A DNA stretch of 23,666 nt from a virus. Taxonomy: Duplodnaviria > Heunggongvirae > Uroviricota > Caudoviricetes. The DNA lies in the IMG/VR virus record IMGVR_UViG_2617270998_000010, one strand, 5' to 3'. The notes under the pieces were generated by a model, which did no database searches, was not told the DNA's origin, and worked only from the letters and a program-made list of their open reading frames with translations. Both the position numbers and the translations under genes were made by a program. Shown piece after piece: positions 1 through 23,666 of the stretch; positions within the stretch are counted from its first letter, which is position 1, and each line of letters begins with the position of its first letter.

Positions 1-1053
1 TTACGGGGTAATGCCAACCGCTGCCGCCACTTTGTCGCCACTTGGCAGCGTTGCCAGAGGATTGAAACGGAGCGCCGTTTCCAGATGATCCGGTGCCAGA
101 TGTGCGTAACGCATAGTCATTTTTATATCGTGGTGTCCGAGAATTTTTTGTAAGGCCAGAATGTTTCCACCCGACATCATGAAGTGCGCTGCAAACGTAT
201 GGCGCAGAACGTGTGTGAGTTGACCGCGAGGGAGCACGATAGACGTTTTTTCCATCACGGATAAAAATTGAAAATAGCAGTCTGTGAAGAAATTGAACCC
301 ATCGAGCGCCATGATCTCTTCGTAAAGCTCTTTACTGATAGGGATGCTTCTGTTTTTCTTCCCCTTCGTTCTGACAAAGGTAATTCGGTATTTGGTCACC
401 TGTGAGCGGGTAAGATTTACGGCTTCACGCCAGCGTGCGCCTGTGCTTAAGCATATCTTAACTACCAGTGCCAGAATTGGGTCCTGACGTTTGCAATCAG
501 CCAGCAATTCAACAATCTGCTCATGGGTAAGCCATGCCATCTCTTTTTCTGCGATGGTGAATTTTCGCATGTTCTCCAGTGGGTTCGGATACGACCATTC
601 GCCCAGACGGGATAGTTCGCTAAAAACACTACTTAGATAGCTTTGCTCCAGGTTAATGGTGACCGGGCTTGCTCCTTTCTTCCATTTCTCGCTGAAGTAG
701 ATCTCGCCTGTCAGGCGTTTATCTCGATAGTGAGCAAACATTTTTGAGGTGAGATCAGTTGCAAGGGGATTTCCCAAGGCGTCAACCATCAACAGCAGCT
801 TGTTGTAGACATGCTGTCCGGCAGTAAGAGATTTGCCATGTAATTTGAACCATAGCTCAACCATATCTTTCAGTGTCCGACGATCCACTGATTCGCCCAG
901 CCAGGGTTTTGCTTCTATTTCCCCCATGGTGTATCGCTCGAAGGCCAGTGCTTCGCCTTTGGTGGCGAATTGTTTACGCACACGGCGTCCGCTACGTCCG
1001 GCGGGGTAACATTCGCAAAGCCATTTTCCTGTGGTGAGTTTTCGTACTGCCAT
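1..1053 (-). CDS. int: Phage tyrosine integrase (P2/186 Int family)
   Basis: ORF 1..1068 (-). C-terminal tyrosine-recombinase motifs (HVLRHTFAAH ... GHHDIKMTMRYAHL). Stop codon is at bases 1-3, so the gene is complete. Start placed at the second ATG (1053, MAVRK...) which has a GAGGG Shine-Dalgarno; the upstream ATG at 1068 is the alternative. Confidence 0.9.
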   Translation of the reverse strand: MAVRKLTTGKWLCECYPAGRSGRRVRKQFATKGEALAFERYTMGEIEAKPWLGESVDRRTLKDMVELWFKLHGKSLTAGQHVYNKLLLMVDALGNPLATDLTSKMFAHYRDKRLTGEIYFSEKWKKGASPVTINLEQSYLSSVFSELSRLGEWSYPNPLENMRKFTIAEKEMAWLTHEQIVELLADCKRQDPILALVVKICLSTGARWREAVNLTRSQVTKYRITFVRTKGKKNRSIPISKELYEEIMALDGFNFFTDCYFQFLSVMEKTSIVLPRGQLTHVLRHTFAAHFMMSGGNILALQKILGHHDIKMTMRYAHLAPDHLETALRFNPLATLPSGDKVAAAVGITP

Positions 1054-1060
1054 AAAAAAT

Positions 1061-1078
1061 GCCCTCATATCAGAGGGC
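1061..1078 (-). terminator. GC-rich hairpin (GCCCTC-N6-GAGGGC) followed on the minus strand by a T-run, immediately 5' of the int start; terminator-like or translational control element
   Basis: Inverted repeat read directly; on the minus strand the order is stem-loop, ATTTTTT, then the int ATG. The stem contains the int SD (GAGGG). Confidence 0.35.
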
Positions 1079-1144
1079 TAAATTTAACTGTATATAAAAA
1101 CAGTATTCAATGTATTTTTTACTTAGTAGCATACATGTTCATGA

Positions 1145-2089
1145 TTAATCTGTTTCTTTATCACTTCCAGTTACTTTAACTTTGTCTTTGATTGTATTCA
1201 AAAATGACGCAAAACTCGGTGGTTGCTCTGTCTGACCTGAAAATGCAGAGTCACCTGAAATATTCCAATCCTTAAAGACTTCTATTGCATCCTCTTTAGT
1301 TGCTGTAGAACCGTATATCTGCAAAAAAACTTGACCAAACATCAAAGCATGTCGACGATCTTTTCGCCTGATCGATTCATGTGTGTACTTTTTTGAGTTA
1401 CTAAGGCAGATATATGATAGCCATGAAAGAATGGCGATTCCAACTAATCCTCGCGTGAAGATATATATTAACTGAAGGTTAGTGAGATTTTTTAAATCTA
1501 AGTTCATGTATAATGTAAAAAAAGCAGATACTACTGCAAGGAAGCCAAAAAATACCCCTGCAATAGACCAGATAATAGACATCAATATAAAATGTTTGTC
1601 ATCACTACCAAGATCTGATTTAACATCGTTAACATAGGTGGGGATTTTATCATCGATTCTTTGTTGCTGTACTTGGCTACGGAGTTCCTTATTTTCACTA
1701 ATCAATGAATTAATTTGTTTTACGTTGTTTTCGATTATTGCGTTTTTTCTATTAAGATCCTGAGTATAATGCTCTAACTGTAGAGTTAATATGCTGTTTC
1801 GTTCTTCTAATTGTATTATATGTTCTACATAATTATTAGGTTCAAGTGATTTTACATTTTTTCTTTTATTGGCTTTATTTTCATTTATATTGGGTTCTTC
1901 ATCCATCGGTGGCCTAGTTATGTATTTTTCAATTAGCGCTAGGTTATTATGAGCTTCAGAAAGCTCTCCTGCTTCTATTAAGTCTTTTATATGAGAGTAG
2001 AAGTGTTTTGCTATATTTTCAGACTGTGAATCAAGAAATTCTAATAGGTGTTTTTTTATTTCGCTATCTTTATTGGTTGGTTCAGTCAT
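1145..2089 (-). CDS. Hypothetical membrane protein: N-terminal coiled-coil region, two predicted TM helices, short C-terminal domain; AT-rich insertion between cI and int
   Basis: 314-aa ORF. Hydrophobic stretches ILMSIIWSIAGVFFGFLAVVSAFFTLYM and LIYIFTRGLVGIAILSWLSYICL. Clearly lower GC than the flanking int and cI. Only 11 bp downstream of the cI stop on the same strand. No family recognised. Confidence 0.6.
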   Translation of the reverse strand: MTEPTNKDSEIKKHLLEFLDSQSENIAKHFYSHIKDLIEAGELSEAHNNLALIEKYITRPPMDEEPNINENKANKRKNVKSLEPNNYVEHIIQLEERNSILTLQLEHYTQDLNRKNAIIENNVKQINSLISENKELRSQVQQQRIDDKIPTYVNDVKSDLGSDDKHFILMSIIWSIAGVFFGFLAVVSAFFTLYMNLDLKNLTNLQLIYIFTRGLVGIAILSWLSYICLSNSKKYTHESIRRKDRRHALMFGQVFLQIYGSTATKEDAIEVFKDWNISGDSAFSGQTEQPPSFASFLNTIKDKVKVTGSDKETD

Positions 2090-2100
2090 GATGTTTCTCT

Positions 2101-3036
2101 TTATACATTTTTAGTAAAAACTCTTTTACATTTTGCCAAAACGATAATGTCAGTAAGTAAGCATTCAAAACTTGCGTTAGTGCCTACAACTTTAACCATA
2201 CCAACGGGTATGCGAGTCAAATCTTTGATACTTATTTTCCCTTCAATATTCACAAGCCACTTGCCATCAGTAACTTCATTAAATTTTGATTCTACAATAT
2301 ATATTTCCTCATCAATGAATACTGCTAAAGGTTGCAGAAAGGTTCCTTCTAACAACTTAGAGTCAAAAGTCAAGAAGGTTTCTTGAGCAAGAGATCCATC
2401 AATTATTTTATGATATGGGATAGTGATAGTATCGTTTCGAGGCTTTTCAAACATTGCCCCGTTACCAGTGGTTAGCCATGTTAATGAAGCACCGGTTTCC
2501 AGTGAGCATTGAATAATCCAGTCAGCAGGAAAGGTATCTCTCATGTAACGATTGGCTAATGTACTTTTTGATACACCAATATGATCAGCTAAAGCTTGTC
2601 TTGTCTTAAATCCATAAGCCAAAACGATTCGCTCTATTGCTGCTTTTCCACCTTGGTTAATAGTAAAAGAGTTCTCATTTTGGATGTCTTGTTCTCTATT
2701 GAGATGTTGATGCTTGCTGTCACAATTGTTGTGACTTTTTTCTGCATTATTTGTAATGCTTCCCTTCTCGGTATCAGTGCCAAATGCCAACCACTCGACC
2801 GGCACTCCAGTCTCCATGCTACAGATAACAACCCAATCAGCAGGGAAAGTGTCACGGGCATACCTGTTCGCCATTGTACTTTGCGATATACCTAGGTGAT
2901 TACAGAATGCTTGTCGGGAAGAAAAACCATAGGCTTTCAGTATCCGATCTATAACCGATTGCCCTCCGCGATTCTGCATGATTAAGGATTTCTTTTTTTC
3001 GTCCACATGGCGAAATGTGATTTCATGTGTTGACAT
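2101..3036 (-). CDS. cI: Phage 186 CI-type immunity repressor with a tandemly duplicated N-terminal DNA-binding domain
   Basis: 311-aa ORF. Two internal repeats (about res 23-88 and 128-195) each resemble the 186 CI N-terminal HTH domain (...AYGF..RQA...HLGISQST.ANRY.RDTFPADW...ETG....WL.TG). Divergent from the Apl/CII operon, as in 186. Confidence 0.8.
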   Translation of the reverse strand: MSTHEITFRHVDEKKKSLIMQNRGGQSVIDRILKAYGFSSRQAFCNHLGISQSTMANRYARDTFPADWVVICSMETGVPVEWLAFGTDTEKGSITNNAEKSHNNCDSKHQHLNREQDIQNENSFTINQGGKAAIERIVLAYGFKTRQALADHIGVSKSTLANRYMRDTFPADWIIQCSLETGASLTWLTTGNGAMFEKPRNDTITIPYHKIIDGSLAQETFLTFDSKLLEGTFLQPLAVFIDEEIYIVESKFNEVTDGKWLVNIEGKISIKDLTRIPVGMVKVVGTNASFECLLTDIIVLAKCKRVFTKNV

Positions 3037-3124
3037 AACCGATTTGTGATCCTATTCTCCGAAATGTGAAGTTAAAGCCACGATTAAAACTGACTCACCA
3101 CAAGCCAATAGGAGATGTTGCATC
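3037..3124. promoter_or_regulatory. Divergent cI / apl intergenic region: expected lysogenic/lytic switch promoters and CI/Apl operators
   Basis: 88-bp gap between the divergently transcribed cI and apl-like genes; AAATGTGA-like motifs recur at about 3012 and 3062. Assigned by position only; exact operators not resolved. Confidence 0.45.
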
Positions 3125-3346
3125 ATGACCCCTAACATTTCAATAACCCTGAATACGCCACATGTCACAATTGAGCGTTATAGCGAACTTACTGGTCTTT
3201 CAATCGACACAATTAACGATATGCTGGCTGACGGTCGCATCCCTCGGCATCGCCTTCGGAAAGACAAGAAAAGAGAAAAGGTAATGATCAACCTTGCTGC
3301 TCTTACCGTTGATGCACTTACTGATTGCAATGTTGTATTCAACTAG
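3125..3346 (+). CDS. apl: Apl/Cox-like excisionase and switch regulator (small HTH protein)
   Basis: 73-aa ORF, first gene of the rightward operon opposite cI and directly upstream of the CII homolog. Assignment rests mainly on position and size. Confidence 0.5.
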
Positions 3347-3378
3347 TTCCATTTTGGGATACATCAGAGGTGTCGACC

Positions 3379-3888
3379 ATGTTTGATTACCAAGTTTCCA
3401 AACATCCACATTTTGATGAAGCCTGTCGTGCATTCGCACTGCGCCACAATCTGGTGCAACTGGCAGAACGTGCAGGCATGAATGTGCAGATTCTGCGGAA
3501 CAAACTGAACCCAGCTCAACCTCATTTATTAACCGCACCAGAAATTTGGTTGCTTACCGATCTGACTGAAGATTCAACGCTGGTAGATGGTTTTCTGGCA
3601 CAGATTCATTGTCTGCCATGTGTTCCGATTAATGAGGTGGCAAAAGAGAAACTACCGCATTACGTCATGAGTGCAACCGCAGAGATCGGGCGTGTTGCTG
3701 CAGGTGCGGTATCTGGCGATGTAAAAACCAGTGCAGGTCGTCGTGATGCTATCAGCAGCATTAACTCTGTAACACGACTGATGGCGCTGGCCGCTGTTTC
3801 ATTGCAGGCCCGTTTACAGGCTAATCCTGCGATGGCGAATGCAGTTGATACCGTGACTGGCCTCGGTGCTTCATTCGGTTTGCTGTGA
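3379..3888 (+). CDS. cII: CII-like transcriptional activator (phage 186 CII family)
   Basis: Start at ATG 3379 (GAGGTG SD), inside ORF-track entry 3325..3888. N-terminus [24 protein letters not shown]...[17 protein letters not shown]...[21 protein letters not shown] matches my recollection of 186 CII closely; 169 aa. Confidence 0.75.
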
Positions 3889-3895
3889 GGTGCTT

Positions 3896-4096
3896 ATGCT
3901 GACGAAAGAACCATCATTTGCATCGCTGCTGGTAAAACAAAGTCCGGCAATGCACTACGGTCACGGCTGGATCATGGGTGAGGATGGTAAACGCTGGCAT
4001 CCGTGCCGTTCACAAGATGAATTGCTGGCAGAACTATCTACGAAAAAATGGGGGAACAAATGGCTATTGAAGGCGCTGCGGCGACTGTTCCATTAA
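3896..4096 (+). CDS. Hypothetical early protein
   Basis: ATG 3896 with GAGGTG SD inside ORF 3866..4096; about 66 aa; early-operon position; no family recognised. Confidence 0.4.
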   Translation: MLTKEPSFASLLVKQSPAMHYGHGWIMGEDGKRWHPCRSQDELLAELSTKKWGNKWLLKALRRLFH

Positions 4097-4401
4097 GACC
4101 CGGTGAACGCCTGAATGGACTTAATCATATTGCGGAGTTAAGGGCGAAAGTTTTTGGTTTGAATATTGAGTCAGAGCTTGAGCGGTTTATTAAAGATATG
4201 CGTGATCCACGGGATATCAATAATGAACAAAATAAACGGGCACTGGCTGCTATATTCTTTATGGCAAAAATTCCAGCTGAACGTCATAGCATCAGCATTA
4301 ATGAGCTGACCACTGACGAAAAGCGGGAGCTGATTAAAGCAATGAATCATTTTCGTGCGGTGGTGAGCTTATTTCCCAGACGGCTAACCATGCCGAATTA
4401 A
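4060..4401 (+). CDS. Hypothetical early protein
   Basis: ORF 4048..4401; probable start ATG 4060 (GGGGGA SD); short overlap with the upstream ORF in another frame. Confidence 0.4.
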   Translation: MAIEGAAATVPLRPGERLNGLNHIAELRAKVFGLNIESELERFIKDMRDPRDINNEQNKRALAAIFFMAKIPAERHSISINELTTDEKRELIKAMNHFRAVVSLFPRRLTMPN

Positions 4402-4468
4402 CCAACTAATGAAATTAATGGCGTAAACCCGCCGGGCATCCCTTTATCTAAATTCAGGAGAATTGATT

Positions 4469-4702
4469 ATGCGTAATATTGAAATCCTCACGACTAAAAC
4501 CGGACCGGATGACGCAGGGCTTAATATTTTACTGACAGAGGCTCGTCTGGAAGAACGCCGGGCAAGGGCTGAAGCAATGGCAGCTCGCCTTGATAGCCTG
4601 GCGTGTCATATCACATCCCGCCAGCTAAACCACGTCGAAGCGGCAGAACTGCTGCGTGTAACTGCTGAAGCAATCCAGAACGAAGCGCAGGAGATCCACT
4701 AA
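4469..4702 (+). CDS. Hypothetical early protein
   Basis: ATG 4469 preceded by AGGAG (ORF-track start 4463 is a TTG); 77 aa; its stop overlaps the next start (TAATG). Confidence 0.5.
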   Translation: MRNIEILTTKTGPDDAGLNILLTEARLEERRARAEAMAARLDSLACHITSRQLNHVEAAELLRVTAEAIQNEAQEIH

Positions 4703-4929
4703 TGGCTGATGCAATGGATCTCGTACAGCAGCGCGTTGAAGAAGAACGCCAGCGCCATATTCGTGCTGCCCGTGCCAAAACACCGGGCGTGTCTCGCGTG
4801 CTTTGTATTGAATGTGAAGCGCCAATTCCGCCAGCACGACGCCGCGCCATTCCGGGAGTGCAGCTTTGCATTACCTGCCAGGAAATCGCAGAGCTGAAAG
4901 GCAAACATTACAACGGAGGTGCTGTATGA
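4702..4929 (+). CDS. TraR/DksA-family C4 zinc-finger protein
   Basis: 75 aa with CxxC-N17-CxxC (CIECEAPIP...CITCQ) and an R-rich preceding helix; common in P2-like early operons; translationally coupled to its neighbours. Confidence 0.65.
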   Translation: MADAMDLVQQRVEEERQRHIRAARAKTPGVSRVLCIECEAPIPPARRRAIPGVQLCITCQEIAELKGKHYNGGAV

Positions 4930-5783
4930 GCACCATCCTGAAATGGGCGGGTAATAAAACCGCCATTATGTCCGAACTGAAAAAACACCTTCCTGCTGGC
5001 CCGCGACTGGTTGAACCTTTCGCGGGTTCCTGTGCTGTGATGATGGCGACGGATTACCCCAGCTATCTGGTTGCTGATATTAATCCTGATTTAATCAACC
5101 TCTATAAAAAGATTGCCGCTGATTGCGAATCATTTATATCTCGTGCCAGAGTCTTATTTGAGGAAGCAAACAGGGAGGTGGCTTATTACAACATAAGGCA
5201 GGAGTTTAATTACTCATCTGAAATTACTGATTTCATGAAAGCAGTATATTTCCTGTATCTCAATCGTCACGGTTACCGTGGGTTATGTCGTTATAACAAG
5301 AGCGGACATTTCAACATTCCCTACGGGAATTATAAAAATCCGTATTTCCCTGAAAAAGAAATTCGCGCATTTGCAGAAAAAGCCCAGCGGGCAACGTTTA
5401 TCTGCGCCAGCTTTGATGAAACGCTGGCGATGTTGAAGGCGGGGGATGTGGTGTATTGCGATCCGCCTTATGACGGTACGTTTTCCGGCTATCACACTGA
5501 TGGTTTCACTGAAGATGACCAGTATCACCTGGCATCCGTTCTTGAACATCGATCATCTGAAGGACATCCGGTCATTGTTTCTAACAGTGACACATCCCTG
5601 ATTCGTTCGCTGTATCGCAATTTTACTCACCACTATATCAAGGTAAAACGCAGCATCGGTGTGGCAGCTGGCGAGTGTAAATCAGCAACAGAAATCATCG
5701 CTGTTTCCGGGCCGCGCTGCTGGGTGGGATTTGATCCTTCGCGTGGCGTGGATAGTTCTGCCGTGTACGGAGTGCGTGCATGA
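4926..5783 (+). CDS. dam: DNA adenine methyltransferase (Dam-like, orphan N6-MTase)
   Basis: Start ATG 4926 inside ORF 4866..5783. N-terminus [20 protein letters not shown]...LVEPFAGS (AdoMet motif) and DPPY motif ([10 protein letters not shown]), similar to E. coli Dam. Confidence 0.85.
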
Positions 5784-8194
5784 GCCATGCTGATATGAAC
5801 AACTGCAGCGGCTTTAACGAGGTCGCAGCAGCATTCTCATGGAGCAGCCCGAAAAAGGCCATTAACCCTTATCTGGACCCGGCGGAAGTTGCGCCGGTTT
5901 CTGCGCTTTCAAACCTGATCACTCTGTACGCTGCCGATAACGAGCAGGAACAGCTGCGCCGTGAGGCGCTGAGTGATCAGGTCTGGGAGCGTTATTTCTT
6001 TAATGAATCCCGTGATCCTGTCCAGCGCGAAATCGAGCAGGATAAGCTCATTAGTCGGGCAAAGCTGGCGCATGAGCAGCAGCGTTTTAATCCGGATATG
6101 GTCATTCTGGCGGACGTCAACGCCCAGCCTTCCCATATCAGCAAGCCGCTGATGCAACGTATTGAATACTTCAGCAGCCTGGGCAGGCCAAAGGCTTATT
6201 CCCGCTATTTGCGTGAGACGATTAAGCCATGTCTGGAACGACTGGAGCATGTACGCGAGAGTCAGCTATCCACTTCTTTTCGCTTTATGGCAAGCCATGA
6301 AGGGCTGGACGGCCTGCTGATCCTGCCTGAAATGAGTCAGGATCAGGTGAAGCGCCTGTCTACCCTTGTTGCCGCGCATATGAGCATGTGCCTTGATGCA
6401 GCTTGTGGTGATTTGTATGCCACCGATGACGTTAAGCCAGAAGAAATCCGCAAGACATGGGAAAAGGTGGCAGCGGAAACCCTGCGTCTGGATGTAATCC
6501 CTCCTGCGTTTGAGCAACTCCGTCGGAAAAGAAACCGCCGTAAACCCGTGCCCTATGAACTCATTCCGGGTTCGCTGGCGCGTATGTTGTGCGCCGACTG
6601 GTGGTATCGGAAATTATGGAAGATGCGTTGCGAATGGCGGGAAGAGCAGTTGCGTGCTGTCTGCCTGGTCAGCAAAAAAGCATCTCCCTATGTCAGCTAT
6701 GAAGCCGTGATGCATAAACGTGAGCAGCGCCGTAAGTCGCTGGAGTTTTTCCGTTCTCATGAACTGGTGAACGAAGACGGCGACACGCTGGACATGGAGG
6801 ATGTGGTAAACGCCAGCAGCAGCAACCCGGCGCATCGCCGCAATGAGATGATGGCCTGTGTTAAAGGTCTGGAGCTTATCGCGGAAATGCGCGGTGACTG
6901 CGCCGTTTTCTACACCATCACCTGTCCGTCACGTTTCCATTCCACGCTCAATAACGGCAGACCAAACCCGACCTGGACAAACGCGACGGTAAGACAAAGC
7001 AGCGATTATCTGGTCGGCATGTTTGCTGCATTTCGTAAGGCGATGCACAAAGCCGGGTTGCGCTGGTATGGCGTGCGGGTGGCTGAGCCGCATCATGACG
7101 GCACAGTTCACTGGCACCTGTTGTGTTTCATGCGCAAAAAAGACCGCCGTGCCATCACTGCATTACTGCGTAAGTTTGCCATCCGTGAAGACCGCGAGGA
7201 GCTGGGCAATAACACTGGGCCGCGCTTTAAGTCTGAGTTGATTAACCCGCGCAAAGGAACGCCAACAAGCTACATCGCGAAATACATCAGTAAGAACATT
7301 GACGGGCGTGGTCTGGCTGGCGAGATCAGCAAGGAAACGGGGAAATCCCTGCGTGATAATGCTGAATACGTTAATGCCTGGGCGTCTCTGCATCGTGTTC
7401 AGCAATTCCGCTTCTTTGGCATTCCGGGGCGTCAGGCTTACCGTGAACTGCGATTGCTGGCTGGTCAGGCGGCAAGGCAACAGGGGGACAAAAAAGCAGG
7501 TGCGCCGGTACTGGATAACCCACGCCTTGATGCCATCCTGGCTGCTGCTGATGCTGGTTGTTTTGCCACCTACATCATGAAGCAGGGCGGCGTACTGGTT
7601 CCCCGCAAATATCACCTCATCAGAACCGCTTATGAAATCAACGAAGAGCCGACCGCCTATGGCGATCACGGCATTCGTATTTATGGCATCTGGTCACCTA
7701 TTGCAGAGGGCAAGATCTGCACTCATGCCGTGAAGTGGAAAATGGTTCGTAAGGCCGTTGATGTTCAGGAGGCGGCAGCCGACCAGGGCGCTTGCGCCCC
7801 TTGGACTCGTGGCAATAACTGTCCCCTTGCTGAAAATTTGAACCAACAGGAGAAAGATAAATCAGCTGATGGGGACACCAGAACGGATATTACCCGCATG
7901 GATGACAAGGAGTTGCACGATTTTCTGCACAGTATGAACAAAAAAGAGCGCCGGGAACTGGCTGCAAGGTTACGCCTGGTGAAACCGAAACGGCGTAGAG
8001 ACTACAAACAGCGAATTACAGACCATCAACGACAGCAGCTCGTCTATGAACTGAAGTCCAGAGGATTTGATGGCAGCGAGAAAGAGGTCGATTTACTCCT
8101 TCGCGGTGGCAGTATTCCGTCAGGAGCAGGCCTGCGTATCTTCTATCGGAACCAGCGTCTGAAGGAAGATGATAAGTGGCGGAACCTGTATTAA
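5780..8194 (+). CDS. A: Replication initiation endonuclease gpA (rolling-circle, HUH family)
   Basis: 804-aa ORF; HUH-like motif ([10 protein letters not shown]) and tyrosine motif ([14 protein letters not shown]); position and size match P2 gpA / 186 A; ATGA overlap with dam. Confidence 0.9.
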
Positions 8195-8286
8195 TTACGC
8201 GGGTTAACAATTCGTGCTCTTAATAATACCAGGCATATCAGGCCGATGAACGTAAAAAAACGTTTTACATCAGTAAGATTATTATA

Positions 8287-8306
8287 TACTGTAAATATAA
8301 ACAGTG
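8287..8306. promoter_or_regulatory. LexA operator (SOS box) TACTGTAAATATAAACAGTG upstream of the tum/DinI-like operon
   Basis: CTGT-N8-ACAG with 17/20 identity to the consensus TACTGTATATATATACAGTA, about 40 bp upstream of the 8347 start; TATACT -10-like hexamer overlaps it. Confidence 0.6.
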
Positions 8307-8346
8307 GTTATGTATACAGTATTGCTTTGGTGTTATAGGAGGAAAG

Positions 8347-8535
8347 ATGCAGGACTATTTTTTGGAGTCTTTGAAGCTCCAGCGCATTGATTTTTTTCTT
8401 AAGCTTGTAGCGGCTAGCGAGTGTAGTGATGAAGAGAAGGGGCTGGCTTTGCAGTGGGTTTCTGAATTGACTGATGAACTCATGGCAAAAATCAGAACCC
8501 ACGAATACAACCGCTCAATGGATGTCATCAGTTGA
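8347..8535 (+). CDS. Small SOS-regulated protein, possible Tum-like antirepressor
   Basis: 62-aa ORF with strong AGGAGG SD immediately downstream of the LexA box; equivalent position to 186 tum. Functional assignment is by context. Confidence 0.45.
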   Translation: MQDYFLESLKLQRIDFFLKLVAASECSDEEKGLALQWVSELTDELMAKIRTHEYNRSMDVIS

Positions 8536-8545
8536 GGTGACTTTT

Positions 8546-8779
8546 ATGCGCATTGAAATAATGATCGATAAAGAGCAGAAGATTAGCCAGTCTATCCTGG
8601 ACGCCCTTGAATCCGAGCTTTACCGCAATCTGCGCCCCCTGTATCCCAAAACGGTAATTCGTATCCGCAAAGGTAGCACTAACGGTGTGGAACTGACCGG
8701 ACTGCAACTGGACGAAGAAAGGAAGCAAGTGATGAAAATTATGCAGAAGGTGTGGGAAGACGACAGCTGGCTGCATTAA
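8546..8779 (+). CDS. DinI-family protein
   Basis: Start ATG 8546 (GAGGTG SD) inside ORF 8474..8779. MRIEIMIDK...DALESEL...ERKQVMKIMQKVWEDDSW parallels E. coli DinI (MRIEVTIAK...DALAGEL...KQRISEILQETWESADDW). Confidence 0.7.
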   Translation: MRIEIMIDKEQKISQSILDALESELYRNLRPLYPKTVIRIRKGSTNGVELTGLQLDEERKQVMKIMQKVWEDDSWLH

Positions 8780-9049
8780 GAAACGTTGCTGGCGTCTGAA
8801 CTTGCTTCTGGCGTCAGCAAGGTTGAACAACGAGCTATGCGAGGCGTTAGTGTCAATTTGTTACCTTAACCACTATATATGCCAGGAAATTAACAGTTCT
8901 TAAGAAACCGCTTGCATGATCGAGCGCATTGAACTTAAGTTTAAGTAACGAAATCAACAGATGATATTGTTGTCTAAATTTTAAAGATAATCTGTTGAGG
9001 TTGTAGGCGTCGAAGTGTAGACTTCCGCGCCATGTGAAAAGGGGGAGTT

Positions 9050-9265
9050 ATGTCAAGCATCGCCGCATTTAGCCTGGGTAACCCAGTTGAACGTCTGGCA
9101 AGGGTTCTTAAAGAGAACCAGGACAAACTCAATCTTAGTAAAGATGGTTTTGTGTCCGTAGACTTGTCTAACAAAAGAGCAATGGATGCCATCAAGGCAC
9201 AGATGGATAAGCTTGAAGGCATCAAAACGAGCACTGTAAAAGAGAAAACTAATAGAACCAGATAA
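9050..9265 (+). CDS. Hypothetical small soluble protein (71 aa), first gene of a coupled accessory pair
   Basis: ATG 9050 preceded by AAGGGGGAG; predicted helical and charged; stop overlaps the next start (TAATG at 9263-9267). Confidence 0.5.
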   Translation: MSSIAAFSLGNPVERLARVLKENQDKLNLSKDGFVSVDLSNKRAMDAIKAQMDKLEGIKTSTVKEKTNRTR

Positions 9266-10107
9266 TGGCAACATTACTTTTAGCAGTGATTTTGGTTAGT
9301 GGTTTTATTTATGTAAACCTATCACTTTCAACAAGATACCGATATAAGCGTTCCAACGGCTGGGACGCTTATTTTTTTGTGGCTGCCTGGGGTATCGTTT
9401 TTTTTCTCCTTGGCGGTTTTTTCACCTTTATTTTGAACGTCAGCGGAGGGTTTCGTTTGCTGGCTAATGCCTTGAATCTAACACCTGACAGTTTTAATGG
9501 CATGTTGTCTTCATCGAAAGACAAACTTCAAAGAATAAATGAAATTAAACAGATAGCATGGGTTATGATTTCAATTGTCCTCGCTGCGATTTCAGGTTTT
9601 GGAAATAAGTTACGCACATCACGTGGAGATCGTCGCTGGGATGCCTTAGCTAAAGCTGTGGGTAATAACGCTTTCGAATCATTACTTATGGAAGCGTCCG
9701 CAAGACAGTTTCCGATCATAGCAACTCTGTCGTCTCGCAAAATCTATGTTGGCCTTGTTACTTGTCCGGCGTTAGAAAACGGGCTTTCAGAGCACCTTGA
9801 ACTTCTCCCGATGTTAAGCGGATATCGGGATAAAGATGATCTAACGATTAGTATCACGACTAACTATCACCAACATTATCTTGATAGTGGTGTGATAAGT
9901 GGAATGTCTCGGCTTAATATCGAAGATTTCCGTGTGCTCATACCAAAAGATGAGGTTGAAACAATTTCGTTTTTTGATACTGAGACATATAACAAATTTA
10001 AAGAAAATGAAGCCAGGGATAGAAAGAACTGTCGAAAGATTGGTAGTAAAAGTGCATCTTCGCGCAGCAAGCGTGCAGCAGATGCTGAGTCAAATGATCG
10101 TGCATGA
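9265..10107 (+). CDS. Hypothetical membrane protein (three predicted N-terminal TM helices plus about 160-aa soluble C-terminal domain with basic tail)
   Basis: 280-aa ORF. Hydrophobic segments at res 3-20, 35-57 and 95-112. AT-rich. Sits between the tum module and cos, the old/tin position of P2. No family recognised. Confidence 0.6.
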   Translation: MATLLLAVILVSGFIYVNLSLSTRYRYKRSNGWDAYFFVAAWGIVFFLLGGFFTFILNVSGGFRLLANALNLTPDSFNGMLSSSKDKLQRINEIKQIAWVMISIVLAAISGFGNKLRTSRGDRRWDALAKAVGNNAFESLLMEASARQFPIIATLSSRKIYVGLVTCPALENGLSEHLELLPMLSGYRDKDDLTISITTNYHQHYLDSGVISGMSRLNIEDFRVLIPKDEVETISFFDTETYNKFKENEARDRKNCRKIGSKSASSRSKRAADAESNDRA

Positions 10108-10154
10108 CTATGCTGCATGAGATCGCATGATCGTTTGAGGATCATTTTTGCTAA

Positions 10155-10180
10155 GGCCCGCCAGAACTGGCGGGCTTTTG
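10155..10180 (+). terminator. Rho-independent terminator (GCCCGCC-N6-GGCGGGC followed by TTTT)
   Basis: Perfect 7-bp GC stem and T-tract read directly, 48 bp after the stop of the 9265..10107 gene. Confidence 0.7.
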
Positions 10181-10224
10181 CGTAGATCATGCAACTGCAT
10201 GAAAACCACTACATAAAGCGGGCA

Positions 10225-10243
10225 GGCGTGGCGGGGATACGAG
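10225..10243 (+). other. Probable cos site (19-nt cohesive end) GGCGTGGCGGGGATACGAG
   Basis: Close to the P2/186 cohesive-end sequence as I recall it (GGCG[A/T]GGCGGGGAAAGCA.), with GCGCGCT conserved just downstream; correct orientation relative to the portal gene. Confidence 0.5.
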
Positions 10244-10353
10244 CGCGCGCTCATGGTTGAATTAATGAAATTATGGTGTTAAATAGGCTAGCTTTTTAAG
10301 TCGTGAATATTCAATTTTTCAACTCATTTTTTTCATAGGGAGGAGTAATTGAC

Positions 10354-11052
10354 ATGGTTATGTTAGTGGATGACTGTCCACGATGTGGATCACAAAAAAT
10401 AGCGTTTGATGTTAATGGGCTGAATTGCACTAGGGTTTACAATGCATTGGGCGGGGGTAAAACATACGAGTACGAGGTCTATTGTGTTTGCCGAGAGTGT
10501 CATAAAACGACAATGTTTCTTTGCAGACCTTTAACGAAAAATAAAACTTTAGATGGCTATAATTGGAAAAGTGGAATATTCGGCTTAAAGGAAGTTGCAG
10601 AGGTTGTTAGGCCTATATCACCAGCAGACTTAGCAGTAGAGGAGCCACCAGAGTTCTTACCTGAGCATATCAATAGTGCATATGAGGAAGGGGCGAAATG
10701 TTTGGCTATAGGTTGTTATAATGCAGCAGCAACCATGTTTAGGCTTTGCCTTGATTATGCCACAAAAGGACTTCTTCCTGATGGGGAGCAAGGGCCTGCG
10801 CAAAAAATAAGGAGAAGCCTAGGGTTAAGAATGGAGTGGTTATTTGATAATCATCTACTGCCTGAAGCTTTAAGGGAACTAGCTGAATGCGTTAAAGATG
10901 ACGGAAATGATGGAGCGCATGAAGGTATTTTGGATAAAGCTGCTGCTGAGGATCTTGAAGATTTTACCTATCTTTTTTTAGAACGGCTTTACACTGAACC
11001 TCAACGCCTTATCGAAGCCAAGACAAGGCGTGAACAAAGAAGAAACAAATAA
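10354..11052 (+). CDS. Hypothetical protein: N-terminal Zn-ribbon (CPRCG...CRECH) plus C-terminal DUF4145/HEPN-like domain; accessory gene between cos and Q
   Basis: 232-aa ORF, ATG 10354 with GGGAGGAG SD. Two CxxC pairs in the first 50 residues. C-terminal alpha-helical region ending ...LAECVKDDGNDGAHEG resembles the GN-x-AH signature I associate with DUF4145. AT-rich; convergent with Q (stops 8 bp apart). Confidence 0.6.
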   Translation: MVMLVDDCPRCGSQKIAFDVNGLNCTRVYNALGGGKTYEYEVYCVCRECHKTTMFLCRPLTKNKTLDGYNWKSGIFGLKEVAEVVRPISPADLAVEEPPEFLPEHINSAYEEGAKCLAIGCYNAAATMFRLCLDYATKGLLPDGEQGPAQKIRRSLGLRMEWLFDNHLLPEALRELAECVKDDGNDGAHEGILDKAAAEDLEDFTYLFLERLYTEPQRLIEAKTRREQRRNK

Positions 11053-11060
11053 GTTCGGAA

Positions 11061-12098
11061 TTATTCTTCTGAAAGAATATAGGGCGTAAATTTAATCACT
11101 TCTTCGCCCAGCCAGTCGTTCAGCTCTTGTAGCCTTTTTTGCAAGGGCGTTAATTCATTACGTACAAATACGCGACTGGCTTTCTCCACATCCCCAAACC
11201 CCCCGACATTATTAGGCATTATCCCCATCATTTGTGGCGGCACACGATGCGCCGCCATCATGTCGTCCCGGCTCACGTTCTTGATATTCAGGAACTCATC
11301 CTTCGCCGCCACTTCTGACAACGGGATAATCTGAAGCCCGTCCTTTTTACCGTTAGGCGAGTACATAAACAGGTTACGGAAGTTACCAGGACCTTTGGCG
11401 CTTTTCATCGCATTGCGGAGGTTGTTCACATCCTCCTGGTTCTGCGCAGCATCGGTCATGTACATGATGAAGCCTGCATGACTGCCGTTAATGTAATACT
11501 TGCGGCGGAACAGCGTGGCGGACTCGTTGAGCAGAGCTGACGGAATGGCAGAAAGATAACCGGGCAGGCCGTAGATCTCCTGGTTGATGTCCGGTTCCAT
11601 CAGATGAAAAATGTTGCCTTTCGTGAACTGATACGACTGCGTAGTCATACCGTATTGCACAAACCAGTAGGTATCCAGGTCTAACCCGCGTCGGGTGTAT
11701 TTTGCCAGTGCAGGCTCAAGGGCGATAACTTCACCGAAGCGGTTCGTGCGTTTCTCCAGGTAGGCGTTACCAAAAACCAGATAGTCCTGTACAAAACGCG
11801 AAAAAGCCTGCTGGCTGAGCAGCGGGTGAGGGATGTAGGTGCTGGTCAGAATGTTGCACTTCACTGCAATCGGTGAGCTGTGATGCACGGCGGCGCGGAA
11901 GGTTCGCGCCAGTCCGTCGAAACTCACAGGCGGCTCATACCAACGATCCATCTGTACGCATTCCACATAGTCCAGCAGTTCGCGGCGGTCCAGAACAGGA
12001 ACGGGATCACCGAAGCTGAATGCTTCGGCTGAAGTCTGGCTTTTATGCTGGATCTGTTTCGTCGACGCAGCGCGGTTTTTCTTACTCTTTCCCATCAA
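11061..12098 (-). CDS. Q: Portal protein gpQ
   Basis: 345-aa ORF, size and position as P2 Q; overlaps the P stop (ATGA-type overlap at 12095-12098). Confidence 0.9.
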   Translation of the reverse strand: MMGKSKKNRAASTKQIQHKSQTSAEAFSFGDPVPVLDRRELLDYVECVQMDRWYEPPVSFDGLARTFRAAVHHSSPIAVKCNILTSTYIPHPLLSQQAFSRFVQDYLVFGNAYLEKRTNRFGEVIALEPALAKYTRRGLDLDTYWFVQYGMTTQSYQFTKGNIFHLMEPDINQEIYGLPGYLSAIPSALLNESATLFRRKYYINGSHAGFIMYMTDAAQNQEDVNNLRNAMKSAKGPGNFRNLFMYSPNGKKDGLQIIPLSEVAAKDEFLNIKNVSRDDMMAAHRVPPQMMGIMPNNVGGFGDVEKASRVFVRNELTPLQKRLQELNDWLGEEVIKFTPYILSEE

Positions 12099-13861
12099 AA
12101 AATCTCCACAATATTGCTGGTATTGGCGGACTCGCCCTGCAGCGGTTCATTAAACAGTGCGTGCATTGTTGCCCAGGCCAGATCGGCGTGGCTGGCTTCT
12201 TCGCTGCGGCTGGCTTCATAGGTCGGGCGGTTGCCGCTGGCAGTGGTGGCGCGACGGATTGCCATAAAGGACTGCGCTATGTCGGTGTGCCCGGCGTCAA
12301 ACTCCAGGCGGCGGTGGCTAATAATGTCGTAGGCCTTGAGTACCAGGGCGTTTTTAACGTTGGGGTTGTAGACAAACTCCCGGACGGCAGGAAAGAACGC
12401 TTTCACGTTCTCATAAACCCCGTGACCGACACCTGTCGAGTCGATGCCGATGTATGTCACGTTGTACTGTTCGGTCAGTTTTTTGATGGCGTCCGCCTGG
12501 GCGCGGAAGTCCATCCCGCGCCACTGGTGACGCTCAAGAATACGGAACTTACCGCCCGGCACGGCTGGCGGAGCCACCACCACGCACCCGGCACTGTCAC
12601 CGTTCTGCGTACCTTTTGCCGGGTCATAACCGATCCACACCTCTCGCCAGCCAAACGGGCGCAGGGCCAGTGCATGAAAGTCGGTCCAGACTTCCCAACT
12701 GTCCACCATGCACGCCTGCAGTTCGCTGAGCGGGAACACGGACGCGAGATCGTCCACAAACTCGCACATCAGCAGGTTCTGGTATTCGTCCGGGCTGTAC
12801 TCCATGCGCAGCTGGTCGAGGTCGAATAGGTTACAGCCGCCGCACACCGCATCTTCCACGGTGACTATCTGGCGGTATTGCCCGTCTGCGCACAGCAGGC
12901 CGGGGGCCAGATTGCTGTGGGACAGGTCGATGTCCACCTTGTCGGCTTTGTTGCGCCCACGGTTGAACAGCGCACCGGACCAGAACGGATAAGCACTGTG
13001 GGTCAGGCTGGATGGTGTGGAAAAATAGGTCTGCCGCCATTTCTTGTGAATAGCCATACCGGAAGCCACTTTGCGTAGCTCCTGAAATTTCGGTATCCAG
13101 AAATATTCATCCAGATACAGGTTGCCGTGATAACTCTGGGCCGTGCGGGCATTGGTGCCGAGGAAGTAAAGCGTGGCCCCGTTAGGAAGCACCATCGGAT
13201 CGCCTTTCAGCTCCACCTCCACTTCTTTGGCGAAGTCGATGATGTACTGCTTAAAGACGTGGGCCTGTGCCTTACTGGCGGAAAGGAAAATCTGGTTACG
13301 CCCGGTAAGCAGGGCGTCAATCAGGGCTTCACGGGCAAAGTAAAAGGTCGCGCCGATCTGGCGTGACTTCAGCAGGTTGCGGATGCGGTTGGTTTTTCCG
13401 GCTTCCCACCAGTGGCGCTGGTAGTTGAACATGGAGGAATGGAAGATTTCTTCCAGCTTCTCAATCTGCTCATCGGTGAAGACATTTTTTTCCGGCTGAC
13501 GGCGCGGGCCTTTGTTGCGGTTGGCGACGTTAGGGTTTAAGTCAGCTTCGTTGCCGCCATTGTTAAACTTGCCGATCCGCGCGTGGCGCTCAGACTGGCG
13601 CGCCAGCAGGTCAATCTCTTTGAAATCTTTCCCTTCTTTGTGCTCCTTCATAATGAGCTGGCAGTAGCGTGCGGCGGTGGTGAGCTGCATCTGATCCAGC
13701 GGCCCATAGTCACCCCACTTGTCGCGTTTTTTCCAGCTGTGAACGGTTGCAACTTTCTCGCCCAGCATTTCAGCAATGCGGGCGACGCGGTATCCCTGAA
13801 AGTACAGCAGCATGGCCTGCCGACGGGGATCGAGATCTGCGGGTGTCAGTGTGGTGTTCAT
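12095..13861 (-). CDS. P: Terminase large (ATPase) subunit gpP
   Basis: 588-aa ORF co-oriented with Q; size and position as P2 P (about 590 aa); divergent from the O-N-M-L operon. Confidence 0.9.
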   Translation of the reverse strand: MNTTLTPADLDPRRQAMLLYFQGYRVARIAEMLGEKVATVHSWKKRDKWGDYGPLDQMQLTTAARYCQLIMKEHKEGKDFKEIDLLARQSERHARIGKFNNGGNEADLNPNVANRNKGPRRQPEKNVFTDEQIEKLEEIFHSSMFNYQRHWWEAGKTNRIRNLLKSRQIGATFYFAREALIDALLTGRNQIFLSASKAQAHVFKQYIIDFAKEVEVELKGDPMVLPNGATLYFLGTNARTAQSYHGNLYLDEYFWIPKFQELRKVASGMAIHKKWRQTYFSTPSSLTHSAYPFWSGALFNRGRNKADKVDIDLSHSNLAPGLLCADGQYRQIVTVEDAVCGGCNLFDLDQLRMEYSPDEYQNLLMCEFVDDLASVFPLSELQACMVDSWEVWTDFHALALRPFGWREVWIGYDPAKGTQNGDSAGCVVVAPPAVPGGKFRILERHQWRGMDFRAQADAIKKLTEQYNVTYIGIDSTGVGHGVYENVKAFFPAVREFVYNPNVKNALVLKAYDIISHRRLEFDAGHTDIAQSFMAIRRATTASGNRPTYEASRSEEASHADLAWATMHALFNEPLQGESANTSNIVEIF

Positions 13862-13906
13862 GGCACAAACCTACAGCCTTGAATGAAGGCTTTCCCCGCC
13901 TGCGGT

Positions 13907-13924
13907 TTGTGTGGTTGTCGGTAC
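13907..13924. promoter_or_regulatory. TGT-N12-ACA dyad, candidate Ogr/B-type late-promoter activator site in the P/O divergent region
   Basis: TGTGTGGTTGTCGGTACA read directly, about 80 bp upstream of the O start; P2 late promoters carry this dyad. Confidence 0.4.
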
Positions 13925-14003
13925 AAATACCGCGCATTGTTTCACTGCCCCCATCACCGCAACCATAAGGCTCCAGTAAGTTTTTTCTAACGGAGCACGG
14001 CTC

Positions 14004-14837
14004 ATGACAGTGAAAGCAAAGCGTTTTCGCATCGGGGTGGAAGGTGCCACCACCGATGGACGCGAAATCCAGCGTGAATGGCTGGAACAGATGGCAGCCA
14101 GCTACAACCCGGCGGTGTATACCGCGCTGATTAACCTTGAGCACATCAAGTCTTATCTGCCGGACAGCACCTTTAACCGCTACGGCAAGGTGACGGCGCT
14201 GTTTGCTGAAGAAATCACGGAAGGTCCGCTGGCAGGCAAGATGGCGCTGTATGCCGACGTTGAGCCAACGGAGTCCCTGGTGGAACTGGTGAAAAAAGGC
14301 CAGAAATTATTCACCTCTATGGAAGTCAGCCCGAAGTTCGCTGATACGGGCAAAGCCTACCTGGTCGGCCTGGCTGCCACTGATGACCCTGCCAGTCTGG
14401 GTACGGAAATGCTGACATTCAGCGCCAGTGCAGCCCATAACCCGCTGGCAAACCGCAAGCAGAATCCTGCCAATCTCTTTACCGCTGCAGAGGAAACGGT
14501 GATCGAACTGGAAGAAATCCAGGACGACAAACCGTCCCTGTTTGCCCGCGTCACGGCGCTGTTTACCAAAAAAGAGCAGTCCGATGACGCCAGGTTCTCT
14601 GATGTGCATAAGGCCGTGGAGCTGGTCGCCACTGAGCAGCAGAACCTGAGCGCACACACCGAAAAATCCCTGTCTGAGCAGGAAGAACGTCTGTCTGAGC
14701 TGGAGACTGCCCTGCAGGCACAGCAGACCGCCTTTAACGAACTGGTGGACAAGCTGAGTCATGAAGACAGCCGCCAGGACTACCGCCAGCGTGCAACAGG
14801 CGGTAACGCCCCCGCTGACACTCTGACCAATTGCTGA
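14004..14837 (+). CDS. O: Capsid scaffolding protein gpO
   Basis: 277 aa; N-terminus KRFRIGVEGATTDGREIQ...INLEH matches recalled P2 gpO (FRIGVEGDTCDGR...INLEH). Confidence 0.9.
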   Translation: MTVKAKRFRIGVEGATTDGREIQREWLEQMAASYNPAVYTALINLEHIKSYLPDSTFNRYGKVTALFAEEITEGPLAGKMALYADVEPTESLVELVKKGQKLFTSMEVSPKFADTGKAYLVGLAATDDPASLGTEMLTFSASAAHNPLANRKQNPANLFTAAEETVIELEEIQDDKPSLFARVTALFTKKEQSDDARFSDVHKAVELVATEQQNLSAHTEKSLSEQEERLSELETALQAQQTAFNELVDKLSHEDSRQDYRQRATGGNAPADTLTNC

Positions 14838-14853
14838 TGGAGCACAAAACCCG

Positions 14854-15912
14854 ATGAAGAAGAATACCCGCTTTGCTTTTAACGCTTACCTGCAGCAGCT
14901 GGCGCGTCTGAATGGTGTGGCAGTTGAAGAACTGTCCAGCAAATTCACTGTGGAGCCGTCTGTGCAGCAGACGCTGGAAGACCAGATCCAGCAGTCCGCC
15001 GCTTTCCTGACGCTGATTAACGTCACGCCAGTGACTGAGCAGTCCGGTCAGCTGCTGGGGCTGGGTGTTGGCAGCACCATTGCCGGAACCACTGACACCA
15101 CCGCGAAAGAGCGTGAACCTGTCGATCCGACGCTGATGGTCGATGTGGAATATAAATGCGAGCAGACCAACTTTGACACGGTGCTGACCTACGCGAAGCT
15201 GGACCTGTGGGCGAAGTTTCAGGATTTCCAGGTGCGTATCCGTGACGCCATCGTGAAACGTCAGGCACTGGACCGCATCATGATCGGCTTTAACGGCGTG
15301 AAGCGTGCGAAAACCTCCAACCGTAGTGAAAACCCGCTGCTGCAGGATGTAAACAAAGGCTGGCTGCAGAAAATCCGTGAGGATGCACCGGATCACGTCA
15401 TGGGCAGCACCACCACGGGCGGTGAAACCACACCGGGCGCGGTGAAAGTCGGTAAAGGTGGCGAATATGCCAACCTGGACGCCGTGGTGATGGATGCCGT
15501 TAATGAGCTTATCGACGTGGTCTACCAGGACGATGACGATCTGGTGGTGATTTGCGGCCGTGAACTGCTGTCTGACAAGTATTTCCCGCTGGTCAACAAA
15601 GAGCAGGAAAACAGTGAAAAACTCGCTGCCGATATGATCATCAGTCAGAAACGCATGGGTGGCCTGCAGGCGGTGCGTGCGCCGTTCTTCCCGCCGAATG
15701 CACTGCTGATCACCCGTCTGGATAACCTGTCCATCTACTGGCAGGAAGACACCCGCCGCCGTTCAGTTATCGACAACCCGAAACGTGACCGGATTGAAAA
15801 CTTTGAATCCGTTAATGAAGCCTATGTGGTTGAGGACTACCGCTGCGCCGCACTGGTGGAAAACATCCAGATTGGTGATTTCAGCGCCGCCGCAGCCGAA
15901 ACCGGAGCGTAA
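14854..15912 (+). CDS. N: Major capsid protein gpN
   Basis: 352 aa; TRFAFNAYL...FTVEPSVQQTL...GWLQK...VKVGKGGEYANLDAVVMDA... matches recalled P2 gpN throughout. Confidence 0.92.
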   Translation: MKKNTRFAFNAYLQQLARLNGVAVEELSSKFTVEPSVQQTLEDQIQQSAAFLTLINVTPVTEQSGQLLGLGVGSTIAGTTDTTAKEREPVDPTLMVDVEYKCEQTNFDTVLTYAKLDLWAKFQDFQVRIRDAIVKRQALDRIMIGFNGVKRAKTSNRSENPLLQDVNKGWLQKIREDAPDHVMGSTTTGGETTPGAVKVGKGGEYANLDAVVMDAVNELIDVVYQDDDDLVVICGRELLSDKYFPLVNKEQENSEKLAADMIISQKRMGGLQAVRAPFFPPNALLITRLDNLSIYWQEDTRRRSVIDNPKRDRIENFESVNEAYVVEDYRCAALVENIQIGDFSAAAAETGA

Positions 15913-15915
15913 TCC

Positions 15916-16566
15916 ATGAGCCTGAGTCCCGCACGGCAGCATCGCCTGCGCGTTCAGGCTGAACAGGCCGCCCGCGAGGGCGGCAGTGTTCGCCACGCAT
16001 CGGGCTATGACCTGATGCTGCTGCAACTGGCGGAAGACCGCCGCCGTCTCAAGGGCGTTCAGTCCACGGTCAAAAAAGCGGAAATCAAGGTGGAGCTGCT
16101 GCCGAAATATGCCGCCTGGGCGGAGGGAGTCCTGGCTGCCGGAGGCGCTCAACAGGATGACGTGCTGATGTACGTGATGCTGTGGCGCATTGATGCCGGA
16201 GATTATGCCGGGGCGCTGGAGATCGGGCGTCATGCCCTGCGTCATGGCTGGGTGATGCCGCTGGGTAACCGCAATGTGCAGACCGTGCTGGCAGAGGAAA
16301 TGGCAGACGCGGCACAGAGCGCAATGCTTGCCACTACCGGGTTTGATGCCGATCTGTTGCTGCAGACGCTGGAGCTGACAGACGGTCTGGATATGCCGGA
16401 CCAGTCACGGGCGCGTCTGCATAAAGCGATTGGCGCAGTCCTGAGTGAAAGCAATCCGGCTTCCGCCCTTAATCATCTCAACCAGGCGTTACAGCTCGAT
16501 CCCCGCTGTGGCGTGAAAAAAGACAAACAGCAGCTGGAGCGCAGACTGCGCAATGACAGCCGCTGA
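15916..16566 (+). CDS. M: Terminase small (endonuclease) subunit gpM
   Basis: 216-aa ORF directly after N, as in P2. Confidence 0.85.
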   Translation: MSLSPARQHRLRVQAEQAAREGGSVRHASGYDLMLLQLAEDRRRLKGVQSTVKKAEIKVELLPKYAAWAEGVLAAGGAQQDDVLMYVMLWRIDAGDYAGALEIGRHALRHGWVMPLGNRNVQTVLAEEMADAAQSAMLATTGFDADLLLQTLELTDGLDMPDQSRARLHKAIGAVLSESNPASALNHLNQALQLDPRCGVKKDKQQLERRLRNDSR

Positions 16567-16661
16567 CAGAACGTGCCCCCGCGCACGGGCGGCACGGGGT
16601 GGCGAAAGGCACTGCCACATCAAAACCCCGTCCACCGCCCTCTATTTCAGGAGAAAGCAGC

Positions 16662-17126
16662 ATGAAGTTTGTTGCGCCAGAACAGACACCGGAACAGGCG
16701 GAAATCATCAGGAATACGCCGTTCTGGCCTGATGTGGACTTGTCGGAGTTTCGCAGTGTCATGCGCACTGACGGCACGGTGACGCAGCCGCGTTTAAAGC
16801 AGGTTGCGCTGTCGGCAATTTCGGAGGTCAACGCAGAGCTGTATGAGTTTCGCAGACGCCAGCAGATGCTGGGGTATGCCTCGCTGGAAGAGGTTCCGGC
16901 AGAACAGCTGGACGGGAAAAGTGAGCGCATTCAGCACTATTTCAACGCGGTTTACTGCTGGGCACGCGCCATGCTCAACGAACGATACCAGGACTATGAC
17001 GCCACGGTATCCGGTGTGAAGCGGGGCGAGGAACTGGCAGAAGCCAGCGGTGATTTGTGGCGTGACGCCCGCTGGGCCATCAGTCGGGTGCAGGATGCGC
17101 CGCATTGCACAGTGGAGCTTATCTGA
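16662..17126 (+). CDS. L: Head completion/stabilisation protein gpL
   Basis: Start ATG 16662 (AGGAGAAAG SD) inside ORF 16599..17126; 154 aa; conserved position. Confidence 0.8.
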   Translation: MKFVAPEQTPEQAEIIRNTPFWPDVDLSEFRSVMRTDGTVTQPRLKQVALSAISEVNAELYEFRRRQQMLGYASLEEVPAEQLDGKSERIQHYFNAVYCWARAMLNERYQDYDATVSGVKRGEELAEASGDLWRDARWAISRVQDAPHCTVELI

Positions 17127-17329
17127 TGAAAGTGCGTGCGCATCAGTATGACACGGTGGACGCGCTTTGCTGGCGTCATTACGGGCGCACGCAGGGTGTC
17201 ACGGAGCAGGTACTGAAGGCAAATCCGGGGCTTGCCGAATTTGGCCCCTTTTTACCTCACGGGCTGCAGGTGGAGCTGCCGGACATTCCGACCACCACTA
17301 CCGTGCAGACCGTCCAGCTATGGGACTGA
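17126..17329 (+). CDS. X: Tail protein X (small LysM-like)
   Basis: 67 aa from ATG 17126 (ATGA overlap with L), same length as P2 gpX. Confidence 0.7.
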   Translation: MKVRAHQYDTVDALCWRHYGRTQGVTEQVLKANPGLAEFGPFLPHGLQVELPDIPTTTTVQTVQLWD

Positions 17330-17332
17330 ATT

Positions 17333-17548
17333 ATGACGCTTGAGCGAATCAGCGCCTTTATCACGTATTGCATCGCCGTTGTGCTGGCCTGGCTGGGCGA
17401 TTTGTCCATCAAGGATGCCTCAACGCTGGGCGGCCTGATGATCGGTGTGCTGATGCTGGCTATCAACTGGTACTACAAACACAAAGCCTACCAGCTTCTG
17501 CGCGACGGGCAGATCTCGCGGGAGGACTATGAATCCATCAATCGTTAA
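17333..17548 (+). CDS. Putative holin
   Basis: 71 aa with hydrophobic segments and charged C-terminus, directly upstream of the endolysin; shorter than P2 Y (93 aa). Confidence 0.55.
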   Translation: MTLERISAFITYCIAVVLAWLGDLSIKDASTLGGLMIGVLMLAINWYYKHKAYQLLRDGQISREDYESINR

Positions 17549-18044
17549 ACGCTGCCTTGTCGGGGCTGTGCTGGCTATTGCTGCCACGCTGCCGGGTTTT
17601 CAGCAACTTCACACCTCCGTGGAGGGGCTGAAACTGATTGCCGATTACGAAGGCTGTCATCTGCAGCCGTATCAGTGCAGCGCGGGTGTCTGGACCGACG
17701 GCATTGGTAATACATCTGGCGTCATTCCAGGCAAAACTATTACGGAACGACAGGCAGCGGAAGGGCTGATCTCCAACGTGCTACGTGTGGAGCGGGCGCT
17801 GGAAAGATGTGTGAAGCAACAGCCGCCGCAGAAGGTGTATGACTCGGTGGTGTCGTTTGCCTTCAACGTGGGAACGGGCAATGCCTGCAGTTCCACACTG
17901 GTGAAATTACTCAATCAGCGGCGCTGGGCAGATGCGTGCCGACAGTTGCCGCGCTGGGTGTATGTAAAAGGTGTTTTTAATCAGGGGCTGGATAACCGCC
18001 GTGCGCGGGAGATGGCCTGGTGCCTTAAAGGAGCTGGACTATGA
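17529..18044 (+). CDS. Endolysin (lysozyme-like, GH24 type) with hydrophobic N-terminal segment (possible SAR domain)
   Basis: 171 aa; catalytic-region motif EGLKLIADYEGCHLQPYQCSAGVWTDGIGNT (E...D...T); N-terminal CLVGAVLAIAATLPGF is hydrophobic. Occupies the P2 K position but appears to be a different lysozyme family. Confidence 0.8.
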   Translation: MNPSIVKRCLVGAVLAIAATLPGFQQLHTSVEGLKLIADYEGCHLQPYQCSAGVWTDGIGNTSGVIPGKTITERQAAEGLISNVLRVERALERCVKQQPPQKVYDSVVSFAFNVGTGNACSSTLVKLLNQRRWADACRQLPRWVYVKGVFNQGLDNRRAREMAWCLKGAGL

Positions 18045-18469
18045 CGCGTGCGCTGGCAGTAGTGGTGGCGCTGATACTCGTTGCGCTGGGCTGGCAGTCG
18101 TGGCGGCTTAACAGCGCCAGCCACACCATCGAAACGCAGCGCGCGGCGCTAGAAAGTAAAGCGCAGGAACTAACGAAGAAAAATAGCCAGTTGATCAGTC
18201 TGTCCATTCTGGCTGAAACCAACAACCGGGAGCAGGCGCGGCTCTATGCCGAATCAGAACAGACCAGCGCGCTGCTGAGACAACGACAACACCGGATCGA
18301 GGAACTGAAACGTGAGAACGAGGATTTACGCCGCTGGGCTGATATTCCTTTGCCTACTGACATTATCCGGCTGCGGGAACGTCCGACACTCACCGGAGGT
18401 GCAGCTTACCGTCAGTGGTTGTCCGCGAGTGACGCCGTGTCGGCTGGATCAGGCAACGCCGCGCACTAA
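18041..18469 (+). CDS. lysB: LysB-like i-spanin (Rz-like)
   Basis: 142 aa; N-terminal TM helix followed by a charged coiled-coil; follows the endolysin. Confidence 0.7.
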   Translation: MTRALAVVVALILVALGWQSWRLNSASHTIETQRAALESKAQELTKKNSQLISLSILAETNNREQARLYAESEQTSALLRQRQHRIEELKRENEDLRRWADIPLPTDIIRLRERPTLTGGAAYRQWLSASDAVSAGSGNAAH

Positions 18470-18602
18470 CGGTGATCTGAACGCGTTGCTGGATGAAACG
18501 GAGGCCGCCTGGGCGGTCTGTGCAGACAAAGTGGATATGATTATTGCTTGTCAGGAGCGAAACAGTGAACAAACCACAATCCCTGCGCCACGCCCTCAAT
18601 AA
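18312..18602 (+). CDS. lysC: LysC-like o-spanin lipoprotein (Rz1-like), embedded in the +1 frame of lysB and extending into R
   Basis: 96 aa with lipoprotein signal and lipobox (LLTLSGC); embedded arrangement as in P2 lysB/lysC. Confidence 0.6.
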   Translation: MRTRIYAAGLIFLCLLTLSGCGNVRHSPEVQLTVSGCPRVTPCRLDQATPRTNGDLNALLDETEAAWAVCADKVDMIIACQERNSEQTTIPAPRPQ

Positions 18603-18996
18603 AGCGGTGCCTTATGTCCGCAATAACCCGGACAAACTGCATCTGTTTGTGGATAACGGTTCGCTGGTTGCCACGGGGGCCAGCTCCATGTCATGGGAGT
18701 ACCGCTACACCCTGAACGTGGTGATTGAGGATTTCAGCGGCGACCAGAATCTGCTGATGGCCCCGGTTTTGCTGTGGTTGCGGGATAACCAGCCCGATGC
18801 CATCAATAACCCGGCGTTACGGGAAAAGCTATTCACCTTTGAGGTGGATATTCTGCGCAACGATGTCTGTGATATCAGCCTTAACCTGCAACTGACGGAG
18901 CGTGTGCTGGTCAGCACTGACGGCAGTGTGTCGAACGTTGAAGCGGTAGCGGAACCTGATGAACCTGAAGAAATGTGGACGGTGAAACGTGGCTGA
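18565..18996 (+). CDS. R: Tail completion protein gpR
   Basis: ORF 18544..18996; preferred start GTG 18565 (AGGAG 7 nt upstream), ATG 18544 is the alternative; size and position as P2 R. Confidence 0.75.
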   Translation: MNKPQSLRHALNKAVPYVRNNPDKLHLFVDNGSLVATGASSMSWEYRYTLNVVIEDFSGDQNLLMAPVLLWLRDNQPDAINNPALREKLFTFEVDILRNDVCDISLNLQLTERVLVSTDGSVSNVEAVAEPDEPEEMWTVKRG

Positions 18997-19435
18997 ACTG
19001 CAGAAGGTGGACGACTGGCTGAGTGCATTATTGGCGAATCTGGAGCCAGCCGCAAGAAGCCGCATGATGCGCCAGCTGGCGCAGGAACTGCGCCGGACAC
19101 AGCAGCAGAACATCAGGATGCAGCGCAATCCAGATGGCAGCAGTTATGAGCCGCGCAGGGTAACAGCACGCAGCAAAAAGGGGCGCATCAAACGTCAGAT
19201 GTTTGCGAAGCTGCGCACCACAAAATACCTGAAAACTGCCGCCAGCGCCGACTCTGCCAGCGTGCAGTTTGAAGGCAAGGTGCAGCGCATTGCCCGCGTT
19301 CATCACTACGGCCTGCGTGATCGCGTCAGTCGCAAAGGACCTGAGGTCCGTTATGCAGAGCGTCGTTTGTTAGGGGGGAATGATGAAGTAGAAACTCGAA
19401 CTAGGAATATCCTAGTTCGATGGCTTATAAGTTAG
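18989..19435 (+). CDS. S: Tail completion protein gpS (3' end lies in AT-rich inserted DNA)
   Basis: 148 aa, size as P2 S (150 aa); the last roughly 13 codons fall in the AT-rich segment that carries the downstream accessory gene. Confidence 0.8.
   Translation: MAELQKVDDWLSALLANLEPAARSRMMRQLAQELRRTQQQNIRMQRNPDGSSYEPRRVTARSKKGRIKRQMFAKLRTTKYLKTAASADSASVQFEGKVQRIARVHHYGLRDRVSRKGPEVRYAERRLLGGNDEVETRTRNILVRWLIS
19397..19419. terminator. Perfect palindrome CGAACTAGG-AATAT-CCTAGTTCG at the convergent junction of S and the accessory gene; candidate bidirectional terminator
   Basis: 9-bp stems and 5-nt loop read directly; lies just 3' of the minus-strand gene stop (19432) and inside the last codons of S. 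Confidence 0.4.
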
Positions 19436-20091
19436 CTCTTATTTTTGGATGAGCGTAAAAGACTCATTAATTCTATGATGATTTTTTCTTGAAGTAGATT
19501 GGGGGTTTTTTCGAAACTTACATTGTGTTCACGTAATGTTTGAATGATTGTGCCGAACTCATCAGTATCACCTTGCGATAGTAAGAATGCAATTCTCTGG
19601 TTGTCATAGTCGTTGCTCATTTGCATGTTGTATTTAATGAACACAATAAATAACCGAAGTATATATCCAGTGAATAATATTCCAGATAAGATTAGTAAAT
19701 AAGGTGCCGCGGTTTCAATGGCTTTTTCAAAGGTGCTTTTAGTATTTAGGTATGTTGAATTAATACCTGATTCATTTTTTTTGATTATCGGGTTTGAATT
19801 TTTTGAAGCGTTGAGGTTTTCTGATGCTTGTGCAAGTTTATCAGTTAACTGTTGCATGATGGTGAACTTTTCGAAAGCAGATTCTATTTGCTGAGAGCTC
19901 AATCTAAGTGAGGCAAGTGCATTGTCACGCTTATTACTTTCTGCTTTATAAAAAATATAAGTTGCAGGAATGCAGAGTACAGCAGTTAATAAAATATATA
20001 AAAATAAGAGCGTAGTAATTTTAGAGCGGCTAGCTCGTTTTTCCATTGTTTTCAATATTTCGTTATATTTTTGTTCGTCAAGAACCATCAT
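19432..20091 (-). CDS. Hypothetical membrane protein (two predicted TM helices flanking a roughly 80-aa polar/coiled segment); AT-rich insertion between S and V
   Basis: ORF 19432..20193 (-). Preferred start is the ATG-ATG at 20091/20088 (AAGGA about 12 nt upstream); the ORF-track start is a GTG at 20193 that would overlap V. TM-like segments ITTLLFLYILLTAVLCIPATYIFY and AAPYLLILSGILFTGYILRLFIVFI. No family recognised. Confidence 0.55.
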   Translation of the reverse strand: MMVLDEQKYNEILKTMEKRASRSKITTLLFLYILLTAVLCIPATYIFYKAESNKRDNALASLRLSSQQIESAFEKFTIMQQLTDKLAQASENLNASKNSNPIIKKNESGINSTYLNTKSTFEKAIETAAPYLLILSGILFTGYILRLFIVFIKYNMQMSNDYDNQRIAFLLSQGDTDEFGTIIQTLREHNVSFEKTPNLLQEKIIIELMSLLRSSKNKS

Positions 20092-20118
20092 CTTAAATTT
20101 TATCCTTGGAAGATACAT

Positions 20119-20136
20119 TGTGCCATTTATAGCACA
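20119..20136. promoter_or_regulatory. TGT-N12-ACA dyad within a perfect palindrome (ATTGTGC-N9-GCACAAT), candidate Ogr/B site of late promoter PV
   Basis: Read directly; about 50 bp upstream of the V start, with a GATAAT -10-like hexamer at 20162-20167; lies in the divergent gap between V and the accessory gene. Confidence 0.45.
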
Positions 20137-20183
20137 ATGTACCTGATCTACCGTAGAAGTCGATAATTCATCATCCTTAGTAG

Positions 20184-20762
20184 ATGAACGCACAACTAAC
20201 AGAAATCATGCGCCTTATCACCAACCTGATCCGCACAGGGGTAGTCACCGAAGTGGACCGGGAAAACTGGCTTTGCCGGGTGAAAACGGGCGAGCTTGAA
20301 ACCAACTGGATCAGCTGGCTGACGCTGCGTGCCGGGAATGCCCGCACATGGTGGCGACCATCGGAAGGTGAGCAGGTGGTGGTGCTGAGTCTGGGAGGCA
20401 ATCTGGAAACTGCCTTTGCGTTGCCCGCAGTCTATTCGAATCAGTTCGCGCCACCTTCGACGTCGGCGGACGCCTGCGTGACAGAACATCCTGACGGTGG
20501 CTGGTTTGAATACGAACCCGCCACCGGGCGCTGGTATGTCAGGGGCATCAAATCCATGGTCATTGAGGCTGCCGACAACATCACCCTGAAAACCAGTGAG
20601 TTTGTGCTGGAGGCTGACCGCACGCGTATTAACAGCGAAGTAGTGATCAATGGTGGCGTTACCCAGGGCGGCGGTGCAATGAGTTCTAACGGAATTGTGG
20701 TTGATGCACATCAACATACTGGCGTCCTGAAAGGCGGCGATACAACCGGAGGCCCGGTATGA
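20184..20762 (+). CDS. V: Baseplate spike protein gpV
   Basis: 192 aa; IRTGVVTEVD...CRVKTGELETNWISWLTLRAGNARTWWRPSEGEQ parallels recalled P2 gpV (IRTGIIVETD...CRVQTGGMCTDWLQWLTHRAGRSRTWWAPSVGEQ). Confidence 0.85.
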   Translation: MNAQLTEIMRLITNLIRTGVVTEVDRENWLCRVKTGELETNWISWLTLRAGNARTWWRPSEGEQVVVLSLGGNLETAFALPAVYSNQFAPPSTSADACVTEHPDGGWFEYEPATGRWYVRGIKSMVIEAADNITLKTSEFVLEADRTRINSEVVINGGVTQGGGAMSSNGIVVDAHQHTGVLKGGDTTGGPV

Positions 20763-21118
20763 CGCTTTATAGCGGGATGAACAATACCAGCGGCAAAGTC
20801 ATTATTGATATTGACCATCTGCGCCAGTCGGTGCGGGACATTCTGCTGACGCCGCAGGGTAGCCGCATTGCCCGTCGGGAATATGGTTCCCTGCTGTCGG
20901 CACTGATAGACCAGCCACAAAATCCGGCGTTACGCCTGCAGGTCATGTCGGCAGTGTATGTGGCGCTGAGTCGCTGGGAGCCACGGCTGATGCTGGATTC
21001 CATCACCATCAACAGCAACTTTGACGGTTCTATGGTGGTGGAGCTGACCGGGCGGCGGAATAACGGTGTGCCTGTGTCCCTTTCCGTATCAACAGGAGCA
21101 GAGAATGGCAGTGATTGA
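20759..21118 (+). CDS. W: Baseplate wedge protein gpW (gp25-like)
   Basis: 119 aa, position and size as P2 W (115 aa); ATGA overlap with V. Confidence 0.85.
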   Translation: MTLYSGMNNTSGKVIIDIDHLRQSVRDILLTPQGSRIARREYGSLLSALIDQPQNPALRLQVMSAVYVALSRWEPRLMLDSITINSNFDGSMVVELTGRRNNGVPVSLSVSTGAENGSD

Positions 21119-22013
21119 CCTTTCGCAGTTGCCTGCACCGCAGATTGTGGATGTGCCGGACTTTGAGACGCTGCTTGCCGAACGCAAGGCTGAATTTGTG
21201 GCGCTTCATCCTAAAGATGAACAGGAAGCCGTGATCCGTACGCTGGAATTGGAATCTGAACCCGTCACCAAATTGTTGCAGGAGAACGCTTACCGTGAGT
21301 TGCTTCTGCGCCAGCGCATTAACGAAGCCGCGCAGGCGGTGATGGTGGCTTACGCGATGGGCGGCGATCTTGACCAGCTCGCTGCCAACTACAACGTGAA
21401 ACGCCTGACGGTGACGCCTGCTGATAATGATGCTGTGCCGCCCGTTGCGGCTGTGATGGAAAGTGATGAAGCGTTACGCCTGCGTGTGCCTGCAGCCTTT
21501 GAAGGGCTTTCAGTTGCGGGGCCAACTGCAGCTTATGAATTTCATGCCCGAAGCGCCGACGGTCGGGTGGCGGATGCCAGTGCAACCAGCCCGGCACCTG
21601 CAGAGGTGGTGCTGACTGTCCTTAGCCGCGAAGGCGATGGAACTGCAGAAAAAGACCTGCTGGACGTGGTGGAAAAAGCTCTGAACAGTGAGAACGTCCG
21701 CCCGGTGGCTGACCGTCTTACGGTTCGCAGCGCAGAAATCATCCCGTATCGCGTGGAAGCCACCATTTTTCTCTATCCGGGACCGGAAGCAGAGCCGGTA
21801 ATGGCAGCGGCAAAAGCCAGTCTGCAGAAGTACATTGCCAGCCAGACGAGGCTTGGTCGGGATATTCGCCGTAGCGCCATCTTTGCTGCTCTGCATGTTG
21901 AGGGTGTTCAACGTGTGGAACTGGCTTCCCCGCAGGCGGACGTGGTCCTGAACAAAACGCAGGCGGCATCATGTACGCAGTGGAGCGTGACCAACGGGGG
22001 AACGGATGAATAG
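21105..22013 (+). CDS. J: Baseplate assembly protein gpJ
   Basis: Start ATG 21105 (GGAG SD) inside ORF 21066..22013 (track start is a GTG); MAVIDLSQLPAPQIVDVPDFETLLAERKA matches recalled P2 gpJ N-terminus (MPIIDLNQLPAPDVVEELDFESILAERKA); 302 aa. Confidence 0.85.
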   Translation: MAVIDLSQLPAPQIVDVPDFETLLAERKAEFVALHPKDEQEAVIRTLELESEPVTKLLQENAYRELLLRQRINEAAQAVMVAYAMGGDLDQLAANYNVKRLTVTPADNDAVPPVAAVMESDEALRLRVPAAFEGLSVAGPTAAYEFHARSADGRVADASATSPAPAEVVLTVLSREGDGTAEKDLLDVVEKALNSENVRPVADRLTVRSAEIIPYRVEATIFLYPGPEAEPVMAAAKASLQKYIASQTRLGRDIRRSAIFAALHVEGVQRVELASPQADVVLNKTQAASCTQWSVTNGGTDE

Positions 22014-22611
22014 TCTGCTGCCACCGGGTTCAACGCCACTGGAGCGCCGACTGGCGCAAACCTGTAGCGGGATTTCTGATCTGCAGGTGTCACTGCGTGA
22101 CTTGTGGAATCCGGCAACCTGTCCGGTCAGTTTCCTGCCTTATCTCGCCTGGGCGTTCTCTGTGGATCGCTGGGACGAGGGCTGGACAGAAAGCGTCAAA
22201 CGCCAGGTAGTGAAGGATGCTTTTTATATTCATCAGCACAAAGGAACCACCAGTGCCGTACGGCGGGTGGTGGAGCCGTTCGGCTTCCTGATCCGCATTA
22301 TTGAGTGGTGGCAGACCGGAGAAACACCGGGCACGTTTCGTCTGGACATTGGTGTGCAGGACCAGGGCATCACTGAAGATACCTATCTGGAACTTGAGCG
22401 ACTGATAAGCGATGCCAAACCATGTAGCCGTCATATGATCGGCATGTCCATCAATCTGCAGACCAGCGGCCCGCATTGGGTGGGAGCCGCCAGTTATCTT
22501 GGCGAAGAAATCACGATCTATCCGTATATCAACGAAACAATTATTTCCGGCGGCACCGCGTATGAAGGCGGGGCGGTCCATGTTATTGACACAATGAGAG
22601 TGAATCCATGA
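22006..22611 (+). CDS. I: Baseplate protein gpI
   Basis: 201-aa ORF between J and H; conserved order. Confidence 0.85.
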   Translation: MNSLLPPGSTPLERRLAQTCSGISDLQVSLRDLWNPATCPVSFLPYLAWAFSVDRWDEGWTESVKRQVVKDAFYIHQHKGTTSAVRRVVEPFGFLIRIIEWWQTGETPGTFRLDIGVQDQGITEDTYLELERLISDAKPCSRHMIGMSINLQTSGPHWVGAASYLGEEITIYPYINETIISGGTAYEGGAVHVIDTMRVNP

Positions 22612-23666
22612 GCACAAAATTTTATACCCTGCTGACGGATATTGGCGCGGCGAAACTTGCCAGCGCCGCCGCGCTCGGTGTGCCGTTAAAAATTACCCAT
22701 ATGGCGGTGGGCGATGGCGGCGGAGCATTGCCGACGCCGGACGCAAAGCAGACAGCACTGGTAAATGAGAAACGCCGGGCTGCGCTGAATATGCTCTATA
22801 TCGACCCGCAGAACAGCAGCCAGATTATTGCTGAACAGGTGATCCCTGAAAATGAGGGTGGTTGGTGGATACGTGAAGTGGGTCTGTTTGATGAGTCCGG
22901 GGCATTGATTGCCGTAGGCAACTGCCCGGAAAGCTATAAGCCGCAACTGGCTGAAGGCAGCGGGCGCACCCAGACCGTGCGCATGGTGCTGATTACCAGC
23001 AGCACGGACAATATCACCCTGAAAATCGACCCTGCCGTCGTGCTGGCAACCCGCAAGTATGTGGATGACAAGGTACTGGAGCTGAAGGTGTTCGTGGATG
23101 ATAAGATGGCAAAACATCTTGCCGCACCGGACCCGCATTCACAGTATGCACCCAAAGAAAGCCCGACATTGACCGGAACACCCAAAGCGCCAACGCCAGC
23201 GGAGGGGAATAACACCACGCAGATTGCGACCACCGCGTTTGTTCAGGCGGCACTGATGGCCCTTATTAATGGTGCGCCAGCCACACTGGATACGCTGAAA
23301 GAAATTGCCGCTGCCATTAATAATGACCCGAAATTCAGTACCACCATTAACAATGCGCTGGCACTGAAAGCGCCGCTGTTAAGTCCGGCACTCACCGGAA
23401 CGCCAACAGCCCCCACTGCCGCACAGTCAGTTAACAATACACAGATTGCCACCACGGCTTTTGTGAAATCGGCAATTGCGGCAATGGTGGGGTCTGCACC
23501 TGCTGCACTGGATACACTGAACGAACTGGCTGCGGCGCTGGGGAATGACCCGAACTTTGCCACGACAATGCTTAATGCGCTGGCAGGTAAACAACCGCTG
23601 GACAATACGCTGACTAATTTGAGTGGAAAGGATGTAGCTGGTCTTCTCGCATACCTTGGTTTGGGA
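22608..23666 (+). CDS. H: Tail fibre protein gpH, N-terminal part (3' end beyond the window)
   Basis: Open frame from ATG 22608 (ATGA overlap with I) to the window edge; not in the ORF track because it has no stop. Translation MSTKFYTLLTDIGAAKLASAAALGVPLKITHMAVGDGGG...ESYKPQLAEGSGRTQTVRMV...NTQIATTAFV...LNELAAALGNDPNFATTMLNALAGKQP matches recalled P2 gpH, including the fibre repeat units. Confidence 0.85.
   Translation, partial: MSTKFYTLLTDIGAAKLASAAALGVPLKITHMAVGDGGGALPTPDAKQTALVNEKRRAALNMLYIDPQNSSQIIAEQVIPENEGGWWIREVGLFDESGALIAVGNCPESYKPQLAEGSGRTQTVRMVLITSSTDNITLKIDPAVVLATRKYVDDKVLELKVFVDDKMAKHLAAPDPHSQYAPKESPTLTGTPKAPTPAEGNNTTQIATTAFVQAALMALINGAPATLDTLKEIAAAINNDPKFSTTINNALALKAPLLSPALTGTPTAPTAAQSVNNTQIATTAFVKSAIAAMVGSAPAALDTLNELAAALGNDPNFATTMLNALAGKQPLDNTLTNLSGKDVAGLLAYLGLG

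Follow-up and report, generated by a model that had tools for sequence, protein, structure and literature searches.

A probable single-gene anti-phage defence protein encoded as cargo between cI and int in a 186/P2-like Escherichia coli prophage

The window analyzed here (the whole stretch of viral DNA, 23,666 nucleotides in length) belongs to a 186/P2-like E. coli prophage, and the features of its cI-int region are collected in Table 1. The ORF list gives a 314-aa reading frame with an ATG start, hereafter ORF314, of which cI and int are the only neighbours. It begins 11 nt past the TAA stop of the cI-like gene, has its stop codon at 1145-1147, and is separated from the int ATG at position 1053 by 91 nt. 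This is the arrangement given in the preliminary description, in which a gene was placed 11 bp from cI on the same strand with int beyond; the span used there, 1054-2100, is the interval from intergenic to intergenic. The cI repressor has two tandem HTH domains and a CI C-terminal domain, matched by Phage_CI_repr in two stretches (E 3.9e-58) and by Phage_CI_C (E 1.6e-26). The mechanically called int ORF (1..1068) is longer than the 350-aa form beginning MAVRKL that is annotated in KP12 and in RefSeq, and the int DNA of the window is 95.7% identical to the KP12 integrase region.

Table 1. Features of the cI-int region (positions counted from the first letter of the window)
Feature	Positions	Strand	Basis
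Tyrosine integrase (int), 350 aa, downstream edge of the slot	1..1053	-	Pfam Int_N, Phage_integrase
ORF314-int spacer, two hairpins	1054..1144	-	Terminator scan
Cargo segment	1114..2100		blastn of the window against L001, L002, L014-L018
ORF314, predicted inner-membrane protein, cargo gene	1145..2089	-	ORF list; full-length phrog_2628 match
Juxtamembrane module, predicted cytoplasmic, residues 230-291	1217..1402	-	Alignments A1, A2, A3
TM1 (167-195), predicted periplasmic loop (196-204), TM2 (205-229)	1403..1591	-	Hydropathy, alignment A1
Linker (62-81) and long coiled-coil-like stalk (84-166), residues 61-166	1592..1909	-	AlphaFold2 model, alignment A1
N-terminal head, three helices, residues 1-60	1910..2089	-	AlphaFold2 model
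cI-ORF314 spacer, 11 nt, AGAGAAACATC	2090..2100	-	Sequence
cI-type immunity repressor, 311 aa	2101..3036	-	Pfam Phage_CI_repr, Phage_CI_C

The GC content of ORF314 is 0.328, compared with 0.489 for int, 0.484 for cII, 0.534 for gpA and 0.504 for the whole window, and so the AT-rich, foreign composition that had been ascribed to the gene was borne out; low GC is not confined to ORF314, the value for cI being 0.386. The chance of a 314-codon open frame at the given base composition is about 7e-12. Comparison with the E. coli, Enterobacter and Dickeya homologues gave pN values of 0.20 to 0.23 and pS values of 0.69 to 0.77 for the core of the protein, which shows purifying selection on the core, whereas the N-terminal dN/dS values are unreliable because of poor alignment and saturated synonymous sites in that part. 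The possibility of a spurious ORF in AT-rich DNA was therefore rejected on the chance probability, the conservation and the pN/pS values.

The gap between cI and ORF314 contains a weak purine-rich ribosome-binding stretch and is too short for a promoter. A promoter scan found no promoter-like site either in the gap itself or in the 3′-terminal part of cI, and a terminator scan found no terminator-like site between the two genes. Because of these results, the simplest reading is that ORF314 is co-transcribed in lysogens with cI, the presumed upstream gene of the lysogenic transcript. A terminator-like hairpin was found only downstream of ORF314, ahead of int: the second of the two hairpins in that spacer (1078..1061, GCCCTCTGATATGAGGGC followed by T6) abuts the int ATG and looks like a terminator, and the predicted RNA fold of the spacer is -24.2 kcal/mol (z -2.8).

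In library searches, the only family match of ORF314 was to phrog_2628, a family of unknown function, which was matched over its full length (residues 1-314 against profile positions 1-314 of 314, E 3.8e-215, 713.8 bits); no match was found among the Pfam, NCBIfam and PADLOC models or among solved structures. Sub-threshold matches were obtained to DUF996, DUF2207_C, LeoC (E 0.011) and a fulvocin-related family. The DUF2207_C match was below the cut-off in all 24 of the 49 close-family members (alignment A1) concerned and spans the coil and TM region, and it was treated as compositional. A tblastn search of 50,697 phage records gave no match to ORF314, and it was found that related Klebsiella prophage records stop exactly at the cI stop. 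A literature search by accession and by PHROG identifier found nothing on the gene, which may be included in the screen of Brenes & Laub 2025, which reportedly covers defences of E. coli prophages.

The preliminary description had assigned to the protein a coiled-coil N-terminus, two TM helices and a short C-terminal domain, and all of these elements, with the coiled coil as a coiled-coil-like stalk, appeared in a hydropathy scan and an AlphaFold2 model. Hydropathy placed the TM segments at about residues 167-195 and 205-229. Positive charges (KK..RRKDRR) follow TM2, and a cytoplasmic location is therefore predicted for both termini; the membrane concerned is predicted to be the inner membrane. 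The AlphaFold2 model, based on a 147-sequence alignment, had a mean pLDDT of 87.4 and contained three short helices within residues 6-58 (6-21, 28-39 and 43-58, with pLDDT of about 90), a disordered linker at 62-81, a single continuous helix at 84-194 that joins the stalk to TM1, and a helix at 204-259 that consists of TM2 and a cytoplasmic extension, with short helices after it to the C terminus. The matches of the coiled coil were generic only (Crescentin rod, GCN4, IpaB and prefoldin), and these suggest a coiled-coil character for the stalk.

Conservation differs greatly along the protein. The head differs between alleles, and residues 1-83 have a mean identity of 15% in the close family; identity in the stalk is 22% at residues 84-135 and 62% at residues 136-166, where alignment A1 shows the conserved motif QQxRIDxKIPxYV. 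In TM2, identity is 71% and R213/G214 are invariant in the close family. The most conserved region of the family is residues 230-291 (YTHESIRRKDRRHALMFGQVFLQIYG...VFKDWNxSGDSAFS), with identities of 91% and 80% in the close family, which fall to 49% and 41% among remote relatives; in the 147 sequences H247, G252, F272 and W275 are invariant, and E238, R245, A248 and N276 are present in at least 90%.

A profile search found 419 cluster representatives, mainly from Gammaproteobacteria, that share the membrane module, and in these the N terminus varies and the core is highly conserved. An N-terminal TIR domain is present in at least 18 of the 259 relatives listed, and 7 of the 10 scanned exceeded the gathering score of Pfam TIR_2, with scores of up to 72.9 bits. 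In addition, weak EAD11 matches were found in two relatives and MgtE_N above its gathering score in one. The genes of the TIR-fused members lie beside a DpnII/MboI-type nuclease gene, or amid HNH, PIN and ParA genes, on contigs that resemble mobile elements. The window protein has neither a TIR domain (Pfam) nor an enzymatic domain, and so these fusions bear on the module and not on the trigger of the window protein. The modularity that they suggest for the ORF314 family would be typical of immune proteins.

These data bear on classical superinfection exclusion, in which an inner-membrane protein blocks the entry of a phage genome without killing the cell, as in the models P22 SieA, T4 Imm and HK97 gp15. 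An inner-membrane protein that has no enzymatic domain and is presumably encoded on the lysogenic transcript would suit this role, and K139-type P2 relatives place exclusion or defence cargo in the cI-int region. However, the only part of ORF314 predicted to be exposed to the periplasm is a 9-residue loop with 28% identity in the close family, in comparison to 91% for the cytoplasmic segment after TM2. Because the loop is poorly conserved and the cytoplasmic face highly conserved, an intracellular or abortive mode is favoured somewhat over exclusion. Relatives also join the module to the cytoplasmic immune domains TIR and EAD11, and no annotated exclusion family (SieA, Imm, gp15, Cor and others) was matched in PHROGs or Pfam. 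We consider exclusion to be unlikely.

Membership of SLATT, which the preliminary description had named as an example of the 2TM effector families to be searched, was not supported by the sequence. A two-TM hairpin with cytoplasmic flanking helices is present according to hydropathy and the AlphaFold2 model, an arrangement that does not by itself identify SLATT. No Pfam SLATT family was matched by the window protein (at E<=1) or by 20 remote relatives, and none is among the 25 families most often matched in the 49 close-family members; similarly, neither the window protein nor any of the ten remote relatives that were scanned with PADLOC gave a hit to a 2TM effector model. A fold search of BFVD returned three SLATT-annotated viral proteins at non-significant E values of 0.21 to 0.60, and there was no SLATT structure among the PDB fold matches. 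No nucleotide-signal or RT partner enzyme was found beside the gene in the window or beside its homologues in E. coli, Dickeya and Yersinia.

The identical ORF314 protein was found on at least 1000 contigs, and its cluster of 509 members also contains Klebsiella pneumoniae sequences. Of the 5426 complete E. coli genomes compared, 115 cover at least 80% of positions 1000-2200, and the match is 100% identical in strains S43 and NCTC9064. Homologues lie immediately after cI in E. coli and Dickeya, and a Yersinia homologue of about 23% identity is in the same place. In an Enterobacter prophage remnant, cI and int are fragmented, whereas the homologue is intact with a core dN/dS of 0.14, which speaks for retention of the family at the level of the host. 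Homologues also occur outside prophages, including in non-prophage islands. Some are in ordinary chromosomal contexts (for example, in Methylomicrobium), which counts against a defence function.

This distribution is relevant to two explanations in which the protein serves the prophage itself. A role in induction or lysis timing (as a holin or antiholin-like protein), in control of lysogenic cell division or in the stabilisation of lysogeny is suggested by the location in the lysogeny control module, by the resemblance of a 2TM and coiled-coil protein to some lysis and division regulators, by the name 'cell division protein ZapB' that one source gives to the Dickeya homologue, and by a weak Phage_holin_3_6 match of the Yersinia homologue (E 0.0055, below the cut-off). 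However, the gene is optional, since only about 115 of the roughly 1100 E. coli genomes that have a related int carry it and sister prophages have unrelated cargo instead; it is intact in the decayed Enterobacter prophage, which is no longer able to induce; it is not limited to prophages; and the lysis genes are far away. The window protein, which is 314 aa long and encoded in the lysogeny module, matched no holin family. We regard such a role as improbable. The second explanation is a membrane toxin of prophage addiction, the loss or de-repression of which would be lethal to cells cured of the prophage. Toxins are often small membrane-active proteins, and ORF314 is tightly linked to the repressor gene, but no antitoxin gene or RNA candidate was found in the spacers of 11 and 91 nt, an Rfam scan of the window gave no RNA family, and the gene persists alone in the decayed prophage and in non-prophage islands. 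An addiction toxin therefore seems highly improbable.

Sister prophages carry at least four types of cargo between conserved flanks. The left edge of the variable segment is at about 1113-1136, where the blastn alignments with sister prophages of differing cargo end, and the ORF314-int spacer up to 1113 is common to these prophages; on the other side the segment adjoins a variable cI, and the heterologous tract can reach about 3077-3110. In KP12, vB_EcoM-813R9 and E. coli FUJ80154, the int genes of which are 93-96% identical, the same slot is occupied by PD-Lambda-1 (PADLOC E 7.3e-120), an experimentally validated defence gene (PMC9519451). The slot of 4LV2017 encodes a 349-aa protein, which was compared with ORF314 and found to be unrelated. 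In BL21(DE3) and one APEC strain the slot encodes a 63-aa secreted peptide of unknown role, and this was the commonest cargo sampled, which counts against the defence reading. The cI-int interval of K139-like, P2-related Vibrio phages is described as a defence hotspot (PMC9122126), and 8% of P2 defence systems lie between int and primase (PMC13586616). The cI-int slot is thus a cargo hotspot with a known defence gene among the alternatives, and as evidence for defence the position is guilt by association only.

The cargo also bears on the possibility that ORF314 is a factor of lysogenic conversion that acts on host physiology (ion homeostasis, stress tolerance, colonisation or virulence) and has nothing to do with phages. 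Morons of the lysogeny module can be fitness factors, one relative has the magnesium-sensing-type domain MgtE_N, the protein is found widely among clinical E. coli and Klebsiella, and the secreted peptide is the commonest cargo sampled in the slot. On the other hand, the TIR and EAD11 fusions and the nuclease neighbourhoods suggest conflict systems, a validated defence gene is an allele of the slot, and ORF314 resembled no known transporter or virulence factor. We consider this explanation quite improbable.

Because the conserved membrane module is fused to TIR in distant relatives, ORF314 most likely represents an undescribed phage-defence family, and we see it as a probable one-gene anti-phage defence protein that is present as cargo in the immunity region and would be made in the lysogen together with cI. 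For the more specific proposal, that ORF314 is a lysogen-expressed, self-contained sensor-effector which damages the membrane on infection, we regard the balance as about even. The variable head, the proposed sensor or specificity part, would oligomerise together with the coiled-coil stalk; a cue from the infecting phage would travel along the continuous stalk-TM1 helix; and the TM hairpin and juxtamembrane module would then breach the membrane, through an ion leak or a pore, with the result that the infection is aborted. Against this proposal, no PADLOC model matches the membrane module, and no safeguard against self-triggering on prophage induction, which a membrane-killing effector would need, was identified. 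We also put forward, tentatively and as possible but doubtful, that the pre-TM helix, the 2TM hairpin and the HES...DRxHA...FG...WN motif constitute an undescribed membrane immune-effector domain with swappable heads, of which the prophage form would be a complete one-protein sensor-effector with a hypervariable head that binds directly to proteins of competing phages and so recognises them. The heads would be coiled coils in prophages and TIR, EAD11 or MgtE_N elsewhere, and the TIR-fused versions would be single-chain Thoeris-like systems.

If validated, ORF314 would define a new and very compact defence family, and its presence in about 2% of complete E. coli genomes and its frequency in clinical isolates would make it relevant to predicting host range in phage therapy. 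The membrane effector module, if validated as new and as accepting different heads, would provide a tractable system for studying how cytoplasmic sensing leads to membrane failure. Validation would also mean that the cI-int defence hotspot described in Vibrio K139-like phages exists in enterobacterial 186-like prophages as well. Phage databases systematically miss this cargo, because their predicted-prophage records are cut at the cI stop.

The preliminary description had likened the position of the gene to that of lambda rexAB, and as the placement of a moron in an immunity region this comparison fits, with differing cargo, including PD-Lambda-1, in the slot of sister prophages. Rex consists of two proteins, the sensor RexA and the four-TM RexB, which are co-transcribed with cI and cause abortive infection. 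Both loci have accessory cargo right after the repressor gene on the lysogenic transcript (presumed here), with a membrane component that is plausible as an ion-leak effector. In contrast to rexAB of a lambdoid phage, ORF314 is a single gene of a 186/P2-like prophage and encodes two TM segments, and it has no sequence or profile similarity to RexA or RexB in Pfam, PHROG or PADLOC.

PD-Lambda-1 (DUF4041 and T5orf172; Vassallo et al. 2022) is likewise a single gene in the identical cI-int slot, and its product is described as membrane-anchored with a central coiled coil (PMC9519451), comparable to the predicted architecture of ORF314. The two proteins are non-homologous, and PD-Lambda-1 ends in a nuclease-type domain, whereas no enzymatic domain is recognisable in ORF314.

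The SLATT and other 2TM effectors of CBASS, retron, Thoeris type VII and Pycsar systems share with ORF314 a two-TM hairpin with flanking cytoplasmic helices and an association of the module with TIR, which in the ORF314 relatives occurs by fusion. Such effectors have been proposed to oligomerise into membrane-breaching assemblies (bioRxiv 10.64898/2025.12.03.692087), a behaviour also proposed here for ORF314. ORF314 differs in having no partner enzyme that produces a signal, and its HES...DRxHA...FG...WN motif could not be assigned to SLATT. The remote relatives that consist of TIR and 2TM also resemble the single-chain 'TIR-TM' defence candidates of PADLOC, the model of which is matched by one of them (P0221). 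This match is limited to the TIR part (residues 1-129 against profile positions 1-130 of 293), and therefore the membrane module of TIR-TM differs from that of the ORF314 family; ORF314 itself has no TIR.

The K139-like hotspot (Rousset et al. 2022; PMC9122126), as described in the available portion of that article, in which the ORF314 family is not named among the hotspot systems, has the same order of cI, variable cargo and int on a P2-related backbone, in Vibrionaceae there and in enterobacterial 186-like prophages here.

The window comes from a 186/P2-like (Peduoviridae) prophage and spans its early and lysogeny region and some of its structural region. ORF314, the gene for a protein with two transmembrane (TM) segments, was found to have 314 codons, to start 11 nt past the cI stop codon and to end 91 nt ahead of the integrase ATG, so that the preliminary description of its length, spacing, position upstream of int and two TM segments was recovered in full. 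The foreign composition noted there was also seen, with a GC content of 0.328 relative to 0.504 for the whole window, and that of cI is low too (0.386). The chance probability of an open frame of this length, calculated from base composition, is about 7e-12, and comparison of the conserved core with homologues gave pS values of 0.69–0.77 and pN values of 0.20–0.23. Judged by these sequence measures, ORF314 is a real gene under selection.

Gene order of the prophage region
Feature	Position	Strand	Remarks
Tyrosine integrase (int)	1..1053	-	
ORF314	1145..2089	-	Between int and cI
cI-type repressor, 311 aa	2101..3036	-	Two tandem Phage_CI_repr HTH domains and CI C-terminal domain
Cox/Apl-like gene, cII, Dam methylase, gpA replication protein		+	In this order past cI
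DinI-like gene	8474-8779	+	gpA-portal hotspot
280-aa protein without family match	9265-10107	+	gpA-portal hotspot
232-aa DUF4145 protein	10354-11052	+	gpA-portal hotspot; weak similarity to PD-T7-4 (E 1.2e-6)
Portal and other structural genes			Downstream of gpA

The TM segments lie at residues ~167–195 and ~205–229, and because a strongly basic stretch follows TM2, both termini are predicted to be cytoplasmic. An AlphaFold2 model (147-sequence alignment, mean pLDDT 87.4) consists of a three-helix head (residues 6–58), a disordered linker (62–81), a single unbroken helix that forms both the stalk and TM1 (84–194), a second helix comprising TM2 and its cytoplasmic extension (204–259), and short C-terminal helices.

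A word-indexed search retrieved 160 proteins, all from Enterobacterales and nearly all annotated as hypothetical or uncharacterised, and an exhaustive profile search retrieved 419 cluster representatives at E<=1e-3 (232 of them at E<=1e-10). The named remote members are mostly from Gammaproteobacteria (Shewanella, Pseudoalteromonas, Vibrio, Yersinia and Methylomicrobium), with a few from acetic-acid bacteria (Asaia, Acetobacter) and one Bacteroidia metagenome bin. No model in Pfam, NCBIfam or PADLOC covers ORF314, and its sole family match is phrog_2628, which has no function assigned in PHROGs. Identity within the close family was 15–22% in the head and stalk (1–135), 62% in the pre-TM helix, 28% in the 9-residue periplasmic loop, 71% in TM2, 91% in the cytoplasmic post-TM2 segment and 80% in the next helix; H247, G252, F272 and W275 are invariant in 147 sequences, and E238, R245, A248 and N276 nearly so. 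This unevenness places the functional heart of the protein in the membrane hairpin and the juxtamembrane face on its cytoplasmic side, and not in any part exposed to the periplasm.

The strongest functional clue for the family is its domain fusions. Remote relatives retain the membrane module and carry other N-terminal domains in place of the coiled-coil head: seven of ten relatives scanned passed the Pfam TIR_2 gathering score (top score 72.9 bits), an HMM made from those N-termini identified at least 18 TIR-bearing members among 259 relatives listed, and a core-only search yielded further members annotated PF13676 (TIR_2). An MgtE_N domain scored above threshold in one relative, and the effector-associated adaptor domain EAD11 gave weak matches in two. 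Neighbours of the TIR-fused members are a DpnII/MboI-type nuclease gene or, on contigs resembling mobile elements, HNH, PIN and ParA genes. PADLOC models matched only the TIR part of these fusions, so the membrane module does not belong to the catalogued effectors. The pairing of a TIR domain with a membrane-spanning effector is an established Thoeris-type immunity design (bioRxiv 10.64898/2025.12.03.692087). The main rival explanation, that ORF314 excludes superinfecting phage by blocking injection, is improbable, given the negligible periplasmic exposure and the fusion of relatives to cytoplasmic immune domains.

Prophages with an int region 92–96% identical to that of the window lose similarity at window 1113–1136, and the gene between int and cI varies from one to another. 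In Klebsiella phage KP12, Escherichia phage vB_EcoM-813R9 and E. coli FUJ80154 it encodes a 558-aa protein, PD-Lambda-1 (PADLOC E 7.3e-120; DUF4041 and T5orf172), which has been experimentally validated as a defence (PMC9519451); in BL21(DE3), EC581 and one APEC strain a 63-aa Cys-rich secreted peptide; and in Klebsiella phage 4LV2017 an unrelated 349-aa protein. Since the slot is a hotspot with a proven defence gene among its cargo, the earlier argument from rexAB-like placement is sound, with hotspot position providing only associative evidence on function. The idea of such a hotspot is not new in principle, and 8% of P2 defence systems sit between integrase and primase (2026 survey, PMC13586616).

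The 63-aa peptide, with a signal-peptide-like N terminus and several cysteines, was the commonest cargo among slots sampled (4041–4232 of locus L017 in BL21(DE3), also L015 and L018). The Yersinia enterocolitica slot (locus L022, 6979–8229) holds two cargo genes, a divergent 2TM homologue and then, before int, a 416-aa protein with no match in Pfam or PADLOC. The cI protein has 187–198 aa and a single HTH in sister prophages, as opposed to 311 aa and a double HTH in the window; in E. coli the long form occurs with both 2TM alleles and also with the 4LV2017 cargo, and in Dickeya and Yersinia a short cI precedes the 2TM homologue. The gpA-portal interval is a classical P2 defence hotspot, and the three genes there (window 8200–11060, + strand) may be a second defence locus of the same prophage.

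Between cI and ORF314, site scans detected neither a promoter-like nor a terminator-like site, and the sole terminator-like hairpin on the minus strand (1078..1061, with T6) is past ORF314, at the start of int. The simplest reading is therefore that ORF314 would be part of the repressor transcript and expressed in lysogens. The GC-rich hairpin, GCCCTCTGATATGAGGGC, lies within the spacer 1054–1144, its T6 running straight into the int start codon, and could act on the cI transcript as a terminator or attenuator ahead of int, or control int translation. Because it falls in sequence (up to 1113) common to sister prophages with other cargo, it is a backbone rather than a cargo feature.

Several complete E. 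coli chromosomes match window 1000–2200 at 100% identity, and coverage of this stretch reaches at least 80% in 115 of the 5426 complete E. coli genomes. The exact protein is found on at least 1000 contigs, and its cluster at 90% identity has 509 members, Klebsiella pneumoniae included. Although the gene is common in genomes, tblastn against 50,697 phage records gave no match, because prophage records stop at the cI stop codon and so lose the cargo gene and int; the predicted Klebsiella prophage records H1–H7 (e.g., MK416009.1; window 2101–3400) have their boundary exactly there. In E. coli FAHZZU6014 (NZ_CP182912.1, 1471974–1474240) an annotated IS903B transposase separates the two parts of the match to 1000–2200, and therefore an IS element lies in or beside the cargo gene.

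A 50%-identical allele (P0034; E. coli, Klebsiella) occupies the same slot. DNA of a prophage with this allele (loci L016/L004) matches the window at 1–1678 (85%; int and the conserved 3′ half of ORF314) and again, from the 5′ part of cI, at 2784–4500 (93%), leaving one heterologous tract (1679–2783) that covers the N-terminal half of ORF314 and most of cI; the break, at residue ~137, matches the variable/conserved domain boundary. In 186-like prophages of Dickeya and Yersinia, the homologue (only ~23% identical in Yersinia) lies directly past cI. In an Enterobacter prophage remnant, cI and int are fragmented but the homologue is intact, with a core dN/dS of 0.14 relative to ORF314, which suggests that it is kept for host benefit. 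In this remnant (L007–L009), the 318-aa homologue (5001–5957; identical protein on 21 contigs) has no replication or structural genes nearby. The Pectobacterium homologue is outside any recognisable prophage, near a KAP-family NTPase; its small island (L010, 3756–9429) also encodes a zinc-ribbon protein, a 240-aa unknown, the KAP-family P-loop NTPase and a 198-aa unknown, and may be a defence island. The Methylomicrobium homologue has an ordinary chromosomal setting.

Building on the architecture, conservation, hotspot and fusions observed, we give about an even chance to ORF314 being a lysogen-expressed, single-chain sensor-effector that breaches the membrane and aborts infection. In this model, oligomerisation and detection of a cue from the infecting phage would fall to the variable head and stalk, the signal would pass along the continuous stalk-TM1 helix, and membrane integrity would be broken by the conserved hairpin together with the juxtamembrane module. 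Prophage-intrinsic, host-conversion and addiction-toxin roles jointly share the probability that remains beside this candidate and injection blocking.

E. coli prophage defences were reportedly screened by Brenes and Laub in 2025. Fold and sequence searches of the PDB with ORF314 returned generic helical hairpins only. For SLATT, which the preliminary description named as a search target, Pfam profiles gave no match to ORF314 (E<=1), none among the 25 most frequent families in 49 close-family members and none in 20 remote relatives, and a BFVD fold search gave three SLATT-annotated viral proteins at E 0.21–0.60, short of significance. ORF314 shares with SLATT and other 2TM effectors its architecture and, through the fusions in relatives, the TIR association. 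It resembles rexAB in placement but is a single gene, non-homologous to Rex, and is thus a candidate prophage-borne membrane defence on an undescribed effector module.

Follow-up and report, generated by a model that had tools for sequence, protein, structure and literature searches.

Phage 186 CI is a model of how a DNA-wrapping wheel represses cooperatively, and by the canon of this repressor type each subunit of ~190 to 210 aa has one DNA-binding domain. The cI gene at positions 2101 to 3036 (minus strand) of the phage DNA analyzed here (the window, 23,666 nucleotides in all) is open for 311 aa from its first methionine (M1) and encodes two such domains. Where do the two domains come from, and what might each of them bind?

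A 186-type repressor with two DNA-binding heads

We found the Phage_CI_repr family (PF07022) matched in two stretches of the 311-aa CI (E value of 3.9e-58) and one Phage_CI_C domain (PF16452) at residues 206 to 304 (E value of 1.6e-26), which gives the order N1 HTH, disordered linker, N2 HTH, and single Phage_CI_C domain. Residues 22 to 86 align with residues 127 to 191 without gaps, at 58% identity across 65 aa (E value of 1e-31). The 186 CI structure (PDB 2FJR) aligns only to residues 133 to 308, so that one whole extra domain lies upstream, and N2 plus the C-terminal domain (CTD) match residues 10 to 186 of 186 CI with an E value of 2.2e-28. Pfam, the self-alignment, and the 2FJR alignment thus bear out the original prediction, in which a polar linker separates two homologous HTH domains of a 186-type CI that ends in one CTD, as well as its statement that 186 CI has only one N-terminal domain of this kind. 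We conclude that this CI is an architectural variant of the 186-type repressor and not a canonical member.

Structure prediction, which had been suggested along with the two-head reading, agreed with it. The AlphaFold2 monomer model has two confident helical domains (pLDDT of 82 to 91) and a beta-rich CTD, as independently folded units on a disordered tether. N1, the outer HTH (residues 22 to 87; 2776 to 2973, minus strand), has a pLDDT of 82 to 89 and the recognition helix SQSTMANRY; N2, the inner HTH (residues 129 to 193; 2458 to 2652, minus strand), has a pLDDT of 85 to 91 and the recognition helix SKSTLANRY. The polar linker between them (residues 88 to 118; 2683 to 2775, minus strand) is about 30 to 34 aa long, with residues 89 to 122 at a pLDDT below 50. 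The CTD, an oligomerization domain (residues 206 to 311; 2104 to 2421, minus strand), has the fold of that of 186 CI, the nearest solved structures to the model being 2FJR (E value of 2.8e-18) and 2FKD (chain A; TM-score of 0.93, normalized to target length; rmsd of 1.6).

The gene is neither an artifact nor two genes. It is 100% identical in the matches listed, at least 99% identical in 113 complete Escherichia coli chromosomes, and 98.6% identical in seven Klebsiella phage records; its presence in more than 100 complete E. coli chromosomes refutes the sequencing or assembly error that would have undermined the prediction. The PGAP pipeline (NCBI) starts cI at M20 (codon at 2977 to 2979), which yields a 292-aa form, annotated in E. 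coli WCHEC020031, and codons 1 to 19 overlap an operator and the -35 hexamer of pR. The choice between M1 and M20 leaves the two-domain architecture unaffected. A shorter product from an internal start had also been envisaged; no ATG, GTG, or TTG lies in frame between residues 84 and 138, so that no intact short form with N2 and the CTD can arise in this way.

The gene order is int, orf314, cI, and then pR, apl, cII, and fil. As in 186, cI lies between int and the rightward pR-apl-cII operon, as the first gene of a leftward operon that terminates in int, with pR overlapping the cI start and operators over pR; pL was not located. The apl/cox-like excisionase-repressor gene (3125 to 3346, plus strand; phrog_575, E value of 9.6e-32) is followed by cII (Phage_CP76 in Pfam; 3379 to 3888, plus strand), the annotated homologue of which has 169 aa.

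Operators at pR

Two groups of single-head CIs from enterobacterial prophages served for comparison: those of ~207 aa, such as P0091 from Salmonella, are termed class A, and those of ~198 aa, such as P0040 from Citrobacter, class B. Our literature searches found no experimental characterization of CIs of either class and no paper describing a tandem-head 186-type CI.

The predicted lytic promoter pR (TTGACA-17-TATTCT; 3030 to 3058, plus strand) has its -35 hexamer overlapped by the cI ATG, an arrangement like that of the annotated 186 pR. The non-palindromic sequence CGNNNTGTGA occurs there three times on one strand within 60 bp. These candidate operators, which were recognized from sequence comparison only, are O1 (CGAAATGTGA; 3011 to 3020, plus strand), O2 in the promoter spacer (CGATTTGTGA; 3040 to 3049, plus strand), and O3 directly after the -10 hexamer (CGAAATGTGA; 3060 to 3069, plus strand). 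CGNNNTGTGA was present in 4/4 class-A loci plus locus L283, in 33 to 44 of the 46 two-domain loci, and in none of the 60 class-B loci. The class-B operator, CCCAWTTGGG, was found in 50/60 class-B loci and in 0/46 two-domain loci, and class-B operators were absent from pR in all 46 of the latter. By this comparison, the putative class-A-type operators are shown to be associated exclusively with N1-bearing genes. N1 travels with an operator type other than that of the single-domain relatives of N2, which fits the earlier suggestion that the first copy has another specificity. The B-type sites of 186 (TTCAC-N5-GTGAA) were absent from all loci examined.

Same-strand, non-palindromic repeats could suit a single-chain pseudo-dimer, in which both heads of one subunit occupy composite asymmetric operators with altered geometry, and in the model the 34-residue flexible tether would let N1 and N2 sit side by side. 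However, the three sites and their spacing are no different in single-head class-A phages, so the layout of pR is independent of the second head, and no class-B half-site adjoins the CGNNNTGTGA sites. We consider such a pseudo-dimer unlikely, and the change of operator geometry that had been expected from a second HTH is not supported by the layout of pR.

Two repressor lineages contributed the heads

We compared each part of CI with the two single-head classes. Residues 1 to 89 are 74 to 78% identical to the ~207-aa class-A singles and collinear with them from residue 1 (74 to 80% for N1 plus the leader). The leader itself (codons 1 to 21; 2974 to 3036, minus strand), collinear with class-A residues 1 to 21, overlaps O1 and the pR -35 hexamer; its translation is uncertain, its dS is low (0.6), and its synonymous sites at T7 and H10 are fixed. 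N2 and the N-terminal domain of P0040 share 87% identity, and the CTD is 57% identical to that of P0040 versus 31 to 36% for class-A CTDs. Directly before N2, residues 119 to 128 (QNENSFTINQ; 2653 to 2682, minus strand) align with the class-B N terminus (MSTSKYPNEIKINPNQGG), and this class-B leader, now internal, is retained in all two-domain proteins. By sequence, N2 and the CTD are together a near-complete ~198-aa class-B single-head CI. The linker has no similarity to either class.

The same division was visible in the DNA. In blastn comparisons, positions 2115 to 2683 match class-B cI to within ~5 codons of the class-B ATG, collinearity ending at 2683; positions 2805 to 3074 match class A at 71%; and positions 3077 to 3479 match class-B apl and cII at 78 to 88%. 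The right junction, where class-A homology ends and class-B homology begins on the apl side, lies at 3070 to 3079. A segment of ~393 nt, a class-A module with the three same-strand CGNNNTGTGA operators, pR, and N1, thus stands in place of a class-B pR core of 62 nt. As in a fusion chimera of two heteroimmune repressors, the parts follow different parental lineages collinearly, and the DNA shows where the breakpoints lie. In phylogenetic reconstructions, N2 plus the CTD grouped with class B, apart from class A, in 200/200 bootstraps; N1 grouped with class A in 61 to 69% of them, a moderate support drawn from only 70 columns, and monophyly of N1 reached only 37%.

The tandem duplication named in the original prediction would have arisen in place, from the N-terminal domain, with subsequent divergence and with the class-A singles either unrelated or derived. 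Both domains do belong to PF07022 and do lie in tandem, and seemingly genuine local duplications exist in Shewanella P0199 and in P0245, where N1 and N2 are 66 to 68% identical and are mutual nearest relatives, a relationship found in these two only. Against a duplication at the present locus, each domain is far closer to a single-head CI than to its partner (N1 and N2 are 55 to 58% identical, and their synonymous sites are saturated). N1 comes with 21 leader codons and a set of operators that are collinear with those of class A, the whole class-B leader still precedes N2, and the breakpoints of the DNA mosaic are clear. The predicted identity of ~60% between the copies held at the protein level (58% over 65 aa), but the accompanying DNA repeat is barely visible: in register, nucleotide identity is 58% and that of third codon positions 32%, i.e., at random level, and the blastn match extends over only 89 nt (67% identity). 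Duplication in place is improbable here; the prediction was right only in part, in that two heads stand in tandem, and they come from two repressor lineages.

Two-headed CIs are widespread, and their N1 domains belong to several different lineages. The architecture is retained by ~45 clusters (at 90% identity) that are 43 to 66% identical, and it also occurs in other genera. Three other N1 lineages all lie upstream of a class-B leader and N2, and the pR region of each resembles that of the nearest single-head relative of its N1. We also found a single-head chimera, P0083, with a class-A head on a class-B-like CTD, which suggests that N2 can be dispensed with.

A proposed function for each head

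Based on these comparisons, we propose that CI is probably a chimeric two-headed 186-type immunity repressor, in which N1 binds the pR sites and N2 is still a class-B-type head. Residues ~119 to 311 would be a complete class-B CI, consisting of leader, N2, hinge, and wheel-forming CTD, and the class-A head N1 would have been fused upstream of it through the ~30-residue disordered linker. N1 would have arrived with its own leader, pR, and class-A operator set, on a segment that replaced the class-B pR core. N1 may then bind the three CGNNNTGTGA sites, repress the phage's own pR, and set the phage's own immunity, and N2 may keep binding the class-B operator type TCYCAWTTGGG. Two targets of N2 appear likely, a relic class-B operator inside cI, ~360 bp from pR, where N2 could act as at the flanking site FL of 186 and on the same CI wheel, and the pR operators of class-B phages, whether superinfecting or co-resident.

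Purifying selection on both heads is strong, with dN/dS values of 0.04 for N1 and 0.08 for N2 versus 0.81 for the linker, values which are rough because dS is saturated. Across 40 two-domain proteins, the recognition helix of N2 (SKST[LV]A[NT]RY) shows little or no variation, and functional class-B single heads have an identical one. The N1 and N2 helices differ at three positions only (Q/K, M/L, and A/M), and since the helices are nearly alike and 186 CI reads two operator types with one HTH, the specificities of N1 and N2 may overlap. The N/T alternative in the N2 helix co-varies with the type of the relic operator, in one clade only and hence as a single event.

The relic in the window is a degenerate remnant of class-B operator O1 (GTTCTCATTTTGGATG; 2671 to 2686, plus strand). 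Its core, TCTCAWTTGGG, is intact in 14/30 unique two-domain genes, i.e., in about half of the lineages, and has one mismatch in the window, where the site scores -0.3, versus at least 13.5 for true sites, against a position weight matrix derived from 74 class-B operators. Synonymous bases of the core (C-CCA-AWT-GAG-A) are fixed in seven diverged lineages though the preceding residue varies, as read from the codon table and not from a formal test; only E121 was formally scorable, and it was not significant alone. CCCAWTTGGG with up to one mismatch has no match in the 23.6-kb window, and the best class-B matrix score there, 3.5, belongs to an unrelated site (position 571). As the relic is degenerate and 23.6 kb contain no class-B-type site, N2 is left without a clear target in its own genome.

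A passive role of N2, as a relic or spacer that no longer binds DNA and has remained only since the fusion lay upstream of an intact gene, would agree with this degenerate relic, with the lack of a class-B operator at the pR of any two-domain locus and in the window, and with the existence of P0083. The dN/dS of N2, a tenth of that of the adjoining linker, the near invariance of a recognition helix shared with class-B single heads, and the persistence of the architecture in lineages only 43 to 66% identical and in other genera all speak against it, and we consider a passive N2 unlikely.

Other sites at the positions of the 186 flanking sites were considered and set aside. A perfect palindrome in linker codons (GTCACAATTGTTGTGAC; 2719 to 2735), 313 bp left of pR and thus at the position of FL, is a weak candidate for a flanking site; it is confined to the sub-lineage of the window and is not statistically unusual. 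The sequence AGTTCCATTTTGGGATAC, which follows the apl stop and precedes the cII start (3345 to 3362, plus strand), at the position of FR, resembled a site for N2; it is conserved alike in class-A, class-B, and two-domain phages, and is therefore not specific to an immunity class. CATTTTGG occurs in the window only at 2676 and 3350, and two matches are no more than expected by chance.

The proposal of two active heads can be extended, tentatively, to a bivalent one-way immunity: N1 would control the phage's own pR, which class-B repressors would be unable to bind, N2-CTD would shut class-B pR, and capture of a head with its operators would be recurrent. If so, the phage could grow on class-B lysogens and yet silence incoming or co-resident class-B phages, and such capture would be a general route to a new immunity, with the old one kept, in 186-like phages.

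Comparison with known repressors

The present CI shares both Pfam families with 186 CI; it differs by a second, heterologous HTH on a disordered tether, where 186 CI has 192 aa and one HTH. With its one head, 186 CI reads two kinds of operator: the A type, TCTCAATTGGGAGA, lies at pR, and the B type lies at FL, FR, and pB. Sequences resembling the 186 A type occur only as the relic inside cI of related two-domain genes, and pR has CGNNNTGTGA repeats instead. By homology of the CTD, the protein may form the same wheel assembly, seven dimers wrapping pR and flanking sites; a wheel of this kind would carry 28 heads. With two head types per subunit, the question becomes that of two specificities on one scaffold.

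An engineered lambda-186 hybrid repressor (PDB 7JVT), the CTD of which matches residues 216 to 308, likewise puts a foreign head on a 186-type CTD. The engineered protein swaps the head, whereas the natural CI adds one and keeps the original. The two-headed CI shares the leader, N1, and pR operators with class-A singles and the inner leader, N2, CTD, apl, and cII with class-B singles, and differs from both in having two heads.

Engineered single-chain 434 repressors have two DNA-binding modules in one polypeptide and read asymmetric or composite sites. The same holds for a monomeric, two-domain mycobacteriophage immunity repressor (PMC9283540). In both, the two modules act on one contiguous site, the families are unrelated to CI, and the oligomeric state is another; the CI described here has the operator layout of its single-head relatives, and its heads appear matched to different operator families.

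Immunity modules, i.e., a head plus its operators, would thus move between these phages by addition and not by replacement. If N2 is active on class-B operators, it would broaden superinfection immunity asymmetrically, with a bearing on competition among the P2/186-like prophages that are common in clinical lineages of E. coli and Klebsiella. For annotation, "CI" proteins of ~290 to 330 aa merit recognition as a distinct architecture.

The SOS operon

As in 186, the window shows a putative SOS operon under LexA control and no evident self-cleaving repressor. A LexA box (8287 to 8305) precedes an ORF of 62 aa and then a DinI-like ORF, a layout like that of the split tum of PSP3 and Fels-2 (PMC3121763). 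It is very unlikely that N2 is kept as a docking site for an SOS-controlled antirepressor, so that the chimera stays inducible: this layout and the occurrence of an identical 62-aa protein with class-B single-head and two-domain genes would fit, but the protein has no similarity to 186 Tum and co-varies with no head or immunity type: its sequence is identical beside 41 different CIs, and the version in a class-A prophage is 89% identical.

Architecture and distribution of the CI repressor

The cI gene is a 311-codon open reading frame on the minus strand (2101-3036), in which Pfam matched the 186-type CI helix-turn-helix (HTH) domain (PF07022) in two stretches (E 3.9e-58) and the 186-type C-terminal domain (CTD; PF16452) once, at residues 206 to 304. 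The two HTH copies, the outer N1 (residues 22 to 86) and the inner N2 (residues 127 to 191), give an ungapped alignment with 58% identity (E 1e-31), in agreement with the original prediction of two such domains followed by a single CTD. The structure of 186 CI (2fjr) covers residues 133 to 308 only, which makes one entire upstream domain extra. AlphaFold2, supplied with an alignment of 40 two-domain homologues, likewise predicted two separate, confident helical domains (pLDDT 82 to 91), a disordered linker at residues 89 to 122 (pLDDT below 50), and a beta-rich CTD (pLDDT 80 to 95), with a pTM of 0.39 that leaves the relative placement of the domains undefined. The top Foldseek match in the PDB was 186 CI (2fjr, E 2.8e-18), and its CTD (2fkd) gave a TM-score of 0.93, normalized to target length. 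The repeat had also been described as visible in the DNA; it is, but faintly, with 58% identity in register, 32% at third codon positions, and only 89 nt detected by blastn (67% identity).

The gene occurs at ≥99% identity in 113 complete Escherichia coli chromosomes (100% among the matches listed) and at 98.6% in seven Klebsiella phage records, and the same two-domain architecture is found in ∼45 clusters (90% identity clustering) that are 43 to 66% identical to the window CI, from Escherichia, Klebsiella, Salmonella, Citrobacter, Enterobacter, Kosakonia, and Edwardsiella. We therefore rejected an assembly artifact or a pair of separate genes. The NCBI pipeline PGAP places the start at M20 (292 aa), and translation of codons 1 to 19 is uncertain because they overlap an operator and the −35 hexamer of the pR promoter; the two-domain architecture is the same with either start. 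A shorter intact form made from an internal start, as had been envisaged, is excluded by the lack of any in-frame ATG, GTG, or TTG from residue 84 to 138.

When N2 was used as the query of an exhaustive HMMER search over 1.84 billion representatives, 237 proteins were recovered (E up to 0.001), including members from Hafnia, Citrobacter, Edwardsiella, Enterobacter, and Shewanella. Many of those of 285 to 330 aa have two matched stretches, and all seven proteins examined contain two PF07022 domains and PF16452. In most, N2 is 64 to 83% identical to a single-domain N-terminal domain and N1 is remote (24 to 47% identical to N2). The sequenced Klebsiella phage 4LV2017 shares the architecture, its gene being annotated only as "repressor protein CI." No account of the tandem architecture turned up in full-text literature searches; in a 2011 survey of P2-like regulatory genes, the only variants mentioned are longer couplers and CTDs of greater length. 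At two IMG/VR loci (L190 and L191), the window CI matches over 1,203 nt by tblastn, and the called ORF is a single-domain protein of 196 aa; the cI gene may be interrupted or rearranged there.

The two heads derive from different single-domain lineages

We compared 47 two-domain with 72 single-domain proteins, the latter sorting by length and sequence into two classes. Class A proteins (∼207 aa) have N-terminal domains 65 to 80% identical to the window N1 and 61 to 70% to N2, and those of class B (∼188 to 201 aa) are 70 to 87% identical to N2 and 49 to 58% to N1. N1 and N2 of one protein share only 44 to 66% identity; each is thus closer to its own class than to the other head, which contradicts the tandem duplication in place that had been proposed. 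Window residues 1 to 89, including a 21-residue leader, align with class A from residue 1 at 74 to 78% identity, and class A CTDs are merely 31 to 36% identical to that of the window. The class B protein P0040 is 87% identical to the window N2 and 57% to its CTD. Moreover, the class B N-terminal leader is kept directly before N2 in all two-domain proteins (for example, two-domain KFPIETSINPNKGG matches class B MPTFKFPIEINFETGG, and NENSFTINQGG in the window corresponds to class B NEIKINPNQGG), so that an entire class B protein, almost from its second codon, persists in the larger ORF. Neighbor joining of N2 plus CTD with full single-domain proteins separated class A from two-domain and class B proteins in 200/200 replicates, and N1 grouped with class A in 61 to 69% of bootstrap replicates of a 70-column domain alignment.

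The same mosaic is seen in the DNA. Comparison of window positions 2101 to 3500 with class A and class B loci by blastn resolved four segments: a class B cI segment (2115-2683), collinear to about five codons short of the class B ATG; a linker segment (2684-2779) matching neither class; a class A segment (about 2780-3074, ∼71% match); and a class B segment on the apl/cII side (3077-3479, 78 to 88% match). In all, 393 nt stand in place of the 62-nt class B pR core, and in the alignment with the class A prophage L283, class A homology ends immediately past the third pR operator. The description that best suits the window CI is that of a two-headed, chimeric 186-type CI, in which a complete class B repressor has captured a class A head along with the promoter and operator cassette of that head.

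The bootstrapped set contained 45 N1 domains, 11 of which fall in three further lineages: the P0024 type (nearest single-domain relative, P0086), P0041/42 from Edwardsiella (nearest, P0103), and P0045/50/62. All three have the class B leader and N2 downstream of N1. Either repeated fusion or exchange of an N1-plus-pR cassette on a constant N2-CTD chassis would produce this pattern.

Two other arrangements were observed. P0083, a single-domain protein of 208 aa, combines a class A head with a class B-like CTD and clusters with two-domain proteins in the N2-plus-CTD tree; it may be a two-domain gene minus N2 or a direct head swap. In a distant lineage, P0199 and P0279 (Shewanella algae) and P0245 are apparently real tandem duplications: the heads of Shewanella P0199, and likewise those of P0245, are 66 to 68% identical and mutual nearest relatives, showing that true local duplication also happens in this CI family.

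Candidate operators at pR accompany N1

A predicted sigma-70-like pR (TTGACA-17-TATTCT, 3030-3058) overlaps the cI start codon, as does the annotated pR of 186. The motif CGNNNTGTGA is present at 3011, 3040, and 3060, each time on the same strand, and just twice elsewhere in the window. Across 118 non-redundant loci, we found this motif at pR in 4/4 class A loci plus L283, in 33 to 44 of 46 two-domain loci, and in none of 60 class B loci. The motif CCCAWTTGGG (≤1 mismatch), palindromic and resembling the 186 A-type site, is at pR in 50/60 class B loci, 0/46 two-domain loci, and 0/4 class A loci, and is found nowhere in the window; all four class A loci match it ∼350 nt inside cI. Head N1 and the candidate pR operators thus travel together, and the operator type used by the single-domain relatives of N2 has no counterpart at the window pR, a comparison that argues strongly for N1 as the pR-binding head. 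The rule holds in independent cases: in the two further lineages for which the locus of the nearest single-domain relative of N1 was also compared, the two pR regions are alike. Of the earlier interpretation, two homologous heads, probably differing in specificity, stand; local duplication in this lineage and a changed operator geometry do not, the geometry at pR being unchanged.

N2 is under strong selection

Pairwise Nei-Gojobori dN/dS values for 30 distinct two-domain genes were 0.04 for N1, 0.08 for N2, 0.41 for the CTD, 0.46 for the class A leader (codons 1 to 21), and 0.81 for the linker, of which the ranking alone is reliable since dS is saturated except in the leader. The leader dS is unusually low (0.6), and the synonymous bases of T7 and H10 are fixed, both inside the first operator, O1 (3011-3020), as would be expected where an operator and a promoter overlap the codons. 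Among two-domain proteins, the N2 recognition helix, SKST[LV]A[NT]RY, shows little or no variation, and in the window it is the same as in class B single-domain proteins. N2 is under strong selection, and we rejected a decaying passenger on these grounds; it is probably still a class B-type DNA reader.

One possible target in its own genome is the former class B O1, which lies within the leader codons of single-domain class B genes. In two-domain genes, this relic is ∼330 to 400 bp from the new pR, a distance similar to that of the 186 flanking site FL (305 bp). The relic core TCTCAWTTGGG is intact in 14/30 unique two-domain genes, and the bases C-CCA-AWT-GAG-A are fixed in seven diverged lineages in which the preceding residue varies (F/N/S). 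In the window, the relic (2673-2683) has one mismatch, TCTCATTTTGG, and scores −0.3 with the class B weight matrix versus ≥13.5 for true sites. A clade with the N2 helix ATRY in place of ANRY has TTCGATAATGAAA at the relic position, a suggestive covariation that counts as one evolutionary event. The evidence for the relic is therefore mixed, and an own-genome target in this phage is not established. Alternatively, the retained complete class B repressor would act on the pR operators of other class B phages, a reading under which the protein may be bivalent and give one-way immunity.

SOS operon, additional sites, and cargo slots

Downstream of a LexA box at 8287-8305 are a 62-aa ORF (8347-8535, phrog_698) and a DinI-like ORF (ATG at 8547, to 8779), a layout resembling the split tum operon described for PSP3 and Fels-2 (PMC3121763). 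The 62-aa protein, which is not similar to 186 Tum, was found unchanged (100% identity) in at least 80 IMG/VR contigs, beside 41 different CI proteins, and a class A prophage has it at 89% identity; being not N2 specific, it led us to reject N2 as an antirepressor docking site. A perfect LexA box, TACTGTTTTTATATACAGT (1086-1105), in the 76 bp separating the orf314 stop (1145) from the int start (1068) suggests that something at the int end of the lysogenic operon is under SOS control. The window has just two such boxes versus 0.23 expected by chance. The sequence AGTTCCATTTTGGGATAC (3345-3362), which separates the apl stop from the cII start and corresponds in position to the FR/pE region of 186, is conserved in class A, class B, and two-domain phages alike and might serve CI or CII as a common site. 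A palindrome at 2719-2735 is limited to the sub-lineage of the window and is not significant.

Between cI and int, orf314 (1145-2089, minus strand, phrog_2628) encodes 314 aa that include predicted membrane segments as well as a coiled-coil region, and has no match in Pfam or PADLOC. Its slot contains an AAA_15/AAA_21 ATPase and a DUF4276 protein (PARIS-like) in locus L196 and other, uncharacterized ORFs in L197 and L198, and ISKox3 is inserted beside orf314 in E. coli WCHEC020031; the slot looks like a variable cargo or defense hotspot. Downstream of the SOS operon, a 232-aa DUF4145 protein (10354-11052, plus strand) weakly matches PD-T7-4 in PADLOC (E 1.2e-6) and neighbors a 280-aa ORF (9265-10107, phrog_3630), and this region may be a second cargo or defense slot.

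Follow-up and report, generated by a model that had tools for sequence, protein, structure and literature searches.

The stretch of DNA analysed here (23,666 nt, hereafter the window) corresponds to the left part of a P2/186-like prophage (Peduoviridae). Its minus strand carries the integrase gene (1-1053, with the int ATG at 1053), a 314-aa cargo ORF of phrog_2628, a family of unknown function (1145-2089), and the gene for a 186-type CI repressor (2101-3036). The slot between cI and int is filled by other genes in relatives; in 813R9 and KP12 one of these is annotated 'chromosome segregation ATPase'. Then come a cox/apl-like gene (3125-3346), the gene for CII (3325-3888) and replication gene A (5780-8194), which lies directly 5' of the SOS module that is our main subject. 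The module consists of a putative SOS promoter with LexA operators, a tumA-type gene for a 62-aa protein (8347-8535, plus strand) and a tumB-type gene for a 77-aa DinI-family protein (8546-8779, plus strand). Beyond the SOS region lie cargo ORFs, followed by portal, terminase, capsid, lysis and tail genes. The three cargo ORFs between tumB and the portal gene (71, 280 and 232 aa; 9050-11052, plus strand) sit where 186 has orf97, at the cargo hotspot of P2; the DUF4145 protein of 232 aa has a weak match to the defence model PD-T7-4 (E 1e-6).

A first-pass annotation of this DNA had claimed a strong LexA box upstream of the 62-aa ORF, and this was borne out. LexA box 1, TACTGTAAATATAAACAGTG (8287-8306, plus strand), agrees with the 20-nt consensus at 17 of 20 positions; 0.00 matches with three mismatches are expected, and none occurred in 100 shuffles. 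Scoring the site with a LexA position weight matrix, a check proposed in the same annotation, gave 24 bits; the E. coli LexA sites from which the matrix was built, about 24 in number, have a median of 20. The maxima of shuffled windows average 10.8 bits with a 95th percentile of 15.4. We also found a second box that the annotation had passed over: LexA box 2, CAGTGGTTATGTATACAGTA (8302-8321, plus strand), shares 5 nt with box 1 and scores 16 bits, which falls among the scores of known sites and exceeds the 95th percentile of the shuffle maxima. Among 80 IMG/VR loci encoding an identical 62-aa protein, 70 have both boxes; variation in box 2 is mostly central, with its arms CAGTGG and ACAG largely retained, and box 2 is thus no accident. 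Box 1 is identical in Fels-2, 813R9, DuoHS and most of the 80 loci, about 10 of which have single-base variants. More broadly, a LexA box of 23-29 bits lies directly 5' of tum or tumA in all nine Peduoviridae relatives compared, and it is retained over nine phage genera in intergenic DNA that is otherwise unalignable. A single box occupies the tum site in 186, PSP3 and five other Peduoviridae, and likewise in all 80 of the 186-type IMG/VR loci.

The putative SOS promoter (8264-8292, plus strand), the equivalent of 186 p95, has a -35 element TTTACA (8264-8269), a 17-nt spacer and a -10 element TACTGT (8287-8292). It was read by eye and by alignment to the annotated 186 p95, which has the -35 element TTCACA and a -10 TACTGT within its LexA box. 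On this alignment, box 1 overlaps the -10 hexamer and box 2 covers the start region. A generic sigma-70 scan called no promoter at the LexA site of tum, nor at a further LexA site at int described below, the hexamers falling below its thresholds (the -10 TACTGT is weak, matching at three of six positions); both promoters are therefore proposed from the p95 alignment and from reading by eye.

The TumA and TumB proteins

The 62-aa ORF is preceded by an AGGAGG ribosome-binding site (8337-8342). Its product matches phrog_698, an 'unknown function' family in PHROGs, and has no model in Pfam, NCBIfam or PADLOC; BLASTP against 186 Tum gave no match. Profile comparison reached further. When 29 diverse members of the 62-aa family were aligned by hhalign with 20 homologues of the N-terminal half of 186 Tum, residues 2-44 paired with residues 2-44 at a probability of 96.3% (E 2e-9). 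Proteins of Yersinia enterocolitica phages, encoded at the same genome position, match both families, and PSP3 TumA aligns remotely with the 62-aa protein in the same register (hhalign E 0.004). The structure predicted by AlphaFold is a helical hairpin, with helices at residues 2-22 and 28-61 (pLDDT 89). Together these four observations argue that the module is Tum split into its halves, the 62-aa product being homologous to the N-terminal, antirepressor half; we refer to it as TumA. The sequence profile of the family found no PDB relative, and a Foldseek search of BFVD with the predicted hairpin gave no hit better than E 0.3; a hairpin of two helices is not distinctive enough for such a fold search to be informative. 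TumA is identical at 61 of 62 residues to both Fels-2 STM2728 and the DuoHS tum product ECHS_RS04495. The 62-aa antirepressor is labelled 'hypothetical protein' in RefSeq despite a published deletion phenotype, and the value of the present assignment lies in annotation.

In the Yersinia phages, ENT90, ESSI2_ev040 and ESSI-2, a TumA-like gene under a LexA box is not followed by a DinI-like gene. The antirepressor half can thus exist alone, and the DinI half is optional.

The first-pass annotation had placed a DinI-family protein after the 62-aa ORF at the position of 186 tum. This assignment holds, as both genes follow gene A and the 77-aa product, TumB, hits PF06183 with 80.4 bits (gathering threshold 24.2, E 1e-22). 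TumB is 41% identical to residues 71-145, the C-terminal half, of 186 Tum, and it shares 75 of 77 residues with the DinI-like proteins of Fels-2 (STM2726.1) and DuoHS. It also matches the solved E. coli DinI structures 1GHH and 7YWA (E 5e-6). E. coli DinI acts on RecA. TumB falls below the NCBIfam equivalog cut-off for DinI (NF007893; 41.7 bits against 111), and by these sequence scores we class it as DinI-like and not as an orthologue of host DinI.

In 78 of the 80 related loci the layout is a LexA box, the TumA ORF and then a DinI-family ORF of its own, and the gap between the genes is 10 nt in every one of the 78 where tumB was found. A small hairpin picked up by a terminator-like scan (8524-8541, plus strand) extends over the stop codon of tumA and the ribosome-binding site of tumB, and translational coupling of the two genes is possible. 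Past tumB, at the position of the 186 partial terminator t95a, RNA folding gives a GC-rich hairpin with no U-tract (8786-8820, plus strand); with a region z-score of only -1.1, it is a weak candidate for a terminator.

The CI repressor and a LexA box at the integrase gene

The presumed target of TumA is the 311-aa CI (2101-3036, minus strand; the ATG at 2979 is its likely start). The first-pass annotation had called this repressor 186-type, and Pfam agrees: it found PF07022 twice and PF16452, the HTH and C-terminal domains of such a CI, with no S24 peptidase domain (PF00717). Since CI lacks this autocleavage domain, RecA-mediated cleavage is not expected, and we rejected CI cleavage as a route to induction. 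The two HTH domains stand in tandem (residues about 23-88 and 127-196, identical at 37 of 66 positions) ahead of the C-terminal domain. This double-HTH form occurs in 12 of 71 Fels-2-type CIs and one of 68 186-type CIs, as 10 distinct sequences; it is found in Klebsiella phages as well, with 98% identity in Klebsiella phage ST11-OXA245phi3.1.

To set CI variation beside TumA, we used the 80 IMG/VR loci (L014-L093) with 100%-identical TumA, which had been gathered with single-sequence queries and of which 70 have a recognisable CI. Counting that of the window, 43 distinct CIs accompany the identical TumA. Their HTH domains share at least 50% pairwise identity (median 69%), and their C-terminal domains are hypervariable (minimum 23%, median 33%). 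Between these Fels-2-type CIs and the CIs found with 186-type Tum, HTH-domain identity reaches at most 56% (median 38%); the N-terminal signature is 'QKIQLA.HF.IA.SSL.NRYTRG..SYDF' in the 186-type loci versus 'TRQAL.DHL..SKST.A.RY.RD.FPA.W' here. An invariant antirepressor could hardly track a hypervariable C-terminal domain, which makes the conserved HTH domain the likelier contact; this comparison of sequences is suggestive only of a TumA contact surface on the N-terminal HTH domain of CI. The association of Tum type with CI N-terminal type could also reflect linkage, at least in part, because the whole early region is conserved: Cox, CII, A and TumB are 92-100% conserved (medians 97-99%) across the identical-TumA loci. 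Their conservation, set against the hypervariable CI C-terminal domains, places a mosaic boundary inside cI.

A further LexA box absent from the first-pass annotation, AACTGTATATAAAAACAGTA (1086-1105, minus strand), lies upstream of the integrase gene. At 26 bits it is stronger than either tum box (24 and 16 bits). It falls in the 18-nt spacer of a putative int promoter (TTGAAT and TAAATT; region 1054-1144, minus strand), and a conserved GC hairpin (1061-1078) and a T-run stand between it and the int ATG. The box was present in all 51 loci with a 94-100% identical integrase; it is missing from all 17 loci whose integrase is of another type and from all 68 loci of the 186 type. DuoHS carries it too. 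This placement suggests that integrase expression may be SOS-gated. Our literature search found no description of SOS-gated integrase expression.

Probable antirepressor induction and its alternatives

We conclude, with a probability of roughly 90%, that the module is an antirepressor switch, the SOS operon of a P2-like prophage of the Fels-2/186 type. Host LexA would, in a lysogen, sit on two overlapping operators covering the -10 element and the transcription start. After DNA damage, activated RecA would lead LexA to cleave itself, and the promoter would fire. TumA, made first, would bind the 186-type CI, probably at its conserved N-terminal HTH domain; CI so bound would lose its operators, and the lytic promoter would open with CI uncleaved. 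TumB most likely attaches to filaments of RecA and adjusts how strong or how long-lasting the SOS signal is, and would not itself be the inducer.

The functional data come from near-identical modules, the window prophage being known here from its sequence. In the E. coli HS prophage DuoHS (Nat Microbiol 2025, PMC12055606), an in-frame deletion of tum (ECHS_RS04495) abolishes induction by mitomycin C, as does a lexA(Ind-) allele; mitomycin C-induced lysis and virion formation are both lost in the mutants, and an SOS reporter still responds in the tum mutant. The induction experiments proposed in the first-pass annotation are thereby, in effect, already in print for a near-identical module. For Fels-2, the title of Bunny et al. 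2002, as cited by Lemire et al. 2011 (PMC3121763), indicates dependence of induction on LexA and tum. The latter authors also described tum as split by a stop codon in Fels-2 and PSP3, and assigned the antirepressor of PSP3 to the upstream gene. LexA repression, its removal, and the blocking of CI by TumA are thus supported by homology together with the data on DuoHS, PSP3 and 186. The first-pass annotation had predicted induction by an antirepressor and not by CI cleavage, and Tum homology, a CI lacking S24 and the DuoHS genetics all favour that prediction.

Two points in this scheme are put more cautiously. Direct binding of CI by TumA in the Fels-2 subtype is a proposal; to our knowledge, direct Tum-CI binding has been demonstrated only for the fused 186 Tum and not for the Fels-2 type. 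That the CI of the window is sensitive to TumA is assumed, given its unusual double-HTH form and its 47% identity to the DuoHS CI.

A possible objection is that TumB is the inducer and the 62-aa ORF an accessory gene or leader peptide. TumB is the only product of the module with a curated domain, and because the ribosome-binding site of tumB overlaps both the stop codon of tumA and the hairpin there, a tumA deletion could in principle lower TumB. However, the antirepressor activity of PSP3 resides in the upstream gene, and the LexA-controlled TumA-like genes of the Yersinia phages, ENT90 and ESSI-2 stand without a DinI gene; we rejected TumB as inducer. The 186 record describes truncated forms of Tum, including the DinI part Tum95.5, only as modulating SOS induction. 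We regard this objection as very unlikely to hold. Slightly less credible again is the idea that the module acts chiefly on the host as a moron that modulates SOS, with CI inactivated by RecA-stimulated cleavage or another route. It draws on the action of DinI homologues on RecA, E. coli DinI being the case whose structures TumB matches, but it must contend with the missing S24 domain of CI and with the DuoHS tum deletion, which abolishes induction while the SOS reporter responds.

Least probable of all, in our judgement, is that the LexA-like sequences are chance matches in AT-rich DNA and that the operon is constitutive or otherwise controlled. The region is AT-rich, and box 2, with only 16 bits, lies near the 95th percentile of the shuffle maxima. 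Against this stand the 24 bits of box 1 and the failure of 100 shuffles to yield a three-mismatch match, the retention of the box over nine genera, and the largely conserved arms of box 2 with their mostly central variation. In addition, lexA(Ind-) blocks the induction of DuoHS, whose operator differs from that of the window at two central bases of box 2.

The antirepressor switch accounts for the module itself; the side observations are more interesting than this confirmed finding and merit modest follow-up. An invariant TumA beside a hypervariable CI, the double operator, a possibly LexA-gated integrase and the double-HTH CI are leads on the specificity and timing of induction. A speculative proposal, to which we give somewhat less than an even chance, would join several of them: the Fels-2-type TumA may be an immunity-independent 'master key' that inactivates dozens of CIs, the double-HTH form included, by way of the HTH domain, leaving C-terminal domains to diversify freely and cross-inducing co-resident relatives, while a LexA-gated int promoter separately licenses excision. 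If true, this would amount to a two-promoter prophage SOS regulon, which has not been described for P2-like phages.

Comparison with known systems

The operator has a close parallel in the colicin N and pesticin promoters, with which the 35-nt double operator ACTGTAAATATAAACAGTGGTTATGTATACAGTATT aligns almost base for base. Like them it has two LexA boxes overlapping at a common CAGTG junction, and the fuller CAGTGG junction is also common to all. These promoters lie on small, mobilizable plasmids and drive a bacteriocin, whereas the operator of the window drives a phage antirepressor; their LexA box lies downstream of the -10 element, whereas box 1 overlaps it. Colicin double operators bind two LexA dimers cooperatively, with tight repression and delayed induction.

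[quoted passage not shown] 2011, PMC3121763) likewise pair a LexA-controlled DinI homologue with a small antirepressor, the repressor being left uncleaved. They differ in their reversed gene order (dinI first), in belonging to lambdoid phages and in the family of the repressor. Gifsy antirepressors act in trans across prophages, and deletion of the dinI homologues in Gifsy prophages had no induction phenotype (same study).

With 186 the module shares a tum gene that follows gene A, a -10 TACTGT lying within a LexA box, homology in both protein halves and a 186-type CI as target; the 186 record describes Tum as 'inhibits CI DNA binding' and 'repressed by LexA'. In 186, however, Tum is one 146-aa polypeptide behind a single LexA box, and tum is fused in 76 of 80 186-type loci; the window instead has two ORFs, with a stop codon and a gap of 10 nt between them. 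The functional difference between the fused and split forms is small, since an internal GTG start lets 186 produce the DinI part by itself as well (Tum95.5, 'modulates SOS induction'). The first-pass annotation was right that the module is split, unlike that of 186; the novelty it implied does not stand, as PSP3 tumA/tumB and Fels-2 have the same arrangement.

PSP3 also has a split module, in which a LexA box precedes the genes for an antirepressor of 60 aa and a homologue of DinI. Its record annotates tumA as 'similar to 5' end 186 tum; UV induction of prophage' and tumB as 'similar to dinI and 3' end of 186 tum'. TumB is closely similar to that of the window, but TumA is only remotely so, there is a single LexA box, and the genes are 3 nt apart.

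Fels-2 and DuoHS come closest, with gene A, a double LexA operator, a 62-aa ORF, a 10-nt gap and a 77-aa DinI-like ORF in the same order. The DuoHS promoter is 96% identical to that of the window, with both LexA boxes present. What differs is the repressor, which has 189 aa in DuoHS as against the 311-aa double-HTH CI here, and the cargo genes 3' of tumB in both prophages. The LexA operator overlapping a promoter directly 3' of gene A, the split layout, and close identity to a characterised member all place the module with PSP3, Fels-2 and DuoHS: it is the already known Fels-2/PSP3/DuoHS type of the 186 SOS operon. The prophage thereby joins a known class of SOS-inducible, antirepressor-controlled P2-like phages, and a very common family of prophages: about a fifth of complete E. 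coli genomes (1125 of 5426) carry the module, under the annotation 'hypothetical protein | DinI-like family protein'.

Follow-up and report, generated by a model that had tools for sequence, protein, structure and literature searches.

A mobile two-gene cassette in a P2-like prophage pairs a small soluble protein with a three-helix membrane protein that carries an Sm-like domain

Results

Organization of the locus

The window, by which we mean the whole stretch of DNA that was analyzed, comprises 23,666 nucleotides and belongs to a 186/P2-like prophage, in which an accessory insert lies between a DinI/tum-like gene on one side and cos on the other. The features of this region are as follows.

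8287..8306, + strand: exact LexA (SOS) box TACTGTAAATATAAACAGTG, 5' of a small ORF and the DinI/tum-like operon
8347-8535, + strand: 62-aa backbone ORF 5' of the cassette (phrog_698)
8546-8779 (as annotated), + strand: DinI-like/tum-type backbone gene, 5' of the cassette
8854..9049, + strand: AT-rich, cassette-specific leader; left backbone junction at about 8853/8854
9050..9265, + strand: ORF1, a 71-aa soluble basic protein (phrog_9843)
9265..10107, + strand: ORF2, a predicted 280-aa inner-membrane protein (phrog_3630), with three TM helices and then an Sm-like domain in the cytoplasm
9265..9603, + strand: ORF2 residues 1-113, predicted as TM1, K/R-rich cytoplasmic loop, TM2, periplasmic loop and TM3
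9706..10005, + strand: ORF2 residues 148-247, the conserved beta core of the Sm/LSm/Hfq-like domain
10155..10180, + strand: intrinsic terminator hairpin followed by a U-run, in conserved backbone outside the cassette
about 10213..10250, no strand assigned: P2/P4-type cos region (…AAAGCGGGCAGGCGTGGCGGGGATACGAGCGCGCGC), aligned to the P4-type cos of Rousset Table S2

An ORF check of the window bore out both genes at the coordinates proposed in the initial annotation. They overlap in the sequence TAATG, the stop codon TAA of ORF1 occupying positions 9263-9265 and the ATG of ORF2 positions 9265-9267. Translational coupling of ORF2 to ORF1, as stated in the initial annotation, is plausible, because a strong Shine-Dalgarno sequence (AGGGGGAG) precedes ORF1 but no such sequence precedes ORF2. 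Both genes are under purifying selection, with omega values of 0.22 for ORF1 and 0.05 for ORF2 relative to the copy in a Klebsiella phage.

Alignment to the empty site of phage 500465-1 places the junctions at about 8853/8854 and 10099/10100, and thus delimits an AT-rich insert of ~1.25 kb (about 8854-10099). Since the insert ends at ~10099, the final two codons and the stop codon of ORF2 are backbone-derived. The GC content is 0.38-0.43 (about 0.41) in the cassette versus 0.53-0.60 (about 0.55) in the backbone, in line with the initial description of the cassette as AT-rich, but AT-richness extends over the entire interval 8000-11200 and is therefore not confined to the cassette. The proposed placement between the tum module and cos agrees with the cos region found at about 10213-10250, which is 82% identical to the P4-type cos region. 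Likewise, the insert does occupy the position of old and tin, as it sits in the P2 gpA-cos hotspot, a locus that is home to these two genes and to many validated defense systems.

Regulatory elements

The LexA box and the genes downstream of it form a layout that resembles the LexA-controlled p95-tum unit of phage 186. The region around the box is a possible promoter region for read-through into the cassette, and the box may place the cassette in an SOS-inducible unit. The interval from the box to the hairpin at 10155-10180 lacks a strong terminator and contains only a weak hairpin of 6 bp (8524-8541). The + strand of the 196-bp leader (8854-9049) shows no sigma-70 consensus, consensus scans being weak evidence either way. 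The downstream terminator, in which a GC-rich stem of 11 bp precedes a UUUU tract (-26.9 kcal/mol, z = -4.7), is as genuine as first described, but it is not the cassette's own, because it lies in a P2-type backbone common to phages with other cargo or none. A search of the entire window against Rfam returned no RNA family, and a hidden retron, sRNA or toxin-antitoxin RNA is thus unsupported.

ORF2 carries an Sm-like domain on a three-helix anchor

Hydrophobicity confirms the three N-terminal TM helices initially assigned to ORF2, with hydrophobic segments at residues 1-23, 34-63 and 94-112. These segments, together with K/R-rich stretches in loop 1 and in the linker after TM3, predict an N-out/C-in topology and a cytoplasmic location for the C-terminal domain. 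The loop at residues 59-94, which is predicted to be periplasmic, is hypervariable.

The cytoplasmic domain of ORF2 has an Sm-like fold, in which an N-terminal helix (residues 136-147) is followed by the strongly bent five-stranded beta-barrel characteristic of Sm/LSm/Hfq proteins. The beta core carries the motifs LSSRKIYVG, LLPMLSGYRDKD, TTNYxxHY and FFDTETY, and the invariant aromatic/basic residues of the barrel are K159, Y161, G163, S185-G186-Y187-R188-D189-K190 and Y201. The Sm1/Sm2 motifs were not detected by profile, with no match to the LSM or Hfq families of Pfam. A profile search of PDB sequences gave nothing significant, the only match being YaeO at E = 0.23, and Foldseek against BFVD gave no match at E <= 0.001. 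The domain differs from Sm, LSm and Hfq proteins both in its fusion to three TM helices and in lacking a significant LSM/Hfq sequence match; to our knowledge, canonical Sm proteins never carry TM helices. WYL sensor domains, which are related to the Sm/LSm/Hfq fold, were grouped with it as a comparison for the ORF2 domain.

The small partner

ORF1 contains no hydrophobic segment, in keeping with its initial description as soluble. Its conserved core (...LNLSKDGFVSVDLSN..A.DAIKAQMDKL) is laid out as a helix, a beta-hairpin and a second helix, and it matches no family or fold, neither an antitoxin family nor a recognizable DNA-binding fold. The name given to this protein by NCBI, 'multidrug ABC transporter ATPase', was rejected as impossible for a product of 71 aa with no Walker motifs.

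Among 82 loci, an ORF of the ORF1 family lies immediately 5' and on the same strand in 54, with no matches elsewhere in those loci. In nearly all of the remaining loci the upstream ORF encodes 42-97 aa, in most cases 60-70 aa, and carries a related GRG-hairpin-plus-helix motif. When the profiles of the two types of small protein were compared (hhalign), P was 8.5e-4 and the probability 24%, which is suggestive only. Stop/start overlaps of 1 or 4 nt (TAATG/ATGA) are recurrent among the pairs.

Family membership

ORF2 matches PHROG 3630 (E = 1.5e-98; residues 1-270 against profile positions 1-273 of 274) and ORF1 matches PHROG 9843 (E = 1.4e-36; residues 1-66 against positions 1-66 of 66), and neither protein matches any Pfam or NCBIfam family above threshold, nor does either match a solved structure at the sequence level. 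Against PADLOC-DB v2.0.0, the contents of which include the Rousset, Vassallo, Millman, Gao and PDC candidates, ORF1 had 0 matches, ORF2 had a single chance-level match (E = 0.1), and 76 diverse relatives had 0 matches at E <= 0.001. No housekeeping family was matched either, by the pair in Pfam and NCBIfam or by the 76 relatives in Pfam. The profile search suggested in the initial annotation thus found neither a known system nor a housekeeping homolog. The family is nevertheless not undescribed in the strict sense, given the two PHROG entries and the listing of the exact pair (WP_000094764 + WP_021556032) at the gpA-gpQ locus in Table S5A of Rousset et al. (2022), in which diverged paralogs also appear as curated systems #43 and #57 of the same hotspot (Table S5B). 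The PHROG and Rousset entries for the pair are catalog entries only, which are labeled 'unknown function', assign no domain and report no test.

Systems #43 and #57 have the N-terminal TM region in common with ORF2, as well as the motifs SRKxYVG / SGYRDKD, but their identity to its Klebsiella-phage ortholog is only about 21-34%. The small partner of #57 is of the GRG type, with no significant match to the ORF1 HMM, and #43 is listed without one (Rousset Table S5B). The accessions and motifs of the pair are absent from the supplements of DefensePredictor and Vassallo 2022.

In all, the family comprises 2,884 representative clusters at E <= 1e-3 and ranges through Gamma- and Betaproteobacteria as far as Acidobacteria, its build remaining constant throughout. 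The size and spread of the family, the Sm-like fold and the upstream LexA box had gone unmentioned in the initial annotation. Five of the 76 diverse superfamily members match Pfam DUF6338 (PF19865; best E = 2.8e-7), an uncharacterized family with no reported function; the other 71 have no match at E <= 0.01, and ORF2 of the window has none at E <= 1. The superfamily is therefore remotely connected to DUF6338 rather than a member of it.

Mobility and spread

The cassette is present in about 52 of 5,426 complete E. coli genomes. In closely related phages the site is either empty (500465-1) or filled with other cargo, and the neighboring modules vary (DUF4145, SEFIR, SieB, PIN_12). Copies in other genomes occupy a range of positions. 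In lambda-like tail modules the pair separates K from I/J (Enterobacter) or L from K (Haemophilus), and in Aeromonas it is inserted between a tail gene and the gene for the tape measure. It further occurs between int and attP in phiES15, beside the repressor in C5a, in the P2 hotspot in SEN5, and beside an integrase at a dus gene. In Pseudomonas, the pair sits at a variable chromosomal locus and is 64-80% identical between species, versus 90-96% for a flanking core gene. The E. coli P2 hotspot holds three subfamilies with a mutual identity of 21-34%, and single Photorhabdus genomes carry 2-3 divergent copies each.

Presence or absence in related phages, deviant base composition and insertion between conserved genes, all of which mark phage morons, are found here. 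Morons also have a promoter and a terminator of their own, and in this case the + strand of 8854-9049 holds no sigma-70 consensus and the terminator is that of the backbone. The conservation of the pair, its mobility and its hotspot location were observed directly, and the cassette is read here as a horizontally mobile accessory module (moron) of two genes, probably self-contained, that is carried by temperate phages and small chromosomal islets.

Discussion

The reading that we favor, with a probability of roughly 45%, is that of a prophage exclusion or abortive-infection module, in which a membrane-anchored Sm-like oligomer would be the effector and the small protein its partner. The evidence for it is circumstantial and consists of the hotspot location, the behavior as a moron, the rapid diversification, the pairing and the absence of a housekeeping match. 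The division of labor between a small partner and a membrane effector, as first suggested, is reasonable.

The oligomerization, ligand binding, ORF1-ORF2 interaction and anti-phage phenotype that we infer could be combined in the following scheme. ORF2 would be inserted in the inner membrane in the N-out/C-in orientation, and its cytoplasmic domains would form a ring, as Sm/Hfq domains normally do. Such a ring would gather 3 x n TM helices, in an outline comparable to that of MscS. The invariant barrel residues may line a pocket that accepts a nucleotide, a peptide or single-stranded nucleic acid, and co-translated ORF1 would bind the Sm-like domain in the role of keeper or adaptor. A cue from the phage might then displace or engage ORF1, upon which the TM bundle would open and collapse the membrane potential, or would obstruct the incoming genome. 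A lysogen or induced cell would in this way be protected from other phages, either through abortive infection or because DNA entry is blocked at the inner membrane. Candidates for determining specificity are the hypervariable periplasmic loop and the C-terminal tail.

Several known systems offer partial parallels. ORF2 is analogous to CBASS Cap15-type proteins in combining N-terminal TM helices with a small, potentially ligand-binding C-terminal beta-barrel, and ligand binding by the Cap15 barrel reportedly drives oligomerization and membrane disruption. Unlike Cap15, however, the cassette has no linked cyclase or other signal-producing enzyme, and ORF2 has no sequence similarity to Cap15 and an Sm-like barrel instead. 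HK97 gp15 and P22 SieA are also prophage morons that encode inner-membrane proteins, and the gp15 exclusion moron is flanked by the genes for the tail chaperone and the tape measure (PMC3594210), the same kind of site as that of the Aeromonas copy. Both are nevertheless single genes of unrelated sequence, with no Sm-like domain or partner, and gp15 is small. Pairs of the lambda RexA/RexB type are likewise prophage two-gene units that combine a soluble protein with a polytopic protein of the inner membrane, and the P2/P4 hotspots contain further sensor-plus-membrane-effector pairs described by Rousset (hydrolase + 3TM, RexA + 4TM, 2TM-1TM-TIR). Here, by contrast, there is no homology to any of these pairs, the soluble ORF1 is tiny (71 aa) and has no enzymatic domain, and the sensor-like folded domain resides on ORF2.

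The P2/P4 cos-proximal hotspots are a productive source of new immune systems, and this pair and its two diverged paralogs, catalogued there without a test, represent a large family in E. coli. Should they function in defense or exclusion, they would introduce a new architecture, in which a three-TM anchor bears an Sm-like domain on its cytoplasmic side and is accompanied by an obligatory mini-protein, and would provide a first functional handle on the DUF6338 relatives. One might speculate more broadly that the family constitutes a new and widespread class of prophage and islet immunity, in which a membrane Sm-like ring senses, directly at the inner membrane, a nucleic acid or nucleotide (perhaps the end of an incoming phage genome or a phage RNA), a protein of 60-80 aa acts as gatekeeper, and the output is pore opening or a DNA-entry block. 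An Sm-like domain does suggest a nucleic acid or nucleotide as ligand, and a class of this kind would be the first case of a sensor with an Sm/Hfq fold joined to a membrane effector and would give a function to a superfamily of ~2,900 clusters; we nonetheless consider so broad a proposal unlikely.

A toxin-antitoxin addiction module is a distinctly unlikely alternative. ORF2 would then be a membrane-damaging toxin and the coupled upstream ORF1 its labile antitoxin, and the module would stabilize the prophage or islet with little or no role in exclusion. The gene order is that of type II systems, with a small upstream gene that overlaps the start of a larger one, to which it is plausibly coupled and with which it is strictly co-inherited. 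Mobile elements of many kinds carry the pair, which also occurs as small islets in chromosomes, and modules of toxin-antitoxin type are common in the P2 hotspot (e.g. Rousset system #52). Yet ORF1 has neither an antitoxin-family match nor a recognizable DNA-binding fold. Moreover, the known membrane toxins are short peptides, and ORF2 does not resemble them, being a protein of 280 aa in which three TM helices are joined to a conserved, folded domain in the cytoplasm. System #43, too, appears as a single gene in Rousset Table S5B, though a short ORF may be unannotated there.

Just as doubtful is an SOS-induced accessory of the phage life cycle, expressed by read-through from the LexA-controlled tum-type promoter, which would act during induction, for example on membrane state or lysis timing or by blocking re-infection of the induced cell, and would confer no standing immunity on the lysogen. 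The pair is dispensable, related phages having an empty site or other cargo, and copies occur beside int/attP and the repressor, the usual place of lysogeny-expressed genes, as well as in islets without any phage. In favor of this reading are the exact LexA box at 8287-8306 with no strong terminator before 10155-10180, the 196-bp leader devoid of a sigma-70 consensus (a scan that is weak evidence either way), and the placement of the pair within late tail operons, on the same strand, in other phages. If the cassette proved to be an SOS life-cycle factor or a toxin-antitoxin system, a recurrent unknown in prophage annotation would be resolved, and the propagated misannotation of ORF1 as a transporter ATPase would be corrected as well.

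MscS has three TM helices and a beta domain classed as Sm-like, and ORF2 has the same domain order, with three TM helices in N-out/C-in orientation followed by an Sm-like beta domain. The cassette might provide a host benefit through lysogenic conversion that is unrelated to phages, for example as a small channel or transport regulator with an MscS-like layout, or as an envelope-stress factor. ORF2 has no MS_channel profile match and no structural match to MscS. In Pseudomonas, Psychrobacter and Neisseria, some family members have metabolic or regulatory genes as neighbors, and a DUF6338 protein has been described as widely conserved and present in biosynthetic clusters (PMC10433244). We regard a host benefit of this kind as the least probable of the three rival explanations, and very unlikely.

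Finally, a holin or lysis gene was rejected because the pair is dispensable and lies away from the lysis cassette, and a tail assembly chaperone, as suggested by the position of the Aeromonas copy, because ORF2 is polytopic in the membrane and clearly homologous to the P2-hotspot gene.

Genomic context and boundaries of the cassette

The window is an E. coli prophage of the 186/P2 type, and its locus is 99.4% identical to that of strain JSMCR1, whose annotation calls each of the two cassette genes 'hypothetical protein'. In addition to cII, a Dam-type methylase, a 62-aa ORF (phrog_698), a DinI-like/tum-type gene, and terminase, scaffold and capsid genes, the prophage carries the following features:

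1-1068, minus strand: int
2101-3036, minus strand: CI repressor
5780-8194: replication gene A
9050-9265: ORF1, 71 aa
9265-10107: ORF2, 280 aa
about 10213-10250: cos, 82% identical to a P4-type cos region
10354-11052, plus strand: DUF4145 gene, 232 aa (phrog_1305), between cos and portal gene Q
11061-12098, minus strand: portal gene Q

The initial annotation had described an AT-rich, translationally coupled gene pair lying between the tum module and cos and closed by an intrinsic terminator. Both sets of ORF coordinates were borne out, and coupling fits the arrangement because ORF1 has a strong ribosome-binding site (AGGGGGAG) while ORF2 lacks one and starts within the ORF1 stop (TAATG). Comparison with a copy of 80% identity from Klebsiella phage ST15-OXA48phi14.1 gave dN/dS values of 0.22 (ORF1) and 0.05 (ORF2), and both are therefore real genes. 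The GC content of the cassette is 0.38-0.43, versus 0.53-0.60 for the backbone. In phage 500465-1 the terminator and cos come directly after the DinI gene, and alignment with this phage thus limits the insert to about 8854 to 10099, in agreement with the proposed position. The terminator itself is convincing (10155-10180; GC-rich 11-bp stem followed by UUUU; z = -4.7), but the same alignment assigns it to the backbone rather than to the cassette. The right recombination junction lies inside ORF2 (10096-10107), whose final two codons and stop codon belong to the backbone and are conserved in cassette-free phages.

Since cos intervenes, the DUF4145 gene is a separate module of the hotspot, the variable gpA-cos locus, on the Q side of cos; its PADLOC match to PD-T7-4 is weak (E = 1.2e-6). 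A SEFIR-domain gene takes its place in ST15-OXA48phi14.1. At locus L002 (5195-6834), from a Klebsiella phage, a 69-aa ORF and a 477-aa SEFIR-domain protein stand between the cassette and the portal gene, as a candidate TIR-like/SEFIR defense module.

The two genes form the unit

We analyzed 82 loci, 80 from species-representative genomes (ORF2 identity 23-89%) and two from annotated records. In 54 of them, an iterative HMM seeded with ORF1 detected a homolog directly upstream of ORF2, on the same strand; across about 0.8 Mb of six-frame ORFs it detected no others. Of the remaining 28 loci, from Pseudomonas, Alteromonas, Xanthomonas and Acidobacteria, nearly all have an ORF of 42-97 aa (mostly 60-70 aa) at the same position, and these small ORFs carry a '(V/I)VGRGxLxVD + helix' motif, the type also found in the small protein of system #57, a diverged paralog (Rousset et al., 2022). 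The two small-protein types align in register in a profile-profile comparison (P = 8.5e-4), which is only suggestive. Stop/start overlaps of one or four nucleotides recur among the loci. The pair, rather than either gene, is the unit.

Protein features and family relationships

Three segments of ORF2 are hydrophobic (residues 1-23, 34-63 and 94-112). K/R residues abound in loop 1 (STRYRYKRSNGWD) and just after TM3 (NKLRTSRGDRRWD), and the topology predicted from this is N-out/C-in, which places the protein from about residue 114 to residue 280 in the cytoplasm, consistent with the three N-terminal helices and soluble C-terminal domain proposed initially. Invariant or near-invariant residues (K159, Y161, G163, P182, S185, G186, Y187, R188, D189, K190, D191, Y201 and F237) gather in the predicted barrel (conserved beta core, residues 148-247), for which the structural model indicates an Sm/LSm-like fold; sequence-level comparison gave no Sm/LSm assignment. 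The conserved parts are TM1, loop 1, TM2 and the barrel, and the hypervariable ones are the periplasmic loop predicted at residues 59-94 and the basic C-terminal tail. A terminator-like hairpin (9344-9372, plus strand; 12-bp stem, then T7) in the 5' part of ORF2 overlaps the conserved KRSNGWDAYFF codons; it could be coincidence or an internal attenuator.

ORF1 is soluble and basic, with the conserved core ...LNLSKDGxVSLNLxNxxVxxAIxxQIxKL; its low-confidence model (helix, short hairpin, helix) returned no structural neighbor. The NCBI/UniRef name 'multidrug ABC transporter ATPase' for its family is a propagated error, as this 71-aa soluble protein has no Walker motifs, and the solubility also rules out 'YobD membrane protein', used by one source.

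The initial annotation recognized neither protein, and neither matched Pfam, NCBIfam or PADLOC. By sequence comparison, the only memberships of the pair are PHROGs of unknown function (3630 for ORF2, 9843 for ORF1), plus a remote tie to DUF6338, a Pfam family without known function reached by 5 of 76 diverse ORF2-family members. A word-seeded search gave only 57 ORF2 clusters; when 1.84 billion representatives were searched exhaustively by profile, the total rose to 2,884 (E <= 1e-3) or 2,012 (E <= 1e-10), nearly all of 240-300 aa and aligned end to end.

Distribution and mobility

The pair occupies the hotspot in P2-like phages of Escherichia, Klebsiella, Serratia, Citrobacter, Photorhabdus and Edwardsiella and in Salmonella SEN5, and adjoins the repressor at P2-like prophage edges in Shewanella and Pseudoalteromonas phage C5a. 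It lies between int and attP in Cronobacter phage phiES15, within lambda-like tail operons of Enterobacter (K / pair / I-J) and Haemophilus (L / pair / K), and between a tail gene and the tape-measure gene of an Aeromonas siphophage, the type of site occupied by the HK97 gp15 exclusion moron (PMC3594210). It also adjoins an integrase at a dus gene, and Pseudomonas, Psychrobacter and Neisseria carry it in small chromosomal islets. Between species of the P. fluorescens group, identity is 64-80% for the pair and 90-96% for the flanking TetR gene; the distance of the pair from that gene varies, as does what lies downstream. About 52 of 5,426 complete E. coli genomes have the cassette, and its neighboring modules differ (DUF4145, SEFIR, SieB, PIN_12). 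Single Photorhabdus genomes hold two or three divergent copies (54%, 31% and 27% identity to ORF2; L010, L025 and L043 in P. akhurstii, L009 and L046 in P. namnaonensis), which suggests non-redundant specificities.

The cassette had been proposed as undescribed, but the exact pair is already catalogued in Table S5A of Rousset et al. (2022), and two diverged paralogs are curated in Table S5B, as system #43 at 93 loci and system #57 at 75; none of the three is among the systems that study reports testing.

Possible functions

Taken together, the data describe a module that is mobile, dispensable, quick to diversify and strictly paired, and that is placed where prophages keep exclusion and defense genes; it joins a polytopic inner-membrane protein, with a cytoplasmic barrel of ligand-binding type, to a mini-protein partner. 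A role in phage exclusion or abortive infection is the reading with the most support (probability about 0.45). Location, mobility, pairing and diversification favor this part of the initial proposal, but we infer the phage phenotype, as we do oligomerization, ligand binding, ORF1-ORF2 contact and any other phenotype of the pair. Perhaps an Sm-like ring organizes the TM bundle of ORF2; ORF1 would be a keeper or adaptor, and specificity would lie in the variable periplasmic loop and tail of ORF2.

Strict pairing would also be compatible with a toxin-antitoxin addiction module, which we consider unlikely. We give the same low weight to a life-cycle accessory expressed on SOS, on which the transcriptional context bears. 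The 196-bp cassette leader showed no sigma-70 consensus. An exact LexA box, rich in AT (TACTGTAAATATAAACAGTG, 8287-8306), precedes the 62-aa ORF and the DinI/tum gene by about 40 bp, and nothing stronger than a 6-bp hairpin was found between it and the 10155-10180 terminator. Read-through from an SOS promoter is therefore possible, as it occurs in the p95-tum unit of phage 186, and the cassette may lie within an SOS-inducible transcript. A host-benefit membrane function, with an MscS-like layout, is less likely still, and the remaining probability falls to something else.

As a possible exclusion module, the pair would in its working most resemble prophage pairs of soluble protein and membrane effector (RexAB, and the hydrolase + 3TM of Rousset), Cap15-type effectors (TM helices with a beta-barrel) or the inner-membrane exclusion morons HK97 gp15 and P22 SieA. 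Every homology test failed, however, and the pair is therefore a member of none of these; we rate it as a prophage membrane-effector module of uncharacterized architecture. Its family is large, keeps the same design, is missed by defense finders and is trivially testable, but its function is still conjecture.

Other accessory regions of the prophage

A 253-aa ORF (19432-20193, minus), on the opposite strand within the late/tail region, has a GC content of about 0.33 versus about 0.56 around it and a sub-threshold DUF3112 match alone; it resembles a further inserted moron of unknown function. An AT-rich 314-aa ORF (1145-2089, minus; GC 0.30-0.36) between int and the CI repressor has no family match (DUF996 at E = 0.004), and a second exact LexA-type box (CTGTATATAAAAACAG, 1088-1103) separates it from int. 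This region (1088-2089) is probably another accessory or moron slot.

Follow-up and report, generated by a model that had tools for sequence, protein, structure and literature searches.

Where does the virion DNA of a P2-like prophage begin and end, and which genes come to lie at these ends? A stretch of 23,666 nucleotides from the IMG/VR virus record IMGVR_UViG_2617270998_000010 (Caudoviricetes), here called the window, raises this question in its middle part. From the sequence alone and its resemblance to P2 and 186, a cos site with accessory genes on both sides had been proposed for positions 10215-10260. Our analysis supports the assignment of this site to the cos of a P2-like prophage of the Fels-2/Cartapus type, as homology, gene context and conservation across the family agree with each other. 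Judged from these sequence comparisons, the site is very probably the cos of an apparently intact prophage of this type (Peduoviridae) in E. coli, of which the window contains only a part.

The visible part of the prophage has the gene order int, CI, Dam, gpA, ORF62, DinI, cargo, cos, cargo, Q, P, O, N, M (Table 1). Its nearest phage records are Escherichia phage Cartapus, a P2-like prophage carried by E. coli LF82, Fels-2 and many Klebsiella and Salmonella Peduoviridae. The complete genome of E. coli JSMCR1 (NZ_CP030152.1) is 99.1% identical to window positions 8200-11100 and has the same ORFs annotated there in RefSeq. The core segment of gpA, 62-aa ORF and DinI (5780-8779), within which phrog_698 was matched, has the same gene order in Fels-2 and Cartapus. 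On the other side of the site, the portal gene corresponds in position and orientation to Q of P2 and W of 186. A terminase of the gpM/gpP type is encoded on the same element: the large subunit TerL has 63% identity to P2 gpP over its full length, the small subunit TerS has 49% identity to P2 gpM, both subunits are full-length, and the genes for scaffold O and capsid N lie between those of P and M. TerL is expected to cut cos and TerS to recognize it. The site itself is located between the gpA module and the Q and P genes, which point at it. P2 and 186 share this layout, and in P2, 186 and P4 alike cos has this placement relative to gpA and Q.

Table 1. Features of the window around the putative cos site, in order of position; box distances are counted from the predicted top-strand nick.
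Feature	Position	Strand	Remarks
Integrase	1-1068	-	Gene assignment
314-aa ORF between integrase and repressor	1145-2089	-	Without Pfam match
CI-type repressor	2101-3036	-	311 aa; two matched PF07022 HTH stretches and CI C-terminal domain
Dam methylase	4866-5783		Gene assignment
gpA replication endonuclease	5780-8194	+	Pfam Phage_GPA 1.4e-127; core gene, left bound of hotspot
62-aa ORF	8347-8535	+	Core, between gpA and DinI
DinI	~8546-8779	+	Pfam DinI 2.5e-22; core
Left cargo gene 1, 71-aa soluble protein	9050-9265	+	phrog_9843; without Pfam hit; RefSeq WP_000094764
Left cargo gene 2, 280-aa membrane protein	9265-10107	+	C-terminal Sm/Hfq-like beta-barrel
Whole conserved cos module, 151 bp	10100-10250	+	125 nt left, 19-nt overhang, 7 nt right
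TGCAT distal box	10101-10105	+	-124
TGCAT distal box	10114-10118	+	-111
Degenerate cGCAT distal box	10124-10128	+	-101
GC-rich hairpin with T-run, predicted intrinsic terminator	10153-10180	+	11-bp stem, 4-nt loop, UUUU
Left arm of cos core, TCATGCAACTGCATGAAAACCACTACATAAAGCGGGCA	10187-10224	+	Ungapped versus P2, 186, P4; holds proximal TGCAT box
TGCAT proximal box	10196-10200	+	-29
19-nt putative cohesive-end sequence, GGCGTGGCGGGGATACGAG	10225-10243	+	Unique in window
CGCGCGC	10244-10250	+	Only conserved portal-side sequence; conservation stops at 10250/10251
Right cargo, 232-aa Cys4 zinc ribbon and DUF4145 (HEPN-like) protein	10354-11052	+	RAZR/PD-T7-4 domain architecture; WP_000245245
Portal, gpQ homologue	11061-12098	-	Pfam Phage_portal; transcription heads to cos
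Terminase large subunit TerL, gpP homologue	12095-13861	-	Pfam Terminase_5, Terminase_6N, Terminase_6C
Terminase small subunit TerS, gpM homologue	15916-16566	+	Pfam Phage_term_smal 1.4e-40

Homology to the cohesive ends of P2, 186 and P4

For cos sites of the P2 type, the literature describes 19-nt 5' cohesive ends and, in addition, 55 bp of conserved sequence that P2 and P4 have in common (Ziermann & Calendar 1990, as cited in PMC3931495 and PMC9594776). Both components have counterparts in the window, namely a GC-rich 19-nt homologue of the P2, 186 and P4 cohesive ends and the flanking core. The 19-mer GGCGTGGCGGGGATACGAG and the sequence CGCGCGCT that directly follows it (10244-10251) both fall within the region initially proposed. 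Searching both strands with up to three mismatches recovered a single copy of the 19-mer in the window and none in 100 dinucleotide shuffles.

For the comparison with known cos sites, the circular junctions of P2, 186 and P4 were rebuilt from their linear records, in which the 19-nt ends are annotated as cohesive ends, and 65 nt (38 nt to the left, the 19-mer and 8 nt to the right) were aligned without gaps. The window is identical to P2 at 47, to 186 at 53 and to P4 at 49 of these 65 positions, compared with a maximum of 35-37 across 200 dinucleotide shuffles of the window. When each of the three junctions was placed in the whole window on either strand, the best position was 10187 on the plus strand every time. 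The proposed resemblance to P2 and 186 is thus borne out by an ungapped alignment to both. Chance resemblance to a P2-family cos was considered as well and is ruled out by the shuffle tests.

Within the overhang, 14 of 19 bases agree with P2, 14 with P4 and 15 with 186. The sole difference in bases 1-13 concerns position 5, where the window has a T like 186. Altogether there are 4-5 substitutions in comparison to P2 and 186, mostly in the 3' third, which reads ATACGAG in the window versus AAAGCAC or AAAGCAT. In the alignment, TCATGCAACTGCATGAAAACCACTACATAAAGCGGGCA, the overhang GGCGTGGCGGGGATACGAG and CGCGCGCT of the window correspond to TCATGCAACTGCATTAAAACCGACCCATAAAGTGGGCA, the overhang GGCGTGGCGGGGAAAGCAT and TGCGCGCC of 186. 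Common to the window and to P2, 186 and P4 are the elements AAAACC...AAGYGGGCR, a GC-rich 19-nt overhang and then YGCGCGC.

The closest relatives of this cos are found in Fels-2, SEN8 and Cartapus (Felsduovirus/Elveevirus, Peduoviridae). Fels-2 has the same 19-mer and flanks and is 100% identical over 10196-10250, and Cartapus has the same 19-mer and is 100% identical over 10197-10360, which includes the start of the DUF4145 gene. Nevertheless, the genes to the left of cos differ between Cartapus and the window, and those on both sides differ between the window and Fels-2 or SEN8.

Extent and elements of the conserved module

Searching IMG/VR for exact copies of the 19-mer yielded at least 120 viral contig stretches with 121 occurrences, which were aligned on the 19-mer without gaps. 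Among the 121 occurrences listed, column identity to the window is mostly 0.8-1.0 within positions 10100-10250, with a few columns lower, and directly outside it is at the random level of ~0.25-0.35 on both sides. The conserved module is strongly asymmetric: it extends over 125 nt on the gpA side and comprises nothing but CGCGCGC on the portal side. The same right-hand break is seen at 10249-10256 in matches of the window to complete E. coli genomes. The module is present in 1274 of 5426 such genomes, where the matches typically stop at ~10248-10250, and in 25 species genomes from Enterobacterales (Klebsiella, Enterobacter, Citrobacter, Serratia, Pantoea and others), always beside gpA and/or Q. 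YGCGCGC follows the overhang in P2, 186, P4, SEN8, Fels-2, SEN4, Aeromonas LPM4, Ralstonia YO139_2 and Pseudomonas Dobby.

Some copies of the module are located on replicons annotated as plasmids, namely at eight places in E. coli plasmids and at one in 'plasmid unnamed6' of Klebsiella sp. (NZ_CP170106.1), a replicon of ~774-775 kb. This indicates that P2-like prophages are integrated in plasmids or persist as plasmids themselves. One IMG/VR record, IMGVR_UViG_3300011853_000021, contains two inverted 19-mers (3447-3465 on the minus strand and 6704-6722 on the plus strand) 3.2 kb apart in the palindromic layout Q - cos - DinI, DinI - cos - Q. Most likely, it is a chimeric metagenome assembly or consists of two head-to-head prophage fragments.

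On the left, the conserved block starts at the first of a series of TGCAT boxes. Their spacing is equal in the window, 186, P4 and SEN8, and the outermost box is at -123 in P2 and at -134 in Fels-2. In P2, the sequence between the boxes cannot be aligned to the window. All ten Peduoviridae lineages that were compared have the proximal box at the exact distance of -29. Its sequence is TGCAT in the window, Fels-2, P2, 186, P4, Aeromonas LPM4 and Ralstonia YO139_2; Stenotrophomonas Smp131 and Pseudomonas Dobby have TGCAG at this place, and SEN4 has TGCAC. Farther from the nick, boxes are found again at -110 and -100 in Ralstonia YO139_2 and at -110 in Dobby. An identifiable cos was present in 74 P4-like satellites, which otherwise share nothing with their helpers; the six of them listed in detail contain the boxes in the same order at approximately -125, -111, -101 and -29 to -30.

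Based on this phasing, the TGCAT boxes are probably recognition elements of the terminase small subunit and candidates for a role like that of cosB in lambda. Lambda cos is nicked in a staggered manner by a two-subunit terminase, which leaves 5' cohesive ends, and is recognized mostly from one side. The asymmetry of lambda cos (cosQ-cosN-cosB) is similar to that of the module in the window. However, there is no sequence relation between the two, and the overhang is 12 nt long in lambda versus 19 nt here.

Between the distal and proximal boxes lies a GC-rich hairpin followed by a T-run. The minimum free energy of the region 10140-10195 is -26.9 kcal/mol (z = -4.7). The record of 186 designates a hairpin at the same position as terminator t95b, and a hairpin is also present at the corresponding place in P4, whereas there is none in P2, in which the neighboring old gene is directed away from cos. 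Because the hairpin is absent from P2 and annotated as t95b in 186, we considered it a terminator and dropped the idea that it is a packaging element. We read it as the predicted end of rightward transcription through gpA, DinI and the cargo genes ahead of cos.

Accessory genes on both sides of the module

Sequences next to the module are highly variable. Among the loci listed with an identical 19-mer, the 300 nt of the right flank fall into 76 sequence clusters (n = 113) and the 300 nt of the left flank into 50 (n = 115). Left and right clusters are combined in 100 distinct pairings in 108 loci, and the largest left cluster (cluster 0, 20 loci) is paired with 16 right clusters. Variable in the loci listed are also the distances from cos to the end of Q (147-3525 nt; 820 nt in the window) and from DinI to cos (205-3211 nt; 1448 nt in the window). 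Since the genes on either side of cos are non-core and highly variable, the view of the original prediction that both virion termini carry cargo holds. Its description of the left genes as a membrane pair needs correction: the 280-aa protein has three TM-like segments, and the 71-aa protein has none.

This region of P2-like phages has been described before. Rousset et al. (2022, PMC9122126) reported 1,650 gene arrangements in 18,150 loci for the cos-proximal region between gpA and gpQ, validated several defence systems from it and discussed recombination driven by the cos ends as a speculation. In the window, cargo is likewise located between gpA and gpQ beside cos and its gene content is highly variable, so that locus, bounding genes and extreme diversity are the same as in the published hotspot. 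Both the cos site and the cargo around it are therefore already known in P2-like phages, the latter from PMC9122126. The passages of its main text on this region treat gpA-gpQ as one hotspot, whereas we find two independently varying slots that are split by the 151-bp cos module. This resolution into two slots is a refinement and not a new phenomenon. In P2 and 186, the portal gene is ~170 nt from cos and all cargo (old/tin, orf97) resides on the gpA side. In contrast, the window has an 820-nt cargo segment also between cos and Q, and cargo at this place is common in the Fels-2 group.

The free assortment of flanks leads to a different view of the module itself. The 151-bp block could be mainly a recombination anchor and terminator for the swapping of cassettes, with packaging depending on a core of ~55 bp only. 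Mosaic break-points exactly at the edges of the block, the almost free combination of left and right cargo, the terminator hairpin that P2 lacks and the speculation of Rousset et al. (PMC9122126) about exchange driven by cos ends would all fit such a role. However, the positions of the distal TGCAT boxes vary by no more than 1 nt in P2 and in the P4-like satellites listed (the outermost box of Fels-2 excepted), even though the intervening sequence and the neighboring genes are unrelated. Box positions that are kept in spite of unrelated surroundings point to a function that is tied to the distance from the nick and not mere homology. We thus consider it rather unlikely that the block serves mainly as an anchor. 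A contribution of this kind would in any case be compatible with, and no replacement for, our main explanation of the block as the cos of a P2-like prophage.

The left slot of the window is occupied by the genes of the 71-aa and 280-aa proteins. This pair gave no match to any of the defence models searched. WP_000094764 is listed at least 21 times in the P2-hotspot arrangement table of Rousset et al. (PMC9122126). A non-coding gap of 270 nt (8780-9049) separates DinI from the left cargo; in it, an inverted repeat directly after DinI is followed by AT-rich sequence and then, ahead of the 71-aa ORF, by a strong Shine-Dalgarno sequence (AAGGGGGAG). This arrangement suggests that the left pair may form its own 'moron' unit, from promoter to terminator.

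The protein encoded in the right slot combines an N-terminal Cys4 zinc ribbon with a C-terminal DUF4145/HEPN-like domain. All of 39 homologues have the four cysteines C8, C11, C46 and C49 of the ribbon, and beta-strands are predicted for residues 3-59. WP_000245245 appears at least 17 times in the arrangement table of Rousset et al. (PMC9122126). The PD-T7-4 model of PADLOC (PDLC04109) matched the protein with an E-value of 1.2e-6 (26 bits, model positions 39-165 of 211). A search among PDB chains gave no sequence hit, and the protein is distant from RAZR. Invariant in all 39 homologues are also H189 and a lysine, K181, eight residues before it (motif KDDGNDGAH); R130 and R159 are further invariant arginines. 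In RAZR, the catalytic R146 precedes H154 by eight residues (Zhang et al. 2026, PMC13017515). The two proteins, which were compared by spacing only, thus have the same eight-residue distance to the histidine, but the residue at this distance is a lysine in the window protein and an arginine in RAZR. Given the match to the PD-T7-4 model and the HEPN-like fold, the right cargo gene is a candidate for a role in defence.

Predicted virion ends and packaging

Several phages with related cos sites have records whose ends bear on the cleavage positions. The Cartapus record starts 32 nt upstream of the 19-mer, and its bases 1-59 are annotated as 'putative cos site, homologous to the cos of P2 phage'. 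The record of the plaque-forming Salmonella phage SEN8 opens with the 19-mer, with bases 1-19 designated as 'putative cos site' (PMC5427200). In the SEN4 and Smp131 records, the homologous first G is the first base, and the SEN8 and EtG records stop one base short of it. According to their papers, the ends of SEN8, Cartapus, SEN4, Smp131 and EtG were all set by analogy to P2, and we found no direct mapping of virion ends for the ATACGAG variant of the overhang in the literature consulted. Among the IMG/VR and GTDB stretches with the 19-mer that were examined, which are cut-out stretches only, no contig ends at the site. From the annotations of P2 and 186 and the 19-nt 5'-extruding ends described for them, we infer nicks at 10224/10225 in the top strand and at 10243/10244 in the bottom strand, leaving 5' overhangs. 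That these positions are identical to those in P2 and 186 is an assumption, as the 3' third of the overhang diverges from both.

Unlike lambda, P2 packages monomeric circles and not concatemers. For the prophage in the window, we propose that induction and excision would yield a circularized genome, in which the terminase of gpM and gpP, encoded 2-6 kb to the right, would recognize the 151-bp module and introduce the two nicks with a stagger of 19 nt. The resulting linear virion DNA would have 5'-protruding GGCGTGGCGGGGATACGAG ends that re-anneal after injection. Recognition would take place mostly on the gpA side, via the TGCAT boxes at -124, -111, about -101 and -29 and the core AAAACC...AAAGCGGGCA, and CGCGCGC alone would be needed on the portal side. 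As everything outside the module would be dispensable for packaging, its flanks could become sites of insertion and exchange for accessory genes. The pair of the 71-aa and 280-aa (TM, Sm-like) proteins, closed by the predicted terminator, would then occupy the right end of the virion DNA, and the zinc-ribbon/HEPN-like gene of RAZR architecture the left end.

The terminase might also cut this cos with another overhang length or in another register than in P2 and 186. The core diverges most at ATACGAG, which stands against AAAGCAC or AAAGCAT, TerS has no more than 49% identity to gpM and all annotations of this overhang variant have been made by analogy. On the other hand, AAAGCGGGCA and CGCGCGC beside the nicks are in register with P2, 186 and P4 without any gap, and the nuclease-bearing subunit TerL shares 63% of its residues with gpP, which makes a shifted cut very unlikely. 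Still slightly less credible is a cos-derived relic, i.e. a defective prophage or a site that is no longer cut and defines no virion ends: only 23.7 kb of the prophage are visible, any tail and lysis genes lying beyond the window, and the related Cartapus makes few virions and no indicator strain was found for it, but every packaging and head gene within the window has its full length and matches its family strongly, the core 10196-10250 is fully identical to Fels-2, the plaque-forming SEN8 has the same 19-mer with the same bases directly beside it, and conservation of the block in 145 loci from many genera amid random flanks indicates purifying selection.

With cos very probably located, the map of the virion DNA would be fixed: it would start on the left with the DUF4145 gene and close on the right with the TM/Sm-like pair, and the 151 bp would be the part to keep in any engineered derivative or cosmid. 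Otherwise, our analysis re-identifies a textbook element in a published hotspot. To this it adds base-level limits of the module, by which the hotspot is divided into two independent cargo slots, and the phased TGCAT boxes, which are found from E. coli to Ralstonia phages and have TGCAG counterparts at the same positions in Pseudomonas and Stenotrophomonas phages. In addition, two uncharacterized cargo proteins are now described at the level of their folds and can be regarded as candidates for defence screening.

P4-like satellites with this type of cos were looked for as a natural experiment on a minimal cos. The ATACGAG cos of the Fels-2/Cartapus type was found in none of 74 Psu-bearing IMG/VR satellites (among the matches listed, which are close Psu relatives), and psu, sid, delta and alpha of P4 were found in none of 145 loci with this cos (at least 120 from IMG/VR and 25 from genomes, all exact matches). 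Among the satellite loci listed, the overhang ends with AAAGCAC in 59 and with AGAGCAT in 9 cases, the others having combinations with AGAGCAT or GGAGCAT, so that the overhangs of all sampled satellites end with GCA[C/T] as in P2 and 186. The missing satellites with an ATACGAG cos are weak evidence, since sampling was biased towards exact matches and close relatives of Psu. The variants of P2-like cos, in the 3' third of the overhang and in the box type TGCAT or TGCAG, might represent packaging-specificity groups that decide which satellites can pirate a phage, but we regard this as doubtful. If it were true and terminases of the Fels-2 and P2 types did not cut each other's sites, the divergence of cos would be an escape from parasitism by satellites. 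The phased array of TGCAT boxes would in that case be a determinant of specificity.

Two further observations concern the left part of the window. The 311-aa repressor is longer than expected for a CI of the 186 type, and the long ORF could reflect a duplicated N-terminal domain or an extension upstream of the true start. The 314-aa ORF next to it may be a further accessory-gene slot of the prophage.

Follow-up and report, generated by a model that had tools for sequence, protein, structure and literature searches.

Gene content of the prophage and its cos-Q interval

The window (the whole stretch of DNA analysed, 23,666 nucleotides) is a P2-like prophage of the 186/Fels-2 type, in which an integrase gene (1-1068, minus strand) is followed by the genes of CI, CII, Dam methylase, gpA (replication gene A, 5780-8194) and DinI, two cargo ORFs, cos, an ORF for a 232-aa protein, the portal gene Q, the terminase gene P and the late genes. 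The 232-aa ORF (10354..11052, plus strand) begins with an ATG codon 8 nt downstream of a Shine-Dalgarno sequence (GGGAGGAG, 10338-10345, plus strand) and encodes a zinc-ribbon and DUF4145/HEPN protein resembling RAZR. The portal gene (11061..12098, minus strand; Pfam Phage_portal, E=7.8e-19) is convergent with this RAZR-like gene, leaving 8 bp between the two stop codons. From the end of cos to the stop codon of Q there are 817 bp, and the GC content of this interval (10244-11060) is 0.405, versus 0.551 for Q plus P and 0.572 for the late genes; in P2, cosL occupies positions 1-19 and the Q stop is at position 187, a gap of 167 bp that holds only the tQ terminator. These figures agree with a preliminary description of this DNA, which placed the end of the portal gene of P2 a short distance from cos and noted roughly 800 bp of AT-rich DNA with its own strong Shine-Dalgarno sequence in the window. 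The ORF is evidently not a chance ORF, because homologues with 54-88% identity hold the same position in prophages of E. coli, Klebsiella and Serratia: those with 88%, 66% and 54% identity (from Enterobacteriaceae, Klebsiella and Serratia, respectively) all occupy the cos-Q slot, convergent with Q and 8-32 bp from its stop codon.

The core of cos is a 19-nt cohesive-end sequence (GGCGTGGCGGGGATACGAG, 10225..10243, plus strand) that matches the annotated cosL of P2 (GGCGAGGCGGGGAAAGCAC) at 14 of 19 bases; the cos location proposed earlier was thus correct, but for a position one base too far to the right. A block of 26 nt (GGCGTGGCGGGGATACGAGCGCGCGC) is identical across the enterobacterial loci that contain the core pattern, P2 and Serratia excepted, and directly 3' of this block the sequences part ways. 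A relaxed search found cos with one mismatch in Klebsiella phage 4LV2017 and a more altered copy in phage 500465-1. The conserved cos segment (10100..10250, plus strand), common to Fels-2 and to P2-like phages of Klebsiella and Salmonella, is the left flank of a variable slot: 58 phage records match it at 93-97% identity but do not match the DNA to its right, and the equivalent stretch in the record of Escherichia phage Cartapus is annotated as a putative cos site.

Within the conserved segment there is a GC-rich hairpin followed by UUUU (10153..10179, plus strand). The RNA of positions 10125-10200 folds at -34.4 kcal/mol (z = -5.0) with an 11-bp stem, a GAAC loop and a U-run, and the hairpin, which was not flagged by a consensus terminator scan, is probably the intrinsic terminator of the upstream cargo operon on the A side; alternatively, lying about 45 bp 5' of the cos core, it could be part of the cos recognition region. 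Downstream of cos, a weak candidate sigma-70 promoter was read by eye from the sequence (TTGAAT, 17 nt, TAAATA, with TG at 10277-10278; 10257..10285, plus strand). Its -35 block is kept in the loci of the 88% and 66% homologues, but its -10 block is not, and a consensus scan found no plus-strand promoter, this candidate included. The consensus scan also found no terminator between the convergent RAZR-like gene and Q.

Other features of the window were noted. The CI repressor (2101-3036, minus strand, 311 aa) is matched by the Phage_CI_repr helix-turn-helix model in two stretches, so that its DNA-binding domain appears to be duplicated. Between the integrase and CI repressor genes, a 314-aa ORF (1145-2089, minus strand) with no significant Pfam or PADLOC match forms an island of 30-36% GC that is likely another moron slot. 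A further island, of 33% GC, separates tail gene S from baseplate gene V and holds a 253-aa ORF (19432-20193, minus strand) that is read in the opposite direction to the late operon and has only a sub-threshold DUF3112 match; since Cartapus has a different gene here, for a 176-aa hypothetical protein, the S-V position is a third variable slot.

Domain architecture of the 232-aa protein and its relation to RAZR

The 232-aa protein consists of an N-terminal Cys4 zinc ribbon, a linker and a C-terminal DUF4145 domain with the HEPN helical fold, all encoded on the plus strand. The zinc-ribbon domain (ZFD; codons 1-60, 10354..10533), a putative sensor, contains two CxxC pairs (C8-x2-C11 and C46-x2-C49; 10375-10386 and 10489-10500), of which all four cysteines are invariant in 27 of 27 aligned family members, and both pairs are present in 208 of 228 full-length members. 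The linker (ISPADLAVEEPPEFLP, codons 88-103, 10615..10662) has invariant D92, P99 and P103 in the alignment of 27 homologues. The DUF4145/HEPN domain (codons 101-215, 10654..10998), a putative RNase effector, scores 30.3 bits against Pfam PF13643 (gathering cut-off 23.1; aa 114-203), a domain that is present in all listed homologues. In the same 27-homologue alignment the C-terminal half of the protein is highly conserved, with invariant R130, R159, K181, N185 and H189 and the motif CVKDDGNDGAH. Pairs of family members share on average 42% identity in the ZFD and 28% in the linker but 69% in the HEPN domain, and the AlphaFold2 model (mean pLDDT 84) is beta-rich in the N-terminal domain and helical in the C-terminal domain. 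The CxxC pairs, the GN-x-AH-type motif (G184-N185-D-G-A188-H189), the helical C-terminal domain and the DUF4145/HEPN identity had all been proposed in the preliminary description, and they are borne out by these alignments, the structure prediction and the profile score.

The putative active site is the motif K-D-D-G-N-D-G-A-H (codons 181-189, 10894..10920), equivalent to R146-x7-H154 of RAZR. Compared with the HEPN motif Rx4-6H, K181-x3-N185-x3-H189 has the x7 spacing of DUF4145 proteins and lysine in place of arginine. N185 and H189 are invariant even in comparison with distant phage homologues (17-30% identity). The residue eight positions before the histidine is lysine in all 27 close members, lysine in 162 and arginine in 73 members of the wider family, and arginine in all 120 RAZR-family proteins. 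Because both residues occur at this position within the clade, lysine seems to be an acceptable substitute for the catalytic base rather than a sign that the site has been lost.

RAZR, of which there are representatives in E. coli UMB1727 and K. variicola (PDB 9Y9C/9Y6U), was first found by functional selection as PD-T7-4, under the description "Zn finger-HEPN" (Vassallo et al. 2022, PMC9519451), and was later renamed ring-activated zinc-finger RNase (Zhang et al., Nature 2026, PMC13017515). Its N-terminal Cys4 zinc ribbon is followed by a DUF4145/HEPN RNase at the C-terminus, in which R146 and H154 are essential; alone it is non-toxic, but a RAZR 24-mer assembles around phage rings, either portals (T7, T3, SECphi18) or an Erf-like recombinase, and the ring-bound protein cleaves ssRNA and aborts infection (PMC13017515). 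[quoted passage not shown]

Neither a single-sequence phmmer search nor a narrow family profile (A1) gave anything relevant among the PDB sequences, RAZR included, but a profile broadened with distant phage homologues gave RAZR (9y9c_OA, E=7.9e-8) as its sole significant match. The RAZR sequence was obtained from this PDB alignment and a homologue search. BLASTP against the recovered segment gave 26% identity over 136 residues (E=1e-5), and the segment was also used to retrieve and align the RAZR family for hhalign, which paired that family with the family of the 232-aa protein over 115 columns (E=0.0044, at a probability of only 7.9%). The profile, BLASTP and hhalign alignments agree that H189 corresponds to H154 and K181 to R146 of RAZR, ICRIVGNQAVH154 being paired with CVKDDGNDGAH189, and in all three the linker ISPADLAVEEPPEFLP is paired with RAZR 64-IIPAAGNVELPNPDMP. 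In none of these alignments, hhalign included, could the ZFD be aligned with that of RAZR, and there are about 27 extra residues between the second CxxC pair and the linker.

With PADLOC the 232-aa protein has one weak match, PD-T7-4 (26.1 bits, E=1.2e-6), and no NCBIfam model matches either this protein or RAZR. The PD-T7-4 model gives 337-339 bits to RAZR-family proteins of E. coli and K. variicola and 25-31 bits to the family of the 232-aa protein, with alignments that begin at the first CxxC pair; on these scores, the 232-aa protein evidently belongs to a separate clade that is distantly related to RAZR and has the same architecture. Since the relationship is so distant (the low bit scores, the missed PDB matches and the hhalign probability), the mechanism of RAZR may not transfer to the 232-aa protein, and since the ZFD cannot be aligned and has about 27 residues more, the trigger may be of another kind than a ring. 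Phage homologues found by tblastn (in Shigella phage POCJ13, Escherichia phage PhiR5_2, Burkholderia phage phi644-2 and Gordonia phage Meyran), together with a second DUF4145 protein of E. coli SW070919, were also considered as true RAZR proteins and rejected, all scoring at most 22 bits with the PD-T7-4 model.

Variable slots on both sides of cos and distribution of the family

The interval between gpA and gpQ, adjacent to cos, is a published hotspot of defence genes: Rousset et al. 2022 (PMC9122126) give 1,650 arrangements in 18,150 loci, and Vassallo et al. 2022 (PMC9519451) name it "P2 defence hotspot #1". The RAZR-like gene sits in the Q-proximal half of this hotspot. A protein that differs from the 232-aa protein by one residue (WP_000245245) is present in the arrangement table of Rousset et al., although it was not found among the tested systems in the available part of that paper (PMC9122126). 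The type of gene, the hotspot and the protein cluster are therefore already on record, and the location is not unusual, contrary to the preliminary description, whose interpretation as a whole is partly supported.

The contents of the cos-Q slot differ from one prophage to another. Gene 1 of Cartapus, a prophage of E. coli LF82 that is induced spontaneously (PMC9928086), is 99.6% identical to the RAZR-like gene, lies directly after the putative cos and is annotated as a DUF4145 domain-containing protein. Matching flanks were found in 1,287 of 5,426 complete E. coli genomes, but only 41 of them carry the gene. The slot holds sieB in E. coli SW070919, a gene for a 208-aa 2TM-like protein in E. 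coli MS 145-7, a gene for a 351-aa PIN protein in E. coli AREA_486, two hypothetical genes in E. coli 23-AB02114, a TIR gene in phage 500465-1, retron St85 (effector and RT) in Klebsiella phage 4LV2017, which is of the same genus as Cartapus, a gene for an 89-aa Cas2-like protein in Klebsiella phage ST512-KPC3phi13.6, a gene for a 565-aa hypothetical protein in Fels-2, and hicAB together with the 54% homologue of the RAZR-like gene in Serratia; P2 and the Yersinia phages have no cargo here.

The DinI-to-cos side varies independently, holding GAPS4, HipA/HIRAN, an HNH endonuclease, another DUF4145 protein, or a pair of 71-aa and 280-aa proteins, and in P2 the cargo genes tin and old are all on the A side of cos, with the cos-Q side empty. 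Thus, the gpA-gpQ hotspot is two independent slots that flank cos, a split that was not found in the available parts of the published hotspot descriptions (PMC9122126, PMC9519451). In the window, the A-side slot (9050-10107, plus strand, the position of tin and old) is filled by a two-gene cassette of 41% GC, in which the stop codon of a 71-aa ORF (phrog_9843) overlaps the start codon of a gene for a 280-aa protein (phrog_3630) with N-terminal membrane segments; neither protein has a Pfam, PADLOC or NCBIfam assignment, and the cassette is a candidate defence pair. E. coli SW070919 (NZ_CM129861) has in its A-side slot the other DUF4145 protein (2115-2855 of locus L003, minus strand, 246 aa), with sieB on the Q side, so that DUF4145 variants, ZFD-less or otherwise different, are a recurrent cargo of the hotspot; the motif of the SW070919 protein, AIKFLGNAGSH, also has lysine.

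The Q-side slot begins about 8 bp past the cos core and ends inside the last ~40 codons of Q (11061..11180, minus strand), which vary together with the cargo. In prophages that do not carry the RAZR-like gene, portal identity is 97-99% across the middle of the protein and drops to 42-69% in the final 40 residues, and megablast matches to Q in these prophages begin at about 11087-11180 of the window. Because the portal tail varies with the cargo, the right recombination boundary of the slot must lie inside Q, which matters for the annotation and mining of hotspots.

Clustered at 50% identity, the family of the 232-aa protein comprises 221 clusters at E<=1e-30, 671 at E<=1e-10 and 1,735 at E<=1e-3, and about half of the sampled members are outside phages. 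At about 50% identity, the homologues of Pseudomonas, Thiodiazotropha and Oceanimonas adjoin integrases, and the surroundings of one in Nitrospira show no obvious sign of mobility. From these varied contexts and integrase neighbours, it follows that the gene is a free-standing mobile unit and not a component of the packaging machinery. More distant homologues were observed in other phages. In the actinophage Meyran of Gordonia (ON724009), a zinc-ribbon and DUF4145 homologue with 27% identity is gene 1 (94-783 of locus L012, plus strand), directly 3' of the cohesive end and ahead of the terminase genes, a position that parallels the one in the window. In Shigella phage POCJ13 and Escherichia phage PhiR5_2, which are of the lambdoid/Stx type, a 25% identical homologue (about 4001-4714 of loci L009 and L010, plus strand) is found in the replication/nin region beside a HigBA-like toxin-antitoxin pair, and its annotated start seems 13 codons short by comparison with the tblastn alignment.

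Possible function and comparison with known systems

On balance, the RAZR-like gene is probably a stand-alone, horizontally exchanged moron that encodes a divergent abortive-infection protein of the RAZR type. By analogy with RAZR, the protein would be made in the lysogen and would be inactive alone. Upon infection by a heterologous phage, its variable zinc-ribbon domain would bind a phage-encoded protein assembly, which by the precedent of RAZR would be a large ring (a portal or an Erf-like recombinase, for example); binding would order HEPN dimers into an active oligomer, and the oligomer, with lysine in place of arginine, would cleave RNA non-specifically, so that translation would stop and the infection would abort, to the benefit of the prophage and of the lysogens as a population. 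Predicted from this analogy are expression in the lysogen, oligomerisation, RNase activity of the lysine variant, the nature of the trigger and the anti-phage phenotype. Against it, the dodecameric portal of the prophage itself, encoded next door, would have to be a non-trigger, the essential R146 is replaced by lysine, and no convincing promoter was found upstream of the gene.

The protein might instead be a HEPN RNase or toxin that serves the lytic programme of the phage or counter-defence, for example by degrading RNA of the host or of a competitor, rather than a sensor that protects the lysogen. The location of the gene at the very terminus of the packaged DNA, with the late packaging genes as neighbours, and the many roles of HEPN domains in conflicts (PMC3710099) would suit such a function, as would the fact that clear expression in the LF82 lysogen is reported for other morons of Cartapus but not for its copy of the gene (PMC9928086). 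This explanation is nevertheless unlikely: the gene is oriented against the late P-Q operon and is not within it, most close relatives lack it and have classical defence cargo instead (retron, TIR, SieB), members of the family adjoin integrases outside phages, and the closest homologue to have been characterised is an Abi protein that protects its host.

A nucleic-acid-binding or catalytically altered protein, acting as a regulator or as an addiction-type stabiliser without RNase-based defence, is a still more doubtful proposition. The entire protein matches phrog_1305 (E=9.5e-53), which is labelled "DNA binding protein", but this label is annotation only. The lysine at position 181, where RAZR requires arginine, and the absence of the canonical motif from about 20% of DUF4145 members (PMC3710099) could be taken to mean that catalysis has been altered, but H189 and N185 are retained down to 17-30% identity, and the interchange of lysine and arginine within the family points to a retained basic residue with a catalytic role. 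As for an addiction function, no antitoxin-like partner travels with the gene in the loci of the 88%, 66% and 54% homologues.

The linkage of the gene to the portal tail allows another, very improbable elaboration, in which the RAZR-like gene and the portal are a co-adapted pair that senses P2-type portal rings, those of its own prophage included, and is harmless to self in two ways: the gene would move as one recombination module with a portal tail that is a non-triggering "self" variant, and late P-Q transcription would run antisense through the gene. Such read-through is conceivable because the genes converge on stop codons 8 bp apart and lack a canonical terminator between them, and antisense transcripts could, speculatively, silence the RAZR-like gene while the prophage makes its own portal. 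On this reading the RAZR-like gene would act mainly against superinfecting P2-like relatives, or against P4-type satellites, that use foreign portals. A comparison of C-terminal portal tails between carriers and non-carriers gave no signal beyond simple linkage to the cargo, and the idea of co-adaptation is therefore speculative. Least credible of all is a packaging accessory factor acting at cos or the portal, which would explain the fixed cos-Q position of the 88%, 66% and 54% homologues in three genera and the place of the Meyran homologue between the cohesive end and the terminase genes, but which is hard to reconcile with a slot that is empty in P2 and the Yersinia P2-like phages and holds unrelated genes in most relatives, with the rarity of the gene in E. 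coli (41 of about 1,287 genomes that have related flanks), with the half of sampled family members that are outside phages, and with the low GC content of the interval, which is typical of morons.

If the predicted activity of the RAZR-type protein is real, its clade would extend the principle of RAZR, the gating of a HEPN RNase by a zinc-ribbon sensor, to a separate family that is large, differs from RAZR in a larger sensor domain and a lysine variant of the active site, and receives only a weak sub-family score (26 bits) from the PADLOC model of PD-T7-4. Because the ZFD sets the trigger specificity of RAZR, this clade would be a natural set of alternative sensors for probing which phage assemblies can be recognised. 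The RAZR-like gene does not overturn current understanding; its product is, judging by its sequence, a new, divergent and apparently uncharacterised ZFD-HEPN member of the RAZR type with a predicted activity, and full-text literature searches found no published anti-phage test of the clade.

Like RAZR, the 232-aa protein is a single protein of about 220-230 aa in which a Cys4 zinc ribbon is followed by a linker (I-x-P-A...V-E-x-P...P) and DUF4145/HEPN, with a G-N-x3-H motif of which the histidine is aligned (H189 = H154), a hypervariable ZFD and a conserved HEPN domain; both are encoded on mobile elements, and distant members of the clade adjoin integrases. Unlike RAZR, with which its identity of 24-26% is confined to the linker and HEPN region, it has a larger ZFD, with extra beta-strands and the ~27 additional residues ahead of the linker, and lysine for the essential Arg146, and its gene is in the P2-like cos-Q slot, whereas RAZR-type genes overlap an integrase gene. 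DS-38 of DefensePredictor (WP_001313577, PMC13092281) is a validated E. coli defence protein that likewise combines HEPN with a zinc finger, but it has 366 aa and the reverse domain order (HEPN N-terminal, multi-Cys zinc finger C-terminal); it was rejected as a counterpart of the 232-aa protein, being of another family and not homologous in architecture. Within the Pfam DUF4145/HEPN superfamily, the protein shares the HEPN fold, and fusion to a zinc ribbon is a listed DUF4145 architecture (Anantharaman et al. 2013, PMC3710099); where the superfamily has Rx4-6H, its K-x3-N-x3-H is the R-x7-H of DUF4145 with lysine for arginine. Like the tin/old locus of P2-like phages, the locus has its gene between A and Q, beside cos and in low-GC DNA, with contents that differ among near-identical prophages and include known defence systems; unlike P2 itself, in which the Q side of cos is empty, the prophage in the window has both sides filled independently.

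Follow-up and report, generated by a model that had tools for sequence, protein, structure and literature searches.

Why does a P2-like prophage carry an AT-rich gene, read from the opposite strand, between the tail gene S and the baseplate gene V, and is this gene expressed in the lysogen or together with the late structural genes? The locus that raises this question lies in a stretch of 23,666 nucleotides (the window) from a P2/186-like prophage of E. coli. The first-pass annotation described here, at positions 19380-20183, an AT-rich gene for a two-TM protein of roughly 220 aa, and both the limits and the description were borne out. In a comparison with relatives in which the site is empty, homology is lost near 19380 and returns exactly at the V ATG, so that these coordinates are those of the segment without homology to empty-site relatives. 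The segment contains one minus-strand gene of 219 aa, here called the cargo gene, with a GC content of 33.2% against 58% in S and 57% in V, and the cassette shows 33-36% GC against 57-58% in the flanks (Table 1). The open reading frame spans 19432..20193 on the minus strand and would encode 253 aa from a GTG; the start used in RefSeq is the ATG at 20091, and the length of 219 aa is correct because all homologues begin at an equivalent M(M)xLD. The identical RefSeq protein, WP_000989498.1, is annotated as "hypothetical protein". Presence or absence between two adjacent genes, a deviant base composition and, in silico only, a terminator are thus all found at this locus, as in morons in the Hendrix/Juhala sense. 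As regards identity alone, the cassette is almost certainly a moron that was acquired horizontally and occupies the orf30 slot, as classically known from P2, of this P2/186-like prophage.

Table 1. Features of the S-V junction in the window, with positions counted from the first nucleotide of the window.
Feature	Position	Strand	Basis or remark
Tail gene S	18989-19435	+	PF05069, 9e-41
AT-rich replacement cassette	19380..20183		last ~18 S codons, cargo gene and PV promoter region
S 3' end, cassette-borne	19380..19435	+	35.7% GC; divergent S C-terminus ...NDEVETRTRNILVRWLIS
Hairpin, 11-bp perfect arms, 3-nt loop	19396..19420	-	embedded in S codons; followed by GTTTCTACTT on the cargo strand
Cargo CDS, 219 aa	19432..20091	-	stop 19432-19434; second in-frame ATG 20088; identical to WP_000989498.1
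Conserved cytoplasmic C-terminal domain (predicted), residues 154-219	19435..19632	-	alignments, dN/dS
TM helix 2 (predicted), residues 129-153	19633..19707	-	most conserved segment, mean identity 75%
Variable loop, predicted periplasmic, residues 49-128	19708..19947	-	identity, dN/dS, pLDDT
TM helix 1 (predicted), residues 25-48	19948..20019	-	hydropathy; helix in AF2 model
Cytoplasmic N-terminal helix (predicted), residues 1-24	20020..20091	-	alignments; AF2 pLDDT 85-91
AAGGA Shine-Dalgarno-like motif	20103..20107	-	sequence; 11 nt upstream of ATG 20091
TGT-N12-ACA late-activator (Ogr-type) dyad, PV promoter	20119..20136	+	TGTGCCATTTATAGCACA; equivalent site annotated in P2
Candidate extended -10 TGcTATAAA for the cargo gene	20126..20134	-	inside the dyad spacer; predicted, read from sequence
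Baseplate gene V	20184..20762	+	PF04717 and Apex motif; homology of relatives resumes at ATG

At its 3' end the cargo gene meets S, and the overlap of the gene with the S stop had been placed at a perfect 9-bp palindrome. The overlap stands, as the two stop codons share the TTAG at 19432-19435, but the palindrome is the longer one at 19396-19420, away from the stop. This hairpin (-16.3 kcal/mol; z = -4.7 against shuffles) starts 12 nt past the cargo stop, has a U-rich tail behind it on the cargo strand and looks like a terminator of the cargo gene, as predicted from the sequence. It is kept only in a close Enterobacter relative, and as a conserved feature of the family it was rejected.

The comparison of S-V junctions confirms that the gene is accessory and not part of the structural module. 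In a sample of evenly spaced E. coli genomes in which 42 junctions were resolved, the site is empty in about 34 cases, with a spacer of 68 bp (e.g., L005/L006), while the exact insert is found in only 7 of 5426 complete E. coli genomes. Where the slot is occupied, at least eight unrelated genes were found as cargo, among them one for a TIR protein with PADLOC matches to PDC-S66 and SpbK and another for an AriA/OLD-like ATPase (1e-21). An insertion at this place had been regarded as unusual, a view that has to be abandoned, since orf30 of P2 occupies the identical position and the orf30 site counts in the literature among the three regions at which P2-like phages undergo horizontal transfer (PMC3091744; PMC6823313). 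In the P2 record, orf30 is an AT-rich minus-strand gene annotated as non-essential and flanked by a terminator and the PV activator site. The S-V layout is textbook P2 biology and, thus, ordinary, and by itself it teaches nothing new.

Two other occupants of the slot are instructive. The P2 gene (NP_046770) resembles the cargo gene in slot and layout, being a single minus-strand gene of 34% GC that separates S from the PV activator site and has a hairpin behind it, and its product is also a predicted membrane protein, with three hydrophobic segments. However, P2 Orf30 has 261 aa and three TM segments against 219 aa and two in the cargo protein, and homology between the two was rejected (BLASTP E = 0.82), as was homology of the cargo to the Cartapus cargo. 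The DUF6216 protein encoded in the P2-like prophage of E. coli B/BL21 shares slot, orientation, a GC content of 33% and multi-TM character with the cargo, but belongs to an unrelated family and gives no BLAST match to it. This DUF6216 gene is the sole S-V cargo with expression data: a ChIP peak places H-NS on it, and it is derepressed in an hns stpA double mutant (bioRxiv 10.64898/2026.09.05.749240). By analogy with this and other AT-rich prophage cargo, the gene in the window is probably silenced or damped by H-NS.

The 5' end of the cargo gene faces the V promoter region, where the TGT-N12-ACA dyad previously noted is indeed present. The motif occurs six times in the window against 5.8 expected occurrences, which is chance level, and the dyad is therefore meaningful only through its position. 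It sits within a longer palindrome at 20111-20144 (arms 20111-20126 and 20129-20144), and its centre lies 56.5 bp ahead of the V ATG. In the relatives examined, this distance is 55.5-57.5 bp at the empty site, with eight different cargos and in both cargo orientations. The dyad is thus the PV activator site, and the earlier suggestion that it is shared between PV and the cargo gene does not survive this comparison.

The same evidence bears on the possibility that the cargo serves the phage itself, for example in the timing of lysis or as a helper of assembly, and is co-regulated with the late genes by an Ogr-type activator through the dyad that it would share with PV. In favour of this, the dyad is symmetric, no more than ~28-45 bp separate it from the start codon of the cargo, and the cargo gene is located a few genes downstream of the lysis cassette. 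However, Ogr/Delta-type dyads are centred ~55 bp upstream of the start, whereas the centre is here ~36 bp from the cargo ATG, and mirroring the -55 geometry onto the minus strand places the start near 20072, within the cargo ORF and past the conserved N-terminus, so that late co-activation by the canonical mechanism, as raised in the first-pass annotation, is unlikely. Moreover, the divergent late promoters PP and PO of the window appear to have one dyad each (13850 and 13908), the slot takes unrelated cargos in both orientations without any shift of the dyad relative to V, P2 orf30 bears the annotation "non-essential", and the cargo is missing from most otherwise near-identical prophages and is, thus, dispensable. 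A late phage function is considered very unlikely.

The cargo promoter would then lie within the 92 bp common to PV, with the late activator in its canonical geometry not being the driver. This spacer offers two differing sigma-70-like candidates, namely the extended -10 inside the dyad and a site proposed by a promoter scan (20126->20097), neither of which is kept throughout the family. The E. coli and Enterobacter versions and the Klebsiella version L007 have the same dyad, while L021 and L009 differ from it; the extended -10 within it, identical only in E. coli, Enterobacter and one Klebsiella version, was rejected as a conserved family feature.

The cargo is a real gene under purifying selection. 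In the comparison with its Enterobacter orthologue, dN/dS is 0.19 overall and 0.09 in TM2 and the C-terminus. A hitch-hiking, decaying ORF without current function could account for the rarity of the insert in E. coli (7/5426 genomes), but the dN/dS of 0.19, the frame kept intact across hosts, the retention of the gene in a degraded Enterobacter prophage and a broad family with a conserved core all speak against such a passenger, which is barely credible. The hydropathy profile displays two hydrophobic segments, at residues ~25-48 and ~129-153. In the alignments, L13, K18 and R19 of the N-terminal helix are conserved within an LxxxxKRAxxS motif, F151 and Y154 are nearly invariant among 60 sequences, and the C-terminal domain bears the motif YNMQMSNDYDNQ..LLS.G....F......R.HN.SFEKTP..PQEKII. 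The loop at residues 49-128 has a mean identity of 33% to the window protein, the lowest among five regions, and a dN/dS of 0.275. An AF2 model built from 16 sequences was poor (pLDDT 59.7), while the model from 60 sequences (pLDDT 72.3) is all-helical with a confident core. In this later model, the N-terminal part and the C-terminal part are packed on one and the same side of the membrane, residues 121-180 reach pLDDT 81-89, with lower values further on, and the loop consists of helical arms and a disordered tip at residues 90-117 (pLDDT <50). The modelling and the two hydrophobic segments point to an inner-membrane protein with a predicted N-in/C-in topology, and a periplasmic location of the loop is argued for by the MepS-derived inserts that relatives carry in their loops (see below).

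Searches against known families and folds returned little. A scan of PADLOC-DB v2 with the cargo gave no family at E <= 10, scans of Pfam and NCBIfam gave nothing above threshold, and no homology to known exclusion or defence proteins was found in PADLOC, PHROGs, Pfam or NCBIfam. The Pfam family DUF3112 was rejected as a candidate, with 21.6 bits below the gathering cut-off of 23.3 and only the hydrophobic segments covered. A profile search of PDB sequences returned nothing (E >= 0.4), and fold searches returned generic long-helix matches only. The only significant PHROG is phrog_2611 (3e-29; residues 40-244 of the 253-aa ORF), which has no annotation, so that membership gives no functional information; a literature search for WP_000989498.1, phrog_2611 and the function of orf30 found nothing functional. 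Tai (tail-assembly interference) systems were also considered and set aside, as their source paper mentions neither P2-like phages nor membrane proteins.

Conceptually, the cargo protein is close to HK97 gp15 (PMC3594210) and P22 SieA (PMC10883804), both membrane-protein morons acting in superinfection exclusion and described as prophage-expressed exclusion functions at the inner membrane. As in those cases, a small protein with predicted inner-membrane localization, in keeping with its two TM helices and all-helical AF2 model, is encoded in a stand-alone cassette of a temperate phage, and the gene for gp15 is also embedded among tail genes. Nevertheless, no relationship in sequence or fold to either protein was found, and the cytoplasmic domain of the cargo is unusually well conserved by comparison.

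The cargo family is unannotated and uncharacterised, belongs to the Enterobacterales and comprises 96 representatives at 50% identity. All close homologues examined occupy the S-V junction of a P2-like prophage, in E. coli, Enterobacter or Klebsiella, one of them the degraded Enterobacter prophage, and the phrog_2611 member of Klebsiella Kapieceevirus phages is also found at S-V. More distant members lie between integrases, adjoining an RM system or a SIR2-STAND protein, next to an AAA_15/21 ATPase, downstream of icd, beside a colicin, an HNH protein and HEPN-ApeA, and close to HEPN-AbiV within the P2 Z/fun hotspot.

With neighbours and slot-mates of Abi type (TIR, AbiV, ApeA, AriA/OLD-like), the protein might itself be an abortive-infection or toxic membrane effector, whose cytoplasmic domain would sense infection and whose TM helices would oligomerise and depolarise the membrane, the cell dying before the phage completes its cycle. 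Such a role is in line with the conservation of precisely the cytoplasmic C-terminal domain and TM2, with a single-gene cassette that lacks a conserved partner in most contexts, and with an AT-richness and probable H-NS silencing that suit a potentially toxic gene. However, the cargo has no similarity to known Abi membrane effectors in PADLOC, and the long, rapidly varying periplasmic loop and the MepS fragment of relatives would be left without use; we hold this explanation to be unlikely.

This MepS fragment lies in the TM1-TM2 loop of distant members of the family, the relatives P0117 and P0114, and is ~70% identical to residues 4-61 of mature MepS, F31 included, while another subgroup carries a piece of NlpC/P60, GDLVLFR...HVGIYLGN. 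Residues 1-39 or 1-53 of MepS suffice for binding to NlpI, and an F31A mutant was tested in a complex-formation assay (PMC11211486). Both kinds of insert suit a lysogenic-conversion factor that alters envelope or peptidoglycan physiology of the host without a direct anti-phage role, with the NlpI/Prc/MepS axis, vesiculation, or stress or colonisation fitness as possible routes, and P2 hotspots are known to carry non-defence cargo as well (Rousset 2022). Nevertheless, the genomic neighbours are mostly defence or competition genes, and significant similarity to MepS is missing from the loop of the window protein: its local alignment with the MepS N-terminus scores 31 against 26 +/- 5 for shuffles (p ~0.17), and an NCBIfam scan of the window protein gave no match at E <= 0.1. 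The idea that the window protein itself has a MepS-like segment in its loop was given up on this basis, and conversion without an anti-phage role is regarded as rather improbable.

The preferred reading, an orf30-slot moron encoding an inner-membrane protein with an anti-phage role at the envelope, is given a probability of about 0.45 as a whole; the anatomy of the locus, its presence or absence in relatives, the purifying selection, the distribution of the family and the defence-type neighbours and slot-mates are shown, whereas we infer the topology, the promoter, the H-NS control and the anti-phage role of the cargo. The cassette, which would be self-contained, lies between S, with which the O late operon ends, and the PV activator site; it would spread among P2-like phages by recombining through S and V on either side and bring along an S C-terminus and a PV promoter of its own. 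Its product would have no part in virion assembly. A core formed by the cytoplasmic N-helix, TM2 and the C-terminal domain would anchor or oligomerise the protein, while the fast-evolving helical loop would reach the periplasm and meet incoming phage or envelope components. The activity beneficial to the prophage would most likely be directed against competing phages at the envelope, with superinfection exclusion as the model that we prefer.

Several observations count for or against this reading as a whole. The empty site in most relatives, the unrelated cargos of the slot and the defence-type neighbours of distant members count in its favour, as do the purifying selection, the predicted topology, the terminator-like hairpin, the H-NS binding of the BL21 cargo and the precedents of gp15 and SieA. 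Against it, the family scans and fold searches above tied the protein to no exclusion or defence protein already known, inference from location is weak, as hotspots hold non-defence cargo too (see above), and the two candidate promoters differ and are not kept across the family. Moreover, a pure periplasmic blocker does not need a strongly conserved cytoplasmic domain, which suits a role as sensor, effector or host-interaction module at least equally.

The value of the locus lies in its cargo, an unannotated, selected family of single-gene membrane proteins that turns up repeatedly in hotspots of prophage and defence genes in Enterobacterales and whose gene is simple to clone and test. A more far-reaching proposal, which is decidedly improbable at present, is that the family represents a new envelope-acting accessory or defence protein, in which a conserved two-TM scaffold with a cytoplasmic domain displays a bait in the periplasm that can be exchanged. 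In some lineages this bait would copy the MepS N-terminus that binds NlpI, linking prophage and island cargo to the NlpI-Prc-MepS circuit of cell-wall control; separately, the S-V slot would be a defence hotspot that has been overlooked and mostly takes single genes (TIR, AriA/OLD-like, several membrane proteins), each cassette with its own copy of the PV promoter. If the cargo does exclude phages, it would be a new one-gene envelope defence, and the S-V slot, to which recent studies of P2 defence hotspots have paid little attention, would be worth mining. If functional, the MepS-mimic loops of the relatives would constitute an unexpected link between the cargo of mobile elements and the control of host cell-wall hydrolases.

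The sequenced region belongs to an E. coli prophage of the P2/186-like type (Peduoviridae), where the genes around the insert run in the order holin, lysozyme, lysB/lysC, R, S, the cargo gene on the opposite strand, V, W, J and I. The AT-rich, opposite-strand gene with two transmembrane (TM) helices that the first-pass annotation had noticed between S and V was confirmed. From its RefSeq start, the gene encodes a protein of 219 aa (WP_000989498.1), an equivalent M(M)xLD being the start in all homologues; its GC content is 33% versus 57–58% in the flanks, and hydropathy places the TM helices at approximately residues 25–48 and 129–153. The 821-bp stretch around the gene is found at 99.9% identity in 7 of 5426 complete E. 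coli genomes, among them EC21Z-137, where the entire prophage is annotated, from integrase and CI through ogr. The palindrome previously placed at the S stop is a real hairpin of significant stability (z = -4.7), but it has longer arms and lies inside S codons, and by its sequence it resembles a cargo-strand terminator.

Features of the window and of compared loci (L numbers denote genomic loci fetched for comparison)
Feature	Position	Strand	Remarks
Presumed integrase ORF	1-1068		
314-aa ORF	1145-2089	minus	32-35% GC DNA; no Pfam match
CI repressor ORF, 311 aa	2101-3036	minus	two separate CI HTH domain matches; CI C-terminal domain
Replication gene	5780-8194		
First ORF of pair	9265-10107	plus	no match
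Second ORF of pair	10354-11052	plus	DUF4145, 4.5e-7; weak PD-T7-4 match, 1.2e-6
345-aa ORF, taken to be portal gene	11061-12098	minus	
TGT-N12-ACA dyads	13850-13867; 13908-13925		58 bp apart
S	18989-19435		Pfam PF05069, 9e-41
Hairpin	19396-19420		perfect 11-bp arms; 12 nt past cargo stop, within S codons
S and cargo stop codons	19432-19435		convergent, overlapping (TTAG)
Cargo ORF	19432-20193	minus	RefSeq start ATG 20091
TGT-N12-ACA dyad	20119-20136		nested in larger palindrome
Candidate extended -10	20134-20126	minus	TGcTATAAA, in dyad spacer
Candidate from promoter scan	20126->20097		
V	20184-20762		Pfam PF04717; Apex motif
Klebsiella phage ST512-KPC3phi13.2 homologue	L003 2072-2812		annotated as 169 aa; real ATG at 2121
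TIR-domain cargo, E. coli AH04	L026 2624-3424		PADLOC PDC-S66, 9e-7; SpbK, 1e-4
AriA/OLD-like ATPase cargo, 652 aa, E. coli SF-468	L027 1367-3325		PADLOC AriA, 1e-21; Old, 2e-11
CTCTAAC tandem repeat	L027 ~3355-3405		~7 copies
277-aa gene	L024 2942-3775; L025 2942-3775		no Pfam or PADLOC match

An insertion at this place had been considered unusual, a view that does not hold: the finding itself is real, but the insert occupies what P2-like phages are already known to have as the orf30 moron slot. P2 orf30 occupies the equivalent position on the minus strand, with 34% GC, and is recorded as non-essential; the P2 record places it between a putative O-operon terminator and an 'activator binding site; activation of pV promoter'. 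Together with Z/fun and the TO region, orf30 is one of three sites of horizontally acquired genes in P2-like phages (PMC3091744), and phage R18C carries a different 741-bp ORF in this slot (PMC6823313). The comparison of S–V junctions proposed earlier was carried out with a synthetic S+V query against an evenly spaced sample of E. coli genomes: among the 42 junctions that could be resolved, 34 were empty (span 1094 bp) and 8 held a single extra gene. The cargos of the slot comprise the window's family (the window and L021, 42% identity), a DUF6216 protein (BL21/E. coli B), P2 Orf30, a 250-aa protein with N-terminal TM helices, soluble proteins of 245 aa and 176 aa (the latter also in phage Cartapus), a TIR-domain protein and an AriA/OLD-like ATPase, with no detectable sequence similarity between families among the example loci compared. 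Since the last two are co-directional with the late genes, the opposite orientation is common, not obligatory. Moreover, their presence makes the S–V slot look like an under-described defence hotspot, mostly of single genes. In the locus with the ATPase, the heptanucleotide repeat lies between cargo and dyad, directly upstream of the activator site of PV, the late promoter of V.

The 314-aa ORF between the presumed integrase and CI is likely a further accessory cargo. CI itself, with 311 aa versus 189 aa in the related prophage L002, may be extended in frame at its upstream end or contain the HTH twice. The plus-strand ORF pair, in DNA of 41–44% GC, lies between the replication gene and the presumed portal gene, a place that would be the classical old/tin (TO) hotspot.

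Homology to empty-site relatives is lost ~55 nt ahead of the S stop codon and returns precisely at the V ATG. The last ~18 S codons have 35.7% GC in the window versus 53.6% in the empty-site version and encode a divergent but similar S C-terminus, and the spacer around the dyad also varies between cassettes. Thus, each cassette carries its own S tail and PV promoter, a pattern that fits a swap of cassettes through homologous recombination within S and V, and not insertion at a defined site.

The dyad before V, also confirmed, had been suggested to be shared with the cargo gene. Nevertheless, its centre lies 55.5–57.5 bp upstream of the V ATG in the empty site and with all eight cargo types, in both orientations (the P2 version has N11, not N12), and this fixed distance identifies the dyad as the Ogr-type activator site of PV alone. 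The dyads at 13850 and 13908, which seem to fall within the divergent PP/PO (P/O late-promoter) region, are presumably separate activator sites, one per promoter. If the dyad before V activated a minus-strand promoter in mirrored geometry, transcription would start at ~20072, within the cargo ORF and beyond its conserved N-terminal residues Y9, L13, K18 and R19. Given this position and the apparently separate dyads of PP and PO, canonical late co-activation of the cargo gene is unlikely, and a late-co-regulated structural or lysis role is considered very improbable. The cargo promoter must be located within the 92 bp at 20092-20183 and, therefore, overlaps PV. Neither of the two candidates, one read from the sequence and the other proposed by the promoter scan, is kept across the family. 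If the extended -10 were real, activator binding would occlude the cargo promoter, which speculatively would act as a late switch-off. The closest experimental evidence on expression is for the unrelated DUF6216 cargo of the slot in the BL21 prophage, which shows an H-NS ChIP-seq peak and is up-regulated in an hns stpA double mutant (bioRxiv 10.64898/2026.09.05.749240); the window gene, with its 33% GC, is a plausible H-NS target.

A word-indexed search retrieved 19 clusters, all from E. coli, Enterobacter or Klebsiella and all named 'hypothetical'. Every fetched context of the close homologues is the S–V slot of a P2-like prophage with the orientation kept, including those of the most distant homologue (31% identity) and of a degraded Enterobacter prophage. 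In the latter (Enterobacter cloacae JBBBYG010000003.1), tail genes J to D are missing and W is followed by a gap and then ogr; its cargo gene is still intact (87% identity, dN/dS 0.19). The annotation in Klebsiella Kapieceevirus phages wrongly gives the gene 169 aa, the actual ORF having ~230 aa and both TM helices; ST512-KPC3phi13.2 and six related records share this annotation, and an additional spurious 51-aa ORF is annotated on the opposite strand of the slot. An exhaustive profile search yielded 96 representatives at 50% identity, of which 27 reached E <= 1e-10, and a second indexed search added Yersinia, Serratia, Proteus and Obesumbacterium as hosts. The family architecture consists of an N-terminal helix (LxxLxKRAxxxR), TM1, a variable loop, TM2 and a C-terminal domain of ~65 residues (IKYYMQL..DYENQ..A..LS.GD...F...L..LR..NI.FEKTP..PQEKII). 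Relative to the window protein, the loop averages 33% identity, TM2 75% and the C-terminus 68%. Against the Enterobacter orthologue, dN/dS is 0.19 for the whole gene, 0.275 for the loop and 0.09 for TM2 and C-terminus together, values that indicate a functional gene. An AF2 model from 60 sequences (pLDDT 72.3, with a confident core of 83–91 at residues 1–50 and 81–89 at residues 121–180) predicts two very long helices and a disordered loop tip (residues 90–117). A small bridge from residue 3 to residue 175 would put the two terminal parts of the protein on one side of the membrane, consistent with an N-in/C-in topology. Sequence-profile and fold searches with the protein found no meaningful relative.

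In a subgroup from Serratia, Obesumbacterium, Proteus and Yersinia (P0117, P0114, P0124, P0127 and P0131; loci L011-L016, L024 and L025), the TM1–TM2 loop holds ~60 residues that are ~70% identical to MepS/Spr (NCBIfam PRK10838, 9e-20; PDB 8xud, 2e-13). This segment corresponds to mature residues 4–61 (LQASQDEFE..V..V..K..IMD.YADWKGVRYRLG) and ends just before the catalytic Cys motif. In MepS, it is the intrinsically disordered N-terminus that binds the adaptor NlpI; fragments 1–39 and 1–53 suffice for binding, and an F31A mutant was tested in a complex-formation assay (PMC11211486). F31 is retained in the family members with the segment. Another subgroup (P0035-P0039) has a GDLVLFR...HVGIYLGN piece of NlpC/P60 instead. 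These segments support a periplasmic loop and suggest that it is an exchangeable bait. Since the window protein's own loop has no significant MepS similarity in the NCBIfam scan or alignment, the MepS lead concerns the family and says nothing direct on the window gene.

The distant members occupy other contexts. Those of Yersinia are found between two integrases, adjoining a SacI-type RM system or a SIR2-STAND protein, and that of Serratia adjoins an AAA_15/AAA_21 ATPase and an integrase. Others lie downstream of icd, next to a colicin, an HNH protein and HEPN-ApeA, or in the Z/fun hotspot of a different P2-like prophage near HEPN-AbiV. In two of these unlike contexts, the colicin/ApeA island and the Z/fun hotspot, the conserved 277-aa gene immediately precedes the family member with identical spacing, and both may form a two-gene cassette in that subgroup. 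This is guilt by association, yet of a consistent kind: the family behaves as accessory cargo that moves among hotspots for defence and competition genes. The preferred mechanistic guess for the window gene is that it acts against phages at the envelope, by exclusion, with a probability of about 0.45. Failing that, abortive infection or a conversion of envelope physiology would come next, both with the same low probability.

The cargo adds a new, uncharacterised member to the class of prophage membrane-protein morons. Its layout is ordinary and the gene is cheap to test, while the intriguing twist is provided by the MepS-mimic loops among its family members.
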